NCBI GenBank assembly: GCA_044870765.1
Contig: JBIOZG010000019.1
Coordinates: 1 to 42,839, forward strand
Reading direction: 5' to 3'
Length of the DNA: 42,839 bases
Source: Nitrososphaeraceae archaeon
GTDB lineage: Archaea > Thermoproteota > Nitrososphaeria > Nitrososphaerales > Nitrososphaeraceae
The notes below the pieces were generated by a model. It did no database searches. It saw only the letters and a list, made by a program, of their open reading frames with translations, and was not told the origin of the DNA. This document shows, piece by piece, positions 1 through 42,839 of the stretch (position 1 is its first letter; each line of letters starts with the position of its first letter). A program made the translations under genes and the position numbers.

Positions 1-318
1 TGGATGTAAAGCGTTATCAGGAGCGACTTCAACTTCTTTTTCTGATGCAATCAAAGTTACGTGTTTGACTTTTCCTTGTCCTTGTTGTTGATCTTGTCCT
101 TGATCTTGTCCTTGATCTTGTCCTTGATCTTGTCCTTGATCTTGTCCTTGATCTTGTCCTTGATCTTGTCCTTGATCTTGTCCTTGTTGTTGATCTTGAT
201 CTTGCTGTGCACGTACCACATTGGCTGAAAAATATGGAGCCAAAGCAACACTGCTTACAAGCAAGAGTGTAGCTACTAGTAAGCTTGTCAGTACTAAACT
301 ACGATTCATTATCCGCAT
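1..318 (-). CDS. nirK: Copper nitrite reductase (NirK)/multicopper oxidase, N-terminal part only (runs off window start)
   Basis: Not in ORF track. Manual minus-strand translation from ATG 318 (or 309): MRIMNRSLVLTSLLVATLLLVSSVALAPYFSANVVRA-QQDQDQQQ(GQDQ)8QQGQGKVKHVTLIASEKEVEVAPDNALHP. Signal peptide plus TLIA..E.EVAPDNALHP matches the recalled N-terminus of Nitrososphaera-type NirK. Copper ligands lie outside the window. Confidence 0.8.
   Translation of the reverse strand, partial: MRIMNRSLVLTSLLVATLLLVSSVALAPYFSANVVRAQQDQDQQQGQDQGQDQGQDQGQDQGQDQGQDQGQDQGQDQQQGQGKVKHVTLIASEKEVEVAPDNALHP
88..183. repeat. Perfect 12-bp tandem repeat (TTGATCTTGTCC)x8 encoding GQDQ in the nirK frame
   Basis: Eight exact copies read directly, starting at 88, 100, 112, 124, 136, 148, 160 and 172. 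Confidence 0.97.
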
Positions 319-332
319 TGTATAGTATTCCA

Positions 333-360
333 CTATAAATATTATTCTAGATAAGAATAA
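333..360 (-). promoter_or_regulatory. Putative nirK TATA box with adjacent inverted repeat TTATTCT-N5-AGAATAA
   Basis: Minus-strand TTTATA at 339-334, about 25 nt upstream of ATG 309 (leaderless spacing). 7-bp inverted repeat at 342-348/354-360. Confidence 0.4.
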
Positions 361-476
361 AATATTTTAATTTAGCATATAATTTTGTTGAAACTATATT
401 CTTGCCAAATATTAATTGGAATTTTTATATCAAAAAGTAATAATATTTATTTTGCGTTTATTAACTCTTAAATTAG

Positions 477-1844
477 ATGCCAATTTTACCAATTGATACT
501 GGAAGATATGGTAGCAATGAAATAAGAAATATTTTCGAGGAAGAACGCCGACTCCGATATCAACTTGAGTTTGAAGCACAAGTTGCATCGTCTCAGGGTA
601 GACTGAATCTTATTCCTAAAAATGCCTCAAAAGAAATTTCTCTAATAGCAAGATCAAACAAAATCACAATCAACAAAATTAAGGAACTAGAGTCAATTAG
701 TGAACATGATACAGCTTCCATAGTACAAGCAATAAGCCAATATTGCTCCCCTTCAACAAGACCTTGGATACATTACGGATTAACCAGTAACGACGTCGTA
801 GATACATCCACTTCGATGCAATTAAAAGATGCATTTGAGATAATTGAGCCGAAAATTTCAAAATTGATTTCGTTAATGCTGAATAAGGCAAAAAGATATT
901 CGACGTTACCATCAGTAGGAAGAACCCATGGACAGCATGCAAGTATAATATCTTTTGGATTAAAATTTGCAGTATGGGCAAATGAACTTTCACTCCATAT
1001 TGAAAGAATCGAAGAAGGAAAAAAGAGATTTCTACTATGTAAAACTTTGGGTGTGGTTGGAACAGGATCATTAATGGGATTAAGGGCATTGACGATTCAA
1101 AAGGATGTCGCCAAGTCACTCGGACTTTATTCTGTAGAAGCTGCAACACAAGTAATACCGAGAGAGAGATTAGCTGAAGTTCAATTTATTATTTCATTAA
1201 TAGGATGTACCTTGGATAAAATCGCGATAGAAATAAGAAATTTACAGAGAACTGAAATAGGTGAAGTTGAGGAACCCTTTAAGAAAGGTCAGTTGGGAAG
1301 TAGTGCAGTTCCAGTCAAGAGGAACCCCATTAAGAGTGAAAGGGTATCATCACTTGCAAGAATACTTCGTTCCTTTTCGAATGTTGCTCAAGAAAATGTT
1401 TCACTATGGCATGAAAGAGATCTATCAAATTCTGCGAACGAAAGATTCACTATTCCAATGGGGGTCATACTTTTGGACGAAATGATGAACAGTATGATAA
1501 AGGTAATTGAAGGCTTAACCGTAAACAGGCAAATAATTCTAGATAATATCAACAAGACAAAGGGAAGAATTTATGCAGAATTTATTCTTGAAGCATTGGT
1601 TAAGAAAGGCATTCCTAGAATGAAGGCATATGACAACATACAGCGGGTGGCGTTTCAAACTCTTGCCGATGATAAGAATTTTAAAGAAGCAATAGTACAG
1701 GACCCATCTATTGGATCAAATTTAAACATGAATGAATTAAAAAAGATATTTGATCCCAATAATCATCTTGCAGCCTCGACTAAAATAATAGACAACATCA
1801 TAAAAAAAGCGAAAGTAATACGTCAAAATTACAAATTGCACTAA
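477..1844 (+). CDS. purB: Adenylosuccinate lyase
   Basis: HYGLTSND, GRTHGQHA, SSAVPVKRNP (fumarate-lyase signature variant), WHERDLSNS motifs; 455 aa. Confidence 0.96.
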   Translation: MPILPIDTGRYGSNEIRNIFEEERRLRYQLEFEAQVASSQGRLNLIPKNASKEISLIARSNKITINKIKELESISEHDTASIVQAISQYCSPSTRPWIHYGLTSNDVVDTSTSMQLKDAFEIIEPKISKLISLMLNKAKRYSTLPSVGRTHGQHASIISFGLKFAVWANELSLHIERIEEGKKRFLLCKTLGVVGTGSLMGLRALTIQKDVAKSLGLYSVEAATQVIPRERLAEVQFIISLIGCTLDKIAIEIRNLQRTEIGEVEEPFKKGQLGSSAVPVKRNPIKSERVSSLARILRSFSNVAQENVSLWHERDLSNSANERFTIPMGVILLDEMMNSMIKVIEGLTVNRQIILDNINKTKGRIYAEFILEALVKKGIPRMKAYDNIQRVAFQTLADDKNFKEAIVQDPSIGSNLNMNELKKIFDPNNHLAASTKIIDNIIKKAKVIRQNYKLH

Positions 1845-2593
1845 TCTATTTTTTTATAATATCTATGGATTAGCGAGCCATATTGAAATGCTTTTTTTCT
1901 TCTAATTATTACTTCTGGAGGTATATCAAAAGATAACGCAATCTTTCTTATGATGTGTTTTCTCAAAAAGTCATCATAGCTTACTATTTTATTATGAATT
2001 GGAAATTTCATTGCGATTGAAATAAATTCTTTTGAAAGAAATGGTTGTAAAATACGGATATAATATTTTTGTACGACTTGTCTTATTTCATTTGTAAGTT
2101 CCAATTCATTTAGAATCTTTGATTCAATAGTCCTGTTAATAGTATCATATCCTTGATTAAAAATGAATCGAAAATTATTATAGCCACAAAACAGTTCGTC
2201 AAACCCGTTAGCTGTAAGTACTACATCTAGACCACAACTGTGTGCCAATTGAGCTATGTAACTGAAGGCAATACAGTTTTCTATATGAGATAAATTTTTG
2301 CAAGTTATTTCATTCCGTATTTGCATTGAAAATTTAGTAAAATCATCTTTTTCAATCTCCAAAATCTTGTGATTCATTTTAATCTTGTACGAAACTGATT
2401 TTGAGTGTTCTATATCTTTAGAGCCAGGAAAACCGACAGTGAGTAATGTAGTATCGATATTCATATTCTTGCAGATCATTGCTAGTAATGTACTATCTAT
2501 CCCTCCCGAAAAGGCGATACCAATTTTATTTATCCCTCCTAAATTTACTGCTACTGTCGCAAATAATGCATCTATTAGGTCGGAATTGTACAA
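1841..2593 (-). CDS. Asparagine synthase C-terminal-domain family protein (ATP pyrophosphatase, no glutaminase domain)
   Basis: PP-loop AFSGGIDST, TANGFDELFCGY, KKAFQYGS; 4-nt stop overlap with purB. Confidence 0.85.
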   Translation of the reverse strand: MYNSDLIDALFATVAVNLGGINKIGIAFSGGIDSTLLAMICKNMNIDTTLLTVGFPGSKDIEHSKSVSYKIKMNHKILEIEKDDFTKFSMQIRNEITCKNLSHIENCIAFSYIAQLAHSCGLDVVLTANGFDELFCGYNNFRFIFNQGYDTINRTIESKILNELELTNEIRQVVQKYYIRILQPFLSKEFISIAMKFPIHNKIVSYDDFLRKHIIRKIALSFDIPPEVIIRRKKAFQYGSLIHRYYKKID

Positions 2594-3076
2594 TGCAGTA
2601 TAACTAAGAATAAATTCATTTATGTCTTATCATTATGATGTACCAAGTCTAGGCTCTTCACACCTTTTAAGAGTTAAGTTTGTAACTACAAACTATAGAA
2701 ATGAAAGTTTCTAATTAATCTAAATTTGCCAATTGATAATATTTTGAAGCTAGAGAATCTTTCCTTTTATCAAATTTTTTATAGTTTTTTTCAATAATAA
2801 CCTATGTCCTGAGAATAAGTACTGTGTTCTTCTTAACTTCAGGCTAATATCAAAATTAGTAACTATTTCGATACTGGCTGAGATTTGGTAACAATAGATT
2901 AAAACTTTTTATATTTTGATATTGAGTAAAATACCAATGGTTGCTAAAGTACATATATTTCCCATGTCAATTCTTCTGGAGATTTCATGCAGAAATCATA
3001 CGATACTTACCGGAAGTGTTCAGAGAATCAGTTTTCTCTGTACGTGCTTGACTTCAGTTTAATTGTGAGATCTAAT

Positions 3077-3736
3077 ATGATTGATATTCAGGAAACGGAT
3101 GATCTATCTTTTATTTCTAAAGAAATATCATTTTTGACAGATTCGATATATTGTTGTATATGCATTATTGACATTATCAACTCTACTCGGATCGCGTCCA
3201 GAATAAAGAATTCCGCGAATATAAGAAAATTCTATTCTATTTTTATCAATTCAATTACCTCAATAGCTAGAGGGTATGATGCGCACATAATTAAAAATTT
3301 TGGAGATAGTGTAATATGTTATTTCCCTAACACAGCAAATTCGGAGGATATGGAGGGATTTGACAAAGTATTGAAGTGTGCTACAGTCATGAAATCATTA
3401 AATAAATTTGTCAATACAAAAATGGATGAGGAACTACTCCCTCACATAAAATATCGAATCAGTATTGATTTTGGTAAAGTGGAAATGGCTACATCTAACT
3501 CTTCTAGAACATGTGACCTATTTGGCCCTACCGTTAATCTTTGTGCGAAAATAAATTCATTGGCTGAACCCAATGGAATAGCCATAGGTGGAGATTTCTA
3601 TACGATTCTAAAATCATTCCCTACATTGGAAAAAATGTACCAGTTCAAATATATTGGAGAATATTCAACTGGGATAAAACAAGTATATCCTATTTATTCG
3701 GTTAATCTAGCTAAGAATACAAATAATGCCGATTAA
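3077..3736 (+). CDS. Class III adenylate/guanylate cyclase domain protein
   Basis: IIDIINST (metal Asp), IKNFGDS, RISIDFG, DLFGPTVNLCAKI. Start at ATG 3077 preferred over 2987 (uncertain). Confidence 0.88.
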   Translation: MIDIQETDDLSFISKEISFLTDSIYCCICIIDIINSTRIASRIKNSANIRKFYSIFINSITSIARGYDAHIIKNFGDSVICYFPNTANSEDMEGFDKVLKCATVMKSLNKFVNTKMDEELLPHIKYRISIDFGKVEMATSNSSRTCDLFGPTVNLCAKINSLAEPNGIAIGGDFYTILKSFPTLEKMYQFKYIGEYSTGIKQVYPIYSVNLAKNTNNAD

Positions 3737-4069
3737 GAATATTCCGGGACTTTAAATTTCTGAATTGTTTCCAATCTTAAGAACATAAGAAACATTAATT
3801 TAAGTTACTCTTAGTTAATGAAAAGCTATTGTTCTTGTTAGGACTGTCTTTAAGATTATCCATTTTTGTGTCTAATTAGATAGCAGACTTTTCTTTTTGG
3901 CGTGATTCTGATAATAATAAACAATCAATAATATGATATCCAGAAATCGATTAAATTGCATGAACATAATCTTTCGTAACCGTTTATTGAACTATTTTTG
4001 AAAATATTGAAATTTAGAATTTGACGATAAAGCAACTCGTATATATCTGGGTTCTTTGAAATAAAATTA

Positions 4070-4879
4070 ATGAAGAAAATAATCCTGGATGAAGACCTCA
4101 AATATATTGATAGAAAGGGAAATTTGCTGAGGAGTAAGACGGAGTTATCCTTCTCAAAATTACTTTCATTTTTAGAGAAAGACTATCAATACAACTTTTT
4201 GATAAAACTATCAAATGGTAGAGAAGTACCAGTTGATTTTAAGGTTGAAAACAAATTCATTGAGATTTTAGACTCCGAGAAAGATCTGGATAAATTCAAT
4301 GAAATAAAAAAGAATAATCCCGATCTTGATATCATAGCTATCGGTAAATCAAAATTTGGTGTCAAATCAAACGATTTTGAGACTATATCATTTATTGATT
4401 CTGAGAAAGACCAGATAGGATCTATTTTTTTGGAGGATTCGTCATTGGCATTTGACTATGCTCATATTTTGCCTCTAGTTGAAAAATGTTCAATTCTACA
4501 TGGACACACTTCCACTGTAATGGTAGAGATAATCGGAAAAATGGTAAACAACCTAGTCATTGATTTCAGTCAAGCAAAAAGTATTATCAAAGACACCCTT
4601 TCAATACTGGATCACAAGTTTTTTATCAACAAGGAATATGTTTACAAAGAAGATAGTATACATTACTACATCTCGTTTGATGGTCCTCGTGGATTTTTTA
4701 ATCTACAGCTTCCCAAGGATACGACCTTTCTTATGCCTGGAGAAGCGACGGTCGAAAATCTTTCTTCGATAATAATAAAATTGTTGTCTTCAAAAATGCC
4801 CCCAAATATAGAGGCGCTGGGCGTTTATATTTATGAGGGTGTAAATAAGGGCGCCCATATTCTCGCGAATATAAAATGA
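4070..4879 (+). CDS. queD: 6-pyruvoyl/6-carboxy-tetrahydropterin synthase (QueD/PTPS family) with N-terminal extra domain
   Basis: C-terminal FDYAH..EKCSILHGH, VIDF, LDHK, TVENL, IYEG motifs; about 115-aa N-terminal addition. Confidence 0.8.
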   Translation: MKKIILDEDLKYIDRKGNLLRSKTELSFSKLLSFLEKDYQYNFLIKLSNGREVPVDFKVENKFIEILDSEKDLDKFNEIKKNNPDLDIIAIGKSKFGVKSNDFETISFIDSEKDQIGSIFLEDSSLAFDYAHILPLVEKCSILHGHTSTVMVEIIGKMVNNLVIDFSQAKSIIKDTLSILDHKFFINKEYVYKEDSIHYYISFDGPRGFFNLQLPKDTTFLMPGEATVENLSSIIIKLLSSKMPPNIEALGVYIYEGVNKGAHILANIK

Positions 4880-5018
4880 AAAGAAATTTTTTCCTTTGAT
4901 ACTACTAATTCCTTTCTTTTGATTTCTTTTGAAAGAAAATTCGCATTTATTTCGAACTAATCTTTTTGAAGCATGAACTTAAATAGAACCCTACTAGTGG
5001 ATTAGTTCTAACCTAAAC

Positions 5019-7364
5019 ATGCAACAAAAAATTGACGAAAAAATATGGAATTCGAATATTGAAAATGCAATATCTAAAAAATGGAACGAAGAAAGAATCT
5101 ATGAATTCAAGGTATCTGATAAGAATAATTTTGTTATTGACACTCCCCCTCCTTATCCATCCGGACGACCATGGCACATAGGAGCTGCTGCACATTATGC
5201 ACAAATCGACATGATAGCGCGTACAGCTAGAATGCTCGGAAATAATGTATTTTTTCCAATAGGCATAGACAGAAATGGACTTCCTGTAGAGATTTACACT
5301 GAAAAAAAACACAAGATCCGGATGCGACAGACCGACCGGGAAGAATTCCTTAATCTTTGTAAAACATCACTTGATGATCTTGAAAAAGAAATGATCCAAA
5401 TTATGAAAAGTATCGGTCTGAGTTCAAATTTTGAAGAGTATTACAGGACGGATTCAAATGAATATCGTGCATTAACTCAAAGTACATTCATCCATCTATG
5501 GAAAAAGGGACTTGTTTATTCCTCCAATAGGCCTAACAATTATTGTCCGAGTTGCGGAACTACAATCGCCGATGCAGAAATAACTTATGAAGAAAAAAAA
5601 ACAACTCTTGTATATTTGAAGTTTAAATTAAAAAATGAAAACGGTTATCTTATTGTTGCTACTACTAGACCTGAATTAATTTTTGCATGCCAGTGCATTA
5701 TAGTAAATCCTAACGATACTAGATATGAGAATTTACATAATAATGAGGTTATCCTTCCAATATTTGATAGAGAAGTAAAGATTTTACCGCATCATTCTGC
5801 GAAATCAGATTTTGGATCGGGAGCCGTAATGGTTTGCAGCTACGGAGATCTTAATGATGTTCAAGTATTTAGAGAGTTGGGATTAAAGGAAATTGTCTCA
5901 GTTAACCAATATGGTAGGATTAGTGAAAATGGGGGCAATTATGCTAACTTAACTATAGATAATGCCAGAAAAAAAATTATTGAAGATTTGAAAAATAATG
6001 ATTACTTCGAGAAGGAAGAAACAATCCTCCATAGAATACCAATGTGCGAAAGAAGTAAATCTCCAGTAGAAATAGTCCCAATGCAGGATTATTACATAAA
6101 ACAACTTGAATTTCTTCCTAAACTTAGAGAATTTTCATCTTCTCTGAAGTTTTATCCGGAGGCGCACAGGCAAATATTATTTAATTGGTTAGATTCTGTT
6201 GCGATAGATTGGCCCATATCCAGGAGGAGATTTTATGGAACCGAAATTCCGATTTGGTATTGTGACAATTGTAAGGAACCGATATTGCCTGAACCTGGAA
6301 AATATTATAGACCGTGGAAAGATAAAGCACCCATTGATAAATGTAATAAATGTGGATTCGACAAATTTACTGGAGATGAAAGGACTTTCGATACTTGGAT
6401 GGATTCCAGCATATCACCTTTATTTGTAACAAAATACAACAGGGATGAAGATTTTTTTGTAAAAACATTTCCGACACAAATAAGACCACAAGCTAAAGAC
6501 ATTGTGAGAACATGGCTTTACTACACAATGTTACGATGTTATCAATTAACAGACAATCTTGCTTGGAGTGAAGTCTGGATTATGGGATATGGTGTCGATG
6601 AGTATGGAGAAAAGATGAGTAAGAGTAAGGGGAATGTAATTGATCCATTTCCGATAATAACTAAGCACGGTGCAGATACTTTTAGATTTTGGTCTGCAAC
6701 GGAAGCAAACCATGGCCAAGACTTTAGATGCTCGGAGCAAAAGATAGTAGAAGCACAGAAATTTTTGACCAAACTATGGAATATAGGAAGATTTGTATCC
6801 TCCTTTGAATTCATTCCTTCATATGAATCCGATTTATTACCTTCAGATAAATGGATCCTAGCAGAATTATCAAATTTAGTAACTGAATGTATAAAAGGTT
6901 ATAGGGAATATAATTTCTTCATTCCTGCTTCACACATAAGAGAATTCACTTGGAATATATTCGCATCACATTACCTTGAATTGGTAAAGTCACGTGCATA
7001 CAATGATAAAGATCCGAATAGTAGATATTCAGCATTATACGCTCTCCATAAGTGTTTTTCAGTTTTATTGTTACTTTTAGCTCCTATATGTCCTTTTATC
7101 ACAGATAAATTATGGACGACGATATACTATGAAGATAGTATTCATTTAAAGAGGTTACCTATTGAGAATAATGATTATGAAGATATGCGCAAATATACCA
7201 AAGCAATTGTCGATTTTAATTCACTAATTTGGACTAAAAAAAGAGAATCTATAAATGAAGATGGCAAGCGATATTCACTAAGGGATCCTATAAAAAATGA
7301 GATTCCGAAGGAATTATCTCAATTCAAAGATGATCTAAAGGAAATGCACAATATCCAAGGTTAA
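5019..7364 (+). CDS. valS: Valine--tRNA ligase
   Basis: IDTPPPYPSG-PWHIGAA (HIGH variant), ATTRPE, DWPISRRR, FDTWMDSS, KMSKSKGN. Confidence 0.96.
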   Translation: MQQKIDEKIWNSNIENAISKKWNEERIYEFKVSDKNNFVIDTPPPYPSGRPWHIGAAAHYAQIDMIARTARMLGNNVFFPIGIDRNGLPVEIYTEKKHKIRMRQTDREEFLNLCKTSLDDLEKEMIQIMKSIGLSSNFEEYYRTDSNEYRALTQSTFIHLWKKGLVYSSNRPNNYCPSCGTTIADAEITYEEKKTTLVYLKFKLKNENGYLIVATTRPELIFACQCIIVNPNDTRYENLHNNEVILPIFDREVKILPHHSAKSDFGSGAVMVCSYGDLNDVQVFRELGLKEIVSVNQYGRISENGGNYANLTIDNARKKIIEDLKNNDYFEKEETILHRIPMCERSKSPVEIVPMQDYYIKQLEFLPKLREFSSSLKFYPEAHRQILFNWLDSVAIDWPISRRRFYGTEIPIWYCDNCKEPILPEPGKYYRPWKDKAPIDKCNKCGFDKFTGDERTFDTWMDSSISPLFVTKYNRDEDFFVKTFPTQIRPQAKDIVRTWLYYTMLRCYQLTDNLAWSEVWIMGYGVDEYGEKMSKSKGNVIDPFPIITKHGADTFRFWSATEANHGQDFRCSEQKIVEAQKFLTKLWNIGRFVSSFEFIPSYESDLLPSDKWILAELSNLVTECIKGYREYNFFIPASHIREFTWNIFASHYLELVKSRAYNDKDPNSRYSALYALHKCFSVLLLLLAPICPFITDKLWTTIYYEDSIHLKRLPIENNDYEDMRKYTKAIVDFNSLIWTKKRESINEDGKRYSLRDPIKNEIPKELSQFKDDLKEMHNIQG

Positions 7365-7384
7365 CTTAGGTGTAAGATATTTTT

Positions 7385-8410
7385 ATGAAAGCTGTTCCCA
7401 TAAATGGTCATGGTCCTGTCGAGGTTTTAAAATATGTGAAAGGTTTTCCTACTCCAGTACCAAATTCCTCGGAGAGTCTAATTAAGATAAAATACTGTGG
7501 CCTAAATCATCTTGATATTTGGACGAGGATTGGGATTCCAGGTATGCCTATCACCTTTCCTCATATTTGCGGAAGCGATATTGTAGGATCATTGGAGGGA
7601 GATAATGACCAGTTTCCTAGACGAACAAGGGTTCTCGTATATCCTGGAATAAGCTGTAATCATTGCGATAATTGTAGGAATGGGAATGAAACGATATGTA
7701 GAGATTTTTCAATAATTGGTGGTTTAAGTAATTATAATGGTGGTTATGCCGAATATGTGGTTGTTCCCAAAACAAATATCGTGCCCATACCTAATGAAAT
7801 AAGTGATGAGCAAGCTGCTACACTCTCAATTTCATATTTGACTGCGTGGAATATTTTTAAAAAACTACAATTAAAAAAAGATGATACTCTATTAGTATAC
7901 GGTGCCACAGGAGGTCTAGGTATGGCTGTGATCCAAATTGCAAAAGCATTAGGGATAAAAATCATAACAAGTGTGTCAGATGATTCTAAATTCAACTTCG
8001 CACGCAGTCTTGGATCTGATAATGTAATAAATCGAAAGGAAAAAGATTTAGCATTAGAAGTAGAAAAAATAACGCGTGGATTAGGAGTGGATGGTGTTGT
8101 AGATAATGTAGGTCAGAAGACTATTGCCACGAGTATTAACTGTGTTCGAAAGGGTGGGAAAATTGCATTATGTGGTACCACATCAGGAAATATAGCAAAT
8201 TTTCAAATGAGAACTTTTTATTCAAAGCAAATCCAGTTATTTGGCATTTTAATAGGCTCAAAATCAGAGTTGTTAGAATTAATTGAATTTGTCAGTAAGA
8301 AAAAGATCTTGGCAAGAGTTGATTCTGTATATGGATTATCTGAAGTACAGAAAGCTCATACCATATTAGAAAGAGGACAACAACTGGGTAAAATTTTGAT
8401 AAAAATATGA
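7385..8410 (+). CDS. Zinc-binding medium-chain dehydrogenase/reductase (ADH/quinone reductase-like)
   Basis: Structural Zn CNHCDNC..C, GATGGLG NAD(P) motif, LNHLD/PHICGSD. Confidence 0.9.
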   Translation: MKAVPINGHGPVEVLKYVKGFPTPVPNSSESLIKIKYCGLNHLDIWTRIGIPGMPITFPHICGSDIVGSLEGDNDQFPRRTRVLVYPGISCNHCDNCRNGNETICRDFSIIGGLSNYNGGYAEYVVVPKTNIVPIPNEISDEQAATLSISYLTAWNIFKKLQLKKDDTLLVYGATGGLGMAVIQIAKALGIKIITSVSDDSKFNFARSLGSDNVINRKEKDLALEVEKITRGLGVDGVVDNVGQKTIATSINCVRKGGKIALCGTTSGNIANFQMRTFYSKQIQLFGILIGSKSELLELIEFVSKKKILARVDSVYGLSEVQKAHTILERGQQLGKILIKI

Positions 8411-8513
8411 ATAATTAGTAACTTATAGTATAAAGAAATTTTAAATTATTCATGGTCATGTCGTCCTTGGAACTATTTTGAATTCTACAGATAGAAAGAT
8501 TGTTAAAATTAAT

Positions 8514-9146
8514 TTATGTCTTTACCTTTGGTAAATTCCAGTGTAACTTTATGGATATTAATCTCACACCTGTAGTAACTAGAATTACAGCGATTGCTGT
8601 ATATTCAAATTGTAGTTTTATGTTTACTAATATAAGGAATATAATAACGCCTATGAAGCTGGCTACCGCATACACTTCTTTGGTGAAAACAATCGGAGGT
8701 TCTCTTACAAATACATCTCTTAGAATTCCTCCTCCAAAAGCTGTTATCAGACCTGAAATAACGATTAATACCATGTTTGAACTAAAAAGAGAGTAAGCAA
8801 TGGAAGCTCCTGTAAAAGTAAATACACCCAGTCCTACAGCGTCAAAGATATTGAACAAGTTTTCATATTTTTTTGTTCTATGATAAAGAAGAAAAATGAT
8901 AATTGCAGTTATTGTAGTCATAACAATATGAATAGTATCTGAAAAATTATTTGGAGGGAAAATACCCAAGATAGTATCTCTCATTACTCCACCAAATATC
9001 CCCGTTACAGTTGCAAGAATTATTATTCCCACAATATCGTACTTGTGTTCTATCGCTCGGAGTGCACCCGTTACGGCAAAAACCACAGTTCCAAATAAAT
9101 CTAATACAAGGATGATTATGGAAAAACTGGTATCTAAATTAAACAA
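8514..9146 (-). CDS. Trimeric intracellular cation channel family (UPF0126/YadS) membrane protein
   Basis: Two internal repeats: GTVVFAVTGA..GGVMRD and DAVGLG..GGGILRD; about 7 TM. Confidence 0.9.
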   Translation of the reverse strand: MFNLDTSFSIIILVLDLFGTVVFAVTGALRAIEHKYDIVGIIILATVTGIFGGVMRDTILGIFPPNNFSDTIHIVMTTITAIIIFLLYHRTKKYENLFNIFDAVGLGVFTFTGASIAYSLFSSNMVLIVISGLITAFGGGILRDVFVREPPIVFTKEVYAVASFIGVIIFLILVNIKLQFEYTAIAVILVTTGVRLISIKLHWNLPKVKT

Positions 9147-9215
9147 TTAAGAATTACTGAAATAAACTTGGGATAAGAAAATGTCGTATTGTACTATGAT
9201 AGGTACCAAGATAGA

Positions 9216-9584
9216 TTACTGTCTCTTTCCATTTATCATTTCCAATATGTCTTCTGCTATGTCAATTGAAGTATGTGAATTAATATTTGGTTCCATTGTA
9301 ACAAGTAAGATATACTTATTCATGTAAAATGTCAGAATCGATATCTTTTCTCTCTCGACGTAGGCAAACCTTGATCTGCCCATAGTATTGTCAAATCTTT
9401 CTCTCATAGATTTACGCAATGCTGTATGCGTTAGGTATAACTCTTCATTGTTTTCATCCATAATGGAATCTATACCTCTTCTCATCCCTCCAGCGATAGG
9501 TAATCCTGCATCATCGATGACTGCTACGTATCTTACATCGTTGTTCAAGTTGAATATAGATTCACATAGCTTTGAATAATCCAT
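9216..9584 (-). CDS. DUF6659-like (roadblock/profilin-like) thaumarchaeal protein
   Basis: Pattern C..I..L...VRYVAVID..G..IAGGMR..G / FD..MG...AYVEREK recalled for this family. Confidence 0.7.
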   Translation of the reverse strand: MDYSKLCESIFNLNNDVRYVAVIDDAGLPIAGGMRRGIDSIMDENNEELYLTHTALRKSMRERFDNTMGRSRFAYVEREKISILTFYMNKYILLVTMEPNINSHTSIDIAEDILEMINGKRQ

Positions 9585-9722
9585 AGATTGAAGAAAATAG
9601 AGACTATTTATTATGTTTTTGACTTTTAGGATGTTGTCGGCTAATTGATACTCCGTTTGTCAAAAGAAATCTCGAACCGCATTAAATTAAGATATGAATT
9701 CTTTATGAATAACTACCGTGGT

Positions 9723-10262
9723 TTATTTTAAATGATTTGCTGTTAACTTGCTTATGAATTCATTCACAACCTCATTAGTGTTATCGCTCTTTTTCATGTA
9801 GTAGTAGAGCTCCTCGGTTGCTGCATGATGGTCTACGCCAATATTCTGAGCTAGCTGTACGGAAATTAATGACAATAACAATTTCCTCAAGACTAATTCT
9901 AGCCCATAGTTCTTGATGTCGATGGATAATTCGGATATAACATTTTTGATGTTTGCGTCGATGTATCTGCTCTTCGCTTCCCTGCTCTTAATCGAAAATT
10001 GAACTCCCATAAGTCTTTCCTTCATGTGAATTTTTTCTATCATTTCAATAAATCTTTCATTTAATTCTGGATTTTCATACAATACTTGGGTTAATAAATC
10101 TCCAGCATCAGATTCGTTCAATGACAGGACCTCAACGAGTTTGAACAATACATGGCATGATGCACATCCACCAGATTCTATTAAGGAAGAATTCGAATTA
10201 ACTTTTGTGATTTCTGAGTCAATTATCTTCTTGCCATTTTCAATTTGATCTTCGTTAGCCAT
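9723..10262 (-). CDS. Conserved hypothetical protein with CxxCH motif
   Basis: Open frame; ATG at 10262 (MANEDQ) preferred; contains GGCASCH; mostly helical, no signal peptide. Confidence 0.75.
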   Translation of the reverse strand: MANEDQIENGKKIIDSEITKVNSNSSLIESGGCASCHVLFKLVEVLSLNESDAGDLLTQVLYENPELNERFIEMIEKIHMKERLMGVQFSIKSREAKSRYIDANIKNVISELSIDIKNYGLELVLRKLLLSLISVQLAQNIGVDHHAATEELYYYMKKSDNTNEVVNEFISKLTANHLK

Positions 10263-10405
10263 AAGAAGAATAGGACTAATACTCCTTAAAACCTTATAAT
10301 TCCTACCAGGATTTCTGATAATAATCAAAAAAATGTCAATTGATGATATTACTAATAATACATATAAACGGCTTAAAGCTTATTTAAATTCACAATTAAT
10401 ATAAG

Positions 10406-10801
10406 CTATTCAAAATATTGGATATTGTCTTTTATCTTTGGAATTATTTGTTCTCTCATAAGGGAATCAATGTGAGGCTCTTCAACATCAACTGTAAGTA
10501 GAACATAATATTTGTTATTTATGGGAGTAACAATCCTTACGAGTTTTTCGTATTTACCCAAAGAATACACAAGTCTACCTAGTTTGTCCTCAAATTTCAT
10601 CCTCGATTTGTGTCTAGCTATTGCATTTAGGGTATATTCTTGATTTTCTTGCCGAGTCATTAAGGGCTCAAGACCATCTCTTCTGGCAATATTGAGTAAA
10701 GTACCACTAGAGTCAGCTATGGCAATCCACCTTAATGAAGAATTGATTTTCAATATTTCCTTCGAGAGACTTTCAAAATGGTCCTTATTATTTTTAGACA
10801 T
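10406..10801 (-). CDS. DUF6659-like (roadblock/profilin-like) protein, paralog of 9216..9584
   Basis: ILKI..SLRWIAIAD..G....RR.GL.PLM / FEDKLG.L.Y..GKYEKL parallels the 9216..9584 protein. Confidence 0.7.
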   Translation of the reverse strand: MSKNNKDHFESLSKEILKINSSLRWIAIADSSGTLLNIARRDGLEPLMTRQENQEYTLNAIARHKSRMKFEDKLGRLVYSLGKYEKLVRIVTPINNKYYVLLTVDVEEPHIDSLMREQIIPKIKDNIQYFE

Positions 10802-11020
10802 TGCTGTGATTTAAGTTGTTCACAAATATGTATTAATATTTATCTGGTAACGTAGCACAAGTTATTTACTTAACTCTATTTTTATGGTAAATTGATTTGT
10901 GCCTAACTGGTCAAGATAAGAGCCAACCAACAAGATTGACTATCCTAACAATGAATTCAAGATGGGCATACGATTACATGCCAAATTTTTATTTAAATCT
11001 TCTAATAAAGTATCTAATTT

Positions 11021-11280
11021 CGGTGGACTGTACCTAAACTTAGGCAAGCCAATCCTTATACATCTTATGGTCTCTATGACTAGGCTTAGCACCTAAATTG
11101 TCATTAGCCGGTGGAGACACTCTGGACATTGGTACCAGTCCACCGGTTTAAATTATTTTATATTTTGTTGGTTTAATGAAAATAACGTGGATATGGCCTG
11201 GGGGAACCATCAGAATTTGACATTTTGGTCCCCGCCAGTCGCCATAATACTATTTCATGCTGTGGATGCCACAAAGCATG
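11021..11280. other. GC-richer multi-hairpin non-coding element (structured ncRNA or MITE-like)
   Basis: CGGTGGACTGTACC (11021-34) pairs with GGTACCAGTCCACCG (11131-45). Further stems at 11192-11246 and 11256-11280. Confidence 0.5.
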
Positions 11281-11340
11281 TAAGAAATTATAAACAAAAT
11301 TATTATTTTTTTGATTCAATCAGATGGTTAGTAGCTGAGA

Positions 11341-11488
11341 GGCGATATTGACAATTCTCGTAGCAAAAGAATTAGCATTATTGTAGACGATCAATCTTGA
11401 TATTATTCTCTTTTTCGTGAGGCATTAAAAACCATTACGAGTAACAATACTCACATTTACAGATCCTATTTTGGTGCTAGAAAAATGA
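11341..11488 (+). pseudogene. Frameshifted response-regulator receiver domain remnant
   Basis: Pieces across frames: SKRISIIVDDQ / LDIILF / FREALKTI / VTILTFTDPILVLEK*, matching the recalled Nitrososphaera receiver start (IVDD..DI..LF..AL...TFTDP..ALE). Confidence 0.65.
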
Positions 11489-11562
11489 GATTGTGTCAAT
11501 TTTCTTTGGTAAGGGATATTCGTAGTTATTACTTTTACTCAGTAATTCATATAAAATATAAA

Positions 11563-12720
11563 ATGGATACCAGTACGTCCAAGTCATTGGTTAGCGAATA
11601 TAAACCTATACATGGCTTTGCTACTCCAGAAGGCACAAGGAAATTCAAGGAAAATGCCCTAAAAAATGGAATAGCAAATTCACACTTCCGTTCTTTTGAT
11701 AACCTAAATTTCTCAAGTTTAGGTATGGGGACCTATTTGGGACAAATTACGGCGGAAGATGATCTAGATATGGAGAACGCGATTTATGAATGCGTAAAGT
11801 CCGGGGCAATGAACATAATCGATACTGCCATAAATTATCGTTCTATGAAATCAGAAAAAAATATTGGAAATGCAATAAAAAAACTAATTGACAACGATGT
11901 TGTTTCGCGCGATCAAGTATTTATATCAACAAAAAATGGATACATTACCAATGATGGTGATTATCCAACAATAGATGTACTTGAATATATGTATAAAATG
12001 TTCATTTCACAAGGAATCATAGACTCCAAAGACATCAGCTCTGGATATAATGTATTAAATCCCAATTATATTAGTAAATGTATTGACAAGTCACTAACAA
12101 ACATGCAACTTGATACTATCGATCTTGTGTATGTTCATAATGCTTATGAGAGCTGGGTCGAAGACATCACAAGGAGTGATTTTGATGAAATGATACGAAG
12201 GGTTTTTCAAGTTTATGAAGAGTATAGATCGAAGAACAAAATTAGATATTACGGAATGGCAACGTGGACATGTTTTAGATTGCCCCAAAATGAAACAGGA
12301 TATCTCTCTTTGGAAGATATGGTAAGAATAGCAGAAGACGTAGGAGGAGAAAATCATGGATTTCGGTTTATACAACTACCATACAATCTAGCCTATACAG
12401 AAGCATATTTACTCAAGAATCAATCTGTTGGTGGAGATACTGAACTTACTATTCTCGAGGCGTGTAATAGATTAAAAATTGGAGTTTTTACGAGTGTTCC
12501 GCTTTTACAAGCTAAATTGTTTGGTGCAAAAATACCCGATTACTTGGGTTACAATAATCAACTATTAAAAATAATTCAAATAACCAGATCCACTCCAAAC
12601 ATACTTGCTCCATTAATTGGACAAAAGAAGCTTCAACATGTTAAAGAAAATATAGAGTTGGCCAAGGTGGCACCATTAGATAATTCAGAATTCAACAACG
12701 CAATAAAAATTTTCAGCTAG
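11563..12720 (+). CDS. Aldo/keto reductase family oxidoreductase
   Basis: SSLGMGTY, IDTAINY, FISTK, IDLVYVHN, IQLPYNL; start at ATG 11563 preferred. Confidence 0.9.
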   Translation: MDTSTSKSLVSEYKPIHGFATPEGTRKFKENALKNGIANSHFRSFDNLNFSSLGMGTYLGQITAEDDLDMENAIYECVKSGAMNIIDTAINYRSMKSEKNIGNAIKKLIDNDVVSRDQVFISTKNGYITNDGDYPTIDVLEYMYKMFISQGIIDSKDISSGYNVLNPNYISKCIDKSLTNMQLDTIDLVYVHNAYESWVEDITRSDFDEMIRRVFQVYEEYRSKNKIRYYGMATWTCFRLPQNETGYLSLEDMVRIAEDVGGENHGFRFIQLPYNLAYTEAYLLKNQSVGGDTELTILEACNRLKIGVFTSVPLLQAKLFGAKIPDYLGYNNQLLKIIQITRSTPNILAPLIGQKKLQHVKENIELAKVAPLDNSEFNNAIKIFS

Positions 12721-12862
12721 AAGTTTAGCCCATAGATATGAGAAGATTATCTTGTTACTTGCTACCATTCGATGGACATAATATACAAGAAAATCTTAAT
12801 CGATTATTCCATTTTCTACATATCATATAGAAACTTAAAACTGGTTAGAAAAAATCTATATT

Positions 12863-13129
12863 TTATAAAACCGCTATTGTAATTACATTATCGCCCCGTA
12901 TCAGCGCATCGCCTACTTGCGACTCTTGTTGTTGCTCTTTTTTTTCAGAGTTGTTATTATTATTGCCTTGTTGTTCTATAATTTCTGTAGCTTCGGTTAT
13001 TACGATATTCATCTGTTTGTCAAATCCCTTAATTTTTCCCCTTACTGATCTTCTTCCCTTTAGTTTGACAAGCACATTTTTTCCAATACTTTCCTGCAGT
13101 AATTGAGTTGCAATTCCCTCTTCGGACAT
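12863..13129 (-). CDS. Sm-like archaeal RNA-binding protein (LSm/SmAP)
   Basis: Sm1 VLVKLKG..VRG.IKGFDKQMNIV and Sm2 LIRGDNV. Confidence 0.9.
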   Translation of the reverse strand: MSEEGIATQLLQESIGKNVLVKLKGRRSVRGKIKGFDKQMNIVITEATEIIEQQGNNNNNSEKKEQQQESQVGDALIRGDNVITIAVL

Positions 13130-13373
13130 TTTTAGTTTTCATTTGGATACTAGACCAATATTAATTCTTTCGATTTCTAGTTTCTTTATCTCCAATAATT
13201 AAGGTCAATTGTAACGATATTGATTCTAAATTAAAAAATAGGTATCTATAATTTTACTAAACAAGAGTACAAGCAAGTATATACCAAATTTACACTTTTA
13301 CGTCCAAGTCAAAATCGCGCACAAAAAAACCTTGCAATTCTATTGGGCATTCCAATATGAAGGGCAGGTAAGG

Positions 13374-13568
13374 CTAAGTTTTCTTTATTACCTTTCTAAA
13401 ATGCTCTAAGTTCTTTGAAATTTCTTCGTTCCATTGTTCTTCAGTGTAACCATGGACCTTAATTCCATGTTCTTTAGCGTTCTGAAGTAATTCTTCTTCA
13501 GTATCTCCGTACATCGTATGGGTACAAACCGGATCGCCTGCGTCTTTACAGTTTATTGAGAGAGTCAT
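13374..13568 (-). CDS. DUF1059 family small metal-binding protein
   Basis: C.DAG..C....GDTEEELL....H...VHG pattern. Confidence 0.8.
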   Translation of the reverse strand: MTLSINCKDAGDPVCTHTMYGDTEEELLQNAKEHGIKVHGYTEEQWNEEISKNLEHFRKVIKKT

Positions 13569-13773
13569 AAAAAATTACTTCAATGGAAACTATTTAAATT
13601 TTGTCATGCTTTGGAAATCGATATTGATACACTGGCCTCATTTAGAAAAGATTCTTTGATTAGTAAATGATAATTATGTCAACTGATTGATCACACTACC
13701 AATCAATTTCACAACTCCAAGCAAGCAAGATCAATTCTTATAACACAAATTCTCTAATTTAGAAGAGAAACAT

Positions 13774-15366
13774 ATGAACGAAGATATTAAATACGCATTA
13801 AAATATCACGAAGAAACCAAGCATTCTGAATTTAACATTCGATCATCCAGCCATTACCTTGATTGGGATAATAAACCAAAAGCATTTAAATTTTATTCAA
13901 AGATTCCATCGACGGCTCTCCCAGTAGATTTTCCCACTCCTGACCAAAATGTTGTTACCATGATAGATACGGTTCAAGTTTCTAGTTCAGTTAGCGCCAA
14001 TATAGATATAGATATTAAATTGTTGTCATCGTTACTTTTTTTTTCGTCAGGAATTACAAGACAAATCAAGTTTCCTCATGGTAAATATTTAATGCGTGCT
14101 GCTCCTGCAACTGGCGCCTTATACCCAATTGAAGTCTATATAGTGTCCAAAAACATCAATGGTTTGCAAGCAGGTATCTATCATTTCTGCCCCGGCCAGT
14201 TCACCGTAACAATTTTGAGAGAAGGAGACTATAGATTATTATTGGCAGAGGCTGCGGGAGATAACGATCAAATAAAGAATTCACCGTTTACTATAATTCT
14301 AACCTCAATTGCATGGAGAAACGCTTGGAAATATCAGGCACGTTCGTACAGACATTGGTTTTGGGATTCTGGTGTGATTGCTGCGAATTTGATTGCAACT
14401 GCTAAGTCGTTCGGATTGGAAACCAAATTGATACTTGGGTTTGTTGACAAAGTTGTAAATGATATGTTATGTCTTGATGAAGGAAAAGAAGCATCGGTGG
14501 TTTTAGCGCCAATTGGAATTGGATGTTCGCAAGAAAAGCCCAAGAAAATGGAATATCCGTCTAGATTTGTTCCGGATATTGTTCCACTTTCAAAGAACAA
14601 GGAAATGGAATATCCCCAGATCTGGGAATTACATAATGCATCATCATTGAATTCAAGCGAAGAGGTGCGTAAGTGGACAGATTCGGTACCTATGATCCAA
14701 TTTCAGGAACCAGAAAAAGCTGGTATCATGGAATCAAAGCAAATTGAACCTAGACCCGCAATTTCACAATCGCTATCCAATGTCATACTTTTAAGGGGAT
14801 CTACTAGAAAATTCTCGAGGCAACCAATTGCATTTGAACAGCTTTCAAATATTCTTTATAGCTTAACTAGGCGTATTAATTCAGACTTTATTGACAAAAA
14901 ATCTATGATAGATATTTACTTCATTGCAAATGAAGTAGCTAATTTGCAAAGCGGAGCATATTTTTTTAATCGAAAAGATAATTCAATTAATCTCTTAAAT
15001 TCAAACGTTCACAGAAATACATCAGGATATCTATGTCTAGAACAACCTCTGTTTAGTGATGCAAGTACTGTTTTTTACATGATGTCCAATCTAAAATTAA
15101 TACTGGAAAGTCTAGGAAATAGAGGCTACAGGCTATGCCAATTTGAATCTGGAATCATAGCAGGGAAAATCTACCTGTCTGCCTATAGTCAAGGAATTGG
15201 TGCTTCAGGATCAACTTTTTATGACGACGCTGTGATAGAATTTTTCTCTCCACATGCAAAAGATAAGGAAACTATGATTGCCGTTGGTATTGGTATTTCA
15301 GATTATAAATCAAAACCTGGAAAAATACTTGCAGGCAAGTTCTCAAGAGAAGATCTTTTATCATGA
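13774..15366 (+). CDS. SagB/ThcOx-family FMN-dependent dehydrogenase (tandem nitroreductase domains)
   Basis: YHEETKH, RAAPATGALYPIEVY, WKYQARSYR, second domain RGSTRKF...RGYR..FESG. Confidence 0.88.
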   Translation: MNEDIKYALKYHEETKHSEFNIRSSSHYLDWDNKPKAFKFYSKIPSTALPVDFPTPDQNVVTMIDTVQVSSSVSANIDIDIKLLSSLLFFSSGITRQIKFPHGKYLMRAAPATGALYPIEVYIVSKNINGLQAGIYHFCPGQFTVTILREGDYRLLLAEAAGDNDQIKNSPFTIILTSIAWRNAWKYQARSYRHWFWDSGVIAANLIATAKSFGLETKLILGFVDKVVNDMLCLDEGKEASVVLAPIGIGCSQEKPKKMEYPSRFVPDIVPLSKNKEMEYPQIWELHNASSLNSSEEVRKWTDSVPMIQFQEPEKAGIMESKQIEPRPAISQSLSNVILLRGSTRKFSRQPIAFEQLSNILYSLTRRINSDFIDKKSMIDIYFIANEVANLQSGAYFFNRKDNSINLLNSNVHRNTSGYLCLEQPLFSDASTVFYMMSNLKLILESLGNRGYRLCQFESGIIAGKIYLSAYSQGIGASGSTFYDDAVIEFFSPHAKDKETMIAVGIGISDYKSKPGKILAGKFSREDLLS

Positions 15367-15500
15367 TTCAAATTTTGTAAATTTGTTAAAATCACCATTT
15401 AGCGATTTACTTGATTTACTTGCCTGCTTGTGGTAAAACCATTGTGTGAGGTGAGTAGAAATATAACGATGCAATTCAAAGAATATATTCAGTACAAGAA

Positions 15501-16064
15501 TTGAATCCAAGATGCGAGTGGGCAAAAGAATCGATCGAGATTAATTATCATGATAAAGAATGGGGAGTACCCTTACACAATGATAGGAAGCTATTTGAAT
15601 TTCTGGTACTTGAGGGAATGCAAGCAGGTCTTAGTTGGCGTATTATTCTCCGTAAGCGTGAAGAATTTCGAAAGGCATTTGATTATTTCAGAGTTCAGAA
15701 AATAGCAAACTACGATAAGATGAAAATTGAGCAACTCTGTTCCAATTCATCCATAATTAGAAATAAGAAAAAGATTGAGGCAACAATTATCAATGCTAAT
15801 GCATTCCTTGAAATCCAAAAAGAGTTTGGCAGTTTTGATACCTATATATGGAATTTTGTAAGCTATAAACCTATACAAAATTCTTGGAAAAGATATAAAG
15901 AAGTTCCTTCCATGACACAAGAATCTGATCATATTTGTAAAGAGCTTAGAAAACGAGGATTCAAGTTTGTAGGCTCCAAGATATGTTATTCAATGATGCA
16001 AGCTATCGGTATGGTCAATGATCATACTATAGATTGTTTTAGATACAGAGAATTGAGTAACTAA
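15501..16064 (+). CDS. tag: DNA-3-methyladenine glycosylase I
   Basis: RC.W, YHDKEWG, LEGMQAGLSW, GFKFVG, GMVNDH...C; TTG start. Confidence 0.95.
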   Translation: MNPRCEWAKESIEINYHDKEWGVPLHNDRKLFEFLVLEGMQAGLSWRIILRKREEFRKAFDYFRVQKIANYDKMKIEQLCSNSSIIRNKKKIEATIINANAFLEIQKEFGSFDTYIWNFVSYKPIQNSWKRYKEVPSMTQESDHICKELRKRGFKFVGSKICYSMMQAIGMVNDHTIDCFRYRELSN

Positions 16065-16098
16065 GGTAGATATAATGAGTGTTTTTAATACCATATAG

Positions 16099-16809
16099 TT
16101 GAAAAACGTTATCCTTTCAATCCAAAATACAGAGATTGAGACCTTGGGCAATTTGAGAGAATTATTTGAATCTGACGGATTTGAGATTGAAACTAAACAT
16201 GTAAAAAAAGACAGTATTCCTCAAGAAGTCCATAAATATGCAGCAATTGTCATTTTGGGAGGATATATGTCAGTTTACCAAAATCTGCCTTATCTGGAGG
16301 AGCAACAAAAACTGATAAGAAATGCAAATCATCATCAAGTACCGTTACTAGGTATTTGTCTAGGCTCACAATTAATTGCTCAAGCGTTAGGAGGTAGGGT
16401 GTATAAGGGACAACGAAAACAGATTGGATGGTTCGAAGTAAAAGTAAATAATGAAGGATTAAATGATATCTTTAAAGGAATAGCTAATGAGAGAATAAAA
16501 GTATTCCAGTGGCATGGAGATATTTATGAACTTCCGAAATCAGCAATACTTTTAGCCTCCTCCAATTTGTATCCACAAGCATTTAAAGTTGGTAACTCTA
16601 TCGGAATTTTGTTCCATTTAGAAGTAACTCCCGAAATGATCAGCAATTGGACACTGAACTATGGACCTGAGTTGACTGAAGTTGGTGTAAGTACAGATTC
16701 TATTTTAAATAATAAGAAAGATGAATTCGATAATCTGGCAAATAATTGTAAAGTAGTATATTCAAATTTCTCCAAGATGATTTCAAAAGGAAACAGAAAA
16801 ATTAGTTGA
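16099..16809 (+). CDS. Class I glutamine amidotransferase (GMP synthase glutaminase-like)
   Basis: ILGGYMSV, LGICLGSQL nucleophile, QWHGD, FHLE catalytic His/Glu. Confidence 0.9.
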   Translation: MKNVILSIQNTEIETLGNLRELFESDGFEIETKHVKKDSIPQEVHKYAAIVILGGYMSVYQNLPYLEEQQKLIRNANHHQVPLLGICLGSQLIAQALGGRVYKGQRKQIGWFEVKVNNEGLNDIFKGIANERIKVFQWHGDIYELPKSAILLASSNLYPQAFKVGNSIGILFHLEVTPEMISNWTLNYGPELTEVGVSTDSILNNKKDEFDNLANNCKVVYSNFSKMISKGNRKIS

Positions 16810-17039
16810 TGAATTCAACTTAAGTAATTAGATCTAAAAACCACAATAATACCTGATGTTGGATTGAGTTGAAAGTACCAGCTTTTGAGCATTTTATGAA
16901 ACTGGGGTTGGAAGATTCAATTAACATAAACAAAAAATGCAATATAGATGGTAATTAATTGTAATTTATTGTAAATAATATCCTAATATTTACATTTCAG
17001 TGCTTGAATGCAAGCGAGTAACAAGTTTTTTATATTCAA

Positions 17040-18623
17040 TTGTATTGTTATTTGGCGGGGTGTCATTTGTTGCTATTTGATAAGAGTAATATCACAAAAA
17101 CTGAGGTACAGCATCATTTAGCTCCAGCCAAACGATTACCTTGGTGGTATGAACATTACAAGAGAATAAGACTATTCCCATGGTGGGCTCGGTATAATAT
17201 CGGTCTTACCAAAGAAGCATCTCATAAGGACAAAATACTGGAATTAGTCGCAAAAATGGATTTTGATAGGAAGGCTACATCCAGAATTATAAGACATGCA
17301 GTTTCTGAATTTTCTAAAAATGGTTTAGGATCAGATTATCCCGGTTATCACACCATCAACCATAATCTTGAAGTTGCATATATTTCATTGATGTCTGCAA
17401 TAAATCAAAAGTCAGAAAATAAAATCTTTCTAAAGGATATTAAAAATCTTTTTGTGGCTGCGTTATTTCACGATTTCGATCCAAGAAAAGAATTTGAGAA
17501 ACCCAATGAGGATAATATTGAGCTTTTTATTAGAAACGATCAAAAATTAGCTAAACTTATTCAGTCTTTCGAAATAGATCTGAATATAGTGATTGCCCTA
17601 ATACACAGAACAACGTATCCATTTTCTGGGGCCCAAAAAGAACATGCGCTAAAAAGAATGAATGAATTATTCAACCTGTCGGGCATAGATCAGGATGATA
17701 CCGATACCAGGGAACATTACGAGAAGCTTGGACTATTCTTGTCTATTTGTGATCGCATTGCCGGATATTGTTTGGGTGATTTTAATTATGCTAAGGAACT
17801 GGCAAGACGCAACGCCCGTGGTATTGGATGGCATTCTCAGGTAATCAATGAAAAGTCTGTAGAGTACTTTGCTGCGCTTAAACAAAGGGATGACAAAGAT
17901 ACCTTTGAAATGGTAATACAGAGTTTACCCGTTGGATACAGGAAGAATTTTTTTGATAATGTTGAAGGTTTTAAGGAGGCATGGGAAAGAGAACTCGAGA
18001 TTAAAGCCTCGTTACGTAAGAATGAAATTAGTTTTGTAACAGTTGTTGAAAATACTATCAGTGAAGGAGATAAGATAAGTACGGATTTATGTGACACAAT
18101 TATGAAGATACGTCATGAATATTGTTCTCCTATGAATTTTCATGATAGAGAATTTCGTAAGTCAATTTGCGATCCAAGTACGATTCTCATAACTCTAAGA
18201 ATCAACAGTGATGCTGGACAGATTGTTGGGTATGTAAAAGGAGGTCCTTTGGAAAAACACAAGCCTAGGCATTCCGGATATGATGAAAGTTTAGGTAAAA
18301 TGAATACAATCCATATGGAATCTCTCAGAGATGGTACCTTGGATCAAAATTTAGGTAAAATGAATTCAGTTTTTATGGAATGGATGGCAATTAAAACTGG
18401 ATATCTTGGAGAAAAAGGAGGCCACATGCTCAGATCTGAATTTCTTAAAGAGGCAAGGAGGCGTGATTACAAATATGTCACAAGCTACTATCAAAGAGAA
18501 CTTATTATTAATAGAAAGAATAAAGGAGAACCGATTGAGATAGTTCAACAGTATGATGCTGCTATGATTGATTATTATAGAATAGATCTATCTCAATTTG
18601 TTGAATCAATTTCAATACAATAA
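17040..18623 (+). CDS. HD-domain phosphohydrolase fused to GNAT-like C-terminal domain
   Basis: GYHTINH...AALFHDFDP...SICDRIAGY; C-terminal IVGYVKGGP...GYLGEKGGHMLR..FL..ARRRDYKYV. Start uncertain (TTG 17067 possible). Confidence 0.8.
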   Translation: MYCYLAGCHLLLFDKSNITKTEVQHHLAPAKRLPWWYEHYKRIRLFPWWARYNIGLTKEASHKDKILELVAKMDFDRKATSRIIRHAVSEFSKNGLGSDYPGYHTINHNLEVAYISLMSAINQKSENKIFLKDIKNLFVAALFHDFDPRKEFEKPNEDNIELFIRNDQKLAKLIQSFEIDLNIVIALIHRTTYPFSGAQKEHALKRMNELFNLSGIDQDDTDTREHYEKLGLFLSICDRIAGYCLGDFNYAKELARRNARGIGWHSQVINEKSVEYFAALKQRDDKDTFEMVIQSLPVGYRKNFFDNVEGFKEAWERELEIKASLRKNEISFVTVVENTISEGDKISTDLCDTIMKIRHEYCSPMNFHDREFRKSICDPSTILITLRINSDAGQIVGYVKGGPLEKHKPRHSGYDESLGKMNTIHMESLRDGTLDQNLGKMNSVFMEWMAIKTGYLGEKGGHMLRSEFLKEARRRDYKYVTSYYQRELIINRKNKGEPIEIVQQYDAAMIDYYRIDLSQFVESISIQ

Positions 18624-18744
18624 ATCGACAGAATAATTTAGGTGACAATAATAGTTTCCAGAGCTAATTATCTTCTTTTAACATAATTCTTAATTGTCAT
18701 TTGATATTTTATGATAGAAAATGATCTGCGGGCTCGTGTATAGC

Positions 18745-19212
18745 TTACTTGCCAAATGTCGGAATCAGCAGTGAATTCTAAGAGGTAATAAGATTTTGAT
18801 GGTATGATTCCATTGATGTCAATGCTAGGGTATACATTTTTATGTTCTCTTTTGAAATATCAATTTAATTCAAATGCAATTTGATTCCATATTTCACATG
18901 CCTTTACAAAATTTTCTGTAAATATATCTACTTGGTTTTTAATTTGCTCGGCATATATGGCTGACCTGTTATCAAAGTTGTTCCAATTATTCTCAAGGAA
19001 AGTACTTTGAAGATTGGATACATTCTGAGTTACGTTTTTTGTAGCTTCAAAATATTCAACCTGGAGATTCGAAAGCGATTGAGTATATTTAGGTTGAACT
19101 TTTGCGATCTCATTTGTGATATCATTACAAGATTTTGAATAGTCTCAATTATTTGCAGATGGTTTTTGATGCATTAGTTAGAGGTCTAGTTTCTCGACTT
19201 GTTCTTAACCAT
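18745..19212 (-). pseudogene. Degraded phasin-like helical protein of Nitrososphaeraceae
   Basis: Manual translation: NDITNEIAKVQPKYTQSLSNLQVEYFEATKNVTQN...EQIKNQVDIFTENF...WNQIAF, frameshift, IDISKENIKMY...NLITS*NS. Has frameshifts and an internal TAG. Family assignment from recall. Confidence 0.6.
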
Positions 19213-19342
19213 TTTTGACCGTGTAATGGTAACCAATGGTGGTTTATAAGCATTTAATATTATTTTGTATTAGATACGATCGATTGGAGTTAATTGATTA
19301 CGCACTGATCCAATTTAATAACCTTCATGTCATTAGATATAC

Positions 19343-19957
19343 GTGTCTTTTCCAAGCGATATTTTTTCAAGAATGTTTACTGACAAGAATACACAGTTAC
19401 TATACCCCAAAGAGGATGTTCCGGCTCATGATACAGAGGACATCGTACAGACGAACATTTTCAATGTTATGTTGAATAGAAGATCACAAAGAAAATTTGA
19501 GAATAAAGTGGTGGAAGAATGGAAGCTTGAAATGATTTTTGCAGCCGCTGATACTGCACCTACTGCAGGAGGCTTCCAAGGTTTCGAAATATATCACATA
19601 AAAAATGAGGAAATTAAGACAAAGCTGGTCGAGGCAGCCAACAATCAACCATATGTGCATGCACCAGTTGTACTTGTATTTTGTATAAATCCCAAGAGAA
19701 TAAAATTAAATTTTCCACCAGACATGATCAGAAAATTCTCTCAACAAGATGCCACTCTTGCAGCGGCATATTCCCAACTTGCTGCACATGCTTTGGGATT
19801 AAGCTCCATATGGATAGGCATGTTTGATGAAATTAAAATAAAGGAAATATTAGGTATAGATCTCTCGCCATCCTCTATTCTTTGCCTAGGATATCCAGTA
19901 AAGATGCTGGTGCCAAAGCCAAAGAGGAATCTCAAGGACCTGATCCATGAAATTTAA
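19343..19957 (+). CDS. Nitroreductase family protein
   Basis: RRSQRKF, APTAGGFQ, QDATLAAAYSQLAAHALGLSSIWIGMF, LCLGYP. Confidence 0.92.
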   Translation: MSFPSDIFSRMFTDKNTQLLYPKEDVPAHDTEDIVQTNIFNVMLNRRSQRKFENKVVEEWKLEMIFAAADTAPTAGGFQGFEIYHIKNEEIKTKLVEAANNQPYVHAPVVLVFCINPKRIKLNFPPDMIRKFSQQDATLAAAYSQLAAHALGLSSIWIGMFDEIKIKEILGIDLSPSSILCLGYPVKMLVPKPKRNLKDLIHEI

Positions 19958-20107
19958 TTTTATCGGAAATCACAAGAATTACAAGTCTATTTTATTGAGC
20001 GCTTCAATAGTAAGACTAGTGAGGACTCTACAGCATTTATCTGTTTCCATTGGTCCCCATTTAGGTAAATTAAACTTAAGAAGATCTTAAAATGTATTGA
20101 AGAAAAA

Positions 20108-20713
20108 CTACGTACCGTTATTGTTAGTTTGTTGCATCTCTTTATGAAATCTGGTAAGGAATTCTTGTATTCTTTTTAATTGAAGATTAATGGAAATTAT
20201 AAAACTTTCAAGATCATTATCATTTTGTGGTTTACCATCTACGAGAACCAGCTCACTCAGATTCAAGAAAGCTTCAATGTATGATATAAAGTCCAATCTG
20301 AGGGTATTATCGGTTAATTTGTCTCCTACCTGTCTCGTAGCATCTTCTATCTCACGAATTCTGAATTTGGCAATTGGCATAAAATTCTGCTTAATAAAAT
20401 AGTGCAGCTGTTCGCTTGTCGTATCTCCCGAGATATAATCGGTCAAATAATCCTTCAACTCTTGTTCTTTTTTCTGTATATATTCCAGGTGCACAATGAT
20501 TCTTTTACATTCGAACTCCTTCTTTGCTATTTCATCTGATCTTCTTTGTGCTAATAATGAATCCATCCTGGATGTCATGGAAGAAATTTTTGATAGTAGT
20601 TCCTCGGCCAATTTCGCAGTTTGTGATTGAACTATAAACACTACAATTGCAATTGCAATACCAATGATTAGTTCAATAATTGTAGCCACCCAGTTGGGTA
20701 TATCAAAAGCCAA
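20108..20713 (-). CDS. Hypothetical protein, N-terminal membrane anchor plus helical domain
   Basis: 201-aa ORF, single N-terminal TM (WVATIIELIIGIAIAIVVFIV). Confidence 0.7.
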   Translation of the reverse strand: MAFDIPNWVATIIELIIGIAIAIVVFIVQSQTAKLAEELLSKISSMTSRMDSLLAQRRSDEIAKKEFECKRIIVHLEYIQKKEQELKDYLTDYISGDTTSEQLHYFIKQNFMPIAKFRIREIEDATRQVGDKLTDNTLRLDFISYIEAFLNLSELVLVDGKPQNDNDLESFIISINLQLKRIQEFLTRFHKEMQQTNNNGT

Positions 20714-20919
20714 TCAGATAAAAGAATACTACTTTAGAATTTATATTTTATAATATTCACTTTATTTTCCCTGCGAATTTACTATTTTTGAGCTATAAAT
20801 ACCTCTTTCGGAGGTCTTGCTCCATAATCATCTATATAGAAACGATACTTTTTTTTACAAAATTTTTATGATATTTTCGATTATGATGTAAGTTATTAAA
20901 TGCCATACCCATAGAAATT

Positions 20920-21303
20920 ATGATGAGTAAAATTTATCTTTACTATATTTTATTTGGAGTAATATTGGCAGGAGTATTAATTTTCTTCATAAATCAAGAA
21001 TCAAAGGTTCCATATGCGTTAGAAGTTGATGCTACGAAGGACACTACTGATATCGCTGGAACTTACTACAGAATAAGAGTCAATAATGTTGGAATCAATT
21101 CACTCTCTAATATTAGTGTGTATTTAGGGAAAAATGACATTCAGAATCTAGATACGCTTGCACCAGGTCAATCATTTTTCTTTTATCCAAAACCCGAAAC
21201 AAACTTGGAAAAGATCAGTATAACCGCCAAAGAGGGTATCAACGTGACTACGGACTACCGTACTCCGCTAAAAGGAATTGGTTTGCCAGGGAGTGGTAGG
21301 TAA
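20920..21303 (+). CDS. Hypothetical membrane-anchored Ig-like/CARDB-like protein
   Basis: N-terminal TM then beta-rich segment (RIRVNNVG...LAPGQSF). Confidence 0.7.
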   Translation: MMSKIYLYYILFGVILAGVLIFFINQESKVPYALEVDATKDTTDIAGTYYRIRVNNVGINSLSNISVYLGKNDIQNLDTLAPGQSFFFYPKPETNLEKISITAKEGINVTTDYRTPLKGIGLPGSGR

Positions 21304-21377
21304 TATCGATGATGGTTTAAGAATCATGTGCGATGTCCTTAGAAAATAGTAAAATATAGAGTACAATAATCAAGACC

Positions 21378-21695
21378 ATGTGGTTTTCGACTCTACCCTG
21401 GGGTTGCATACCAGAGTTATATTCAAATTGCATGGATATGACCAATTCATCTAGTACCTATCTGGGAATCATTGCTGGCTCAATAATTGGTGGAATAGTT
21501 AGTTGGTGGATTTTCAATAGGCAAAAGAAGACTTCTGATAAGCAGGATTATACATTTAATCGCATTGAACAATTAGAAAATTATAATGAAAAACTACTAG
21601 AGAAAATCGAAGAAGTCGAAGAAAATAATGAAAAACTACTAGAGAAAATTTTCGACCTAAACAAAAAAATTGATCTGTTGCTTGAAGATCAATAA
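21378..21695 (+). CDS. Small single-TM coiled-coil protein
   Basis: TM YLGIIAGSIIGGIVSWWIF followed by heptad region with a 14-aa duplication. Confidence 0.7.
   Translation: MWFSTLPWGCIPELYSNCMDMTNSSSTYLGIIAGSIIGGIVSWWIFNRQKKTSDKQDYTFNRIEQLENYNEKLLEKIEEVEENNEKLLEKIFDLNKKIDLLLEDQ
21583..21649. repeat. Direct repeat, 25 bp identical, 42-bp period
   Basis: ATAATGAAAAACTACTAGAGAAAAT at 21583-21607 and 21625-21649. Confidence 0.9.
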
Positions 21696-21970
21696 AAAGT
21701 ACTCAAGCAATAATAAAATGCGAAATCCAGAAGACTAGTGTATTACCCATGTATATGTCCTCTTGGTAAATGTAATTTGTTTTGGTGATTCGTTGTGGTA
21801 TCAGTATTGTCTGTAATATTTGTGAAGAGTTGCCAGTTAAAAATCTGATCCGAAATGAGATTAGACTGAGGGCGAACCGCCCGTCAACAGCATGCCGTTA
21901 CATGATCCTAACTTATTTATTGATACTTATGAAATCTTTATATGTATTAAATTACATCAAATTTGTGACC

Positions 21971-22330
21971 TTGGCAGAGCAACCCGCAGAGAAAAAATCA
22001 TTCAAAGAGCAGTATATCGCATTCCTTATAACCTTTGGAATAATTGGATTAGCAATTGCTTTCGTTATAGGTCAGGCAGTATCAAAAGTGGTAAATTCAT
22101 TTGTTAAAGATATTATTGATCCTACTATTGGTCTATTCCTACCAGGAAGTCTTAGTAACATGTCTGCAACTGTCACAGGTATATACGGTGTACCCTCCGA
22201 ATTCAAGTACGGTGATCTAATTTCAAACATCATAGAATTTATTATTATTGCATTACTTGTATTCCTCGCATACAAGGTGCTATCAAAATACGTATTACTT
22301 GAGGACAAGACTAAACCAGAAGAGAAGTAA
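21971..22330 (+). CDS. mscL: Large-conductance mechanosensitive channel family protein
   Basis: LAIAFVIGQAVSKVVNSFVKDIIDP...FKYGDLISNIIEFIIIA; TTG start at 21971 preferred over 21782. Confidence 0.85.
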   Translation: MAEQPAEKKSFKEQYIAFLITFGIIGLAIAFVIGQAVSKVVNSFVKDIIDPTIGLFLPGSLSNMSATVTGIYGVPSEFKYGDLISNIIEFIIIALLVFLAYKVLSKYVLLEDKTKPEEK

Positions 22331-22664
22331 GCAACCAGAGCTTAAGCATTATGCCGTATCGATTTGCAATTGAGCTATCCATATTATTTAATGTCAGTTT
22401 GATGTGCCAAGGTGTTTTTACCTATTCGGGAATATGTGACGACATTTCAATCAATCATTAATTTTTAACCTCGTCAATATTCTAATCATGGTATCAATAA
22501 TTTCAGGGTTAGGTAGGTTTCAGACATTGTATAAAGTACGATCCTATTACTTGTATAGGAAGCTAGGAACAGTAGAGAATATTGTGCGCGACCAAAGTTG
22601 ACTTGAACTAAAAATAAACTTAAGAAAAATTAATAAAAAAATACTTTGATTTATTAAAAAAAAG

Positions 22665-22919
22665 TTAGGAAATTCCCAAATTTGGGAATGACGATAAGGC
22701 GATGTTTAATTCACCCTGAATTTTCCTAATCTTGTTTGCATATTCATTCATTTTGGTATCATCGTTTTGTACTTTTGCTATTCGATACCCTTTCCAAGCT
22801 TTTCTCAAAGCTCCCCAACTTTGTCCTACAGTAAAACTCTGTCCACTTACGTTTGTATGAACCTGTCCTACTGGTTGGCTTGTTGTTATGTCGTTTTCTT
22901 GAATTGAGGCTAATGCCAT
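22665..22919 (-). CDS. Conserved small thaumarchaeal hypothetical protein
   Basis: 84 aa; GQSWGALRKAWKGYRIAK...YA.KIRKIQ.EL pattern recalled in AOA proteomes; T-rich tract downstream. Confidence 0.7.
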   Translation of the reverse strand: MALASIQENDITTSQPVGQVHTNVSGQSFTVGQSWGALRKAWKGYRIAKVQNDDTKMNEYANKIRKIQGELNIALSSFPNLGIS

Positions 22920-23169
22920 GCGATAAAGAGAATAGAAATATACTTACAACAAATAGTCAGTTTTTTGAAATCATCTAGTAAAAAAAATTAGAACATTAGT
23001 CACTCTCAAGTATATCCCAAAAACAATAGAATTTCAATCAGGATAAAATTACATCGAATATTCGATAATTAACGGTCGTAAATTAATGTTTTTTATATAA
23101 ATTGCATATTTTTACTAAATTTTTTTTAGGATTTCTTGAATATTTCATTAAACCTTTAAATGACCTTGT

Positions 23170-23877
23170 AGGACTATTTACCGTGCATGAGAATAGCAAT
23201 AAAATCCTAGATAAAAATAATTTTAGTAACAATGTGGTTGCGCGTTATGTGGCAGGATAATTGAAAACAAAAAAGCGAAAGAAGTAAATAATAGATGGAG
23301 ATAAATATCTGTTTGATTCCCGCAATTGGATCACCATATTTATGAAATTAGCAAATCCATATGGACATGAGTTTAGAGTATCGAAGAACAATATATTTAC
23401 AATCCTAATTGGGAGATTATTGTTCCGAAGGAACACGAATTTGGTATAAGAAATGACATAGAAATGAGAAAATGAAACATTTCAAGTTATTAGAGATCCT
23501 TTTCAAGTGCAAGATCTTGTTTTCAAGTTAGCAGGGTCATCAAAAAACGAAATTAAGAATGAATTCAGAATCGAAATTATGAAACTTGAAGAATCTTCAA
23601 GAATCGGGGCTTCAATCTTGTTAAGTTGATAGAAAATTTGTAACCTACACCGAATTAAAAGACGACACGAAAAAAACTTCTTGTGAAGCAATTGGCGTGT
23701 CTTTTTCCACTATCAAATCAACTGTTATCTTATGTTACTATATTTGAAATCATATGGAGACAGCAAGAACTATATCAACAAATATCTAAATTCGAACAGC
23801 AGATAGAAACATCTGAGCAAGTCAATAAACAGTTAAACGAAACAATAGGTAATTTAAAACAGCAATTAAAATTTTAG
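23170..23877 (+). pseudogene. Degraded Nitrososphaera-type sensor histidine kinase (sensor part only)
   Basis: Fragments over frames: VVARYVAG*..IIDGDKYL; EEQYIY..NW..IVP; ETFQVIRDPFQVQDLVFKL..SSKNEI; VDRKFVTYTELKDDTKKTSCEAIG..STIKSTV; LSYVTIFEIIWRQQELYQQ. These match the recalled consensus VDRK....ELKDD......AIG..TYSNSKSTVLSY.SIFE.LW.Q.ELY. No HisKA/HATPase follows. Confidence 0.7.
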
Positions 23878-23924
23878 CTGCGAATAATGCTCTATTTTTC
23901 GTCAGTGAAACCTATTAGAAAAAT

Positions 23925-24155
23925 TCAGGCCGATTGAGATCCTTCAATATATTTCCAAAATTCAATTTTCTCGCCACAACCATCGCATACGTATATTTCA
24001 CATAGAGTTGGCTTAGTTGAGTTAGGTGTAACTTGAATGGTATCTTCCAGATAAAAAGAATCCGAAGAGCATTTTCTACACCAGTGACTGGAGGGTAATC
24101 CGGATGATTTTGTCTTCCTTTCTTCATAAAGACTGACAGAATTTGAAATAATCAT
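23925..24155 (-). CDS. Small zinc-ribbon protein
   Basis: CRKC...CDGC pair; start at ATG 24155 (MIISNS) preferred, 76 aa. Confidence 0.6.
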   Translation of the reverse strand: MIISNSVSLYEERKTKSSGLPSSHWCRKCSSDSFYLEDTIQVTPNSTKPTLCEIYVCDGCGEKIEFWKYIEGSQSA

Positions 24156-24527
24156 CCCATTTGATTCAAGATCGATAAAACCAGAGACAAATACCGTATT
24201 GATAGTTACTATAATAGGAAGTAAAAACACGATATTTTGCTCGTCACGCATAATTGTCATTGCAAGATATAGAACTAATATCATTAATAAGAATATCCAT
24301 AGAAATATATCTCATTTACGCTGAAAAATCAGAAATAGTATATAATTGATGACCAATTAGGGCTCCGAGTATGGCAGTTACCAAATTACAATATTAGGGA
24401 TAACTCCCATTTTTTCCAATAGATGGAAATATTTTAAAATATATTCAATGAGCGCTTTTTAATCAATCTTAAACCTAACTAGTGAAATACCTAAGTACTT
24501 CGGTGACGTATAACATACTGGTGTGCC

Positions 24528-24809
24528 TTGTTAGTAAAGGTAGACAAGATAATAAAAAGAAACAAAATCAAAGTTATTGAACTTGATATTGATAATTATG
24601 GCTCAGTCATACCTCTTAGAGAATTAGAATTAAAGCTGCCTAAAGATGATTCGATAATTAAAGCTCTTTCATCCACTGAATATGCGGCAATTTTTACTCA
24701 AGCGGATATTGACGGAGTTGGTGAAACTATTATTTTAGCCAATAGCGTTTCAATCGATGAATTAAATGAAGAAAAAAAGAAGGCAATTGACACAATGAAC
24801 AAAAAATAA
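24528..24809 (+). CDS. Hypothetical protein
   Basis: 93-aa ORF with host-like composition, TTG start. Confidence 0.6.
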   Translation: MLVKVDKIIKRNKIKVIELDIDNYGSVIPLRELELKLPKDDSIIKALSSTEYAAIFTQADIDGVGETIILANSVSIDELNEEKKKAIDTMNKK

Positions 24810-24951
24810 TATGATTGTTATATTTAGTACAGCGATTTTTTCATATATATCACCGCAAAATGCTAGGAAACAGGATGTTAATTCTTCTAGTTGGTGTCTC
24901 AAGTTACTTTAGAAGAAATGCTTTTGTTGTGCAGTTGTTAACTATGATTTT

Positions 24952-25641
24952 ATGAAGACTCTGGATTTCCTCAAAAGGGATGAGCTCGAAAAATATCTGG
25001 TTCAAAGTGGAATAAGGATTGATGATTATGTCAATACTGCAATGGATATGTCCACTGAAGTCCATAGTGGAATAAAAAGGGAAGACAATCAATCTCCATT
25101 TCTTGAAACACACATCTGGCCCGTTACGAGAGACGTAGTTGAGCACTATCTTACTGTTAATCGAAATATAACTAGTGTAGAAATAGTTTCCTCGATATTA
25201 CATGATGTAATGGAAGATAATGACAGAATACTCGATTTGTACAAGACCAAGGAGTACGGTTTTGATGCATATCTCAAATATAGATTTGGCAACAGAGTCT
25301 ACGATATCTGTATGGACCTAAAGATAAAACCACTCGAAAATTTCTCTGGAGATAATGATCAGCAAAGACAACTAGCCAGATTCCATAATTACTGCAAAGG
25401 ATTAAGCTCTGCTGACTATGATATAAAAGTCATAAAACTGGTTGATAGAGCGAATAATATGAAATTCATTAGTAATATGTCAAAGGTAGAAGGAAAACTA
25501 GTAAATAATAAAATTAAAAGATATCTACGTGAGGCTGAGGATTTTTACCTTTCCTTTGCATTACTGGAACCTTCTACGAAGGATCTATATCTAAAACTTA
25601 GAGAATCGTATGAAAGTCTCAAATCGTTACGCATAAGCTAA
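24952..25641 (+). CDS. HD-domain hydrolase, RelA/SpoT-hydrolase (Mesh1/SAH)-like
   Basis: H..IKR....PFLETH, ILHDVMED, RFGNRV, VIKLVDRANN motifs. Confidence 0.82.
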   Translation: MKTLDFLKRDELEKYLVQSGIRIDDYVNTAMDMSTEVHSGIKREDNQSPFLETHIWPVTRDVVEHYLTVNRNITSVEIVSSILHDVMEDNDRILDLYKTKEYGFDAYLKYRFGNRVYDICMDLKIKPLENFSGDNDQQRQLARFHNYCKGLSSADYDIKVIKLVDRANNMKFISNMSKVEGKLVNNKIKRYLREAEDFYLSFALLEPSTKDLYLKLRESYESLKSLRIS

Positions 25642-25838
25642 ATATTTAGTTAGAAAAGTTTCATAAATCATATTTCGTGCTTGTTAGAGATATCTCAATT
25701 AGAAAAAGGTAATGAAGTTAGTGTCTTTATCGGTTATTCTAATTGCAAGTTCAGAATTTATATTTACATCCGAAACATGTTGTGGCAGTTATAATATTGT
25801 CTCGTCCACATTTAGGGCCACCGGGATCAGAGCCAGAC

Positions 25839-27137
25839 ATGGCAAGAACAATGGTTCCTCCTCCAAGCACTGGCAGCGGATCAATGAAGAGTCTGAAACT
25901 AAGATTTCCAAAGAGCACTGCCTACAATAGAGGAAGCATTTACGTCGTTCATATGCTAAAACAGATCTGCAAACAATGCGAGAATCAGATACCTGCATTT
26001 GCATTGGAACCCGTCCTGAAGGCAACGGAAGAGCTGGATGTTATCTTTCGACAGAGGCGTAAAGGTTTGATCATAACCCAGAGGAAGAACCTCATTGTAA
26101 TCCATGCAGACAGGATACGGACCTTTGGAAACAGGTATATGCTGGAAAGCGATCCCGATGGCTCCAGTATTGGTGTTGCGGTTACAGGTTCTGCCAGATT
26201 GCACGATTTGTTCATTGATGTTTGCAAAAGCGGGAATGTCATTATGAGTTACAAAGGCCAGAAAAAGAAAGCTCCCGATGAGAAAGAGAGTGTGGTCGAA
26301 ATGCAATTTTCAATAATTACATCAAATGAAATCGACAGCGTTTACACGTATTATTACACCGTTCGTAAGGATCATTTGAAAAAGGCAGAATTAGACTCCT
26401 TGAGAAAAATGGAACTCAAGATTAGCCGACTCTCGCTTTCTCCAGAGCCCTATGTAATGACCGGCGAGGGTAGAGCCTGTAAAATTACGGCAAAGGAATT
26501 CAAAAAGATGTTTGGAGTCAAGTTGCTAAAGGCACCTGCGATAGCAGACGATCGCTATACACAGGATCTGAAAAACATCAATAATTCATATCGCAGGTTG
26601 CGTCCATATATCGACGGCCACTGTTCCTTTGACGAAGGACTCAAAAGTGACGACCTCCGTTACGTCTCAAAAAAGTCGCTGCTGGGCAAGATCCTGGGTC
26701 AATTTCACGCCGGCAAAATGCACCTGCCCGGGGTTGTAATTGTCAGGGTAAACGAGTTGGTCGGAAACGGGTTGGTAGCCGGACAGTACATCGCACCTGG
26801 AACGATAATAGGAGAATATAGTGGAGCGATTGTAAAGGTGGCTCCAATAGCGACTAATGAGAACATGGATAACACATATTTTGCGCCCTATTCTACAGAT
26901 GAAGTTCCCAGTAGCGAGATGTTTGTTATAGATGCAAAAAAGGCTGGAAATCCTACTAGGTTCATTAACCATTCAAATGATAATTCAAACGCTGTATGGG
27001 TGCCTGTCTTTGATGGAGAAAAATTTCGTTTAATAGTTGCGGCTACAAAAGCCATCCCAGACGGCAAACAGATTCTTTTAAAGTACCGTTTCAGTTACTG
27101 GTTAAATCCCCGCATCCCAAGCCCGGTCCCTCTTTAG
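25839..27137 (+). CDS. SET-domain protein-lysine methyltransferase with long N-terminal extension
   Basis: GNGLVA, GTIIGEYSG, IDAKKAGNPTRFINHS, ATKAIPDGKQILLKYRFSYW are the canonical SET motifs. Start ATG 25839 or 25884. Confidence 0.9.
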   Translation: MARTMVPPPSTGSGSMKSLKLRFPKSTAYNRGSIYVVHMLKQICKQCENQIPAFALEPVLKATEELDVIFRQRRKGLIITQRKNLIVIHADRIRTFGNRYMLESDPDGSSIGVAVTGSARLHDLFIDVCKSGNVIMSYKGQKKKAPDEKESVVEMQFSIITSNEIDSVYTYYYTVRKDHLKKAELDSLRKMELKISRLSLSPEPYVMTGEGRACKITAKEFKKMFGVKLLKAPAIADDRYTQDLKNINNSYRRLRPYIDGHCSFDEGLKSDDLRYVSKKSLLGKILGQFHAGKMHLPGVVIVRVNELVGNGLVAGQYIAPGTIIGEYSGAIVKVAPIATNENMDNTYFAPYSTDEVPSSEMFVIDAKKAGNPTRFINHSNDNSNAVWVPVFDGEKFRLIVAATKAIPDGKQILLKYRFSYWLNPRIPSPVPL

Positions 27138-27590
27138 CATATCCATATTCCATATGGTATGACATGAACTATGCCAGACTGTCCGCATTAGCTTCCCTAC
27201 AATACCTCTTATTGCTGCCTACATATCACACAGCCTTCCATTACCATCATGTATGACAACTAGAGAACTCTAACATTTTATTTATTTAGTCACCAGAATA
27301 ATAAGGCCGACTATCAGAGTCGCAGTTGTTAAGATTAAGAAAGATGGTCCATTTAGAGAGGTCGTGAGGGTAGGTCGGCATATAACGTGGTACGTGGTAT
27401 AGATACTATGTACATCTACCGACTCTTAAACTAGCGTATCTCCAAGTGATTGAATATACCTTAGTATGTTTTGAAGTGTCATTTGTTCTTCAGGATAGGA
27501 TAGGATAACATGGAAATAGTCAAAATAAAAAGGCAATAAACTTTAGACTTGAAAGATATTCTATAATCTATATTTTTTACTTTGTACCTA

Positions 27591-28154
27591 TTAGTTAGGA
27601 ATTGTATTGTTAGATGCTGTCGAAGTCATATTAATTTCCGTTTCTGGTAATCCTGAAACTATTTGACCACGGATTTCTCCATTCTGAAATTCTCCTGAAT
27701 GAACATTTACATATACTACCCCATCGCTCATAAGACCGACAAGCTCGGAGAGTTCCTTACCTTTCAGAGGACCTTGCAAGTCATTCTGTGTTATATTTCC
27801 ATTCAATGATATTGTTGAGTTACTACCGTTTTCAGCAGATTGTTGTCCAGATAAACTAACTATGATATCACCATTTTGTCCGGCACTGCCGTTATGTATA
27901 TGCGCTCCAGTTATCTCGTTCAGGCCAGTCAGGTTAATCCAATACGATACTTGTGTTCCATTGTCGTTGGTTTGGAACTTAGCCCATCCAGTTGCACTCG
28001 AATCCGTTGGAGGAACTTCTTCTTTGCCCGATAGAGTCGCAGAAAATGTCTCTCCCTCCTGTGCTTGAAGTGAGCCCAATGACCCGGCGACTGCACTAAT
28101 TGATATAATTGCAGCTAATATGGTTAAAATGGATAACATGTGTTGTTGTGACAT
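27591..28154 (-). CDS. Secreted CHRD-domain protein
   Basis: Signal peptide; ATLSGKEEVPP, GAHIH, YVNVHS...GEIRGQI. Confidence 0.92.
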   Translation of the reverse strand: MSQQHMLSILTILAAIISISAVAGSLGSLQAQEGETFSATLSGKEEVPPTDSSATGWAKFQTNDNGTQVSYWINLTGLNEITGAHIHNGSAGQNGDIIVSLSGQQSAENGSNSTISLNGNITQNDLQGPLKGKELSELVGLMSDGVVYVNVHSGEFQNGEIRGQIVSGLPETEINMTSTASNNTIPN

Positions 28155-28327
28155 TAGAATATCATAGCTCTATTACTATAAATACTATCACTACATCTTA
28201 CAAAATTACCCCAAGAGGGATTCATCTAATATTTCTGACCACGTATCAATTTCTTGCAAATATTACAATCTCCAAGTCAAGCGGGACCCATGGTGCTATC
28301 AAGTATCGAATAAAAAATAATATAAGA

Positions 28328-29209
28328 TTATTTAGTTTGATTTTGCGCATTTGGTAAAGGTAGTTGGAAGAATGGAAATCCACTGGTACCGAGTGCATAA
28401 GGCATCTGGCCATTCCATTTTGTTATAGCTTGCCATTGTAGATATTCTGGACTTTCTCTTAATTGCAGAGTTATAATTTTTATTGCTTGGGATTCACCGC
28501 CAGCCTTGGCAGCGTTCGCTCTCGCCTGTCCTTCAGCTTGTGCAACACTTTGGTTTGCAACTACCTCAATGGCCTTTAGATTATTTTGTTCAGTAAGGAA
28601 CTTTTGAAAAGCAACTACTTTTTGTTCTATTTGTGTAGCGAAAGCATCTGAAAATTTAAAATCAGTGATAAATACATTTTGTGTTTGTATATTATTTGAA
28701 GCAAGGGTACTTCTTATGGCATTCGCGATAACACTTTTTGCTGTTTCTCTCTTTGTGATCAATTCTTCTGCATTAAATTTGGCTACGCTGGCTTTGACCG
28801 ATTCTTGAATAGTTGGGGATATTACACGATCTGCATAGTTGACGCCCAATACTTGATAGATCCGATTTGTTTCTTGTGGATCGATTCTATAGTTTAATGC
28901 AATAACAGTCTGTACTTCTTGCAAATCGTTTGATGCCGCAGTTGCTTCTGCTTGGAATTTTTGTGTTCTTACCTCCATTTGAACGACTTGTTCTACAAAA
29001 GGAATAATGAAATGCACACCTTCTCCTAATACCTTATTTTCAACTGCTCCAAGGTATAGTACAACTCCCCGATGACCTGCTTCAACAATCACTATTGATT
29101 CAGCCAGTACAACTATAATAATAATTACTGTAATAACTGCTGCAGCAATTTTTATCTTACTACTACCTGGAAAACGTCCTGGAAAACGTGGTGCTTTATA
29201 GTATGACAT
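28328..29209 (-). CDS. Prohibitin/SPFH (band 7) family protein
   Basis: N-terminal TM, VEAGHRGV, GEGVHFIIPF, AKFNAEELITKR, FSDAF..IEQKVVA. Confidence 0.92.
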   Translation of the reverse strand: MSYYKAPRFPGRFPGSSKIKIAAAVITVIIIIVVLAESIVIVEAGHRGVVLYLGAVENKVLGEGVHFIIPFVEQVVQMEVRTQKFQAEATAASNDLQEVQTVIALNYRIDPQETNRIYQVLGVNYADRVISPTIQESVKASVAKFNAEELITKRETAKSVIANAIRSTLASNNIQTQNVFITDFKFSDAFATQIEQKVVAFQKFLTEQNNLKAIEVVANQSVAQAEGQARANAAKAGGESQAIKIITLQLRESPEYLQWQAITKWNGQMPYALGTSGFPFFQLPLPNAQNQTK

Positions 29210-29314
29210 CCTTGATTAAGTTAAAAGTTGTAAAGTATTGTATATATGTTTAGGCTTAATTCTGTTCTTCCTTTCTTTTTTTATCAAACTTACCTCCGAG
29301 CAAATATGATAAAT

Positions 29315-30112
29315 TCATTTTTCCATGAGAAAGACAATATTGACGTTCAAAGATATTCGTTGTTCTCCCGTCAATATTGGAGGTGATGGCGCAAATGCAT
29401 CATTTTTGAGTGATTCGGTAGCATATGGTACTGGTTGGGGAAAGAAGGGTGTCACTTGATCAATACTCACTGTCCTAATTCCTACAATTTTGTATCCCAA
29501 TGTTGAAGCAGTAATATCTGCCTTTTCTTCTGCATTTTCGATAGCATCCTTTATCAATTCATTCTTAACTTCATCAAGTTTTTTATCTGACAGACTAAAA
29601 TAGATGCTATTTACATTATTGGCACCAGATGAAACTGCAATATCAACCCACTCTGATGTGTCATTTACGTTGCTGCTGTCTATCTGTATAGAATTGCTAA
29701 CGGTAAATCCAGTCAATTTGCCTTGGTTTGTATCTACAGAGTAGTTACGATTTGGAGTTATGCTGAATGATGATGTACTTGTTTCGTTTTCCTTTACACC
29801 TACTGTTTTTAGAGCATTGATGATTTTATTCATCAATTCAGAATTTGCGGCTAACGCTGCCTTTGCCTTGGTATTGGTTGTTTCCACACCTAATGACACT
29901 GTAACTCTGTCAGGTTTTATCTGAGTTGAGGCAGAACCTGTAACAAACAATGTTTTGTTATTATCAGGCGAAGATAATTGAGCGTATGCATTGTGCTGAT
30001 TGGTGGCAGATAAGTGGACAAGCAAACCTGATATATATAGCGCAACAAATGCTGCTATTGACAAACTTACTGAAGTATTGTGCATAGTCTTACTTGATTT
30101 AAAAATTACCAT
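29315..30112 (-). CDS. SIMPL domain (DUF541) secreted protein
   Basis: Signal/TM; LFVTGSA...PDRVTVSLGVET, GANNV, AIENA..KA, ILTGEQ. Confidence 0.9.
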   Translation of the reverse strand: MVIFKSSKTMHNTSVSLSIAAFVALYISGLLVHLSATNQHNAYAQLSSPDNNKTLFVTGSASTQIKPDRVTVSLGVETTNTKAKAALAANSELMNKIINALKTVGVKENETSTSSFSITPNRNYSVDTNQGKLTGFTVSNSIQIDSSNVNDTSEWVDIAVSSGANNVNSIYFSLSDKKLDEVKNELIKDAIENAEEKADITASTLGYKIVGIRTVSIDQVTPFFPQPVPYATESLKNDAFAPSPPILTGEQRISLNVNIVFLMEK

Positions 30113-30380
30113 TTAACTACTAAGAGAAACTACATGATAAGTATTTCTTGAAGTAACTTAGTATACCTTAGAATGTCATGAATATTCATTATTGTTACCA
30201 TAATTAAGCTTGGATCCCGCTTTAAACCCGGAATACAATAGATAGAAATAGTATTATTCTAATTCATATCTATACCTGTCCATATACCAATTAGCATTAT
30301 TTTAATAATTTAGAATAGGTTAGCTATCTGGTGAGAAAGTCGGCATAACTTTAATGAAGGGATTGTCTTGTTAATTATTT

Positions 30381-30758
30381 ATGAAATGGTTCGGACACCA
30401 TGAAACTGATAATAAGCCTAAACTTTTGACCTGTAAATATTGTAACACGAAATTCGAGGACAAGGAAAGGTTAAAGAGACATATAAGAGATGCGCACAAT
30501 AAAGAAGGTAGTGCAATATTCGAAAATTTTACTGACAATCTGAATTTATTTCATCAAACAAAATTTGTCTGCGAAATCGATCACTTGAAATTCATGACAT
30601 ACGAGGAATTAATTCTTCACATGAGACAAATTCACCATCATCATATTATAAAATGTCGAGAATGTGGCAAGGAGTTTATTCATGAGAAGGACAGGCTGCA
30701 TCATGTTAGGGAAGAGCATGAAAAGAAGGCTGACTATAGAAAGCACAAGGGTACTTAG
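30381..30758 (+). CDS. C2H2-type zinc finger protein (three fingers)
   Basis: CKYC..F...ERLKRH..DAH; CEIDH..F..YEELILH...IH; CRECGKEF...DRLHH...EH. Confidence 0.85.
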   Translation: MKWFGHHETDNKPKLLTCKYCNTKFEDKERLKRHIRDAHNKEGSAIFENFTDNLNLFHQTKFVCEIDHLKFMTYEELILHMRQIHHHHIIKCRECGKEFIHEKDRLHHVREEHEKKADYRKHKGT

Positions 30759-30933
30759 ATGGGGACTCTTTCTAATAATAAATAATGAGGATTTTCGGTA
30801 AAAATTAATTCTTAGCTGATATCGAAGAATAATGACCCTAAAAATTAAATTCTGATATATTCTTAACAGATGAGTATAAATTTGAATACTTGCTATGCTA
30901 GTTTCAATATTATCAAATGCAACTATATTAGAT

Positions 30934-31911
30934 CTAATTTATTTTGTGAACTATCCCTCTTCCATTAAAAAAGTTTACAATATTATTGGCTGCAACTTCA
31001 GCCATCTTCGATCGGGTCTTAAATGTAGCACTTCCAATATGTGGTAACAATACAGTTTGTGCAAATTGAGTTAATGGATTAGAACTAGAAATAGGTTCAG
31101 TTTCATAGACATCTAAACCAGCACCTGCTATGGCCTTATTTCTTAGGGCGTTAATTAAATGTTGTTCATTTATGACTTGACCCCTTGAGGTATTAATAAT
31201 AAATGCAGTTTTTTTCATTAATTTAATTTTTGATTCGTCTATCATATGAAAACTATCTTTGTTTAGTAATACATGAATAGAAACAAAATCACTACGTCGT
31301 AACAATTCCTCTAGTGGGACAAAAGTAATATCAAGTTCTGATTCCATTTGACGTTTACGCGTTTTACTATAGTAAATTACTTGCATATCAAATCCTCTTG
31401 CACGTTTCGCTACCAGTGTTCCAATTTCACCCAGACCAATAATGCCTAAGGTACTTCCATTTACGTCATACCCAAGAAAGAGATCAGGCGACCATCCAGA
31501 TTCCCAATTACCGATTCTTACATGTCTATCAGCATTGACAATATTTCTAGCAGCAGAAAGAATTAAGGAAAAAGTCAGATCTGCCGTGGTATTAGCTAAT
31601 ACATTTGGGGTGTTTGTTACTATTATTTTTCTTTTTGTGGCTTCATAAATATCAACGTGATCATATCCAACACTATAGCAGCTTATTATCTTAAGATTTG
31701 GACCTGCTGCATCCATGACATTTGAGTCTACTTTATCCCCTAACATGCAGATTAATGCGTCGACATTCTTGACATTTTCTAATAAAGTATCTCTGTCAAG
31801 TATATCCGGTTCAGGATTCATATTAATTTGAAAATACTTTTTTAATATCGATGGTCCAGGTTCCGGTATTTTTCTTGTAACATATACTTTATTTTTGCTA
31901 AATGTTTCCAT
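30934..31911 (-). CDS. gyaR: D-isomer-specific 2-hydroxyacid dehydrogenase (glyoxylate/hydroxypyruvate reductase-like)
   Basis: VGYDHVD, TNTPNVL, GIIGLGEIG, INTSRG, GLDVYETEP, PHIGSAT; start ATG 31911 preferred. Confidence 0.85.
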   Translation of the reverse strand: METFSKNKVYVTRKIPEPGPSILKKYFQINMNPEPDILDRDTLLENVKNVDALICMLGDKVDSNVMDAAGPNLKIISCYSVGYDHVDIYEATKRKIIVTNTPNVLANTTADLTFSLILSAARNIVNADRHVRIGNWESGWSPDLFLGYDVNGSTLGIIGLGEIGTLVAKRARGFDMQVIYYSKTRKRQMESELDITFVPLEELLRRSDFVSIHVLLNKDSFHMIDESKIKLMKKTAFIINTSRGQVINEQHLINALRNKAIAGAGLDVYETEPISSSNPLTQFAQTVLLPHIGSATFKTRSKMAEVAANNIVNFFNGRGIVHKIN

Positions 31912-31966
31912 AAAATAATAGATCACTCCAGTTTGGGTTATTAATACGATATGAAAATTGGATATA

Positions 31967-32917
31967 CTAATATTCCGTCTCATCATTTTTAGTCCTCAAA
32001 ATTTTTGAATATAATATTTTTAAGAAAATAATTCCTATGTAGTATGGCACATTGTAAAAAGCAGCAAGTGCCGCTACCTGGGAACCAAAGAATTGTTGTG
32101 CGAAAACAGTTACAAGTATATTATTTACATAACTGATTGCAATAAGACCTGAAATCTTGTATTTCATCGATGTGCCTCTATTATTAAGATTCATAATGAG
32201 ATATCCAGTAATAGCAAATATTGCAAATAATGCAAAAGCAATAACAGTTGTAGTAGTTACAAAGGTAAATTCCAAATAGAAATAATCTGAAAATTTTGAA
32301 AATATTGCCAAGTTAATCAAAGCCATTAAAATAATTGATAAAGGCAATGAGCTTTTGTTTATACTGGTAGCTATCTTGGGTAAATATTTTTTTATAATGC
32401 CACTCCCTATTAGAGGAACGATTAGGGATATCACCAGTAGTAAGATCATATCAAATACTGGAATTGAAAATTCAGTGTTATATAGAATATATACTAATGC
32501 TGGCAATATAAAGGGGACCACAAGTGATGTGACAATCACCATACCGACTACAATAGAAAGTCTACCTCCTACATAGTTGGTAACAAATGGGGCCCCAAGT
32601 CCTGTTGAAATGCCAGATAATAAAAGTACAGACAGTGCATATTTAGGGTAAATTTGATTAGTAACGAAATACATTGTTACCGGTATTACTAATACTTTCA
32701 TTATACATAAAATAAACAGAAATTTTGGTTTCTTAAAGGTTGAGATGAGATCTTGGAAATTAAGTTGAATGAGATTGAAAAATAATAATAGTCCAAGAAT
32801 TACCAGGATGTATGGGGAAAAAAATTCTCCTAGAGAGGGAAATATAATGCCAGATATTGTAGAGGCAAGGATTGAAAACGAAAGCACCAGTAGGATTTTA
32901 GTGTCATAATTGGTCAA
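31967..32917 (-). CDS. Bile acid:sodium symporter (BASS) family transporter
   Basis: About 10 TM; STGLGAPFVT..VGG..S.VVGMV.VTSL..PF.LP pattern. Confidence 0.8.
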   Translation of the reverse strand: MTNYDTKILLVLSFSILASTISGIIFPSLGEFFSPYILVILGLLLFFNLIQLNFQDLISTFKKPKFLFILCIMKVLVIPVTMYFVTNQIYPKYALSVLLLSGISTGLGAPFVTNYVGGRLSIVVGMVIVTSLVVPFILPALVYILYNTEFSIPVFDMILLLVISLIVPLIGSGIIKKYLPKIATSINKSSLPLSIILMALINLAIFSKFSDYFYLEFTFVTTTTVIAFALFAIFAITGYLIMNLNNRGTSMKYKISGLIAISYVNNILVTVFAQQFFGSQVAALAAFYNVPYYIGIIFLKILYSKILRTKNDETEY

Positions 32918-33125
32918 CTGTAATTATCACTTATTACATTTCCATAAATATTTATCAATAAAATAAAGAAAAATTTGATAGAAATAGACGCTCGTAATTA
33001 TTGCCATATTATCGCATATTTGAATTGCAGTACAATTAAAAGGTAAAAGCTGAAATGGATAACGATAGCTTACTGAATAGTAAATATGGTGAAATTTTAA
33101 ATATTACAGTTTTTTAAGAAATAGA

Positions 33126-33620
33126 GTGAAAAAGAAGGCTATTCTAATAATAAATATTTTGTTACTAATTATGATTACATTGATCCAAATATCTACATTG
33201 AAAGAAACTTTAGGAAGTCAATCTGAAAATAATACATCGATTGTCTCGATTAACGGGTTGGATATCAAATATGCCCTTACTTCTATTCAAAATGATACGA
33301 TTCCAAAATATGTTGAATTGTCAGATAGTCAAATAAAAGAAGCATTGACTGAACTGCCGGGTTGGACAATATTTAATGGTAAGTTGCATAAGACTTTTAT
33401 GTTTAAAGATTTTTCCACTTTATTTGAATTTATGTACGAAGTAGCTGATTCTTCTCAAAAATTGAATCATCATCCAAACATGACATCAACATGGAATACA
33501 TTAACGATTGATTATGATACGTGGAGTTTAGGACATGTAATTTCCAATCTTGATGTCAAGGCAGCTGGGAATGTAGAGAGGTTATATCGTGAACACAATT
33601 ATAACGATTTAAGTAAATAA
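33126..33620 (+). CDS. Pterin-4-alpha-carbinolamine dehydratase-like protein with N-terminal signal/TM
   Basis: LPGW....KLHKTFMFKDF...NHHP.....WN.L.I...T......IS.LD..AA; hydrophobic N-terminus. Confidence 0.85.
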   Translation: MKKKAILIINILLLIMITLIQISTLKETLGSQSENNTSIVSINGLDIKYALTSIQNDTIPKYVELSDSQIKEALTELPGWTIFNGKLHKTFMFKDFSTLFEFMYEVADSSQKLNHHPNMTSTWNTLTIDYDTWSLGHVISNLDVKAAGNVERLYREHNYNDLSK

Positions 33621-33975
33621 TTATTAGCTATAGCATTTAGAAATTTATTCTTGTTACTAGTAAATAGGAATTTTTATTATATCAAACTTGTTAACGAGTA
33701 AATTGAAGAATTAATTTAATTTAATTTAATTCATTCTTGAATACATTTTAGACTATAATGATGTAATAACAATGAATATCAATCAATTACTATGATTAGA
33801 ATTTTAGAAGTGAAGTATAGAATTTGGAGGTGGAAAAATTCAGGTCATCTCTATAATTATAGATTGAATCATAAATCAATAGTAATAATAAATAAATTCA
33901 TTCTATATAGTCTAGTAGTATCTACAAGATTACCTTCGTCAATTCTAATAAGGCAATCCTCTATCTTCTAAGAAC

Positions 33976-34191
33976 ATGTTTAATAAGGAATCTTGCAGAG
34001 GATGTGGCTTTTGTTTGACACCTTTTGCCACGTGCAATATTTGTCAAGAATACGTTTCATGGATTTGCTGCAGATGCGAGAGAATTGATGACTGTATTCA
34101 TGCCCATAACTATTGCAGAATAGTATTAAGGAAAAGGATAGAACCTAATTTATTTAGGACATTTTTGTATGAGGCAATAATCAAAAATTGA
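33976..34191 (+). CDS. Small Cys-rich zinc-finger-like protein
   Basis: CRGC, CNIC, CCRC, HAH in 71 aa. Confidence 0.7.
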   Translation: MFNKESCRGCGFCLTPFATCNICQEYVSWICCRCERIDDCIHAHNYCRIVLRKRIEPNLFRTFLYEAIIKN

Positions 34192-34436
34192 ATTTAACGG
34201 AAGTGGAACAAATAAGAGGGATGAAATTAAGGTCCAGAGATGTTAAATCAAGACAGTCAGCATATTTTATTGAGTATTTAAACCAACCCTTTTGTAATGA
34301 CTTGAGGGATATGATAGAAGTACAAATCGGTTCATGCGAGCAACTACTTGCCACAACAAAGAGTATCGATCAAAGAAACGTTATTGAAAAAGAAGCAATG
34401 ATTTTGAAATTAGTTCTAGAGCTGCTGGAATATTGA
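34188..34436 (+). CDS. Hypothetical helical protein
   Basis: 82-aa ORF with a TTGA 4-nt overlap with the upstream stop. Confidence 0.55.
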   Translation: MNLTEVEQIRGMKLRSRDVKSRQSAYFIEYLNQPFCNDLRDMIEVQIGSCEQLLATTKSIDQRNVIEKEAMILKLVLELLEY

Positions 34437-34507
34437 TGAAAAGATAGAGAAAAAATAGAAATTCACAATATATACAAGGATGATGTGATTAATCTCATGA
34501 GTAATTC

Positions 34508-35020
34508 TTGAAAAAGCATACCAAATTATTATTGATACTTCGTCATGCCAAATCTAGTTGGGAATTTGTAGAATTATCTGATCATGATAGGCCTCTAAAT
34601 AATAGAGGTAAGCGAGATGCACTCAGAATTGGCAAAAAGCTATTGAAAGAAGGGATTGTCCCACAACTAATAATAAGCTCTTCGGCAGTCAGAGCTTCCT
34701 CTACTGCAGTAAAAGTTGCCAAGGCATGTGGCTATCAAGGTGAAATTACAGTTGAGAACTCTCTTTACGGATCAGGATATACAGAATATCTCAATGCAGT
34801 GAAAAAAAAGGATGATAGGTATGATATAATTATGCTAGTTGGACACAATCCACATTCAGAACAATTATTGGAAATATTGACAGGAACGATGAATACAATG
34901 CCTACCTGTACTGTTGCATGTGTAAGGCTTTCAATAGCTTCCTGGAATGAGATAGATCCTCAAGTAAAAGGTGAATTGCTCAACTTATGGCGACCCAAGG
35001 AATTAAGTTCTAATGACTAA
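34508..35020 (+). CDS. sixA: SixA-like histidine phosphatase
   Basis: LRHAKS, DHDRPL..RG, SSSAVRA, LVGHNP. Confidence 0.9.
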   Translation: MKKHTKLLLILRHAKSSWEFVELSDHDRPLNNRGKRDALRIGKKLLKEGIVPQLIISSSAVRASSTAVKVAKACGYQGEITVENSLYGSGYTEYLNAVKKKDDRYDIIMLVGHNPHSEQLLEILTGTMNTMPTCTVACVRLSIASWNEIDPQVKGELLNLWRPKELSSND

Positions 35021-35030
35021 TAACGGTATA

Positions 35031-35546
35031 TCACTTGATATCCTTTTTGTATATATTTCTTAATATTCTGGGTGTTAACAACCACCTGAGCTCACCTTTA
35101 GGTATGTTACTCTTTCTAAGTAGTCTTATTCGCACTACTCCTCCTTTTTTCAAGAGTAAATTACAAGCATTAGATTTTTCGTTATGAATCATGTCATTGA
35201 CCATTTGACCAAGCAGAGGTTGATGTCCAACAATTAGTACATTATATTCCTCACTTAAGTGTGATATTTTGCGATATACTTCGATTCTTTGTCCTTCAGG
35301 AGCTAACTCGTTCCATACCTGAACTTTATTACCAATTTTGAAGATATCAGAAACTATCATTGCCGTATCGTAGGCCCTTTTAAGTGGACTGGTAACGACC
35401 AGATCAAATTTTAATCCAATTATTTTTAGGGCTTTTGCAATTTCATGAATCTCAGCTTTTCCAGCTGAAGTTAAGGGACGAATACGATCACTGGCCATTG
35501 ATGATCTTTGGCCAGCCTCCCCATGTCTCAAGACAAATAATTCCAT
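35031..35546 (-). CDS. sixA: SixA phosphohistidine phosphatase
   Basis: LRHGEA, RPLT..G, TSPLKRA, IVGHQP, LKKGG, LRWLLTP. Confidence 0.92.
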   Translation of the reverse strand: MELFVLRHGEAGQRSSMASDRIRPLTSAGKAEIHEIAKALKIIGLKFDLVVTSPLKRAYDTAMIVSDIFKIGNKVQVWNELAPEGQRIEVYRKISHLSEEYNVLIVGHQPLLGQMVNDMIHNEKSNACNLLLKKGGVVRIRLLRKSNIPKGELRWLLTPRILRNIYKKDIK

Positions 35547-35782
35547 TGATTTTTATCGATCTACCTCCAAATAAATTACTTTCTAGTGGGCATTGTCCCA
35601 ATCCGAACCTAAAGTTCAGTAATGCTAGCTTGGCAATGACTGGGTTCTGAGTTCCTGTTTGTTTGAACCTTTTACTATCTCTATGAGGTACGGCCAGATT
35701 TGATAACGTGTTTTTTGGAGAGGATTCATTATTCATGTTCATATAAGTGGCAAATTTTTCGTTCTAAATTCGCTGTTATAAT

Positions 35783-36520
35783 TCAAACTTTCAAACTTTG
35801 AAGATAATCATCAATCCTTCTTTGAAGATCCTCATTTATCTCGCTTACTGATCTATTACCATCTATAGATACTATGTTATAGCGTTTTTGCATTCGCTTA
35901 AATTCTTTACTTAATAACTTTTGATACATCACAAATGATTCTAGCATATTATCGGATAATCTAAGATCGGTACCTGACTCGTAATAGTCCAGATAAGAAT
36001 TCTTTTTGAATACTCTGTGAACAAGCTCATTTGGATCAACGTCAAGATAAAATACTATATCTGGCCTAAGAGCAAAACCATATAGATTATGGGACCACGA
36101 GCTACTTATTCCACGCACTGCTTCTCTCGCCATCAGAGTATAAATGTACCTATCAGATAGAACTATGTAGCCTGATCTTAATCCGGGGATTATCTTGTTC
36201 TCTAATTGATCCGCAAAATCTGCTGCATAAAATAGGCTAATGGTCTTTCTTCCTAGCACAAAATTTCTCTTGGCTTCTAATATTCCCTGCCCTATTAATT
36301 CCGAGCGTCTTAATCCTGCATTAAGTACTGCATGACCATCTGCTTCAAGTTTTGATGATAACAGTTCAATTTGTGTACTTCTGCCAGAACCATCAGGACC
36401 TTCTATTATGATAAATCTTCCCTTAATTTCAATATCTTCCAGGTAGGGAATAGCATGCCCGTAAAAAACTGCTTTCCTCATCTTCTTACCTCTTAGGGAC
36501 TTTATTGATCTGATATTCAT
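35783..36520 (-). CDS. Thymidylate-kinase-like protein with altered P-loop (probable PPK3 regulatory subunit)
   Basis: EGPDGSGRST (Lys to Arg), LSDRYIYT, DYYESG.D; ATGA overlap with the upstream paralog. Confidence 0.8.
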   Translation of the reverse strand: MNIRSIKSLRGKKMRKAVFYGHAIPYLEDIEIKGRFIIIEGPDGSGRSTQIELLSSKLEADGHAVLNAGLRRSELIGQGILEAKRNFVLGRKTISLFYAADFADQLENKIIPGLRSGYIVLSDRYIYTLMAREAVRGISSSWSHNLYGFALRPDIVFYLDVDPNELVHRVFKKNSYLDYYESGTDLRLSDNMLESFVMYQKLLSKEFKRMQKRYNIVSIDGNRSVSEINEDLQRRIDDYLQSLKV

Positions 36521-37236
36521 ATTCTTGTAACTCTCCTAGTGTTTTTAGTAATATTCAAGGGTAAAAGCTTGCTGACTATTGATCTCAAAAAGCTTTGTGA
36601 TTCCTCAATCTCCATTGTACCATCTACAATAGTGAAGTTTTCTGATATGGATAAAGATTCATATTGATCAATAATTCTACTTTGAAAGATCCTGTAACTC
36701 TCGTAAGGATCATTACTTAAATTTAGGTCCATGCCAGCTTCATAATACTTTAACCTTGGTCTCCCAGCAAGTATTCTATCCACGGCTATATCTATTGGTA
36801 CTTTAAAATAGAACACAATTTCTGGTTTTATTGCAAATTCATAAATTTTCTTGACCCAATTGGGATTGCAACCCCTAACTATATCTCTTGCATAAGCAGT
36901 ATAAACATAGCGATCAGCCAAAACAATATAACCAGCATGTAGGAGCGGCAGAATATTCCTTTCATATCTATCAGCAAAATCAGTAGCATGTAATAGTGAG
37001 AAGGTGATTGGGGTTAATCTGCCGCTTTTCTTCCCCTTTTTCGTGATTTGTTTGACGGTCTCAGACGAATTCCATTCTGTGAAAAATACCGGTATGTTCC
37101 TTGAAATGAGCCATTTCTCCAGTAATCTAAGTTGGGTAGATTTTCCCGATCCATCTATACCCTCAACAACTATAAGCTTACCTTTTAGAGGAATGATTTT
37201 TTCGGTTTTGTTCTTCTTGTATTCCATGAATATCAC
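36517..37236 (-). CDS. Thymidylate-kinase-like protein (probable PPK3 catalytic subunit)
   Basis: EGIDGSGKST, TEWNSS, LADRYVYT, KYYEAGMD; GTGA overlap with the ppx stop. Confidence 0.82.
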   Translation of the reverse strand: MIFMEYKKNKTEKIIPLKGKLIVVEGIDGSGKSTQLRLLEKWLISRNIPVFFTEWNSSETVKQITKKGKKSGRLTPITFSLLHATDFADRYERNILPLLHAGYIVLADRYVYTAYARDIVRGCNPNWVKKIYEFAIKPEIVFYFKVPIDIAVDRILAGRPRLKYYEAGMDLNLSNDPYESYRIFQSRIIDQYESLSISENFTIVDGTMEIEESQSFLRSIVSKLLPLNITKNTRRVTRI

Positions 37237-38783
37237 AGCTGGGATTTTAAGGAGATAATGTTATTCATCGAATTTCTTAATCGGTTAGTTCTATCTGGTA
37301 TATAATACTGTACAGGAATATCAAAAATCCTACCAGCTTTTTCAATAATTTGTTTTAGTAAAATACTAGGAAATGATTTTTGTGTAGGAATTACAGTAAA
37401 AATCACATTCTTATTTTCTGTTAGTCTTATCCTGATCTGAGATCTGGTCTTAAGTATTATTCTAGTTAAGTTGAGAAGCAGTGCTATTTTTTGTAAAGAC
37501 TTCAGATTCTGTGGTTTTAGCAGGTGACTGTACTTATGAAACAGTTCCTCTCCAATTCTTATTTTTTTAGAGTAGATTATTGATAACGCCAAAATAACCT
37601 GTTCTCTATAGGTAAGTTGAGGATAATCTTCGTCCAATAATCGGTAGAAAAGGCTATAGTACTTGTTTGTTGCAGGTATTGTAGACAATGTGTAAAGTGC
37701 GTACGAAAGTATCTCAACTTCTCTCTCCTTTAGTAATCCATAATAAATCATATTATGAACCATATCATCAAGCCCAAAATTTGAAATATCTTGCTTATGA
37801 CAATGATAGGAGAGTAATTTTGCTACCTGTTTTTCTAAGCTCTCAATATTGTGATTTTCAAGTACACTAGGGCTATGAATTAATGAGGCCAAAATTCCTT
37901 CTCGTATCCCATAGCCGCTAATAATTATTTCATCAAAATCAAATTTCTTCATTATACTATGTATTACATAGAGACCTGCAACAATCGTTTCGACTCTAGT
38001 CGAATCAATAGGCCACCTACTAGAAATTTCACTGGGTTTCAAAGTGCTCAGATCCTTTCGAAGAGATTCAATGGTGCTTAGTTTTAACCTGTAATTATGA
38101 ACTTTTTCAAAAGGAAACCCTGCCCGCTTTTGATCAGCTCTTCCCAGAGCCCTTAATGTTCCACCTGCCCCGACCAATGAGGCATCAATCCCAATTCCGT
38201 ACCCCTTTTTTGTGGGTAATGTATCCAGTATCTTTTGAGTCATGTTGTCACACTCTTTCTTTGAGAAAGAACCATCTTGGCTAGCAAATGTTCTAGTGAG
38301 TCGTAACGCCCCTAATGGAAGTGCTTGTGCCTTCTTTACTTTAAAATCTTCAGTGTAAACCAATTCTAAGCTCCCTCCACCTAAGTCAAAGAACAGGCCG
38401 TTCGGAATACAGGTCGCCATTGAAGCGCCCAAATAGGAATAGTAAGCTTCTTCTTCTCCACTAAGTACCCTTACTTTAAAACCAGTTTTCTTTAGAACTT
38501 GATCTATGAAATATTTGCCATTTTTTGATTCTCTAACCGCGCTCGTACCCACACAAACAACCTTATTTGCGGATTCAAGTCTAATAATATCACGATACAA
38601 TAGGAGAACGTCTATACTCTTGAGGATCGATTGCTCACTAAGACTATCCGAAAATGCCAAAGATTCTCCAAGTCTAACCTTTGTACTTTCTTGGTGAATG
38701 CCTATAAATGAATTATCCTCCCTGACATCATAGATTACTAACTTGATTGTGTTAGAACCAATGTCAATTATAGAAATTTTCAA
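37233..38783 (-). CDS. ppx: Ppx/GppA family exopolyphosphatase
   Basis: IIDIGSNT, TSAVRES.NG, SGEEEAYY, DLGGGSLEL, GAGGT, GIREG. Confidence 0.92.
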   Translation of the reverse strand: MKISIIDIGSNTIKLVIYDVREDNSFIGIHQESTKVRLGESLAFSDSLSEQSILKSIDVLLLYRDIIRLESANKVVCVGTSAVRESKNGKYFIDQVLKKTGFKVRVLSGEEEAYYSYLGASMATCIPNGLFFDLGGGSLELVYTEDFKVKKAQALPLGALRLTRTFASQDGSFSKKECDNMTQKILDTLPTKKGYGIGIDASLVGAGGTLRALGRADQKRAGFPFEKVHNYRLKLSTIESLRKDLSTLKPSEISSRWPIDSTRVETIVAGLYVIHSIMKKFDFDEIIISGYGIREGILASLIHSPSVLENHNIESLEKQVAKLLSYHCHKQDISNFGLDDMVHNMIYYGLLKEREVEILSYALYTLSTIPATNKYYSLFYRLLDEDYPQLTYREQVILALSIIYSKKIRIGEELFHKYSHLLKPQNLKSLQKIALLLNLTRIILKTRSQIRIRLTENKNVIFTVIPTQKSFPSILLKQIIEKAGRIFDIPVQYYIPDRTNRLRNSMNNIISLKSQL

Positions 38784-38863
38784 TGATACTCCTTATACGT
38801 ACGTTATGAATATGTATATATTTTTACTATGTGAGTATAGTTTAAGTAGATCCTATAGATTCT

Positions 38864-39313
38864 TTAAAAATCACGTTTTCTTGCCCTGAATAAAAAATAA
38901 ACTAGTATGAACGGTAGCGAAGCAAGGATAAATGATTCTATAGATCCCAATAAAGAGTGGATAGATAATTCAAGACCAAGATATAGAGTTACACCGGCAG
39001 GTATTAGCCCTAAGATGATAAATCTATGACTTCTAGTCTTGAATTTATTAAAACTTCCATATGGATATTGTAAATGGTGATAAACTACCGGCATGACAAA
39101 TAATGAAGCTGCTACAGTTGTGGAATATAGAGCTACAAGAAGAGTTATCTTATCAATTAATACAAAATTTTCGGGCACATTTATGGCCATATTCAATAAA
39201 AATCCAAAGAGGATCCCCGAAAAGGTACTGAGCAGTGCACTCTCTTTTAATATCGTATCATATCGTTGGACAAGCTTATCGTCGACTTCGTGTGAATTAT
39301 CATCACTAGACAT
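38864..39313 (-). CDS. DUF6328-like 4-TM membrane protein
   Basis: ILFGFLL, P..YHH motifs, four hydrophobic segments. Confidence 0.7.
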   Translation of the reverse strand: MSSDDNSHEVDDKLVQRYDTILKESALLSTFSGILFGFLLNMAINVPENFVLIDKITLLVALYSTTVAASLFVMPVVYHHLQYPYGSFNKFKTRSHRFIILGLIPAGVTLYLGLELSIHSLLGSIESFILASLPFILVYFLFRARKRDF

Positions 39314-39539
39314 AGTAAATCTATTCTATTTACAGTGGTACAAAGTTCATATAGATTACGATTGTTAATTTGTCAAATTAGGGTAAGATTCACATTTGAT
39401 TCTCTAAAAATCAACAAAAGTGTAGGCTATTTCTCAATATGATTATTTATGAACCCGCAGGATATTGAAAACACACTTTTAAATGTGACAATCGAGCAGT
39501 ATATGTAAAACAAGTTCAAAGAGTGAATATAGGAAGCTA

Positions 39540-40277
39540 ATGAAATGTGAAATTTGTGATGTGAATGAAAGTATACCTTTTAGGTGTAATTATTGTAATA
39601 AAGTATTCTGTAGTCTGCACAGAATACCGATTAACCATTCATGCGTTTCTACGAGAGAGTACATTGACAGAAAAAACATGGTGAATAGCTATGCAAAGAA
39701 TTCAAATCTTAGAGTATTATTTAAGATAAAATTTTCTAAACTGGAAATATTTCACTTGTCCATTGCGACAATTTTAGTAACTGCTGTTGGTTTGTCATTC
39801 AATGGATATAGAAGTATATCTTGGCAATTTTTGTTAATTTTTGTTAGTGCCTTTCTGGTGCATGAATTAGCACATAAATTCCTAGCTCAATTTTATGGAA
39901 GTTGGTCGGAGTTTCGGGCAAACTTGTATGGACTAATCGTAACAGCCATTTCAGCACTTCCATTTATTCCATTCAAATTTATAGCTCCAGGTGCTGTTAT
40001 GATAGACTTATCGGACAGAGGTAAATTTGGAAGGGTTGCATTTATTGGACCGCTTACTAATCTTGTCATGGGATTAATGTTTTTGATATTATCTTACAAA
40101 TTTGCGGATGTAGGTTACTACCATATAGGAACAGTATTTAATTCTTGGATCGCCTTGTTTAATTTATTTCCATTTGGAAACCTTGATGGTCAGAAAATTT
40201 TTAGTTGGAATAAGATTGTATGGATTATCATGATTGCGAGTAGTATGGGATTGTTTGTTTTAAGTTATCAAATTTAA
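39540..40277 (+). CDS. AN1-type zinc finger fused to site-2 protease (M50)
   Basis: CEIC..PFRCNYC...FC..HR.P..HSC; HELAH; GPLTN; FNLFPFGNLDG. Confidence 0.9.
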   Translation: MKCEICDVNESIPFRCNYCNKVFCSLHRIPINHSCVSTREYIDRKNMVNSYAKNSNLRVLFKIKFSKLEIFHLSIATILVTAVGLSFNGYRSISWQFLLIFVSAFLVHELAHKFLAQFYGSWSEFRANLYGLIVTAISALPFIPFKFIAPGAVMIDLSDRGKFGRVAFIGPLTNLVMGLMFLILSYKFADVGYYHIGTVFNSWIALFNLFPFGNLDGQKIFSWNKIVWIIMIASSMGLFVLSYQI

Positions 40278-40322
40278 TAAAAAGTATTGATAATACTGGT
40301 TACCCAGTATCATCAGCTGTTT

Positions 40323-41387
40323 TCATTGGTTATTGTTGTCGTTGCTGCTGTCGTCAGCGTTGTTGCTGCTGTCGTCAGCGTTGTTGTCATTGTTGTTAGA
40401 TATTTCGTTCCTGTAAAAGTTTGGATCCTCAGAACAGTTCACTATTTCCTGATCACCTAGATTATTTCCTATTTTTCCCGCTAGATCTATACAGTCTTGG
40501 GTTTCTTGATCAGCTCCTTGATAAGCACCTGAATCTTGGAAAGCGCTCAACGATATTTTGTCAGTATCTACGTCACCATTCTTTATGTCATTAACTAACT
40601 CGTTAAGGTCGTCATAGTCTTCAGGATTATTGCTGTTATTATTTGAAGATTGATTATTGTTGTCTTCGTTGTTGGATGAGGAAGTGTCATCGGACGCAGA
40701 ACTATCAGTGGTGGTATCTGCATTAGAAGTCTTGGTATCATCAGTGGTGGTATCTGCATTAGAAGTCTGGGTATCGGATGTAGTATCTGCATTAGAAGTC
40801 TTGGTATCGGATGTAGTATCAGTTCCAGTTCCACTCTGCATATTATTACTCACGAATTCTCTGGCTTCAGCTTCTGTAAACTTTCCTGTTTTCACTAATT
40901 CATCAACCAAATTGTTTTCATTAGAATTATCGGAAGTTGATGTGGTATCAGCGGCATTGGAAGTTGATGTGGTATCAGTTCCGGTATCCGCAAGGCCAAT
41001 AGTTGCAGAAGTCCCATTAGTAGGAACAGTACTATTCGAGTATTTATTATTGAAATAGTTTACATCGTCTACGCAGTGAACTACTTCTCTATCAGTAAGA
41101 CTATCACCTATTTCTGCTGCTTGGTCTATACAGTCTTTCAGATTATCATCCGCATCATCATAAATGTCTGCTGCCTTCATTGACTGTATAGGTATTTCTT
41201 CTAATTCTTCATCACCACTTTTTACGGCTTTTGCAAAATCCGCTAGATCATCAAAACTTTCTAAGAGTTGTTGTTCCTTGTGTAAAGCTTGCACTGGAAT
41301 GTTATTAAAAACAAGGAAGAAAGCACTTACAGCTATAATTGTTCCTAATAAGAGAGATATGTTTACTATCGGCCGTGAATTGTTCAT
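40323..41387 (-). CDS. Secreted acidic protein with two copies of a Cys-pair domain and T/S/D/N low-complexity linkers
   Basis: Signal peptide; repeats YDDADDNLKDCIDQAAEIGDSLTDREVVHC..D.NYF and YQGADQETQDCIDLAGKIGNNLGDQEIVNC..D.NFY. Confidence 0.85.
   Translation of the reverse strand: MNNSRPIVNISLLLGTIIAVSAFFLVFNNIPVQALHKEQQLLESFDDLADFAKAVKSGDEELEEIPIQSMKAADIYDDADDNLKDCIDQAAEIGDSLTDREVVHCVDDVNYFNNKYSNSTVPTNGTSATIGLADTGTDTTSTSNAADTTSTSDNSNENNLVDELVKTGKFTEAEAREFVSNNMQSGTGTDTTSDTKTSNADTTSDTQTSNADTTTDDTKTSNADTTTDSSASDDTSSSNNEDNNNQSSNNNSNNPEDYDDLNELVNDIKNGDVDTDKISLSAFQDSGAYQGADQETQDCIDLAGKIGNNLGDQEIVNCSEDPNFYRNEISNNNDNNADDSSNNADDSSNDNNNQ
40704..40820. repeat. Imperfect 33-36 bp tandem repeat x3 (DTKTSNADTT)
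   Basis: GTATCTGCATTAGAAGTCT(T/G)GGTATC seen three times. Also a 21-bp x2 repeat at about 40341-40385 and a 27-bp-period x2 repeat at about 40932-40978. Confidence 0.9.
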
Positions 41388-42157
41388 TATTTAAAATTCT
41401 AAATTATCATAAATAAATCTTTTGAAATCTTTAAATAATCTATAAGCAATAATTGTAGTTTTTTCTGCTATATTTGTTCATCTTTTCAAGATAATCTGAA
41501 TGTTTCCAATTACATATGAGTAATTCCGAGTAGTCTTTCCTGCAGGCTTTAGGTCATTAAAAGATTAAATGTTAATTTTCCAACTAATCTTATTGAGGCC
41601 ATTTTGCAAAACCAATTTGTTAGTTTTTCAAAGTTTAACTCATGAATTCATCAGATTAAGAGAAATTTAGAGCTTGTGTTGTTTTTGAAGCACTATATTT
41701 CACTATTACCGGATAACGCTGACAAATGGGTTATTAATAGCTATCATTTTATGAAAAGGCATCCGAACAATACCATTTTATTCATCTGAAAACGTCATGT
41801 AACTGTAACAAGTATCGTTTAGCTCTATAGTAAAATAATAGTTTGTAATCAATTAATTTAATGTTACCTTTACGTTATTTTATATTGTTAAACCTTCGAT
41901 AACCAAGTGCTTTCTGAAATATTTCATCTCCAAATGGCACTTAAGAAGTAATAATGGTATCGCTCTTTCTTCCCCTAGCATAATAATGAAACATTATTAT
42001 GAATTTAAAGATCATAGACGCATGTTGATACGCATTAACGAATAATAATCAGCTTACAGGAGACCCAGCCAACGTAAAATCATGCGTATCTGTTATGCAA
42101 CATATTTCTTGAAGACTTATCTTGCTAATATGCAAAAAAAATTTAAAATATAATACA

Positions 42158-42391
42158 TCACAACGTTTTAGAAACAATTAGTGTTATTGTCGTTAATACT
42201 TTGTTCATTTTTCTAACATCCATATATATCGATTTTAATTGCTCCTCCGTTGGGGCAGATATTCTGACAACAATGTCGTAAACTCCAGAAACAGGGGACA
42301 CTTCTTCTACACCTTCGATTTTTCCGAGTTCTTCTACTACCTTATCTGACGAGGCAAGATCACAACAGATCAAGACATATGCATGGACCAT
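42158..42391 (-). CDS. Lrp/AsnC ligand-binding-domain protein (stand-alone)
   Basis: AYVLI.C...V.EV..V.GVYDIVV.I....L.......V..T.TLI. Confidence 0.9.
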   Translation of the reverse strand: MVHAYVLICCDLASSDKVVEELGKIEGVEEVSPVSGVYDIVVRISAPTEEQLKSIYMDVRKMNKVLTTITLIVSKTL

Positions 42392-42655
42392 GGATATACT
42401 ATAATATTATAGGGTTTAAATAAATACGACATCCAAACATATCACTAGTGATATATACATAATGTCTGACTCATTTACGCCATTAGTTTACAAGACGTGA
42501 TTTTTTGTAGACGAGATATTAGAGAAGTTTGTTAATGATGGATCTTGTGTTAATGATGGATATGGCATCAATTATCCTAGATTATTTGGCGAATATCTAT
42601 CTACCATCAAGATAGTTAGCAGATTTTATAAAAGAATGATAAGCATCTATTGTCT

Positions 42656-42839
42656 ATGACAAAGGCAACAATAGGGGAAAATCATAAGCGGTTTATAGAA
42701 GAAATGAATGCGGCAGAAGTTCGTAAAACAATCAATGAAAAAACCGTTGCGATTTTGGTTTTTGGTGCTTGTGAAAACCATGGAGATCACATGCCATTTG
42801 GATCCGATTTTATTTTCCCTATAGAAGTTGCAAAAAGAG
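42656..42839 (+). CDS. Creatininase/creatinine amidohydrolase family protein, N-terminal part (runs off window end)
   Basis: Not in ORF track. MTKATIGENHKRFIEEMNAAEVRKTINEKTVAILVFGACENHGDHMPFGSDFIFPIEVAKR carries the G..E.HG.H.P.G.D signature. Confidence 0.88.
   Translation, partial: MTKATIGENHKRFIEEMNAAEVRKTINEKTVAILVFGACENHGDHMPFGSDFIFPIEVAKR

Follow-up and report, generated by a model that had tools for sequence, protein, structure and literature searches.

A SET-domain methyltransferase gene with a family-specific N-terminal domain in a Nitrososphaeraceae archaeon, and its probable recent mobility

The SET gene and its product

The window analysed here, a 42,839-nt stretch of the genome of a Nitrososphaeraceae archaeon, carries on its forward strand a SET-domain protein gene (25839..27137) that lies between a gene for a weakly HD_4-like protein upstream (24952..25641, + strand) and a gene for a CHRD-domain protein downstream (27591..28154, - strand). 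The longest form of the SET open reading frame opens at TTG 25743, and the form that runs from ATG 25839 to the stop at 27137 encodes 432 amino acids. Judged from the aligned sequences, ATG 25851 (428 amino acids) is probably the conserved start in preference to ATG 25839; the codon equivalent to 25839 is TTG in eight of 10 aligned orthologues from the genus and TAG in G061-type loci, and many database homologues are 425-429 amino acids long. The frame is free of stop codons and frameshifts and is also open in all 10 aligned orthologues. The host had been taken for an ammonia oxidizer and is one, as its genome contains an archaeal amoA (395 bits); the closest named loci are from Nitrososphaeraceae.

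The C-terminal half of the protein (residues ~200-432) consists of a pre-SET helical segment and a SET core from the bacterial 'chlamydial-type' subfamily, without a post-SET zinc cluster. The pre-SET segment (residues ~201-295; 26439..26723, + strand) has an EF..MFGVKLL motif that is common to bacterial short SET proteins. The catalytic core and C-terminal tail (residues 296-432; 26724..27134, + strand) scored 54.5 bits with the Pfam SET profile (PF00856; cut-off 22.4, residues 309-416, E 1.7e-14), and a profile search at genome level gave 56.5 bits. The GxG (SAM binding), NHS and C-terminal catalytic tyrosine motifs are the named motifs of SET domains. The original prediction of a complete motif set lacking a post-SET cysteine cluster was borne out, as VGNGL (308-312), GEYSG (325-329), RFINHS (374-379), Y416 and SYW (419-421, opening a SYW...P.P.PL tail) could all be located and there is no cysteine in residues 296-432. 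These motifs are invariant or almost so in 27 family members (43-89% identical to P0001), and G309/G311, N377-H378-S379 and Y416 line up with the GxG, NHS and catalytic tyrosine of KMT2D, with KMT2C aligning likewise. An AF2 model derived from the alignment of the family, weak at residues 328-382 (pLDDT <50), matched G9a/GLP in Foldseek (probability 1.0, E 5e-5), and a VIA structural match of model range 199-432 reached Z 7.7 with an rmsd of 4.2 over 182 aligned residues. A single-sequence AF2 model was discarded (pLDDT 31.5). Values of dN/dS were 0.28-0.56 across the gene, 0.16-0.33 for the SET part and 0.32-0.88 for the N-terminal domain. Catalytic inactivity would have counted against the prediction, and the catalytic residues were found intact. 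The gene would encode an intact, selectively maintained SAM-dependent protein-lysine methyltransferase.

The N-terminal domain (residues ~10-200; 25866..26438, + strand) is basic and has relatives only inside its own family. It had been described as a region of ~200 amino acids with basic patches that could not be assigned, and this description stands: the N-terminal 200 amino acids have a pI of 9.66 and contain RQRRK and KGQKKK, and fold and sequence searches gave nothing specific. AF2 on the family alignment predicts a single strand, a pair of helices, an antiparallel beta-sheet with ~8-9 strands and one further helix, with pLDDT values per 10-residue block of 55-91, mostly 62-91. For this domain a VIA-wide fold search gave generic beta-sheets only (segments of outer-membrane barrels, parts of phage baseplates, and OspA; Z <=6.7). 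Foldseek searches of PDB and BFVD listed SET matches only, which can fill the list, and an Atlas search returned no usable match. A region search gave 104 matches, every one from the archaeal long-SET family, and ~120 clusters carry the N-terminal ~200 amino acids, those with names belonging to Nitrososphaeraceae or Nitrosopumilales archaea. We propose that the domain may select or tether the substrate.

The insertion between the HD-domain and CHRD genes

The SET gene lies on a 1,814-bp segment (25629..27442, + strand) inserted between the HD-domain and CHRD genes and missing at this site in the closest relatives. In G016 and G022 the equivalent of window position 25628 is followed directly by that of 27443 or later, the junction in G016 reading CTCAAATC|ATTGAATATACC. 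The insertion has replaced the last three codons of the HD_4-like gene, whose product ends in RIS* in the window versus NIP* in G016. Besides the SET frame, the only long open reading frames of the segment are three that overlap it from within (72 amino acids on the + strand, 116 and 101 amino acids antisense). No transposase or integrase was found on 25629-27442 and no terminal inverted or direct repeats of at least 12 nt at its ends, so that the insert, unlike insertion sequences and transposons, has neither a transposase gene nor terminal inverted repeats. Rfam returned no family over 25000-28000, and the best PHROGs match was only E 0.026. A conserved 3' flank (27138..27229, + strand) accompanies the gene at several loci with different surroundings; DNA similarity on this side extends to 27175 in G010, 27214 in G002 and 27233 in G061, and one contig has a loose end at 27229. 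The segment also contains a ~100-nt dispersed repeat (27274..27372, unstranded) with ~80% identity to two other places in the same genome (C49:2807-2906 and C36:14166-14258). Related sequence lies directly upstream of the SET gene of G010, and positions 1421-1474 of L002 match window 27261-27311. A candidate hairpin right after the stop codon was unsupported (four sequences, -1.6 kcal/mol, 0 compensatory pairs).

The foreign-looking composition of the gene might be put down to an assembly chimera or a contaminating contig, and junctions unsupported by reads would have spoken for this. However, contigs of an independent 2017 run from another study bridge both 25628|25629 and 27442|27443, and nine metagenome contigs, which come from other assemblies, fall together with the window in one upstream context cluster, that of the HD/CHRD locus, the arrangement being directly shown for L123, L120 and L128. 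As both junctions are bridged by independent metagenome contigs, the SET locus is, as far as contigs can tell, not a chimera; the flanks are moreover syntenic with relatives in the genus, and we regard an artefact as exceedingly improbable. A contig of run X17 joins 25625 to 27449, the empty-site form, which is a weak hint as its shorter side is just 27 nt. Run X10 leaves 25564-26200 uncovered, which is uninformative because that run was kept as contigs. RNA-library contigs span the SET gene; as these are contigs, DNA carry-over is possible.

An AT-rich motif, TTAAATGAAATAC.CAGAGCGAG, precedes the start in four other contexts but not in the window, L123, L125 or L131. Compared with the L120-type arrangement, 1,054 nt are deleted here, and the motif appears to have been lost with them, which makes expression in this genome uncertain. 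One explanation is that the copy is silent or decaying, the deletion having taken away its native promoter and joined the start codon to new DNA upstream. This would fit the absence of the motif from all four loci but seems rather improbable, given that the intact frame has 99% identity to those of L123 and L125 from independent metagenomes, that another AT-rich stretch lies ~45 nt upstream, and that the motif is only a putative promoter.

Distribution, composition and probable recent exchange

The long SET gene is present in 12 of the 40 genomes of its genus, and P0001 had no match in any of 24 genomes from the order's other families. In other genera of the family, 11 of 164 genomes gave a SET match, with the long form in G131 alone (6% contamination). 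A gene widespread in ammonia-oxidizing archaea would have argued against the original prediction, and the long SET gene is not widespread. The accompanying view that SET proteins are rare in archaea needs to be narrowed to the long architecture, since SET domains of any form occur in 44 of the 401 genomes of the class. The contexts of the gene, at least nine in all, fall into nine upstream and 11 downstream clusters. A site between a BirA-like and a membrane gene holds the gene in eight genomes of the genus and is empty in G030, G019 and the present genome (G000), such that the site occupied in most relatives is vacant here. In G010 the gene lies ~7 kb away between other genes, and a 183-nt remnant of a second SET copy persists in G016. 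A scan of viral contigs gave no relative of the SET protein, metagenome contigs searched with the divergent member P0121 gave no match, and none of the 43 loci from an alignment-based metagenome scan was near the divergent (43-57% identical) members.

The gene had been noted to be richer in GC than its neighbours, and sliding windows agree with this: GC is 0.436-0.450 in windows over 26001-27000 and 0.26-0.42, mostly 0.28-0.39, elsewhere. Against a background of 1301 crude open reading frames of at least 150 amino acids from the host genome, the SET gene has a GC of 0.441 versus a mean of 0.371 (sd 0.028) and a GC3 of 0.467 versus 0.316 (sd 0.036); 15 of the 1301 reach its GC and three its GC3, for which it ranks third. 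These outlying values, with the PF00856 match, uphold the description of the gene as a foreign-looking SET lysine methyltransferase. Recent exchange between Nitrososphaeraceae that differ in GC accounts better for the anomaly. The raised GC reflects mobility, an intermediate composition being kept in AT-rich and GC-rich hosts alike, and not a direct jump from Chlamydiae.

Between this genome and seven others the dS of the SET gene is 0.15-0.52, whereas that of two flanking genes is 1.1-2.8 or saturated; the contrast uses these two flanking genes and a custom Nei-Gojobori script, and the saturated values are imprecise. The copy on L119 has a pS of 0.28 to that of the window and sits among flanking genes with a GC3 of 0.53-0.74. 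The host of L119 was assigned by one flanking gene, a helicase with 71% identity to another genus and 54-58% to the genus of the window. Direct repeats of 40-54 nt, 91-98% identical and spaced 1440-1456 nt, flank the SET gene in L135, L006 and L008. L119 has a 10-nt repeat spaced 1441 nt around the gene, which could be chance. A single repeat copy lies at the empty BirA site of G000, and no such repeat was seen at the window's own insertion. The synonymous divergence of the gene between species, far below that of its flanks, its presence in a GC-richer host and the repeats together indicate that the proximate transfer was from archaeon to archaeon.

Another possibility is that the gene was inherited vertically from the ancestor of the genus, with repeated loss and shuffling, and that its high GC and low dS result from constraint on synonymous sites. 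Candidates for such constraint are RNA structure and the antisense open reading frames, which recur in orthologues, and in the L006-L011 group the SET gene keeps one locus and co-diverges with its flanks, SET pS being similar to flank pS. Between subgroups, however, SET dS is three- to 10-fold under that of both flanks, a copy at low pS occurs in a far GC-richer host whose helicase best matches another genus, presence and absence are precise at two different sites, the empty sites of G000 and G016 being reciprocal, and direct repeats flank the unit; vertical inheritance is therefore distinctly improbable. An mRNA-derived (retro-copy) origin was considered, as similarity to the BirA-context copies begins at the start codon, and was rejected because ~25-30 nt of upstream sequence are common to four other contexts.

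We propose instead that the SET gene probably behaves as a single-gene cassette of ~1.45 kb, passed horizontally between soil Nitrososphaeraceae in the recent past, and that it would integrate by recombination at short repeats; given that the window's insert carries no transposase, integrase or terminal repeat, we infer this mechanism from the other loci. Taking together what was observed of the domain's identity, the conserved motifs, the distribution, the insertion with the empty sites, and the dS contrast, we consider it likely that the locus holds an intact bacterial-type SET methyltransferase joined to a family-only basic N-terminal domain on a recently mobile cassette.

Affinities of the SET core and possible role

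By HMMER, Atlas and locus searches the nearest subfamily comprises the SET proteins of chlamydiae (NUE of C. trachomatis, cpnSET of C. pneumoniae) together with relatives of ~200-240 amino acids from environmental chlamydiae and from bacteria. The resemblance of the pre-SET and tail segments to chlamydial SETs, part of the original prediction, is real and extends to this whole bacterial family: an alignment of 23 sequences has in common the GN.TRFINHS core, the pre-SET F..FGV.Y..L, the YW..R..P..L tail and the lack of post-SET cysteines. The archaeal protein differs in being twice as long (432 amino acids), in its orphan N-terminal domain, in its identity of 27-43% and in its position outside the Chlamydiota clade. 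The best non-family HMMER matches among 1.84 billion representatives carry the same pre-SET and tail motifs at 31-43% identity, and in the locus search the SET half was 27-39% identical to bacterial relatives.

The further suggestion of acquisition from Chlamydiae, by recent direct transfer of a gene of the nuclear-effector type, did not hold up and is very improbable. It draws on the motifs in common and on the predominance of Chlamydiota among the nearest non-archaeal loci (45 of 68 in the tree) and the Atlas look-alikes; the locus list, however, was pre-filtered by the motif GNxTRFINH and is biased toward the bacterial short-SET subfamily. Identity is at most 39-43%, and the N-terminal 200 amino acids are in no bacterial relative. 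A tree of 48 rows has a Chlamydiota-dominated clade (99/96*) that leaves out the archaeal one; the latter branches beside two Bdellovibrionota with support of only 86/81, on a stem of 1.09 changes per column. This tree was relied on because a constrained search beat a first quick tree, which was set aside as not the best tree. An AU test did not reject placement of the archaeal clade next to the outgroup of small archaeal SETs (p 0.84), the constrained tree even having the higher likelihood, so that an origin of the core in bacteria is no more than putative and deep common descent with the small SETs is possible. The ~120 full-length archaeal clusters at 43-92% identity indicate that the fusion of N-terminal domain and SET core is old within archaea, and the bacterial affinity of the core is older than the recent archaeal exchange.

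Other SET proteins are less similar. Seven small SETs of Nitrososphaeraceae (155-180 amino acids) have NHSCxPN and a post-SET cysteine motif, which the window protein does not; they score 21-27 bits on the profile of the bacterial short-SET subfamily, show no P0001 match at E <=0.001 and are split from the long clade by a branch of 2.1. Legionella LegAS4/RomA has a similar SET core (PDB 5czy, E 2.4e-5; NCBIfam NF043024, 54.1 bits vs a cut-off of 550), but the window protein lacks its ankyrin repeats and has a different N-terminal domain. Among solved structures, the SET domains of eukaryotic KMT2/MLL, G9a/GLP and SETD2 match best by sequence (E ~1e-6) and by fold, with the same SAM-binding and catalytic residues; identity is only ~14-29%, and their pre-SET and post-SET zinc clusters and partner-binding modules are absent from the window protein.

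It is reported that cpnSET methylates the bacterium's own histone-like Hc1, that NUE methylates host histones, and that Go1-SET of Methanosarcina mazei methylates the chromatin protein MC1-alpha (PMC3980110). Go1-SET is an archaeal SET lysine methyltransferase like the window protein, a likeness drawn from its description; no MC1 was found in the host genome. The chlamydial examples mean that the subfamily is known to act on basic chromatin proteins, and as the host is a free-living archaeon a role as a secreted effector is not expected. As substrate our best guess would be a basic protein that is abundant and associates with DNA, for example the host's histone or Alba. Alternatively, the enzyme could work in conflict or defence, methylating virus, plasmid or competitor proteins, or be part of a selfish, addiction-like module. 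The patchy distribution, the mobility of the gene on its own and the relaxed constraint on the putative targeting domain (dN/dS up to 0.88) would suit such a role, but PADLOC found 0 families, there was no significant PHROG, no viral contig carries the SET gene, no partner gene is conserved across contexts and dN/dS stays below 1, which leaves it fairly unlikely.

A more far-reaching reading is that the locus exemplifies an undescribed archaeal mobile unit, a ~1.45-kb promoter-plus-gene cassette without a recombinase of its own that integrates and excises at short repeats and spreads a chromatin-type methyltransferase with a new substrate-targeting fold among genera of soil ammonia-oxidizing archaea. 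We hold this to be doubtful, though worth stating: if true, carriers would differ from non-carriers epigenetically, or in resistance to viruses or plasmids. A literature search on SET domains and Nitrososphaera gave no paper, and one on Thaumarchaeota gave none that looked relevant as far as titles and abstracts go. To our knowledge, few systems of archaeal chromatin protein-lysine methylation have been described and none in ammonia-oxidizing archaea. The gene offers a testable candidate, with a single enzyme, three obvious candidate substrates from the host itself (a histone at C7:13003-13185 and Alba proteins at C36:30016-30204 and C22:9862-10050), a domain without known relatives, and natural carrier and non-carrier strains. 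Gene movement among these archaea is poorly understood, and as a marker the SET gene is clean and datable, recording recent gene flow between lineages of soil Nitrososphaeraceae with strongly differing GC.

The SET gene and its protein

The longest frame over the SET gene runs from TTG 25743 to 27137 and, read from ATG 25839, encodes the 432-amino-acid protein P0001 (25839-27137, +). ATG 25851 is probably the conserved start, because the codon equivalent to 25839 is TTG in most genus orthologues and TAG in G061-type loci, and many database homologues have 425-429 amino acids. Residues 309-416 matched Pfam SET with 54.5 bits (cut-off 22.4), the sole match in a genome-level profile search of the 2.0-Mb host genome, G000. 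The closest solved structures (E 1e-6 to 1e-3) were the SET domains of KMT2C/D, MLL, G9a/GLP, EZH2 and SETD2 together with Legionella LegAS4. An alignment of 27 family members, 43-89% identical to P0001, was invariant at GxG (G309, G311), E326-Y327, N377-H378-S379, Y416 and Y420-W421. The SET part of P0001 contains no cysteine and its core is neutral; the N-terminal 200 amino acids (pI 9.66) and segment 201-295 (pI 9.55) are both basic. dN/dS was 0.28-0.56 overall, 0.16-0.33 for the SET part and 0.32-0.88 for the N-terminal part.

The gene has a GC of 0.441 and a GC3 of 0.467, against means of 0.371 (sd 0.028) and 0.316 (sd 0.036) for 1301 crude ORFs of G000, only three of which attained its GC3. 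GC3 was high throughout (0.47, 0.53 and 0.42 in three parts), and across all loci GC was 0.39-0.48 irrespective of host. Two antisense ORFs within the gene (25956-26306, -, 116 amino acids; 26667-26972, -, 101 amino acids) recur in several orthologues and are probably a by-product of its conserved, GC-rich sequence. The top-GC ORF of the genome, on contig C54 (20611-21405; GC 0.575, GC3 0.638), is another foreign-looking gene.

Contigs from an independent 2017 rhizosphere run spanned both junctions (record 25, 25596-25868; record 30, 27153-27900), and the right junction was also bridged by a 2025 run. Assembled contigs, as opposed to reads, from two RNA libraries covered the gene, which is no measure of transcription.

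Insertion, empty sites and repeats

Genomes G016 and G022 continue straight from the HD gene's end (window 25628) to sequence at or beyond window 27443, which makes the 1,814 bp of window 25629-27442 an insertion here. It changed the final three codons of the HD gene (24952-25641, +), rewriting its C-terminus. This HD_4-like neighbour scored 21.2 bits, under the Pfam cut-off of 27.2, and the CHRD gene on the other side (27591-28154, -) has at least six paralogous matches in G000 (contigs C1, C46, C6 and C28; 40-63% identity).

A 271-amino-acid BirA-like gene adjoins the SET gene in eight genus genomes, with a membrane-protein gene on the opposite side in six of the eight; on contig C5 of G000 these two genes are adjacent with nothing between them, as they are in the non-carriers G030 and G019. 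In G010 the SET gene lies between homologues of the window genes at 17040-18623 and 19343-19957, and G002 and G061 carry it in further contexts. Flank clustering of all loci, some of which are one record fetched twice, gave 9 upstream and 11 downstream contexts. Genome G016, which has a full copy elsewhere, also holds a relic on contig C26 (L012 / L118 3427-3607), 183 nt that are 87% identical to window 27005-27187 and span the last 44 codons and the 3' flank of the gene. This fragment is the remnant of a second insertion.

A direct repeat of 40-54 nt (91-98% identical, spacing 1440-1456 nt) brackets the SET gene in loci L135, L006 and L008, and locus L119 has a 10-nt repeat with a spacing of 1441 nt. 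The empty site in G000 holds one copy of the repeated core; no such bracketing repeat was found at the window's own insertion. Inside that insertion lies a dispersed repeat of ~100 nt (27274-27372), with two more copies, ~80% identical, at C49:2807-2906 and C36:14166-14258 and a related sequence directly upstream of the G010 copy of the gene (L002 1421-1474). This repeat may mark recombination sites.

Seven metagenome contigs (L120, L121, L122, L124, L126, L128 and L156) represent strains that share the window's locus and have 1,054 nt more separating the HD and SET genes, directly upstream of the latter (3275-4328 in L120); their SET proteins are 96-97% identical. The extra segment encodes a 118-amino-acid ORF with two CxxC pairs and a 63-amino-acid ORF which, from its sequence features, may be 4-oxalocrotonate-tautomerase-like. 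An AT-rich upstream motif common to three other contexts is kept in these loci and is missing from the window form, which looks like a deletion of the 1,054 nt between short similar sequences (CAGAGC..AGA.AT).

Distribution and exchange

With P0001 as query, matches of 72-88% identity were found in 12 of 40 genus genomes (10 of the 23 high-quality ones) and in none of 24 genomes from other families of the order. Pfam SET matched in 24 of 201 genomes across the family and in 11 of 164 from its other genera, ten of these being short frames or fragments of 84-180 amino acids. The sole long form (SET core plus basic N-terminal domain) among those 164 was in G131, an assembly of 650 contigs with 6% contamination. 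The genus, family and helicase-comparison counts take in genomes flagged as unpublished (G020, G034, G095, G133 and G152), solely as non-carriers or generic matches that support no specific claim. Class-wide, 44 of 401 genomes had a SET match, mostly of 130-190 amino acids. Small SET proteins of about this length, L103-L109 among them, are a separate family scattered through the class, present for example in 7 of the 11 genomes of family f10. All seven read from Nitrososphaeraceae carry NHSCxPN and a post-SET Cys motif, and small SETs gave no match with P0001 as query in the genus and order genome searches.

When G000 was compared with seven genomes, dS of the SET gene was 0.15-0.52, as against 1.1-2.8 or saturation for the BirA-like and membrane-protein genes; the only exception was G016, where SET and flank were alike (0.17 against 0.21). 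Within loci L006-L011, SET pS follows flank pS, which points to vertical descent in that group. The L119 copy has 79% amino-acid identity and a pS of 0.28. Its flanking genes have a GC3 of 0.53-0.74, and the L119 DEAD-box helicase shares 71% identity with genus g35 but 54-58% with the window's genus. Another homologue, P0010, is 96% identical to P0001 over residues 1-205 and 88% overall, a pattern that hints at recombination between alleles inside the gene.

Protein family and bacterial relatives

A homologue search with P0001 returned 121 clusters. The best 120 were 43-92% identical, nearly all ~420-440 amino acids long or truncated fragments, and the few named ones were Nitrososphaeraceae or Nitrosopumilales archaeon. 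Among the best 150 matches from 1.84 billion representatives, the only full-length 50% clusters were P0099, P0122 and P0121, plus fragments; the remainder covered only residues ~206-432 (E 1.6e-16 or weaker). Residues 1-205 gave 104 matches. Since every one came from the SET long-form family and outsiders align only over ~206-432, the N-terminal domain had no relative that could be detected in another architecture, within the length band searched and the best 150 matches. An AF2 model on the family alignment (mean pLDDT 64) predicted, with moderate confidence, that residues ~10-200 form one strand, then two helices, ~8-9 strands in an antiparallel sheet and a further helix. Fold searches matched this part to generic beta-sheets only (Z at most 6.7), and residues 199-432 to SET enzymes (Z 6.5-7.7).

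The nearest proteins outside the family have ~200-240 amino acids and share the pre-SET F..FGV.Y..L, GN.TRFINHS and the YW..R..P..L tail; Atlas look-alike clusters were for the most part Chlamydiota. With each species represented by one genome and a pre-filter on GNxTRFINH, a scan gave 344 relatives. The best 80 comprised 12 of Nitrososphaeraceae type (77-91% identity) and 68 bacterial (27-39%), 45 of the latter labelled Chlamydiota in the tree. A 109-row tree included 22 of 150 representatives, hand-chosen, and left out duplicate loci (L002-L013, L094-L102), L019, whose domain was identical, and the loci L110 and L111, which did not match the profile. In the careful tree of 48 rows, a subset likewise picked by hand, the long archaeal proteins were monophyletic (100/99*, stem 1.09) with two Bdellovibrionota as sister (86/81, unstarred), and an 18-row Chlamydiota-dominated clade (99/96*) left them out. 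A branch of 2.13 separated the small SETs of other Nitrososphaeraceae from the rest. The AU test did not reject a tree that joins the small archaeal SETs to the long ones, both on long branches (p 0.84), and likelihood was higher for this constrained tree; these results count against a bacterial origin of the SET core.

In our reading, motifs and similarity place the SET core in the chlamydial-type subfamily; the branching order does not fix donor or direction. A search of G000, in which archaeal amoA was found, detected no MC1 and found one histone-fold and two Alba genes. According to PMC3980110, cpnSET methylates chlamydial Hc1, NUE methylates host histones and Go1-SET methylates MC1-alpha.
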